Below the pieces are notes generated by a model. That model ran no database searches, had not been told where the DNA came from, and saw nothing but the letters and a program-made list of their open reading frames with translations. DNA of 40,236 nt from Kudoa neothunni. Taxonomy: Eukaryota > Animalia > Cnidaria. A program made the translations under genes and the position numbers. The stretch's first letter is position 1. Every line of letters begins with the position of its first letter. Shown here one piece after another: positions 1 to 40,236 of the stretch. The DNA lies in the NCBI GenBank assembly GCA_964304625.1, contig OZ199839.1, positions 9,706,814 to 9,747,049 of the forward strand, given 5' to 3'.

Positions 1-1173
1 ATAATATGACAAGTTTGTTTTTTTCGAAGTGTATGTATGACAGCAACGTAAAATCGTTGGTAAAGTCGAATATGGATGAATATAGCTCTTTTGTCTTCGA
101 AAATAGAAATTCCGAAGGAATCTCCTTTTTATTTTTTCTAATAGTACCACATGCAGTGATACCACGTTTCAATAATTCTTCGAAGAGAGGAACTGAGGTA
201 AATCAATTATCTACCGTAATGTTTCTACCAGAACCTAAAATCGGTTCTACCAATCGCAGTACTAAACATTAGGTGAGTTGTCAATTTTATGAATGCCAAC
301 ATTTTGAGCACCTAAGAATACCTCAATATTTAAGGTATAAAATGTTTTAGCATCAGCCGTATTAACGATGTTTATAACATATTTTACAGGTTTTAGAGGC
401 ATGGATTGATTAAAAATACAGTTGCCTCTAAACCCCCAAAGCATTTCGTCAATTGTTAAATATTCGGTTGGAGTATAATATTTTAAGAAATTAGATTTTA
501 TGCGGCTAATAACATCTCTAATTTTAAATGATCTATCATTAGAGGACGCCAATGGTATTGACGAATCATTCGTAAAACGTAGACAACGTTTCAATAACTT
601 AAATCTATTTTGGCCGAATACTTTGTTGCAAATGGGAAATCCAAAGATATCATCTGCCCAGAGTTCATTCATATTAGTTAAATTAGCTTTTTTTACGCCA
701 AGAAAATAATGTAAACCTATAAACGTTTTTAATTCACATAAATTAAATTCAACGCAATCTCTTTTTCGTTAGAAATTTTTTATTTTTTTAGTTGGTCATT
801 TGTAAAATGTAGTGTCTTACAGTATTTCGTCTATAATAAATAAGCTCCATATCTCAGACTCCGTATTAACATTATCAGAAAGATTGATTTGATGTTTTTC
901 TTGAATAATATCATGTCTTCTTTTTTTACCAAACAAACCGACTGGATTAGGCGACCATTCATAATTCTTCCCATGTAATGTTTCCTTATTAATTATTAAT
1001 ATTTGAACAGTCAACAATCAATTCATCATCGCTAATGTCTTTTGACATATCAGAGTCAGATATATCACTGTTTTCTGATAGTATGTTATTCAAAAAGGGG
1101 TCAAAGCTATGTCTCCGAATCCAACGAAAACGTATCACTGCTATCACAATGTAAAAAACTTTCAAAATCCATA
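1..1173 (-). pseudogene. piggyBac (PGBD-like) DDD transposase pseudogene
   Basis: ORF 262-672 has YLTIDEMLWGFRGNCIFNQSMPLKPVKY (first catalytic D block). Downstream it reads GRNITVDN*FTSVPL and GTIRKNKKEIP with an in-frame stop. Fragments are split over several frames. Confidence 0.9.
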
Positions 1174-1311
1174 TCTGATAAATCTATACTTTTCGTAAAA
1201 AATATGCGAATAAAATTAATTATGAGTCACTAGCTTAAACCAAAAAAATATTACAGCTATATTAAAACCACGTGGGTCCTAAAAGACCCCACGCGTGCTC
1301 CGGAAGTTTAA
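1..1311 (-). mobile_element. piggyBac DNA transposon, 5' part; the other end lies outside the window
   Basis: Degenerate PGBD transposase on the minus strand. Element end at ~1307 abuts TTAA (1308-1311), with a subterminal gggtc...gaccc palindrome (1274-1289). The homologous host repeat at 15805-15808 has the uninterrupted TTAA site. Confidence 0.85.
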
Positions 1312-2076
1312 TGAATTATTACATCTTAAGGAAGTGTTGTGTAACAAATAAATTATTTTCTGTTCTCAAAAGATGTAGGATTAAGACTTAGTAATCAAGA
1401 TAATTTAATATATATTGATATCTATAAATTTCATAAAATTAATTAACATGCTCAATAAAATAAAACTAAAATTTTTTATCATACTTATTAGTTGGATTTT
1501 GCATTGAAAAAGTATTAATATTTTACTGGTAAAGCTCTGACTTTCATTAATCATAAATCGTCGTTTTGAGATCTATAACCGTAGATAACATCTTATAATT
1601 TTGTTCATTTCAAATAAATTAGAGCATCATTAATAGAAATAGTAAATTTTTTAAATCTTTTGTGGTTATTTGTAATTAAAAATGGATTCTTTATTATCCA
1701 AAATCCTATTTAAAGATGATAAAGAATTAAAGTTATAATAATTCAGAATTTTAGTTGTTCTATTTTTTCCATTTGATATTCTTTCAAAATATGTCATTGA
1801 ATCCATTTTATCTTTCAATGAACGAAGCTGTTTGGTTCTCTTCAAGTGCACACGACCGATCATTTTACCATCTTTATTCTTAAGCTTAATGTCCATGAGC
1901 CGTAAATTTGAGTTATTCTTATTTAAAGCGATTTAAAACAAAAACTAAGGTTTTAATAATTCATTATAATTGTTATCCTTTAAATAGATTGATTTTCATT
2001 TGTAACATTAATGTTTAAGTCATTAAATCATGGCAGGGGCTCATGAGTAGTAGAGGGAACGAGCCGTCACCTACTG
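1312..2076 (-). mobile_element. Non-autonomous TA-flanked TIR element (Tc1/mariner/pogo-like termini), copy interrupted by the piggyBac
   Basis: Reverse complement aligns along its length with 13554-13617 plus 15095-15808. Ends in ccgtcacctactg|ta (2064-2078), the inverse of the CAGTAGGTGACGG terminus. Confidence 0.7.
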
Positions 2077-2805
2077 TATTTGTTTATATAGACATTGGAA
2101 ACATTTAGAGTTATGATTCAATAAATACACAAAAGTGTGCAAAATCGGCTACAGACTGTATTTATTATTACAATGTCACAGGTTCAAAAATAAGATTATA
2201 TTTATTTATTCATAAGGACATTTATCTCTATTAAACTTCTTCAAGTGATTAAGAATGTGTGCTTACATCACTTATTATACTAGGACTTTCAATATATATG
2301 ACTTTTTAACAACACTATCAAAGTTCTATAGATGACTTTAGATATAACACATATATGTAAATTTACAAAACTAATGAAGAATTGATGGCGTATGTTTATT
2401 CAGATAGATTCAAGCCCTAAATACTGAAGCTGGATCCTCAAATTTCGTGACATTTAATTTTAAGCGATAAGATTTAATGTATAGATTGAAATTATACGTT
2501 TCTAATTATTTAAAATATTTTTGTTTATATTTAGGGGCTACATAATTGTTTTGAGGAAAGAGTGTATGAAAATGTGACCGATAAAAAGATATTAATTTGA
2601 GCAACAAAAAATAATCGCCGCAAGTTATCATCGAGTCATACAGTTATTGTTATTTTAATGATCTCAATTTTAACTGCGCTTATCACAGTCTTTAAAAATA
2701 TGGATTTAAAAATCAAGGTTAATTTAACTACTTCTCTGAATTAATGGAAAGAATTCATATTTTTCTTTATTTTATATACATGTTCTACGATTAAATATTT
2801 CCAAT

Positions 2806-2834
2806 CCCGTGCGAAGCTGGGCAATTCGCGCTGG
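2806..2834 (+). mobile_element. Possible solo Helitron 3' end (hairpin plus CTRR)
   Basis: GC-rich imperfect hairpin cccgtgcgaagctggg followed 9 nt later by ctgg. The 5' end was not identified. Confidence 0.3.
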
Positions 2835-3783
2835 CAAGAGAAAATATAATTAAAATGAAGGATATGTATGAAATTAACATTTTAGAACGTAATAAAATAA
2901 TATTGAGTTTATGCAAGTTTTGAAGGTTTTCGATATTTAGTCTGTTTATACGGACACTCAACATAGGTTAGAAGCCAGCGGTAGTGATGTTGCGAGTAGC
3001 TCAATTATTACTGTATTCTATAATTGCATGATCTTCTGTTTTTATTACAAATAGCTTTTATATATTTATTGAGAAAATTTGGCTAATTTTGGGAGACACG
3101 TTTCATTATTTGTGTAATTATTGGAGTGATTAATAGTGTCATTTAAATCACAGAATAATGGACAGCTTTATTAAATATTGCTATTCAACTCATAAACTTT
3201 TATTAATAAAGGACATTTATGTTTAGGAGAACCAAAAGTTGATATAATCCATTTTCCACTGAGGTACCTTCGTGACCTTGGTTCGGATGGAACCTGATTT
3301 TATTTCCTTCCGTACAAGGAGGATTAAATGAATAAGAAAATTCCCAAATAATTATTTACGTAGTTATCTTAAAAAATTGTTTATTGTTCCGTGTTAAATA
3401 TTTTTTTATTGTCCGCAAGACAGATTATGACTTTAATATCGAAATGAATGAAAAAAATTTAAATATTTCAGAACCAAAATAAATTGTTCTGGAAACTTCT
3501 GTAGTGAATTTTCCATAGACTGAATAATCGATTACATATATTAGACAAACATTGGGCACGAACGCGTTGGAGAATCTTCATCCGTATATTTGTAAGTAAT
3601 ATTTCTTTGGGTGGCGCAATATCCATATTAAATATAATACATTCGGAATAAGATCAGAACATTCTTGGATAACAATTTAATGAACTATTACGTAGATAAA
3701 TTATTTTGACGATAATACGTGACATTTTAGTTTACACGAGACTAACGGACACGCTGTTATTTGACGACTGTATTATATGCGGT

Positions 3784-4139
3784 AAATGCATGTTTGGCTA
3801 ATGAGTTATTCTTAGTGAAAGTGACTCCTATTGTAATAGAATGTATGGCTAAAGAATTAGTCAGATTTTTTTCTATTGTCAATACCTTAATATCACACGT
3901 GGATTATTATTTCTAAGTTCCTTTTTGAATTATCTTCTCTATTTTTTCTCCAAAGTAAAACGTATTGATAAAAAAAAATATTTTTTGTAAAATACTCAAC
4001 ATTAATAAAAGTCTTGAATAAACCGTTAATTAAAAATTTATTAAATTAATTCATTAAAGAATGATTGGACATTATATATTATTTTCGGATTTAAGTGGTT
4101 AATATCACTCATTTAGTTTCTCAGTTACGGTGAAAAATA
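3784..4139 (+). promoter_or_regulatory. Conserved upstream/promoter region of paralog 1
   Basis: Collinear similarity to 24880-25226 (aaatgcat..., attgtaatagaatg, gtcaaYaccttaat, ggattat). Motif ttttcgg-N-ggttaatatcactc lies 30-60 nt before the ATG. Confidence 0.55.
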
Positions 4140-7100
4140 ATGAAGAAAATATTTTCATTTTCATTAATCGTTATCTCCACAAGTAATAAATAAAAAAATA
4201 TTAATCATAGCGTTTACATTTCATTAGCATTACATTCGAATATTTGTTCTACAGTTGATATTGATAATGATATACTGAAATTAAACTTTTTGAGCAATGA
4301 GAATAAATATATGTTATCCTTAGCAGGGTACAATATTGAAAATAGTCATCGAAAATGTTTAGTTCAGTATTACGATGTCACAACATCATCACTTAAAATT
4401 ATTCCTATTTGTACTAGTACAACAAGCGCTCGAGAAGATATCACCACGAATATGTGTAGTATTGATTTTAAAAAAATCGAATTAAAATTAGATGAGAGTG
4501 AATTTAAGACAATTAAGTATATAAGATGGTACCAAGGAAAGGATGAGTCAGCCATAAAGACATATCCATATAAAAAAGTATATAAACTCAAAGGTAATTG
4601 ATAAATTCACCTATTATTATGTAAAATTAATTAGATATCTATCTGAAGAGTATGATGTCTGCGAAAAAGTTAAATGACAACTTCACTGTATCTATTCGGA
4701 CAAAAATTAACAATGGCATCTCTTCCATGATAGACGGTAGTCCGGAAAGTATCACAGATGCAAGTGATGATTTCTATGCGGAAAATAAGATACAGCTGTC
4801 CGCAGAAGCTGAAGAAGCAGCATATTTTATCAAATTTAACGATAGATTGCCCAAAGTGCTTTTAAACCCTAAAAAACCTTCGGAAGAATGGTTTATTGTA
4901 ACTGGATCGAAACATGAAAATCACGGCGCCTTCAATTTGTATACAATGACCCTTCAGAACCCTGAACCATCGAATATGTGCTATTTTGGGATCAAAAAAA
5001 AATGATCAAATTCATTTTTCCTTCTCCTGCGCGAAAGCGAATAAAGATAGATCATGCCTCCAACCTTGTTATAAAGCCACATTATTTTACGACATCAATT
5101 TGGACTATGCTCAAGTACTAGTAAAACTTCTCAATATGCCAACTTCAAAAGAATTCATCCAAACAGTGACATGTATTAATCGATATTTTTATATGCTTTA
5201 ATATTGAGGTTAGTCAAAGCAAATCAGCCTACTGCTACTTCAGGGACAAACACTCAAGTTACTTTCGACTTTTCTAGTTTAAACAGAAACCAACATGATG
5301 ATCATGTCATTAGCGAAGCCACATTTGAGGAAATTAAATTAATCAAAAAATATCACGGAATGGATCATATCGGTGATGACTCCATTTGCACAAATAACGC
5401 TGAATACAAAATTTTCGATTCAGTAACCTTGGGCAACCTTTCACCGTTGACAGAGTACATATTAAAGGTTAAAATAGCTGGAGCTCTTGTCCATGACTCA
5501 TATGGAGTACATCATTATCATGGACACTTTCATTTCAAAACAAAAGGTACTATTAAATAATTATTTTTGAATCAAATTTTAACAGGAGTTGGATTCGAAT
5601 CTGCTAGAAGCATTACGCCAAGTGCCGTTCAAGACGAACCTACAAAATTAACTCTAACCCCAAGCGGACTCCTTTCCGATGGGACTAATACGGATGCAAA
5701 ATGTGAACTTTATTATTCATTGTTTGACAGTGAAGCATCAAAATTTCCTGCTATTTGTGATATAGATGGTACTAATAAATTTTGTCTTAATGCGTGTACA
5801 AGCACATTTACCATCGTAAATCTTGAACCTAAAACAAATTACAAAATAACAGTCTGCTCTAAAGGATACACCTGCGTCACAACGGACCAATCGACTGAAA
5901 GTAGTTTAATATATATTGAAAAGTAATAAATAATTTAATAGCTAGCGGAATTTCTCTCTCAATTGTTTTAAGTAATAACGATAATGATAGAAAAACGACG
6001 GCTACAATGTCATCCACGAATGGAGATCTCGTAAAATCTTGGGATTATATTCTCATAGAAGAAACTTCTAAGAATACAATAATTGATTATTTGAATAGTA
6101 TTTGCAATCCTACTGTCTTCACGGACACATCAGGATCTAAGACGTTAGATATTCCATGGACGATTATTACCCCGGTAGTTAGGTACCAGTTGGTTGTAAT
6201 AAATAAAGACAATGCTAAACCCGCTATTCAAAATATAGAAAGTAAACGTTGTTTAATCTAATACAAATAAAATTTCTTAGGAGAGGCTGAAGAAATTAAT
6301 GCTAACATGATTCTAAGATACGATAAAACCATAGATAAGTATATGATTAAATTTAATAATGATTTTTCAGCGTTAAGTGACAAACAATGTGAAATAAATA
6401 AGTCTCAAAATGATTTATCTGGTTACGAAAATACTAGAGAAAGTGGTGCAGAAATTCTAACAAGTTGCAACCCACTTGTCACAGAATCTTTCACCATCCT
6501 TAATAATCAACATAAGTTTAACTACATTTCTTATACTTATCATGATTCCAAGGAAATAACCGATATTTCATCTTCCACATCTGGAAAACCTAAAGGTGGG
6601 GAAGAGAAAAGCGATGATGATAATAAAGATTCACAACAAACAATACCAACTAAAACAGTCCCTTTTACGAGAGGAAAAGTTTATTCTTACTTCATTGGTA
6701 ATTTATAATTGATATATAAATATAATTCTTTTAAGATGATTACGGGGAAATATCTTACGCTGCATCACATGATGGGGATGGCATACAATTGAAAATTAAT
6801 AAGGATACATTAAACTTCGAAGCATACAAATATATCCAAAAGCAGGTCTGTATCACACTTGGGAAAGTTTCTTGTTCTTATTCCAGCAATGGGTACTCTA
6901 TTCAATTTGGTGAGCTGATTGAAGATTATCATATCCGCTGCCCAAAACATGTGGACTTTCATTACTTTTATGAAAACGAATATATTAAAAATAACGCGCC
7001 AATATTTGGCAGATTTTACTAAGAACTAACAAATGATGATAAAAACAAGACTTACAATAAAATTGGTAAACGAGAGCCCGGCCAAGATGTGTACGTTTGA

Positions 7101-10100
7101 ATGGTTGGATGCAACGGCGTCTTCTTCAAATGATTTTTTTTCCAATAAATGTGAAAATAAAGACAACCGTTTATTAAGTCTATGCAATAGTATCACCTTT
7201 GGAAATATATCAGATAATGCAAAAGCGGTTAAAATTCGGGTCTTAAATTAGGCATGCAACCTACTAATGAATACCACAACAATATCTACATATGTAATAT
7301 ATTTATCTTATACAAAATATTAATTCTGTTATCTAGTAAAACATGGAAATGATGTACCTGTGACAATTTCAACTGACAAAATAATAATTAGTATTAGCGA
7401 CAATAATAAAAATGAACACGGTATTATTGAAACAGATGCAAAATGCTTTTTGACTTATTGGAATGTGTATGCGCCACTAAATAATGAACTGGGAAGAAAA
7501 ACATTAATTGCTAGTTCTTGTGATTTTGAAGAGTTAGAATTTTCACCAAATTCAATTCATTTACACACCGATATTATGGTGATTATAGCAGATCTACCAA
7601 GTTATTCTCCACGAAAATATTTTTATTATAAAAAAAGTATTCATTATATAAAAATAGTTATAATCAATCTTTCAAAGCTCACTCAATTGCTCTGTCATCT
7701 GAATCTATAACAGTTACTTCTACAGAGGATGGATTCACATTCACTCCGAGCACATCAGCCACAACCGGCACATGCACCATATACGTGAAAGAACACAATT
7801 TTCCACATTTTTATCCCGCCATTTGTTCAGATAATTTATGTGTTGATAACTGTGATACACTATTCACCATCATTGGGCTTTACTCTGGTGCTATCTATGA
7901 TATAAAAATTGTTCCTAATGGGATATACGATGCTAAAACGATTGAGAACAAGGAAACAAGTAGCTCTATTTTTCTGCATTTTATAAATTATTAATAGTCG
8001 GATCTAATATTCAATTTAAAATATCTGTAGAGTCAAAGAAGTTTAATCTTATAATAACCTACACAGGAGATATTGCTAACCCCGAAACTACTGAGTGTTA
8101 TTACCGGCTATATAAACACAAGACTCATAAAAGTACTAACATAATTGTAATTTTTCCATATTGCTGTTTAGGTTCACCCACAATTATACAACAATCCTGC
8201 ATCGAATGTACGACAGGATTCAAATCAAGGAAATGCAATGATATTCATTTTTGTGGCACCATATATAATAATAAATATAACTACAGACTGATAATATATA
8301 TGCAAACTTAAAGTCCCCACCGGTGAAAATTGCGATTCCAGGTATAATAAATGTGAACTATTGATTACAATATCGTGTAGCATTTTCTCGACATGATGGA
8401 ATACTACAACAAAGTTACGTTTATAATTATGATGGGCATGTTGATAAATTCTGTTACACTTACGAAATATCCAGCTAACAATAAATGCGTGATAAAATTA
8501 TCAAGCTTTGAGGCACCATTTCAATACAATAACCCAACTTGCTCCAATAACAAAAAAGGAGATTTTTGTATAGTAGACTGTCCATCGTTTAGAAGGTTTG
8601 AGGTTGATTTCTTGAATTCTAAATTAGACCGATATGTATCGATTTGTTATGGTACGGATGAAACCGAAGCAAAATTGTGCAAAAAAGTGAATGTTTTCAT
8701 CATTAAAATGGGTAAAATTTTAATAGACGCCACAATAAATAATTCTTTTTTTTTAATTGTTGATTGTAGAGTATAAGCTGAAAAATACTTACAGTGTCAC
8801 ACACAATGATAATAGAGTTACGTTTTCATACAAGTCAAACTCAAAAACCAAGTGGAATGTGAGTATTGATGGGAAATACGACGCATTTAGTAGGACTGAA
8901 AAAGAAAAATTAAGCATATCAAAATACTCATATAGAATTGAAGAAAAATCTGCCTCTTTCTCAGTTGATAGGCTCATGAGTTATTATGCAATTGATTCTA
9001 CGCATATGTGGCCTGGATTAATTTATTACACCAACACCACTTACTTGATCAGAAAAAATCTGTTAAAAACGCAAATTATATTCAATATTTCTAGCATTGA
9101 TGATAATCATAAAGAACTGAAAATAACATTCCCCCTGGACCTTATAATGATGAAATGTGCTATTTAAAGGTATTTGAAGTAAATTCAGGCACCACAGACC
9201 ACGAAGAAACCATTCTTAATGCGTGTGGAGATTTACAAGATGGTTGCTATCAACTTCGTCAAGATGGAATTATCAATTTAACAGCAGATTATCAAAAGGT
9301 TGGTGTAATTATTAAACGATTATTTGAGACAACAGAATACAAACAATACCATAAAAGTAATTGAATCATTAATTTTTGACATAAATATTTGCTAGGGGGT
9401 GATACCGGTGTTAGTTTGTCTGCAGTTACTGCATCTGGAATAACACTCATTGGACTTAATATCTTTGAAAGCATTAAGCATGCAGATACAGCTCCAAAAT
9501 GCACTATTAATATATGTAAAGTTAATTCTTTCTCAAGCGAAACGAGAGCCAAATGTGGTTATTATAATGCATGTTCTACTAATTGTCAAGAGCCATACAC
9601 AATTACTAGTTTGGAAGTAGGTACAAATTACCTGCTATCAGTGGAGATTACGAATATAGGTTTTTCTGGTAGTTATATCAAGAAAATGATATTTAGAACC
9701 TGTAACTAATATAGAATTTATATTATTACTAAATTAAAATAGCGGGAGGAACTGAATTAATTGCAACTATACTCAAGCTATATCAGTAGCCAGTACCGCT
9801 TTAGTTACCCTATTCCAAGATGATGATTTTCTTCCAATACGCAGAGTCTATCTTAAAAAGAAAGGAGATCTGACTCAAAAATACATGGCAGTATGCAAAG
9901 ATATGGGAGCCTGCGAGGTTAGCTGTTCCAGCCAATTCGAAATAGTTAACCTAGCGCTAGGACAAGGCCACACAATTATAATGGTACCGTCCGACGACAT
10001 ACAAGAAAAAACCTTTAATGTTAAACCAGGTAAAATTTAACAACGTACCTAACGAAATATTATTTAGCACCTGGCGATTTAAAGGTTACATATGTGGTGA

Positions 10101-10930
10101 ATGAATATAGTGATTTGACAATTTTTTTTGATTTCATCGGGAAAAACACTGATTCAAAATGCCCCTTCATGTTGCATGAGAAAACATCAAACGATCGAAC
10201 AGCACCAATAGTTACGTGGTGTAACGATGGCGAGGATTGCTCAGCTAATCAGTGTGTGATCCAAATTAATGGTTTATCAAGAGAAAAGGATTATGTACTG
10301 GTGGTAAAAGCAAAAGATGTTACTACCTACAAAAAATATGACATTCAATGTAAATTATATCTTGCTATTAAAAATTTGTGTGTAAATTAATCATAATCCT
10401 TTTGGTTTGAAAAGGCTCAAATATTTCCAAAACAACTGGGTATTATAATTAAATTCACTTTTTATATTAATATAGTATTTTAGTATTTTAATTATCGTAA
10501 TAAGCTTACCTAAATATACATTTAAAAAATACATGTAACAAGTGAATACAAACACGATGAACTAGAAGACTTTGTTGATCAATTCTTAAGAATGGTTGAA
10601 CAGGGGTATTCCATTATATTATATATGCTTATTCTAATTTTTTTAGTATTTCTTCTTAATTATTTCCTTTTATATATCGTAAATGCGTAGATAATACAGG
10701 TAAAGGTAAGTGCGGAACAGGGATCAGTAAATATAGGTAAATGATGTTTGCTATTTCTTTGTAATAATTTTTAGATACATGTAACATATATATGTGACGG
10801 CGTATGTATCTACTCTTTTTAGACTGTATTCAATAATTCCTATAATACTAGCACTAATGGTAGTGATATGTAGTGATATGCTTTAGCATATATAGAAAAT
10901 TCTCTATGGATGTTTTTTTCCGAGTTATAA
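4140..10930 (+). pseudogene. Paralog 1: disrupted multi-exon gene for a Cys-rich FN3-like-repeat type I membrane protein
   Basis: ATG 4140 (MKKIFSFSLIVIST), intron 4183-4227, then exon-for-exon homology with paralog 2 through the TM exon (LYSIIPIILALMVVI..., ~10823-10930). Lesions: extra A in the A9 run 4994-5002, TAA at 7020-7022, -1 at ~7247, +AT at ~8300, -2 at ~8450, -1 at ~9132, 10-bp tandem duplication 10861-10880. Confidence 0.9.
10605..10690 (+). other. Nested twin intron ([D1,2] stwintron-like) in paralog 1
   Basis: CAG G|g[gtattc...ttttag 10606-10646]tatttc...gcgtag|AT AAT. Removing the inner 41-nt intron regenerates GTATTT. The second splice joins G+AT (Asp) in the frame homologous to paralog 2. 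Confidence 0.7.
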
Positions 10931-12473
10931 ATTATAATTAATATTTATTAACATAACAGATTATAACAATTATTATTAGATTATATTATTTGATAAAAAG
11001 TTATATTTTTCAACTAGCCGTAATACCCAGCTACGCTCGAGGTGTTGTGAAAATCTAATTCAGGAGAAAAAATTTCAATACAACATCTGTATACAGATTT
11101 ATCGCCCATAACCTCCGTCCTGGGTGGCTCTAATTCTCTCGGTCACCCCAAGGTTGATTTCGATGAAAAATTAGAACGTTAAAAAATACAACTAAAAATT
11201 GTTCTGTTATTTTGAAATTTTAAACATCTCCATTCGGACACGAATGCTACTATTCCTAATAGATTGGACTTTTAACAATCCTATAATTTTATGAAATTTC
11301 ATCGTTTCTTGGAACATATAGTCTTAGTGCAATTCCGAAGTTTATATTTTGTAGGTGTACAAGTGTGAACTTCCCAGCGCTGCTTGGGGAAGATTTCACA
11401 TAGATACGTTTCTTAATAATATTCAAAAATTGTATTATAGTTTCAAATTAACTCATAGATGAAAAATTTTTAAAAATTTTTAAGTAACGTACTTTCAACG
11501 GTTTGGATTAGCCAAATTTAAATTATGATTATTTCTTTGAAGGAAAGGATCAATCCCGGCGTTCATTTAAAAATTTCATGCAATGGCATCAATGCGAAAT
11601 AATTTATTGTCAGTGTCGTATTTTTATGCATTCCCGAATTATTTAAATCCCGTTAAAATGTTACCATAAACGTTATTTTTGGCCTGGCTCATAAAGTTTG
11701 TGCAACGCTGTTAATGGGAGACAAATAAATAGAAAAATATAAAGAGATAGAAAAAAATGGACAAAAATTAATTTGTATTGCCCAAATTAATATTCCTTGA
11801 CCCGGCGAGAGCTTAACTCACATTTTCCCATAAACAGCTACAAATCTCGTAAACTCCAACATAAGCAATTTAAATAATTGGATGAAATAAAAATACAACC
11901 ATCTGCAATGGATTTAATCACGGAAAGTTAAACTTAGCGGACGATTTCAATGAAATCTACGGGAGCAGTATTTCCATTATAATGCTTTAATCAATGAAAG
12001 TTTAACGTTCTCCATCAATTCGTTATTCAAGAAACATATATAGATTTTTTATTATATCTAAAACCATGAATATAACCTTAAAAATATGTTTATCATGTCA
12101 AATGCGTTAAAACTCTACAAATAAGTAATGTATTTGCACAAACACCCCAGTAGAAAACCCCAACCTTATACATAAAAATAGATGACATTGTTTAATTAAT
12201 ATTTGATAAAGTATATACGGGGAAAAGTTAACTTAAAAAAACCATCAAAAGGTAATCAACAGATGTTAATCCTATTGCTGAACTCAAGCAATCCGATAAA
12301 CAAACTTCGAATCGATAAAATCACCATTTTCTGAACACTTTTGGGAATATTTCGTAGTGTGAAAATGATTTAAAGATTTTTTGAAACATTGTGATTTTTA
12401 AATAATTTCGAAAATGTCTCTCTATAAGGAAAAAATTTGGACACACACACACGGACTCTTTAGCTTTATATAG

Positions 12474-13546
12474 CAGGGGTGGTCAGACATGCATAGATAG
12501 AGAGTCAATTTTAAGATTGACCAGAATTTCAAGAGCCACAAGGCATTAAAAATCATTTATGTGCTTCTTCCTAATTTAAAACTTACATTATTAGAGTATT
12601 TTTGGTAAATACTAAACTAAAATGTTGTAGAATTATAAATAAAGGTGTTTTAACTTTTTTCTTATTCAGTGAGTCACTAAAAAACTTACGCATAATTATT
12701 ATAGGTATAATTTATCTTGGTTTTTCAAAAAAATTAAATTAGTAGTTAATGATCTGAGAAACTTTTTCTATGTGAAAAAGGTTGAAAAAATAAAATATTT
12801 GTCCTGTTTATTTATATTCAATAGTCTGACAACAAAATAAAATTAAAAATTCACGAATAAAGTAAACAAATAAGGATTTAATGCTTTCGAAATATTTTTT
12901 TTTAAATTTTTTCGAATATTACAAGTTTTTTATGTTTCCACATTATGAGTGAGTTGACGGTAATCAAATTCGTATGCTGTTAACGCTGTACGAACTAGTT
13001 CCGTTAGGTGTTCGTTTGTGAGGACGGAATCCGCGATGCTTCTATTTTACCGACTTCATTGTTGAATAAAAGAATCACTTTAATAAGTTGATCCAAAGTT
13101 AGAAACAAGCTTGAGACAAATTTCTTTTTATGTTGAATATTTAATTTTTAGAACGTATTTGCACAATTAGCTTAGTGAGTTGGAATTATGAATAATGTTT
13201 AAAACTTTAATGCGTGTTTTATTCTTTCGTTATCTATCATTTTAGTAATGGATAAACATTAGTTCTAATTGTATTTCCTAATGAAACTAGTAATAATCCT
13301 AATTTGCGCCAAATGTTAAAACTACATTGTAATTTGTAACTATGTTTTCTAATCAATAATATTTTCTAGTTTATAATTAAAGATTTCATTTCTTCACTTG
13401 GTTAAACAGTTTAAACTTTGTACCTCTCTGAATTAACGTGCTGGTTGAATTAAAAAAAATTAAACTAAAAAACTTTTTTTTTCAAGAGCCACAGCATAAC
13501 TTTCAGAGTCACATGTAGCTCGCTAGCCATGATTTGGTCACCCCTG
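12474..13546 (-). mobile_element. Non-autonomous hAT element (SPIN/Charlie/Buster-like)
   Basis: TIRs caggggtggtca / tggtcacccctg. Flanks ttatatag / ttatatac (7/8 TSD). gagccaca subterminal motifs at both ends. Minus-strand remnant of the hAT C-terminal dimerisation region (NFGSTY...SVLTNEHLTELVRTALTAY) at ~12955-13110. Confidence 0.85.
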
Positions 13547-13553
13547 TTATATA

Positions 13554-16231
13554 CAGTAGACGACGGCTAGTGCACACTACCACTCGTGGGCACCTGTCAT
13601 GATTTAATGATTTACATCAGTGTTTCCCAGTATGTTTTCGATCACGTCCCACTTTTTCTTTATAAGAAGTTCCTCGCACCACATTTATCAAAGGTATTGA
13701 TTATTCCATTCAAAAAGCTTATAATTTTGATTCCGGTTTCATATTACATTAAAATATGAAAATAATTAATAAATACTTCAATTCTCATTTAAATTAAGAT
13801 TTATACGATCTGAATTAACTTAATTTATCGATAGATATTAAAAATTAACATTGTTAGTTCTTTATTCCATCAAAATCAGCGTAAAGTGGAACTCATTGTA
13901 ATCTTGTTCGCATTAAACAAGACTTCCATGTATACGTGTATTATAAAACCAAAATAAATATTCTAAATATAAAATAAATCAATATTATCACTGAAACAAG
14001 TTTGGGATAAATACTAATACGATTCTATTTGGATCAGGACCAAATAGAATGTTATTATATATACGTATGTAATTAATCACTAATGTTGGAATTGTTTTTT
14101 GATATTAGTAATAACTTAAAAATAAACGAGATCAAAAATCGAAGTATTGATTTCAATGTGCCCAAATTATCCAATTTTCTCATCATTATCCATTCTATAT
14201 AAATGCTTGGGAATTTCCACATCCTATCAGAGACATTCACTAAACGTTCAAGAATTTATATGTCCTACCAAAATTCTTCCATGTCCCAACGGTGGGACTT
14301 CGTCCCCATTTTGGGAAACACTACATTAAGGTTTGTTGAATTAATCTTAATGGTTTAATTTAGATAGAGGTTCAATTATTTTATAAATAATGTAAAAGAG
14401 TTCCATTTCAAAAAATCTTTGAGGACCATTTCTATAGAAGATTTTCTGATGGATAATGCTGATAATTTTAGATTGTGGTTTTTAGTTCGGCATGCAAGCT
14501 GATGTGTTGTAAATAGCTTCAATTTTAATAACTAATTTCAATGTTCAGTGTACTCTCTCAAAATGTTCGCTTCATATTAATATTTTTTGAATAGTTTCAG
14601 TAAAGTATTAAATAACTAAAAATTAAAAAACGTATAAAATCACACCTCTTTATATCATGGAATACGTGAGTAGTTAGGTATCTAAAATTTAATAAATAGA
14701 AAAATTAATCTGCATCTGTTTCTGAATTGTATTTAAAGAAATTATCGCGTGTACCAAAAAAACGAAAGATTGAATGAATATTGCCTGATTAGAAAAATTT
14801 TTGACCGTTTCAGATCACAACGCGAGGTAAGTTTGTTACCCTATCCCATCATGATATATTCTACGTTGCTCGTAAAACAAAATAATGTAACTTAACTCAA
14901 TATAATATTTATATTATCTCAATATATCTTGAGTCCACAAATTAAATAATATTCTCCATCTCAAGGGTATCCTACTCGGCATGGGCCCGTGTTTTCCTGC
15001 TTCGTCCAGACTAGCCATTAAATTTTTCATGGCCCGCACAAAATCTGCCATAATCCATATGTTGGTCATATGGTCCTTTGTTGGGAACACACTGACTTAC
15101 ATAATACTGTTACTAATTAAAATCAATCCAATAAAAGCATAACAATTATAATTAATTATTAAAGTCTTAGTTTTTGTTTTAATTCGCTGTAAATAAGAAT
15201 TAGCTCAAATTTACCATTCGTGGACGCCTAAAGAGAACCAAATATCTTCTTTCATTGAAAGACAAAATGGATATAATGGCATATTATGAATGAATATCGA
15301 ATGAAAAAATAGAAAAACTAAAATTCCGAATTATTCTAACATAAAATCTTTATTCGCTTTATATAGAATTTTCGGTAATAAAGAATCCATTATGAAAGTC
15401 TCAAAATGGAAGGAAATTTGCAAATAACCACAAAAAATTTAAAAAATTTATTATTCATATGAATATGCGCTTATTTTTTTGAACACAATGAACAATTTTT
15501 AGCTGAAAACAAAATTATCAAATGTTATCTACGGTCATAGATCTCGAAACGACGATTTACGATTCAAGGAAGTCAGAGCTTTACCAGTAAAATATTAATA
15601 CCTTTTCAAAGCAAAATCCAACTAATAAGTATGATAAAAATTTTTAGTTATATTTTATTGAGTATGATGATTAATTTTATGAAATTTATGCATATCAATA
15701 TATATATTAAATTTATCTTGATTAATAACTCTTACTCCTACTTCTCTTGAGCACAAAAAATAATTTATTTGTTACGTAACGCTTCCTTAAGATGTAATAA
15801 TTCTTTAAGAAAGTTTTCTGCATGTTTTTATTGAAAATCGTCCCAACCTTACTTTGAATATAACAAAATAATGTTCATTATAATAAAATTGGATCTATGA
15901 TCTGAATTTATTTATTTATCTTTTAATTTTTATTGGCAGATATCGATATTATCATTATGTTGTCTAAATGGTTTGTTTCTACAAATTAAGGTCAAGGATC
16001 GACTAGATTAATCGCATTTAACCTTTTCATCATTGTTATAAAGAAATTTGTTTTCATTAATATACTTTTGAAAATAAATGCAAAAAAGTGATAAGAGATT
16101 GTAAATTGAAAGAGCCCACATTATAATTTTGCTTTGTTCACGTGCATTATGAGGGCTCGAGGGTACTTGACGGGTCGTGGGCACCTCGAACCCAATTCCC
16201 ATTTTTATTGCCCACGACCCGTCACCTACTA
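13554..16231 (+). mobile_element. Non-autonomous TA-flanked TIR element, both ends present, with a hAT insertion
   Basis: ta|cagtagacgacgg at 13552 and ccgtcacctacta|ta at 16219-16233. Internal sequence is homologous to the inverted copy at 1312-2076. Confidence 0.7.
13618..15094. mobile_element. Non-autonomous hAT (Charlie-like) insertion, probably composite
   Basis: TIRs cagtgtttccca / tgggaacacactg. TSD atttacat (13610-13617) / acttacat (15095-15102). It interrupts the homology to 1312-2076 exactly. An extra internal right end tgggaaacacta sits at 14312-14323. Confidence 0.8.
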
Positions 16232-17299
16232 TATACAGAAGATAGTAGATTATGTAAACTATTCTAAAACTTTTAAATTTCTCAAAAAGTCGAGTATGTG
16301 GGGATATTAGAGAAGATATCAAGTTATAAAATCGGTTTTCTAATGGCGCATATAACCGAAAATAAAGAAAAAGAACAGAGCGTCACACAAATGTTGACAA
16401 TAAGGCTGGTGCCATACGTTGATTAAGGAAATATTTTATCAATTTTATCTTCATGTCAGCATTTTTTCTTTATTCTATGTTGGAAAAATATTTTTCTATG
16501 CGAACAAATACAGGTGATTATTTACGTGATATAAAAATCTAATCACAATGGGCGAACGAATGACTTTATTGATATTATCATTTCATTTGATCATTGTAAA
16601 TGGTCGAAATTCGCGATTCTTAACCTGTTTAGATTTATAAAATCCTGTAGAGTTCCTAAATAAATCTTGAGATATTTTGGTTTCTACAATTTGTCTTTTA
16701 ATTTATAACATAATTTTTAAATTTATTTTAAACAAATAAAAACATTATTTAATAATAGAGTTGAGATAAAAAATAGACTAATCAAAATAACGAATCGACA
16801 TCTAAAAATATTTAGTATCAGTGAGATTTCTTTTGCTTTTATAGACTAATTCTGTAACCCTCGACATCACATCGTCTAGCTAAGTGATACTCGCATACCC
16901 ATCTTCAATGGAATGTTCGTTATATCTCTTACGTTTGATGTTGATTAATATCGATATATATTACTCTAAAATGAAACTTAAAAAATGTATAGACATTTCC
17001 AGAGCCTTTTTAGGAATAATAGGGCATCGTACGATTGAATGGCATCAAATTGTTGATAGCGATGTTTCTTTGAATAATTTTCATTGCAGCCGACTTTCTA
17101 TAAGTCAATTATTTGTTCAATCTCTTTAATATTATAAGACTTTTTGTTAAGGGATCAAAATTCAATTATTTTGTCAACCAATATGGATATAAATTGCGAC
17201 AGTGATTGCCTATCGCGCGATTTCGAAAGTTCATCTAGCTAGCTCTAATAAAATTGTTTATTACTCACATCTAACATAATTACCTATTCAGTTCTTAAA

Positions 17300-18600
17300 T
17301 CCTCATAAGCTTTAAATATTTCGTTCAAAAGTGGTAAGTTTTTGTAGTCATTAATCATTACTCAACGCAACCTTAACAATAATATTGAAGTGCTTTAGAC
17401 TCTCAATAACCTCGACTATGTTAATTCCGCTTCCCTGCATCTGAGAACTAAGGCGGTCGAGAGAATCAAAAATATCAGTAACGAACGACTTAATAGGATA
17501 AATGTTATCTTTTACAAATATTTTGTATAAAATGATGACGTTCCTTCAAGAAAACAGGAAGCTTCATTCGCATTTCAAAAAATCGATTTAACATTTTTCT
17601 GCGAGAACCTCACTGTAAATTAGAATGATATAAAAGTATTTCCAATTTAGGTCTCACAATACACAATTCATTAACAATACGCTGATTTAAAGCATTCTAC
17701 GCCCATAGTTAACAAAATTTAATCGCGAATTGTAACGAATCTGCCAATTGTTGAGGTATATTTTTTCCAGTTTATACCTATGTAGAATAATATGAGTAAC
17801 AATAAAATAAAATGATCTCATTTTTTCCAAATGCTTCAAAACCAGAATTTTCGTTGTAGTACAGATGATGCTCTGTTTGTGCTAATAGATGAAGCCGTAT
17901 CTTACGAACGATTGATAGCCTCCAAAAAATATCTACAAGTTTTATTATATAGACTGTTTTAGTATTTTGTATTCAATGGCCTTCAAATAAAAAATTTTTA
18001 AAGGATCACATCATTTTTTTTAAATGACGGACGAACACAACTAGGTAGCTTTGGTTTGATACATCGGTCGTCTTGTCCATTTGAAAACTATATTTTATTG
18101 CATTTGCAATAGTATCAGAAACTCTTTGACACAAATGTCTTGAAATATTTTGTCTAATCTTTTTGTGACGATTTATTTGGAATAAGAAATTCATATAAAA
18201 TATTTTTGGTGGCTTCCCTCATCTGATGTTTGTTTTCTTCAACTCGGCAGGTTTCACAAGTGTTTTGAAAACATAATACGGATTCTCTGCCTTTCAATTA
18301 TGTTTTAAATTTCATATATTTCAGATAATATAGATTTTCCAATATTGGAAATCTAAATCTCGATAAAGCGCGCCTTTTTTTCAAATATAACTCGTTTTTT
18401 AGTACACGATAAATATCATAATCCTGCAAAATTGAATATTCGCTCACGTTTATATATTCTTTTAGTTTCCAGACATCTGCCTTGAAATACTATGTTTTGA
18501 ATCCTAAAACATGTATTGTGGATGTGTAATACCGTCACATTATGATGTGGAGGTGAATCCATATTTTATTTATTTATTCGTCTAATCTTTTCCTTTTGTT
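17300..18600 (-). pseudogene. Decayed hAT (Buster/Charlie; ZBED5/SCAND3-like) transposase
   Basis: ORF 18006-18194 contains YSFQMDKTTDVSNQSYLVVFVRH (cf. FSLQLDESTDV...LLVFVRY). Further minus-strand fragments are IVTHIILHRYK and LTDIFDSLDRLSSQMQG. Boundaries are approximate. Confidence 0.75.
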
Positions 18601-19520
18601 ATTTCAAATTTTATAAGATATATTAAAGCCAAGGATAGTATCATGTCAAAAACAAACAATATAGCATGAATGGTTTGTATGAATTGACCCTTTCTATTTA
18701 ACAAGAATGCGGGGGATTAGAAAAGTGAGAAAAGATGAGAATTTATCGGACGTGATCAGTACAAATTTATTGTAAAATTCAAATGCTTTTACAATTACAA
18801 AATTCTTAGATTAAATTTATGTTTATGATTTAGAAAAACATTATATTCCCAATCTCTTCATTAAGGTTCCATTGTAGTTTAGTTTTACCGAATTTTTGAA
18901 AATTAAAACTCATGGATTATGAGATTAAAATCCAAAAAATTAGTACTCAGTTACGAGACACAAGCTAATGCTATATTTAAAACACATAGATAATATAAGT
19001 TTCAAAAAACTATTAAGAGTTAATTTCTTATTACAACTGCTAAAAATTGCCTCATTTTAAAAAATAATCAGTAATTATTGGTTGAGAAACCTTAAATTAC
19101 GAAGAATCGAGTTACGAATTATTGGCATCTAAATATGGTTAAATTATTAACTCCAACTATTTATCACGTATTTATTAATATTTTTTGTCTTAAAAATTAT
19201 TCGTTCGCAAAATTAATGTTTACTAATATAATTTTTTATTACTTCAACAATTATTCGGGAATTTCAACTTTACGGAATCAGTTCAAAAGAATAGTTACAT
19301 TGGAAAATATTGAAGGAGTAAATAACATAAAATATAGAACGCTTCATCGTATAGGTATGAAATTTTTGAAAAATATGTTTTTTACCTTAAATTTAACCCA
19401 GTCACTTTGGAGATGTTTGGCAAATTTTGGTTTTAGGAATGATATATTTATTGTAATAAAAATTCAAAATTTATGAAAAATACATTAAACAATTTAACTG
19501 ATCGAAACTTCCGATGTATA

Positions 19521-21854
19521 TGTTACAGGCAATGTATAGAATGCCTAGGCAAAGTGTAAAATACATGCGTTCTTACATACTCTACCTAGGCATTCTATAC
19601 AATGACTAGTTCTACTTCAGGCGATGTATAAAAAATTAATTCCCACCCAAAAGATGTTCGAGTCGTCATTTTCACGTGATAATAGTCCTTGGGATTAGGT
19701 GACGCTACGTAAGCTTGTGCTCACTGCTGTGTGTTTGCAAAAAATGACCGGAGAAAATTCAAATGTAGCATTTGAAAAAGAATCTTGTTTGATTGAAATG
19801 GGAGAACTTTTCCTTACAGAGCTATCAAAAATGCGAACCTACTGGTGCTAAAAATTGTGTTTTCCTTACCGACGCCAGTTATTTCCTTACCGACGCCAGT
19901 TATGAACGACTAGTGAATAATGTGATAAGAGCAAAGTTAACAACAAAGAAAGCACCACGGGATTATTGGCTTCTGAAAACGCTACGATGTGATGACGATA
20001 GAAAAAAAAGCAAGTTGTTCTATCCTGTCAACGAAAGGGTCCGTTCTATTCAGTTTTACGTCAGTGATTCTGAATTATTTGATGTTATTCATGACGCTCA
20101 TGTAGCTATTGGACATGGAGGACGAGATAGAATATTAAAGGAGCTTCGACCAAAATTTAAAAACATTACCCGTCGTGATATTGAATTGTACATTCAATTT
20201 TGCCAGGCATGCCAGAAGAAACAAAAAGGCATGAAGAAAGGCATTGTAATGAAACCGATGGTATTTTCAGATTTCAATTCCCGCTGTCAGGTGGATCTAA
20301 TTGATTTCCAATCCCATCCTGATAAAGAATACAAATTTATAATGGTATATCAAGATCATCTTACTAAGTTTGTTGTTTTACGGGCTATTAATTCAAAAAC
20401 AGCTGAAGAAGTAGCGTTTAATTTAATAGACATATTCACATTACTGGGAGTTCCATCGGTATTGCAGTCAGATAACGGTCGAGAATTTGCCAATAAGGTA
20501 ATCACAAACCTGAAGAAATACTGGCCGACATTGAAGATTGTTCATGGAAAGCCGCGACATTCTCAAATTCAGGGTATTGTTGAGCTAGCTAACCAAGATA
20601 TCGAAAACATGTTTACTACTAGGATGCAAGACGAAAAAACCAACAAATGGAGTGAAGGAATACGTTTCGTCAAACCTATGAAAAATAGAGCTTTCCATTC
20701 CGGGATTCAAAGAACACCTTACGAAGCTCACTTTGGCTGCAAAGTTAAAGTTGGTCTCACTACGTCTTCCATACCTCAAGATGTTTTAGTCGGTATACAC
20801 ACTAAAGAAGAATTAGAAATAATGATTGAAAATATGCACACAATAGAGCTAGAAGATGTGAACCATGTGACCGAAGAAATGAGCGTTACTCCACAGAACC
20901 CTGTTGAGATTTCTGAATACGAAATGGAAAAAACAATGCTACAATGAAGAGATGTGTACTCAAGAATCTGAAAATTCTTCCGTGTGTTGTGTGTGCTTAA
21001 AAGCAAGTACTGGTGCACATACTTGCATTAAGTGTGGCCGAAGCGTCCATATAATCTGTGGGGAAACTCTAAAAGACGACAATGGTGAAACAATTGAAGG
21101 TTATGATGTTGGTATCTGCTGCACTATTTGTTTTAACATTGAAAATGCGGAAAAACATAAGAAGCTGTCTATGTTGAGCCTAGAGATTCAAGCAAAAAAA
21201 AATGAAAATGACTTCGGACAAAAATTTTTCTCCTGCATCTTTGGGCGATACTGTGCGCATTCCTATTCCTGATGTGGACAAGGGATGTGGTGACCCGCGA
21301 AATGTGTTAGCGGTGGTAATGGACCTTACGGAAGATGGTTTTTACCGACTTGGAACTAATTAAGGAAGATTAAAGCAGCTATACGCAAGATCACAATTTA
21401 GCATTTGTCAAAAGCGATTTAAAAATTGTTGATGTCCCTGACCACGAAATACCTCTTCGCTCTGCTGCTACTTCTCAATCTACAGGAAGTGGTCAAGGAT
21501 TTTTAAGGTGTGTGTGTGTAAAACTAAGTGCCAAAATAACAAATGCCTTTGCCTCAAGAAGAATTTAGAATGCAATTCAAAATGCCATTCTAGTCTTCCT
21601 TGTAATAAATAATGTTATTGTTGTGCATCGTTTGTGATTTTTCTGAAGGTTAATTTCGATTTCTTTTTGCGCTTCATTTTTTATTATTAACCATTTTTGA
21701 CGAATATCTTTTTAAATTTGCATATTTGCACATTGTCTGAAGTAGAACTAGTCATTGTATAGAATGCCAAGGTAGAGTATGTAAGAACGCATGTATTATA
21801 CGCATTGCCTAGGCATTCTATATATTGCCTGAATTTCATACATTGCCGGTAACA
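19521..21854 (+). mobile_element. Ginger-type DNA transposon (Gypsy-like integrase with TIRs)
   Basis: TGTTAC...GTAACA termini, ~105-125-bp TIRs (19521-19628 / 21728-21854), 4-bp TSD tata (19517-19520 / 21855-21858). Integrase inside, with no RT or gag. Confidence 0.9.
19744..21612 (+). pseudogene. KRBA2/SCAND3-like integrase-type transposase, frameshifted; core ORF 19793-20947
   Basis: HHCC finger (HVAIGHGGRDR...CQAC) and DDE triad (QVDLID, QSDNGREF, GIVELAN). Followed by a Cys-rich finger, GDTVRIPIPDVDKG, and a GQGF..C.C...CNSKCHSSLPCNK tail in shifted frames with a TAA at 21361. Confidence 0.9.
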
Positions 21855-22145
21855 TATATATTTTCTTTACAACATATTTTCTTTGAAAAAATAAAATAAA
21901 ACAGTGGAATCTCTGCAGGATAATATTAATAAATCCTCTATCCAGAAATACAAGAGTGGACAACAATAATATGGTTTCGATGTCTAGCATTCGACAATAA
22001 TCTTATTTGAAAAGTTATTATATTTTATGATCCCAATTTAAAAAATGACTCTAACCAAATAAAATATGATGTGTGCTGCGACTTGAAAAATTGGTAATAA
22101 TCATTGTGAGAAGAATAAAAATATTTCCCCAAAATTTCTTATTAA

Positions 22146-24493
22146 TCCATTCGTGCCAGATGTCCCGGTGCAGGGGACAGCAACTTGTCTCTAATTCTGA
22201 AACTTACTTAAGCGAAATTTTGTAATGTGATAAATATCGGTATAATATATAAAGTAGTTGCTTTTATTAACAGATTTCACAATTATTACTAAACATTATA
22301 ATCATTAAATTAGGCATTTAATTTAGAAATTCCATACCACTGTAGCATTCAAAAGAATTTGAACGTAACATTTAGACTTTTCATGATTTACAAAAATAAA
22401 AATTTGACGTTATGTAAATAATCAATTTCATTAAATAGATAGATTTACAAACGAATCAGGCGCATGATTTTTGAAATAACACAATGTTTAACACGTGTCC
22501 GTATACCGGACATCCGGCATTCATGGACTGGATTTGGATACACCACAATGGATAATGACATTCGGATTAAAAATGATGAAAATGAAAACGAACTATCAGA
22601 AACCATCGTTCTACCTGATGATGACATATCTGAATCAGACACGAATTTTGATGACAATCCAGTGATTATATCATCAAATATGAAAAGAGAAAAATGCGTG
22701 TCATCAAATGATTCCGACAATGAAATTAATTCAGAAATAAAATTTAAAAAATCCTTGAGCAACATAGGTTTGCCACAGGAATCATCCAATGATAATGATC
22801 ATTTTGAAAATCTAAGTGGGTTAATTTATCCCATAGATTATTTTAATAGATTATTCGATAATAAACCGCTTGAATTGATTGTTGTCGAATCAAATCGATA
22901 CACAATCCAGAATAATTCAAACTTTAGAACCTCTATTCCAGAAATCAAAAGCTACCTTGGAGTTCTGATCTTGTGGGGATTGTTCGAATGCCCCGTTACA
23001 GATGTTATTGGTCTAAATAATTTAATTATTCCCCCATTTCTGATGTCTTTTCGAGAGATAGATTCGAGCAGATATAAAAATATTTACATTTTAACGACAA
23101 CGCAAATATTACAAATGATCAATCTTCTCGATGCTTCGATCGATTTGCATAAATTCGACCCTTTTTGGAATATTTGAGAATGTCGTTTTTAAAAATCAAT
23201 TCTGGAACTGTCAATTCGGTGGACGAACAGGTGATTCCATTCAAGGGTAAATGTAGAGAAAAATAATATATCCCAATTAAACCTACAAAATGGGTGTTTA
23301 AAGTCTTTGCATTATGTGGAAGAAATAGGATTGTTTTTAACTTTAGTTTTTATGACGACAGACCTCCTAAGGTCGTTGAGACTTGTGGCTTAAGTTCTGG
23401 AGATTATGTGATCAAGTTATGTGAGCATCTTCCTAGAAACTGAAATTTTCTAGTGTACTTTGATAATTGGTTTACGTCATTCAAGATGCAAATAATGTTG
23501 AAAAAAGAAGAATTTATTCTGTGGGAACCATCCGGAATAATCGAATTAAAGGATGTCCATTGCTTCCAAAAAAGTGTTAATGAAGGAAGAACGTGTTGCT
23601 TTTGATTTTGTCCAAAGTTCGAATAAAAGTTTAATGTTGACTCGATAGTACGATGGTTCAGTCGTGACGTTATCATTAACTCATTCTGCCATTGAACCTT
23701 TAACAAATTTTTTTAGATTTGATAAGCGCCAAAAGAAGCGAGTTAAAGTAAATAGTCCAGCTGCCGTATCAGAATACAACAAGAAAATGTGAAGTGTTGA
23801 CCTGTCTGACATGTTAATGTCACTTTATATGTTGAGTCACAAATGCAGAAAATTCTATATGCGAATTTTTTGGGGGTATCAATACAGCAATAACTAATTC
23901 ATGGTCGTTATTCGGATGACAGTGCAAAATGCGCAATACATCAAAAGCGGAAACTCTTGATCTGCTATCCCTTACATACTCATTTTGTGAATCACTGATA
24001 TAAAAATCAATTATCCAAACAAACTCATAAACGAGGCCGTCCAAATATGGATTTCACTCCAAACAGAACTAACGAAAACATAAAATTACCAAGGAAAAAT
24101 ACATTTCATTATCCGATCAAATAAGATTTGATAATATAGGTCACCTGTCTGAAGTATCTTCATTTCCAAGAAGATGTAAAATTTGCGGAAGAAAAACCCA
24201 AGTGGTATACTTGAAATGTGATGCTTCAAGGTGTCTTGTGAACGGTAGGAATTGTTTCTACATTTATCATAATATATAATTTATATTTTATTAATTATTT
24301 TTTGTTCTTTATGCGATTCCGTTCGAATTCTACCATGCGCACAAATTCCGGTCCACGGATTAACGTTTAATATCCCTTTTTATGAAATGTTAAAAAGTAT
24401 TTTTAGAAAATAAATATCGTTTTTATATTAAATTAACTTATTTAAATTTATATATTTTTTTCATCGATACATAAAAATTCAAGCGTGAAAGAA
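22146..24493 (+). mobile_element. piggyBac DNA transposon, decayed full-length copy
   Basis: TTAA at 22142-22145 and 24494-24497 with degenerate short TIRs (tccattcgtgc / gcgtgaaagaa). Subterminal tgtccc...gggaca palindrome. Transposase relic inside. Confidence 0.75.
22548..24279 (+). pseudogene. piggyBac (PGBD-like) transposase pseudogene
   Basis: Acidic N-terminus, then SVDEQVIPFKGKC...PIKPTKWVFK, VYFDNWFTSF, YNKKM*SVDLSDML and a C-terminal Cys-rich domain RRCKIC...KCDASRCL...RNCFYIYH. Many stops and frameshifts. Confidence 0.9.
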
Positions 24494-24879
24494 TTAAAGT
24501 AACGTTTGCTACCTGTGAAAATCACTTTCAGGAATAAAAAAATGAGTTCAATCGTTTATGTTTATGATCGGAGAAGCTATACTTTACTGGTAGCGTTGAA
24601 TTTTTTCTACGAGACTATTATGGTTAAAATAATTGTTTCTTATACCGATCTTCCGAATAAAAATAAAGTCAGGTGTAATTGACATTCGATAGCTTTTTAA
24701 AAAACCTTATCGGTATGTTTCTACACGATATTACTGTGTAGCAGATTTCGCATGTTTAAGGTAATATTCTTCCGAGAGAATCGGTAAACATTAAAATATA
24801 TACATAACATGTACAAACATCAAATACTTAAACCCCAAAATTGGCAAAAAAGCTGTTTTTGGCTATTGCTTGTATAAAC

Positions 24880-25226
24880 AAATGCATATTATGATAATAA
24901 TTAATTATTCATAATAAAGTTAACGCCGATTGTAATAGAATGAATGAACGAGGAATTAGTTAGGGTACATTCAATGGTCAACACCTTAATGCCACAGGCG
25001 GATTATGATTTCGAAATATTTATTAAATATCTACTTTATTTTGCTCAAGTGAAAAACGTATAAATGAAAAAACACCTCTATTAATAGGTATTGAAATTGT
25101 TAAAAACAGATAAATTTTATCATAAGAAATTAATGGATAATACTAGGTTGTAAGATAATATTTTGTATTTTCGGGTTTATATGGTTAATATCACTCGTTG
25201 AATTTATCAATTTCGGTAAAAAAATA
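24880..25226 (+). promoter_or_regulatory. Conserved upstream/promoter region of paralog 2
   Basis: Collinear with 3784-4139. Shares ttttcgg-N-ggttaatatcactc and cggt(g/a)aaaa(a)ataATG. Confidence 0.55.
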
Positions 25227-28200
25227 ATGACGATAAATGTCTCACTCATATTGATCTTAATTTCCACAAGTAATGAATGAATAATTATTTTTGTAAAATT
25301 TAATTTTCATTAGTTATACACTCGGATATTTGTTCTACAGTAGATATTGATAACAATATATTGAAATTAAGCTTTTTGGGTGATGAGAATAAATATAGAA
25401 TATCTTTAGCAGGGTACAGTATTGAAAACAGTCACAGGAAATGTTCACTTCAATATTATGATACCACAACACCATCAATTAAAGTTAGTCCTGTTTGTAC
25501 TAGTATCGCAAACGCTAAACAAGATAACGATTTGAATATTTGCATTATTGATTGTAAACAGGTCGAATTAAAATTAGATGAGAGCGAATTTAAGAAAATT
25601 AAATATATAAAATGGTGCCAGGGGAAGGATGATAAAGCTTTAAAGACATGCACTAATAAAAAAGTTTATAAACTCAAAGGTAATATATGAATTCTATTTT
25701 TGTTATAAAAAATTAATTAGATATCTATCTGAAAAGTATAATATCTGTAACAAAGTTAAACGACGAATTTACTGTAACGATTCAGACAAAAATAAACGGT
25801 GAGATCTCCGCCATCATGAATGGTAGTCAGGAATCTACTGTAGAGTTAAAGAATAATTTTCATGAACAAAGTACAATTACACTTAAAGCAAAGCCTGAAA
25901 CGGCAACATATTTTATTAATTTTAATGAAAAAGCCCCCAAAGTGCTTTTAAACTCTAAAAAACCTTCTCAGGATTGGTTTATTGCAACTGGATCAAAGCA
26001 TATAGATGACTCAAAATATTATTATACAATAACACTTGAAAACCCAGAACCTTCTAAGATTTGCTACTTTGGAATAAAAGAAATTAATGAATCTCACTTT
26101 ACTTCAAACTGTTCAATCTACAATAAGGCTGGACCATGTTTTCAGCCTTGTTTCAGGGCGACGTTATTCCATGGATCAAATTTGAATTTCGCCCAAATTA
26201 TGATAAAATCCTATGAAAAATCGGCATCTAAAGAGTTTATTCAAACCATCGAATGTATTAAATCATAATTCATATGTTTTTGATTATTTTTTAGTTGATA
26301 CTCCTAAAGCCACTGTTACTGCTGATAAAAATCAAGCTACTGTCAATTTAAGCAATCTAAATAAAAACGTAAAATCTGACTCTGGAGTCACTTCCGCAGC
26401 AATATCAGAAATTAAACTAATAAAAAAATACCTAGGGATTTTAGCTGTTGGTAAAAATCCAACGTGCAGTGACTCTGAAGGATGTCATAGTTTTGGTTCA
26501 AAAACTGTGACAAAACTGGACCTGTTAACAGAATATATTATAAAAGTGAAAATAACTGGACTTACTACCGTTGATTCTCCCGAAGTTAGCCATTACCACA
26601 GATACATATATTTTAAAACAAAGGGTAAAATTAATTAATAAATATTTTCTTTAATGTTAACAGGGGATCAATTTGACGCATCTAAAACCATTACAGCAGT
26701 GACTGTCTCAGGCCACCATACAAAGTTAAGCGTCAAACCAACTCTTTTCCCCTCTGGGCAAAACTTAAATGCAAAATGTGAACTCTATTACTCAGTTGGG
26801 AATGAGGCTTCAAAATATCCAGCTACATGCCATATAAATGATATTAACAAATTTTGTTTGGATGTGTGCACCAACACTTTCATTATTGTTAACCTGGATC
26901 CTAAAACGAGCTACAAAATAACAGTATGCTCCAAAGGATATACTTGCGAACAAAGTAGTACAGGAACAGAAAGTAATTTGTAGATTTTTGAATAAAATTT
27001 ATTAATACATAAAGCCGGAGAAGAAAAATTCACAATTTCTAAAACTGACTCAAATGCAGAAAAAAAGATTGTTGCTACTATGACTGCATCAACGGATGCA
27101 ACTTTAGGAGATTCGTGGGTTTATATACTATTAGAAAAATCCTCGAAGAAAATAATCATTGATTGTTTAAATGGTTCTTGTGACCCTGCTATAACAACTA
27201 CACGGGGCTCTCCCCAACTAGATATTTCTGAGGATACTATAAACGCAGAAATTGAATACGAAATAGTTGTGATAAATATTGATAAAAGCACACCTGTGAA
27301 TCAGGATATAACAAGTTATAATTACTTAAATTATTAAAATTAAATGATTGTAGGAAGCATTGAGGGAAGTACAGATAAAATGATTTTAAGGTACAACAAA
27401 TCAGAAAGTAAGCATAAAATTATATTTAAAGACAGCCCTTCAGTGGCCAATGAAAAACAATGCAAAATAAAAAAGTCCAAAAATGATTTATTGGGTTATG
27501 AAGATGCCGGTGAAAATAACACAGAACTTCAAAAAAAATGTGGCACACTAAGTGTAGAATCCACTATTAGTCTTAATAATGACCATAAGCTTAATTATAT
27601 TTCTTACACTTATCAATATTCCCAGGAAATAATTGAGACATCACCTTTGGAAAATTCAGAATCAGCGAAAGAAGGAACTCAAGGAAAAAATGCAAAATCA
27701 CCTGAACCATCAGAACAAATAAAAAGAACGGTCACATACCCAAAAGGGAAAGTTTATTCATATTTCATAGGTAATTTTCAATTGATATAAAAATATAATT
27801 TTTTTAAGATGAATACGAGGAAATAACGTACATTGCATCACTTGATGCTGACCGAATAAAATTGGGATCGAATAAATGTTCGTTAAAATGCAAAGCATAC
27901 AAAGACGATCAAAACTCAAACACAATAGCACAAAATGGAGTTAATACATGCTCTAATTTTGAGAGCTACTCAATTCAATTCGATGAGTTGGTTAAAGATT
28001 ATCATATTCGCTGCCCAAAACATTTCGATTTTCACTATTTTTATGACAATGAATTTGTTAAGAATAATGCACCGGTTTTTAGTAGATTTTACTACGAATT
28101 AACTAATGATGAAGCTAAGAAGAGACTTTCAGTAAAATTGGTAAATGAAGAGCCGTCTGAGATATGTACGTTTGAATGGTTGGACGCAACTGCGTCTTCT

Positions 28201-31200
28201 TCAAATAATTTTTTTTCTAATACATGTGAAAATAATGGAAAATGTTTATACAGTATGTGTAATAATGTGACTTTTGGAGATATGCCAGATGGCGTAAAAG
28301 CGGTCAAAATTCGTGTCTTAAAATTAGGAATGAGACCTACTGTTGGTTACCAAAACAACATCTACATATGTAATGTATTAATATTATACGAAATAGTAAT
28401 TCTATTATTTAGTGAAACAGGGAAAGGATGTACCTGTGACAACATCAGACAACAACATAAAAATTGATATTAGTGCTAATAGTAAAAATGAAGGAGGCGA
28501 ACCTGTTAGTGGACACTCCACTGTTACATGTTCTTTGTCGTATTGGAATGCGTATGCTCCGTTGGTTTATGAAAATGGAAGGAAAGCTGTTACTATCCCT
28601 TCATCCTGTACTTTCTCCGAGATGGAAATATTACCAAGTCCAACTCATTTACATAATGATATTATGGTAAAAATAATAAATATACCTAATTATTCTCCAA
28701 AAAAATATTTTTATCACAAAACAAGTATTTAGTATGAATATATATTTGTAATAAATATTATGTAGTTCAATCAACCGCACTTTCAGCTACAGATTTAATA
28801 GTTACATTAAAAGCAAATGGATTTTCTTTCACTCCTAGTACGTCCGCTTCATCCGCCACATGCACCGTCTACGTAAAAGAAAAAGATTCAACGAATGGTT
28901 ATTACCCAGCTATATGTACCGGAAAAGTATTGTGTACAAATACTTGCAACACGCAGTTTACCCTTATTGGGCTTTACTCTGGCGTTATTTACGATATTAA
29001 AATTGTACCTAGTGGAAATTACAAAGTTTTAGAATTAAAAAACATACAAACAAGTAATATAATTTATATACATTTTAATAAATATTAAATAGTTGGCCGT
29101 AAAATTTATTTTGAAATTTCCGGAGAAACTAAGAAGAATAACCTTAAAATTACTTCGAAATCTTCTATTGATAATGCCGCTAATACTAATTGTTTTTATC
29201 AACTATATAGACATGAAACAAATGAATGTAATAAGTTCTTTCATCTTATTTTATTTACATGATGTAGTTTCACCAACAAATATACAAAAATCATGCATTG
29301 AATGTACTGGAGATAATCTCAAAAAATGCAATGAGATTCGATTCGATTCAAATTCGTATAGTAATAAGTACAATTACACATTAATGATATACGTCGATGG
29401 AAAGTCACCACCAGTCAAAATCCCGATTCCAGGTATTATAAATTTTGTTATATCTAATATACATATATATTTAGCTTTCTCAAGGCATGGTAAACTTCAG
29501 CAAAAATTTGTTCCCGCAATTGGTGAAGATATTGAGAAATTCTCTGTTTCACTTGCGAATTTTCCCCAAAACAGCAGATGCGTGATAAAATTATCAAGTT
29601 TTAGTGAAACACCAATATTCAATAAGCCAGATTGCTCTACTATTGCAAATGAAGGTTACTGTATTGTTGATTGCATAACACCTAATCCAGTTGAAATTGA
29701 TTATTTAAATTCAAAAATTGATCGATATATATCCGTTTGTTATGGCTTAAATGATGACGAAGCAAAAAAATGCAAACAAGTATCGGTTTTCCAAATTAGA
29801 ATGGGTATGTTAGCATTTGTATTATATTTATTCAATATAAAAAGATTTTTCTGTATTTTTGTTTTTTATTTTATACATTTTTTATAGATTATCGGATGAA
29901 AAATACATATACAATTGCCCATGGTGAGAATAAGATTAGATTATCGTACAAGTCAAACTCAAAAACCGAATGGGAAGTGAGTACGGACGAGAAAAGTGAT
30001 TTATCCAGTGGCTCACAAAAAACTGCCTTAGATAAATCAGATTATTCTGCTAACGTCGAAACGAAATCTGCTGATTTTTCGGTTGATAGGTTAATGAGTT
30101 ATTACAAAATGAATTCAACATTAATATGGCCTGGAATAATATATTATACAAACAGTACTTTCTTAAATGAAAAAATTCCAATTAAATCTCAAGTTATTTA
30201 CTCAATTTCAAGTATCGCTGATAAAAATAATCAACTAAAATTAAATTTTTCGCCTGGTCCTTACAATGATGAAATGTGCCACATCAAAGTATTTGAAGTT
30301 CAGTCAAATGGTACAGATAAAGAAAATAGTGTTTTGAATACATGTGGATTAATAAATGATGGATGCTACCAACTATGCCAAGACGGTTTAATTGATTTAA
30401 ATAATGATTATCAAAATGTTGGAGTGATAATAAAAAGAAGATTCGATACCGTGGGATTCAAGCAATACCACAAAAGTTTTTAAAATGTTTCATTTAATTG
30501 ATAAATTTTTATAGGAGATGATACTGGCCTTGGTTTATCTGCAATTTCTGATGTTGGTGTTACAATCACTGGGCTTAATATTTACAATAATTTAAAAAAA
30601 CAAGATTCAACCGTAACATGTACCATTAAAATATCCAGAGCTAATACCATATCGACTGAAGCGAGGGCTCAGTGTAATTCTAACAATGCTCCATGTTCCA
30701 TCGACTGCCAACAGTCATATATGATTAATAATTTAAGAGCTGGTACGAATTATCTGATATCAGTAGAAATTATTAATCTTGGAATTAATGGTCATTATAT
30801 CAAAAAGATGATGTTTAGAACGAGTAATACGGAATTCAAATTTTAAATTCTGAATTGAAATAGGCGGCGGAGATGGATTAACTATAACAAACTCACAAGC
30901 TACGTTAATAGCTGGGAATGCAACAGTTACACCCTACCAGGCTGACAATTCTCTTCCGATATGTAGAGTATACCTTCGAAAGGGTGATGAATCAAATCCA
31001 AAATACATGGCTACATGCGAAGGAATGGGAGCTTGTGAGAACAAATGTGAGGGTCAATTCAAAATAGTTAACCTAGTGTTGGGACAAAAATATAAAATAT
31101 TTGTGGAACCATCAGACGGTAAAAATGTTAAAACCTACGATATTACTACAAGTATTATACTCAGAATATTTGTTGTCTATATAAATTATAATAGTAAATG

Positions 31201-32055
31201 CTGATCTCACTTTTTCAGTGGATTTTATGGAAAACAATGAATTAAAAATTGTCGTAGAGTTTATTGGAAAAAAGAATGACTCTAAATGTCCATTTATATT
31301 ACAAGAGAAGAAGGACAAAATATTATCGACAATTACTTGGTGTAGTGATGACGAGCCTTGTGCGGAAAATAATTGTGTTATTAACCTCAATAGATTGTCG
31401 AGAGAAAAAGATTATGTTTGGAGTGTAAAAGCGAAAGATTATTCGAAATATAAAGAACATGATATTTTATGTAAATATATTTTTTACATCTTATTAATTA
31501 TCTATTTATATATAACACTATAAAAAGATTCAAAAATTCCAAATCTTGAGAGGTAAATAAAGGCACTCATGTTAAATATTTATCAATTATTTTAGTAAAT
31601 AAATAGATTATTTGATTAAATAAACAAAATATAAATAGAGGAGCAGCCATTGAGTAGCGAATATACAAATATCAACATGGATGATATTGTTCAAAAGGTC
31701 ATAAGAACAGTAGAAAAGGGGTAACTTAATATTTTATTCTTAATTTTAATTCTAATTATCACATAGTAAATTTCTTATAATAATTACTATTAAAAATTAT
31801 CAAATGAGTAGATGGCAAAGAGAAGCATGATTATACAGCCGCAAAGAATGAGAATTCGTATTTTATGTTAGTATTATTATGTTTAATACTTTATTAGGTC
31901 GTCTAATAGATACCTGTAAATTAATTCATGTAATGTCAATGCTAATTCTTTTATGTAGTCTTTATGGAATGATCCCCATTGTGGCCGCATTGTTGGTAAT
32001 GATTGGTCTAATTGCCTACAGAAGGAGCGCTAAAGATGTTAGTTACGATTTATAA
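25227..32055 (+). CDS. Paralog 2: intact 22-exon gene, ~1938-aa type I membrane protein with tandem Cys-rich FN3-like modules
   Basis: Exons 25227-25269, 25314-25679, 25721-26254, 26295-26624, 26664-26972, 27015-27314, 27354-27770, 27809-28369, 28413-28724, 28766-29053, 29093-29227, 29268-29432, 29475-29804, 29888-30475, 30515-30823, 30864-31151, 31195-31470, 31528-31551, 31639-31719, 31812-31857, 31898-31915, 31959-32055. Total 5817 nt, open throughout. Signal peptide MTINVSLILILISTIIHS. FN3 'L-x-x-G-x-x-Y' motifs (YMINNLRAGTNYLISV, FIIVNLDPKTSYKITV). TM LLYGMIPIVAALLVMIGLIAY, then RRSAKDVSYDL*. Confidence 0.88.
31552..31638 (+). other. Nested twin intron 1 ([D1,2] stwintron-like) in paralog 2
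   Basis: GAG A|g[gtaaat...ttttag 31553-31595, 43 nt]taaata...aaatag|AG GAG CAG. Regenerated donor GTAAAT, outer intron 44 nt. One-step splicing 31553-31638 hits TAG within 7 codons. Confidence 0.75.
31720..31811 (+). other. Nested twin intron 2 ([D1,2] stwintron-like) in paralog 2
   Basis: AAG G|g[gtaact...acatag 31721-31766, 46 nt]taaatt...gagtag|AT GGC AAA. Regenerated donor GTAAAT, outer intron 46 nt. One-step splicing gives GGA TGG CAA AGA GAA GCA TGA. Confidence 0.78.
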
Positions 32056-32354
32056 ATGGAATAGCAAAATCAATATATTTAATTTATTATTTGATTTCAT
32101 ATCAATTGTTCCCTATTTCCAATTTTTGTTATTTACAACTATACAATACATAATTTTTTATATATGATTATAAGGAGAAAGATTGAAGTTTTCACAATTT
32201 TGTTAAAATTAATTTTTTTGAGATAATGATATTTCATTTTTTCTTGATGAAGTAACAATAATTATATTTTCCAGTCAATATGCTGCTTTTGAATAATTTA
32301 GTGTACCTTTTCTGTTTTTTAATATTAAAAATATTTTGAGCTATATATTTTCAA

Positions 32355-35300
32355 GGCAGTGGCTATTACCACGGGAATCAATCTCTCTGCAATTGTTATC
32401 TCTATTAAATAACTAATTTCACATTACTATTATTTATATTTTTCTCTACTAAATTATGAAAAATAGAGAAATTTGAGATGGTTGTAAATTTATGTAAAAT
32501 AGACGACCAGAAACATAAATGTCAGCGAATTTAATAGACTAAAATAATATTAACGTTGAATTAATTATAAATATTAATCATTTCTAAATTATTGCTTTGA
32601 GCCATGCAGTGTAAACATAACTCCACGTGTTTCACGAGTTTGGTTGAACTACAATGAGTGATTCGAATTCAGACAATTTTCATGTTGGAATGAAATTTGA
32701 AACTTTTGAAAGTTTAAAATTTTATATTCAAGAGTATGAGAAAAGTCATTTTGTGAATTTAAAGATTCGAGATTCAAGAAGAATTGACTCAGTGTAAAAC
32801 CGGGTTAATCGAAATATTAAAAACACGCCAATGTATTACGAAATAACTTATGTATGTTACTTTGGAGCCCATTATCGAAATAGAGTTAAAGGCGAAAGCA
32901 TAAGAAAATTTCCCTTAAGAGAAATTGCCCATTTAAAGTTACATTAAGAGTAAGTGTAGATGGAAATTTCCTGGAGATTAGATCTTCTAACACTACCCCT
33001 AACTATCCAAATGATCCATGGATCTATGAAAACTTACCCAGTCAGAGGAAATTAAACCAAAGTGATGGCTATTTGTCAGAGCTTCTTTCTCTCAGAACGA
33101 GCAAAAAACTCATACAAGCCAAGTTAAATGGCGATTCAGGCAAGAATATACCTTTGAAAGCTATTCACAACATTAAAAAAATCTCAAAAGTCGGATCTGA
33201 TAACATTACTTTAGTTGTGGAAATTTTAAAGAATCAATACAATTGCATGGTGAGCGTTTTATCAGATGATAATAAAAATGTTTGTGGAATCTTTTTTATG
33301 GATAAACAGATGCTCAACACAATTAATTTCTTTCCAGAGTTACTCATGCTTGATGCAACCTATAAACTGCTAGACTCACGGTAATCTTAGGAGGTTTTCT
33401 CTATTTCGTTGTTTTATTAGTTCATTAGTGCGCCATTGTATCTGTCTGTTGCAGAAGACTCGGTTGGTGAAACCCACATAACCAGCGGTTGCATCTTGTA
33501 TGATGAAACGGCGGAGTCAATTAAATGGTATATTTCTCAACTAATAAAAATGATGCCGAACATGACTCAAAATGTCCGAACGATCATTACTGACAAGCAC
33601 CACACTCTAAGGAAATGTTTGAAAGAATTATTTCCTAACTCTAATCTAATGATCTGTATATTTCATGTTTCTCAAAGTTTCAGACGTGAAATAACTATGT
33701 CGAAATACGGTATCACACGAGAGAAAAGGGACCAATTGCTTGAAACTCTTAATAAAATTATCTATTCGAAAAATAAACATGAATTCGATAAATTATGCAA
33801 TAACCTTTTTCAACAAAGCAACGATAAGTTTATTAACTATTTTAAATCCAATTGGGAACCAATCGCTGATGAATGGGTCATAGGATTAAGTGAAACACAT
33901 CATTTCTATGAAAACTTGACCAATAATAGATTAGAAGCCATTAATGGTCAATTAAAACAAACAATAAAGAAATTTTCAAATCTTAATGATTTTTTCCGTT
34001 ATTTCTTTGACGCTCTCAAATCAATGAGAATAGAAAGGAAATACAATATAACCAAAATATTATTGAACCCAGTTAATTTTGATACCTCAAATGAAGTTCT
34101 AAACGCGTATTTTAATCATTTAAATCCATTTGCCTTCAATATAATCCATAAACAAATTCAAAATTTTGACGAAAACACTAATACAGAGAGTTTAACTACA
34201 TCCATAAAATGTAATTGTTATATTTACAGATCGTATCTCCTTCCATGTAGTCATATTTTTAAAAAGAGAGCGTTTAACCTGCTTCCAATGTTCGATTCAA
34301 ATTTATGCCACCCTAGGTGGTCAAAAGATTACATGAGCCGATTCTTGGAAATGGAAACTATAAATATAACACCAAAAGAGAGTATTACAATAAAACCAAA
34401 AGGAATTTTTAATTCTTATGGAAAACGTTTAAAAAATTCTGTGATTTACACAAATAAGCTAGCAGCTTTGTCCGCTGAATATTGTGGGGAGTTTTATGAT
34501 AGTTGCCTATCACTATTCAACACAATAGAAAAAATAATCAAGAACCATGACGTCAAATTAATAAAACAAATAAATCAATTAGGTATTTTAAGAAAACTTA
34601 ATTTTTCTTGATTTATTTTTAGGAAATCGCACCATTGAATACTCTGAGGCTATAGCTGAAGATGAAGATATCTCTGAAGGAAGAGGTATACGACGCTTAA
34701 CTTGAATATTTTACTCGTATCTAACTTACAAAAAATAGATGTTATTGAGAATATTTTTAATTCTCAAATAATTGTTGAGGGTGTTGGTAATAATATTGTT
34801 CCGCAAGGTGAGGAGATTATCGAGAATATTATTGTTAATAATATTTCAAATGAAAATGCTCCCGAGCTCCAAACTGTTTTATCTAAAGATCAATTAGCAC
34901 CTACTTTAAATATGATCGAGCTTGACGGTACTTTCATTTCCTTTCTTTTTTTAAATTATTTTAGCCTTAAAAATTCCCTCTCGAGTGAAGTCTGTTGGGA
35001 GACCAAAGGGATACGCTTTAACCACTATTGGATACAAAAAAAAAACTAAATTTTCTTAGATCTCTCATTATTTATTTGACTAGGATAGCCATTGTTCATC
35101 GTGTTATATTCATCTAATTTCTGAAAAATAACCTAATTATGATTAGTTTTCTCAAATTTCTTGTCTATATTGAAAACTAACGCGGAAAATTCACATCATT
35201 TCTGTGAAATATAATGAGCATATTTTATCTTGAAGTTCATAATTTATGAATAGAATACAATAAATCATATAATTTAAACATTGTAAAGATTGGAAATAAA

Positions 35301-35686
35301 TTAAATAACACGAGGTTGAATATATCATGTAAAGGCGCGCGCTTCAAGAGTAATGTCAGACCTACAAAATCACACAAAATTCTTTAACTTTAATCTTATT
35401 ATTCACAGAACATGATATAATACAATTTTGATCATGTATTAAATTAAGATTAATAAATCTTTCATTTAATTATGGAAAGCGATCAATAAAATAAACAATA
35501 TAAATATGTAAAAAAAGATATTCTCAATTGTTACCTAATTCTATAATTTAGTAGAGAAAAATATAAATAATAGTAATGTGAAATTAGTTATTTAATAGAG
35601 ATAACAATTGCAGAGAGATTGATTCCCGTGGTAATAGCATGTGCCGAAGGTGGGGATTACACGGATCCGTGGTAATAGCCACTACC
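32355..35686 (+). mobile_element. Mutator-like (MULE) DNA transposon, full length
   Basis: Perfect 9-bp TSD tattttcaa (32346-32354 / 35687-35695). Termini ggcagtggctattaccacgg / ccgtggtaatagccactacc. ~96-bp identical TIR core (32362-32457 / 35543-35638). Confidence 0.95.
32654..35059 (+). pseudogene. MULE transposase (ZSWIM1/3-like N-domain, DDE, SWIM finger, GRPKG tail), 5 exons, disrupted in exon 1
   Basis: LDATY, ITDKH, CIFH, TNNRLEAIN, CNC...LPCSHI, VGRPKGYALTTIG. Introns 33381-33428, 34583-34622, 34686-34738, 34928-34964. Stop at 32795-32797 and a frameshift at ~32910. Confidence 0.88.
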
Positions 35687-36736
35687 TATTTTCAATTAAT
35701 AGCTATTTCATTAAATATTTTAGTGAAAAAAAGTATATATATATATAAATCTAAGATATTTTTCATCATATTTATAGAATTATACATTGTCGGGGATGAT
35801 TAGTTTACTAGCAGAATCACAAATAATATTATGAGTGCGCATGCTCCAATGTTAATTTGAATTTTTTATATTTTTAAAAAATATATCCATATTAAATAAA
35901 ATATTGTTCATATTATAATCTAAAAGTATTATTGTAATAAAACAGCGAATTTTCGTTTCATTCATACCAAGTAAAGTAATATATAATTTTGACGCATGCG
36001 TATTGCAGATATTACTTAAGTTTAAGTTGAGGCTGAGGGATTGTTATGATTTAATAAATACTTAATTTTTCAAATTAAATTAAAATTTATTCAATATATT
36101 ATCTTTAGTTTAAACATTAATATTAATTTCTTCCTGATAAGTTGGCGAATAAAGGTCATTTTAATAAATTATTAATAAAAATTCTTTCAACTTTTTTGAT
36201 TTAAACCAAACGAAATATAATAATAACTATGGAAACATAATTTCGGAGAGAATTTGTAATAAAATATTTATAAATTAACTAGGATAAGATATAAGTATTG
36301 TAGATGGTTAATTTTTATTCGTATTTCATATTATGAATATTTTAAGCTTACTACATAGATAAATTCTACGGTGTATTTTTTAATCACTTATTTATTTTCT
36401 CCATTATTAGTGCATATTTTTGCAAAAATATAATTAATATTCCACTTAAATAGACTTTCATATTATGTTAGTCTCAGAAAATAATCATTTCATCAATAAT
36501 TTGACTAATGAAAACTGTATAGGCTGTAGAATTTAAGTATTCGGATCTATTCTAAACTATTTTATACCGAGAGAATTGTCAAAAAATAACGATTCTAAAA
36601 CTTTGTATGTTGTCGGCCACAAGTAATTTAAAAACCCGGTTAAATAGAAACATTAAAAATCATTAATGTAAAAAAAGGACTTCACTCATAATAAATATTC
36701 AAATTTTAAGTGTTTAAAATAAAAGTTTATATTATA

Positions 36737-37374
36737 CTAGCGCAAAAACCCCGCTTCGCTTGGGTTTCCTTGCCCGACCACGCTGACTTTGGCCTGGAAT
36801 AGGCCAAGGTCATTTTACGTTAAGAGTTAAATTATAATTATTTTATCGTTCTTTTGACTAAAGTGTTCATCGAAATTGACATTAATAACCCGATCATCTT
36901 CCCTTTATTTTCATTTAGAAGTTACGAATCATATGTTCTTGCAACTCGTGTTGCTTATTAATCTCGTTTTTAAATAATAAATCTTCGTTAAGGACGCCTC
37001 ACCGCCTACGCGTCAACGAATGTTGTAGAGCTTGATAACTTAGTTTAAAGTGTATAAAGAGTAAAGTTTAATGTTACAATTGTAGTTAAATAATATATAT
37101 TAAAGTTATATACGCATATTATTGAACATTATAGCGAATCACATGATAAAGTAATCTTATTATTGTCAGCGCTAATCTGTTTACAAAAAGTTGACACTAC
37201 AAATTCACCACTTTATAAGAAAGCAGACAATCCCGTTATATTTTTGTAGTTAATTTTGTATTTTTTAAAGTATACTAAGATACTCAAACATTAAAGAAAG
37301 TCTCTGTATGAGGAGAAGATTTGTGCGTACAGACACACGAACACTACTACTTTATATATATAGATATAGATAGA
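36737..37374 (-). mobile_element. Non-autonomous Helitron-like element (~630 bp)
   Basis: a|ctag (36737-36740) with hairpin aaaccc-cgcttcgctt-gggttt. Other end acagacacacg...ctttatatatatagat, which is A|TC on the minus strand. Same end architecture as the element at 11014. Confidence 0.65.
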
Positions 37375-38880
37375 TTTTAGTAAATACGTATATTTTTTGC
37401 ATAAATTATTCTTTTAACAAATGTACTAAAAAAATTTATTTCATTTGCTCAATTATCACATTTGATAACTTAATTTACAGATTATTTTACATTTATTATT
37501 AAATTAAACTTATCCATAAGATATAAATAAGCATTTCTATGAAAGTTGCTTTAATTGGCGAAATTAATCGAAGCTGATCCGACAGCATCATGCAGGATTA
37601 TAATGGGATTAATTTTAAAAGTATTTCACATTATCTTCTAGGCGACTGATTTAATAAATTTAAAAATCAACAAAATTGCTTCAACCTAATTTTTACAACA
37701 AATTCATAATGAAATTTTGGATTTAAAATTTTCTTGAAGTAGAAGAAATGAGCTGTAGATGGGTATTTGTAATGTTGGTGTATTTGTACAATAATATTAC
37801 ATTAGATACGCATGAAAATAACAAAAACTTAATTATATACCATAAAATGATATAAAAACTGAAATGAATTTAAGATTAAGAAAAGTAAACAAATTGTAAT
37901 GTTGCTGGATTTTATCTATGGTAATTAAAGGAATATCTTTTTAGACATAGTTCCAAAAAAATCGAGAGCGACGCAGTTTATGCAATTCTATGTAACATTT
38001 ACAATATTTAATTAAAAAAATTCGGCACTCGTTAAAAATTATGCTTGTGTATATCAGTAATTTATTATGCTTTAAAAAATTACACTCATGTGCAGGTAAA
38101 ATGTAACGAACCATATATGCAATATGTGTAGTTTGTGAATTATTTAGGTCCCAATCAGATTTCTAACACATTTCGTCAACTATTTTGTTTATAACAATAT
38201 CCACTTATTAAACTTTAATGTAGTAAAGTTATTTTTAATTATAAATAAGAATGGACTTAATAAATAAAGGCTTACATAAGCAAATTACAATGTTGAGGCT
38301 TAAGCATAGATAAATACAAAAATTTAGACTTTTTTCGGTGAGCCCATGTTAGGAATAACTGATTTAACACAAACCATTTTATAACTAAATTAAAAGAAGT
38401 AAAATGATATATTTTGAATACACTAAATTCAAATAAAATTATAATAAAACAAATATTGTTAGTGATACATGTTAGTTAGATGATTGAACAGAGATATTAA
38501 CAAGATAAACAATTTCTTTAATAAATATAAAAACAATGAGTCATTATTATTTATATAAATTTTTTTGACATTTTTTAATTATCAATTATTTATCTATAAC
38601 TAATTCTATGCTGTACGTGATAAACGATTTTACGCAATTATTAATGTGTTTCATTCTTTATTGCACATACGATTAAAATTTTTTCCATAAAATATCGATT
38701 AATTACAAAATTGAGACTTCAATACATTAAATAATGTATAAATTGGACATAAAATAAAATTTACAAAAACTCAATTATTATTAATGTTTGTACATGAATG
38801 AATAATATTCAAAAACATTCGGTTAGAACATTGAATATCATTCGCTGAAATTCAGATAATTATCTCGAGTTAGATTTTAT

Positions 38881-40236
38881 ATGACAATATTTTTGTCAAT
38901 GAGGTATATTGCAAACACACTTCTACTGATTTTAGGAAGTAGCAATTTATTAAAAATTCATGATAAATATTTGGTAAATAGTTATTCAAGAAAAACATGT
39001 TTCTTCCATTGAGATTGATAATAATCGTATGACTTTGAAATTCTCAAATGAAGAAAATAAATATTCTATTTCAATTTCTGGATATAATATCGAAAATAGT
39101 AAAAGGAAATGTGCCCTACAATATTATGATACGACAGAACCATCATTGAAAAGTATTCCTACTTGCAATACTGATATTGGAAATGGAAGTGAGGATCAAG
39201 AAGCAAAAATGTGCGTTTACAATTGTAAAAAAGTTCAGCTAAAAATCACTGGAGAACAACTTAAGACCATCAAATACTTAAAATGGTGTCAAGGAAAGGA
39301 TGATAAAAGCGTTAAAACATGTCGAGACAGGAGAGTTTATAAGGTTAAAGGTAAGACTAAATTTTTCAATGTTATTATAATAACGATTTTAGATATTTAT
39401 TTGAAAAGCGAGTTTTCGGCAACGAAAATCAATGATGAATTTTCCATTTCCATTAAAAACAAAGTAAATGGTGGCTTCTCTACCATGTTTGATCTTAAGA
39501 CAGAAACAAATGAAAATTCAAATAATGAATTTTATACACAAAAAACTATTAAAATGGCTGCAAAATCACATAATGCACATTACGCTATTTATTTTGCCGA
39601 TAAATCTCCCGAAATATTTCTTAACCCCAAAAAACCCATCGATGATTGGTTTATTGCAATTGGATCGAAACATATTGAAAGCACCAAATATTATTATACT
39701 ATTACACTTGAAAATCCGGAACCTTCCAAGATTTGCTACTTTGGAATAAAAGAAATAAATGAATCTCATTTTACCTCAAATTGTTCAAGCTTCAATAAGG
39801 CGGGACCATGTCTTCAACCATGTTTTAAAGCGACATTATTTCATGATTTGGATTTAAGTTTTGCTCAAGTTATGGTAAAATCGTATGATGCCTTAGCATC
39901 TAAAGAGTTTATTCAAACTGTGCAATGTATTAAAGCATAATTTATATTTTTTAATTATTGTATAGTTGATACTCCTCATGTAACTGTTAATCCCCTCAAA
40001 GAGCAGATCACACTAGATTTAAACAACTTAAACAAAGATGTGATGTCTGGAAATGCCGTCAATACCGCATCAATATCAGAAATTAAACTGATAAAAAAAT
40101 ATCTTGGAATCGAATCAGTTGGTGAAGATCCTACTTATACCGAATCTGGAGTAGGTCTTGATTTTGGTTCAAAAACTGTGACGCAACTAACACCTTTAAC
40201 AGAATATATTATAAAAGTAAAAATAACGGGACTTAT
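38881..40236 (+). CDS. Paralog 3 of the Cys-rich FN3-like membrane protein, 5' part; runs off the window
   Basis: Exons 38881-38938 (MTIFLSMRYIANTLLLILG), 38982-39350, 39393-39926, 39966-end. Phase-1 introns of 43, 42 and 39 nt at the same positions as in paralogs 1 and 2. No lesions seen. Confidence 0.88.

Follow-up and report, generated by a model that had tools for sequence, protein, structure and literature searches.

In the tuna parasite Kudoa neothunni, a myxozoan, a surface-protein gene made up of several modules has two gaps of about 90 nt in the part that codes for its stalk. At each gap, one following the other, the genomic sequence points to a nested intron with a disrupted donor, of the [D1,2] stwintron type, a reading to which we assign a probability of roughly 0.78. 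Both gaps lie in the window, i.e., the whole analysed stretch of 40,236 nt of contig OZ199839.1, at positions 31552–31638 and 31720–31811, and share one composition: exon^G^GT..(43 or 46 nt)..TAG^TAAAT..(43 or 45 nt)..AG^exon, with the inner intron placed between nucleotides 1 (G) and 2 (T) of the outer donor. The sequence-only reading of this DNA had proposed this arrangement for both gaps, and coordinates and sequence alike confirm it.

Upstream of the first twin site, exon 17 (31219–31470; plus strand, as are all features of this gene) encodes the last 4-Cys extracellular module in an open frame with phase 1 at entry and exit. A comparison of the extracellular modules with Pfam gave a sub-threshold fn3 match (E = 0.0011) as the best result and nothing else, and a search of 1.84 billion protein representatives with exon 17 found nothing at E ≤ 0.001. 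The donor GTAAAT begins at 31471 and opens ordinary intron 17 (31471–31527, 57 nt, GT-AG, phase 1), after which exon 18 (31528–31551, 24 nt, phase 1-1) codes for (Y)SKIPNLE and the first base of a K codon. The extra G of site A at 31552, nucleotide 1 of the split donor of outer intron A, is followed by inner intron A (31553–31595, 43 nt, GTAAAT..TTTTAG, with the 3′ end TATTTTAG) and by the 43-nt remainder of outer intron A (31596–31638, TAAATAAATAG..AAATAG); with the inner unit removed, G31552 and this remainder form a 44-nt GTAAAT..AG intron. Exon 19 (31639–31719, 81 nt, phase 1-1) contributes (K)EQPLSSEYTNINMDDIVQKVIRTVEK and the first base of a D codon. At site B, the extra G at 31720, nucleotide 1 of the split donor of outer intron B, precedes inner intron B (31721–31766, 46 nt, GTAACT..CACATAG, with the 3′ end TCACATAG) and the 45-nt remainder of outer intron B (31767–31811, TAAATTTC..GAGTAG, with the 3′ end ATGAGTAG), and G31720 plus the remainder make up a 46-nt GTAAAT..AG intron after inner removal. 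Exon 20 (31812–31857, 46 nt, entered in phase 1 and left in phase 2) encodes (D)GKEKHDYTAAKNEN, and exon 21 (31898–31915, 18 nt) is bounded by the ordinary introns 20 (31858–31897, 40 nt) and 21 (31916–31958, 43 nt). Exon 22 (31959–32055) carries the transmembrane segment and a short cytoplasmic tail (..YRRSAKDVSYDL) and closes with the stop codon TAA at 32053–32055. The ordinary introns near the twin sites of this gene measure 35, 39, 40, 67, 57, 40 and 43 nt.

Removing the gaps of the window gene in one step from GT to AG leaves one surplus G and yields ..PNLERGAAIE*; removing the inner intron first recreates the GTAAAT donor, and the translation then reads ..PNLE-K-EQPL..VEK-D-GKEK.. and stays open through the transmembrane segment to the stop at 32053–32055. 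Every incomplete or one-step product runs into a stop within 2–24 codons. The joined translations were computed locally for the frame checks, and the homology searches were made with single exons. On all of these points, the frameshift and early stop after one-step removal as well as the recreated donor and the open frame after inner-first removal, the local translations agree with what had been claimed before, and the phase 1 ascribed to the upstream introns was borne out for the five immediately upstream of the twin sites. The sequence-level predictions of the [D1,2] geometry all hold, and they are strengthened by 50 paralogues and one very diverged relative.

These 50 paralogues are the exon-19 homologues found in the genome, and the pattern [phase-1 base]-G-GT..TAG^T[AG]A..AG occurs at 98 of their 100 junctions, two positions being counted in each. 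Exon 18 is 24 nt and exon 19 is 81 nt long in all paralogues, and the G at the site A position is present in every paralogue that was parsed. Across the family, the inner introns are 40–50 nt long; their donor reads GT[AG]A, and a T-rich acceptor closing in TAG is found in 44/44 distinct inner introns. The outer introns measure 39–47 nt, with TAG as the 3′ end in 40 of 41 distinct copies. With ordinary introns of the same genes spanning 32–62 nt, both halves of the twin introns thus have normal intron length. Every copy has AG^T at the inner boundary, and in none is the AG followed by a G. The recreated outer donors have the composition G-T-A(38/41)-A(36/41)-A/T-T(31/41), which fits the profile of the ordinary donors in the same genes, where the corresponding positions have A in 55/61, A in 46/61 and T in 43/61, and the recreated hexamer varies among copies as donors do (GTAAAT, GTGAAT, GTAATT, GTATTT). 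In one copy, the outer acceptor is shifted by exactly 3 nt.

The inner splice signals have outlasted their surroundings. In the 12 lineages defined by less than 80% exon-19 identity, TAG^T[AG][AT] is kept in 24/24 twin introns, whereas the inner-intron interiors are as unlike one another as shuffled sequence (likeness of 0.555 vs. 0.554 and 0.529 vs. 0.513). The chance rate of this motif with both halves of 30–65 nt is 7% per intron, as estimated from composition-matched shuffles. A very diverged relative on the minus strand (L071) has an unrelated stalk sequence, yet it carries the same pair of twin introns, and its transmembrane exon is reached under the twin model only. All cases examined belong to one gene superfamily and two homologous positions, and the many copies are not independent origins because all of them derive from two ancestral intron positions. 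No retrocopies or intron-less paralogues were found among the 50 exon-19 homologues, the surrounding open frames being 27–65 aa long.

Part of the family departs from this picture. A diverged paralogue in the window itself (10415–10692, plus strand), read by eye, has the two-twin geometry, with ..ACTG^G^GTATTA..TTTTAG^TATTTT.. at the site A homologue and ..CAGG^G^GTATTC..TTTTTAG^TATTTC..GCGTAG at the site B homologue; it has no AG acceptor before its exon-19 homologue and is probably decaying. The acceptor is also lost in L024/L025 and L053, and the two off-pattern junctions out of 100 (L018, equal to L002, and L065) have one additional G and fit neither the twin model nor one-step removal. 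These off-model junctions and lost acceptors therefore indicate that part of the family is decaying or that local homopolymer errors occur in the assembly, as in L067, which has many 1-nt homopolymer insertions relative to its duplicate L066.

Coding constraint on the exons downstream of the extra G's was assessed over distinct copies. In the frame that skips the G, stops are present in 0/35 copies of exon 18, 0/42 of exon 19 and 0/37 of exon 20; in the one-step frame, they interrupt 41/42 copies of exon 19 and 37/37 of exon 20. The third-position entropy in the G-skipping frame of exons 18–20 exceeds that of the first two positions by a factor of about two, with 0.69/0.51/1.05 for codon positions 1/2/3 of exon 19, and 27 of the 30 paralogues parsed retain the transmembrane segment and the ..SYDL tail. 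At the level of genomic sequence, these frames are proof that the predicted translated mRNA has to lack the G.

The order of events that would produce such an mRNA can be proposed as follows. In the pre-mRNA, the inner GT would be the sole usable 5′ splice site at each of the two positions and would pair with the nearest strong 3′ site, i.e., the T-rich tract with TAG some 43–46 nt downstream. In this first step, the G before the inner intron would become linked to T[AG]A[AT].., and a GTAAAT-type donor would thereby arise 1 nt upstream of the initial cleavage site. In the second step, the new donor would be used together with the outer AG about 43–45 nt further on, the G leaving with the intron remainder. 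The inner-first order alone would give junctions in phase 1 and keep the frame open into the transmembrane exon; if only the first step took place, or if the inner donor were spliced to the outer acceptor, a stop would be met after 2–24 codons and the transmembrane anchor would be lost. We infer that both steps would be carried out by the spliceosome, inner before outer. The branch-point-like motif YTRAY occurs at 0.51 in the inner halves (0.56 in shuffles) and at 0.45 in the outer halves (0.44 in shuffles), and it is weakly enriched in ordinary introns (0.69 vs. 0.52 in shuffles). Very few transcriptomic reads were mapped in the genome paper of K. neothunni (PMC12239612). Three raw-read RNA runs labelled with the host species, and almost certainly derived from tuna, contributed 0 reads to positions 29900–32160, and none of the indexed RNA runs contains this stretch.

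A different route to the same message would be a one-step, non-canonical GG-AG removal of each ~90-nt intron (31552–31638 and 31720–31811). It fits the frame evidence equally well because the mature mRNA would be identical to that of the twin model; moreover, non-GT donors are common in some tunicates (PMC13326754), and the Kudoa genome has a further U1 gene whose 5′ arm is changed. However, such splicing would leave unexplained why the inner T-rich TAG and T[AG]A[AT] are invariant despite saturated intron interiors and why the total length is doubled with halves in the normal range, and the perfect GT donor located one nucleotide downstream should win over GG. In this gene family, the 61 distinct ordinary introns sampled next to the twin introns are all GT-AG, and the canonical U1 5′ arm (ACUUACCUG) is present in the genome, which argues against a generally relaxed donor rule. 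The variant U1 was considered as the cause of GG donors and rejected: the gene is real, but its single 5′-arm change (C to U, opposite exon position −1) gains no pairing to GGUAAA and does not account for them. Overall, direct GG-AG splicing appears improbable. It is also quite improbable that the transmembrane exons normally stay unjoined, with dominant products ending after exon 18 or 19 to be secreted or degraded and with the twin geometry as a relic or a leaky gate. The early stops in all incomplete and one-step products, the visible decay of several family copies and the reported proneness of myxozoans to intron retention (PMC12239612) would be in keeping with it, but exons 19, 20, 21 and 22 are constrained in the very frame that only two-step or GG-AG removal provides. 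Rare translation of exons 19–22 is unexpected, since they show third-position variation, no stops and a conserved transmembrane segment with the ..SYDL tail.

The +1 correction demanded at both sites could, in formal terms, also be made after conventional one-step GT-AG splicing, through editing of the RNA or a ribosomal +1 shift at each junction. Such recoding is hardly credible here, as no conserved slippery or stall motif is present, the junctions varying by lineage (..GAGAG^AGGAG, ..TTAAG^AAGAG, ..ACAGG^ATGAA), and the conserved inner splice signals would have no explanation. The +1 shifts in ORC5 were looked at as a parallel and set aside: there the frame changes inside exons, not at introns, and they look like decay or assembly error. 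An extra G might also be a homopolymer error of a low-coverage long-read assembly, or the gene a pseudogene; the coverage is only about 7x (PMC12239612), with a depth of 6–7 at the locus in the X1 reads, and the insertions in L067 would be of this kind. Against an artefact, 50 diverged copies share the extra G, which recurs at 98 of their 100 junctions, the G run at site A of the window consists of two G's only, and the flanking exons are under purifying selection. No G is missing at 31552 or 31720 in the X1 contig, which covers 636 nt (31284–31919), is free of gaps and differs from the window by four substitutions, taken as allelic differences; the G counts at both positions thus hold in a second haplotype or read set, although X1 probably is the sample behind the assembly and the comparison is not fully independent. 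On these counts, an artefact is effectively refuted, and the nested [D1,2] arrangement is the reading retained below.

The host of these introns had been taken for an animal from its sequence, and the genome agrees: it encodes nuclear-receptor zf-C4 DNA-binding domains (87 bits), and to our knowledge nuclear receptors are restricted to animals. The Wnt and innexin Pfam profiles gave no match in the genome, and the control profiles were likewise matchless. The published assembly of K. neothunni comprises 40.2 Mb with an N50 of 12.0 Mb, three chromosomes plus a circular mitochondrial genome and 30.4% GC, with one telomeric (TAAACC)n end (PMC12239612); a (TAAACC)n array was found at the end of contig C2 only. 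The annotation was made by BRAKER3 with protein hints (PMC12239612).

Stwintrons of the [D1,2] type were described from ascomycete fungi by Flipphi, Fekete and co-workers (PMC6616335, PMC12403724, PMC9024468). The Kudoa introns are like them in having a complete GT..AG intron between nucleotides 1 and 2 of the outer donor, in the frame shift caused by one-step removal, with consecutive inside-out splicing alone keeping the frame open, and in the shortness of both units, typical of an intron-definition genome. They differ in the host, a myxozoan cnidarian and hence an animal instead of a fungus, and in standing two in tandem, 81 nt apart. The Kudoa twin introns are fixed at two homologous positions in a family of more than 50 members and were kept through its whole diversification, whereas fungal stwintrons have sequence-similar 'sister' copies scattered at new positions. 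In fungi, the splicing intermediate has been demonstrated by RT-PCR; the Kudoa case is predicted from genomic sequence. In the literature searched, all papers using the word stwintron deal with fungi or touch on it only in passing, in line with the earlier statement that no description from animals was known.

Three animal phenomena come near to this arrangement. Recursive splicing, known from Drosophila as well as vertebrates (Burnette et al. 2005, as cited in PMC6616335; PMC10156609), likewise proceeds in successive steps with a 5′ site recreated at the first junction. At a ratchet point, AG^GTRAGT, the new GT is wholly intronic and the exon end stays unchanged, and the introns concerned are kilobases long; at the Kudoa sites, AG^TAAAT, the G would be the last exon nucleotide of step 1, the exon would be one base shorter after step 2, and the whole unit spans only about 90 nt. 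An identity with ratchet points was rejected, as the inner boundary is AG^T and no copy has the AG^GT juxtaposition. Human nested introns, or intrasplicing, in dystrophin and protein 4.1R (PMC4829307 and references in PMC6616335) are also introns within introns that are removed in several steps, but there the order is not obligatory, the outer sites being intact from the start, whereas the Kudoa outer donor is absent until the inner intron has been removed. Appendicularian tunicates (PMC13326754) have non-canonical, non-GT introns, and the mature Kudoa junctions, if read naively, would likewise suggest GG-AG introns in an animal whose introns are very short; in these tunicates, the non-canonical boundaries occur throughout the genome and accompany changes in U1/U2AF, unlike in Kudoa, where the ordinary introns examined are all GT-AG and the apparent GG-AG introns hold a complete inner intron.

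If RNA confirms the nested arrangement, Kudoa would have the first donor-disrupted twin introns known beyond the fungi, and their host would be an animal whose introns measure about 40 nt. Obligatory splicing in a fixed order would then no longer be a peculiarity of fungi and would be stably inheritable for long, with a bearing on how a short-intron spliceosome chooses its sites (nearest acceptor first) and on the origin of introns inside splice sites. Gene predictors restricted to GT-AG, such as that behind the BRAKER3 annotation of K. neothunni, probably truncate or frameshift every member of the family (more than 50 genes), and an annotation of this kind would lack the transmembrane anchor of proteins that look like the principal surface repertoire of the parasite. 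The family also offers a clean test system, with 100 natural variants of two twin introns. More speculatively, and in our view unlikely, the tandem pair might act as a kinetic gate used by the parasite, in which the transmembrane anchor would be gained only by transcripts that pass through four ordered splicings within 260 nt; incomplete and one-step products would meet a stop just ahead of the anchor and be secreted or degraded. If true, nested splicing would be a regulatory device in a large, fast-evolving myxozoan surface-protein family, and these would be the first functional stwintrons in animals, retained since before the diversification of the family.

The host gene of the twin introns occupies about 25.3-32.06 kb of the window on the plus strand, with both twin introns at its 3' end, and is built of phase-1 exons, each a module of ~100 residues with conserved cysteines. 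Exon 18 (31528-31551) is followed by an extra G (31552), an inner GT..AG unit of 43 nt (31553-31595) and the remainder of outer intron A, TAAATAAATAG..AAATAG, which ends at 31638; exon 19 (31639-31719) is followed by an extra G (31720), an inner GT..AG unit of 46 nt (31721-31766) and the remainder of outer intron B, TAAATTTC..GAGTAG, ending at 31811. Behind exon 20 (31812-31857) come ordinary introns of 40 and 43 nt with an 18-nt exon, and the last exon (31959-32055) encodes the transmembrane segment and a short tail and ends with the stop codon. The coordinates of the sequence-only reading match the sequence exactly, and the phase 1 which it assigned to the upstream introns holds for the five nearest to twin intron A (35, 39, 40, 67 and 57 nt; 5/5). 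Translation of both alternatives agrees with it as well: one-step GT-AG removal of each ~90-nt gap leads to an early stop (..PNLERGAAIE*), and removal of the inner unit followed by the recreated G+TAAAT.. intron keeps the frame through to the stop codon (..PNLE-K-EQPLSSEYTNINMDDIVQKVIRTVEK-D-GKEKHDYTAAKNENSSSNRYLLYGMIPIVAALLVMIGLIAYRRSAKDVSYDL*). Predicted products halted after the first step, or joining the inner donor to the outer acceptor, meet a stop in 2-24 codons and have no anchor.

In the genome, 31 stretches match the gene's 3' end at the DNA level and 50 match the 26-residue exon-19 peptide; all 50 were read and parsed for junction geometry. The pattern [phase-1 base]-G-GT..TAG|T[AG]A..AG was present at 98 of the 100 junctions, with invariant lengths of exon 18 (24 nt) and exon 19 (81 nt); in one copy the outer acceptor was shifted by exactly 3 nt. 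Among distinct copies, the frame that skips the G had no stops in exon 18 (0/35), exon 19 (0/42) or exon 20 (0/37), while the frame imposed by one-step GT-AG removal had stops in 41/42 exon-19 and 37/37 exon-20 copies. Only in the twin frame does the variation fall mainly on third codon positions (entropy at positions 1/2/3: exon 19, 0.69/0.51/1.05; exon 20, 0.72/0.64/1.28), and 27 of the 30 parsed copies, when read by the twin model, reach the conserved transmembrane segment and end in ..YDL or ..YEL. Judging from these exon frames, the G must therefore be absent from the translated mRNA at both sites, whatever the mechanism.

Both halves of the twin introns resemble ordinary introns in length and splice sites. 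The 44 distinct inner introns are 40-50 nt long (median 43), with A (34) or G (9) at donor position 3, A (37) at position 4, A (21) or T (21) at position 6, a T-rich tract and a terminal TAG in 44/44. The 41 distinct recreated outer introns measure 39-47 nt (median 43; A 38, A 36 and T 31 at the same donor positions; TAG in 40/41), and 61 distinct ordinary introns of the same genes 32-62 nt (median 40; A 55, A 46 and T 43; AG in all). The recreated donor varies as donors do (GTAAAT, GTGAAT, GTAATT, GTATTT). In twelve lineages with exon-19 identity below 80%, the inner-intron interiors were as alike as shuffles (0.555 vs. 0.554; 0.529 vs. 0.513); TAG|T[AG][AT] was kept in 24/24 twin introns with both halves of normal intron size, a combination found in 7% of composition-matched shuffles. 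Branch-point motifs were uninformative in the twin introns.

The [D1,2] arrangement, in which the inner intron divides the outer donor between G and T, is the sole split into canonical GT-AG introns that gives the required mRNA. As far as can be read from the sequence, splicing most likely proceeds in two ordered steps. The inner donor would pair with the nearest strong acceptor, as intron definition predicts in a genome of ~40-nt introns; this splice would unite the G with TAAAT into a new donor, which would then be joined to the outer acceptor. One-step GG-AG splicing would produce an identical mRNA, but it accounts neither for the conserved inner splice signals nor for the doubling in length, must outcompete a perfect GT that lies a single base further downstream, and has to be set against GT-AG ends in 61/61 sampled ordinary introns. 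Nor does the U1 complement suit it. Two head-to-head U1 snRNA genes (L048:1203-1361, minus strand, and L048:1717-1876, plus strand; ~670702-671375 of contig C2 of the assembly, G000; 110 and 90 bits) comprise one with the canonical 5' arm ACUUACCUG and a variant, ACUUACUUG, whose single change, C-to-U at the base pairing with exon position -1, does not fit GG donors.

RNA editing or ribosomal frameshifting could also be invoked to bypass the G, but no conserved signal accompanies the twin-intron junctions. Extra G's created by assembly error can be regarded as excluded on the strength of the 98 concordant junctions, and the paralogue comparison makes this question moot. The number of G's at both sites is also the same in a second haplotype or read set: a 636-nt contig of run X1, spanning 31284-31919, has four substitutions and no gaps relative to the window, a check partly dependent on the assembly, as X1 is probably the sample used to build it. 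X1 contigs differ from the assembly at five single bases (31677, 31331, 31748, 31808 and 30973), probably allelic variation of a diploid parasite stage; 31677 A>G replaces Met with Val in exon 19, and paralogue L002 has the same residue.

Some copies deviate. In L018 (= L002; G000:C2:~9491148) and L065 (G000:C2:~6276306), an extra G stands in the G-run before the GT of twin intron B (GAAAAGGGGGT; CACAAGGGGT); because the frame is broken under the twin and one-step models alike, these are pseudogenes or homopolymer errors. The acceptor is lost in L053 and L024/L025, the latter having TG in place of the exon-19 acceptor AG, and a diverged paralogue within the window (10415-10692) keeps the twin geometry with no AG before its exon-19 homologue. 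Compared with the near-identical L066 (G000:C2:~11914692, minus strand), L067 (G000:C2:~6252995, plus strand) has many 1-nt homopolymer insertions in exons and introns, either a local error of an assembly with low coverage or the mark of a copy that has only recently begun to decay. Some family members form near-identical inverted pairs, the two copies of a pair lying 8-37 kb apart: L024/L025 (G000:C2:9660838, plus/9697420, minus), L020/L021 (G000:C2:9668607, minus/9689614, plus) and L042/L043 (G000:C3:10162436, plus/10170271, minus). Of these, the two pairs on C2 are nested, which suggests that a large palindromic duplication lies directly upstream of the window. Between the window's two family genes lie transposable-element remains (20000-20944 and 22443-24276), those of a retroelement integrase with Integrase_H2C2 and rve matches and those of a transposase resembling piggyBac (DDE_Tnp_1_7), each split over several frames. 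An ORC5-like gene elsewhere (L069, G000:C3:1127665-1130796; Walker-A motif, weak ORC5_C match) has conserved segments in alternating frames with no introns between them and an in-frame TAG; it is a decayed gene or contains assembly indels, and is unrelated to the twin introns.

The assembly comprises 40,260,978 bp (contigs of 17.15, 12.04 and 11.05 Mb and one of 18 kb), and GC of the window is ~30%. Weber, Paulini and Blaxter (PMC12239612) described for Kudoa neothunni 40.2 Mb with a scaffold N50 of 12.0 Mb, three chromosomes and a circular mitochondrial genome, 30.41% GC, a median intron of 49 bp, about 7x HiFi from infected yellowfin tuna, and a (TAAACC)n telomere on one chromosome end. In agreement with this single telomere, a (TAAACC)n array of >500 bp lies at the extreme end of C2 (G000:C2:12039536-12040069) and nowhere else in the genome. 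Given this agreement and the nuclear-receptor DNA-binding domains found in the assembly, the twin-intron gene is an animal gene, of a myxozoan cnidarian. For Kudoa neothunni, genes were predicted from protein hints, and hardly any of the transcriptomic reads could be mapped to the parasite (PMC12239612), which explains the zero reads at the locus in three RNA runs of the same species label. The words "splice" and "non-canonical" are absent from that paper.

A very diverged relative, L071 (minus strand, ~2401-2900 of the reverse complement; G000:C2:~2580600-2581100), has the same tandem twin pair (45+47 and 96+48 nt); its stalk exons, 27 and 39 nt long, are of unrelated sequence, and its transmembrane exon is reached under the twin model only; the 96-nt inner intron is twice the usual length. 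Since L071 shares the pair, the tandem arrangement, by this comparison of sequences, predates diversification of the superfamily, in which all twin introns examined occupy two homologous positions. The twin introns share their geometry with the [D1,2] stwintrons of fungi (PMC6616335, PMC12403724), and the 12 papers found to use the term either deal with fungi or name it in passing. The recursive splicing known from flies and vertebrates is different: its ratchet point is AG|GT, it leaves the exon end untrimmed and it serves very long introns. Nested introns within long human introns have no obligatory order. The Kudoa neothunni twin introns are thus probably the first candidate [D1,2] stwintrons of an animal; the pair might possibly gate the transmembrane anchor, and it combines an unusual tandem arrangement with long conservation in a large family.
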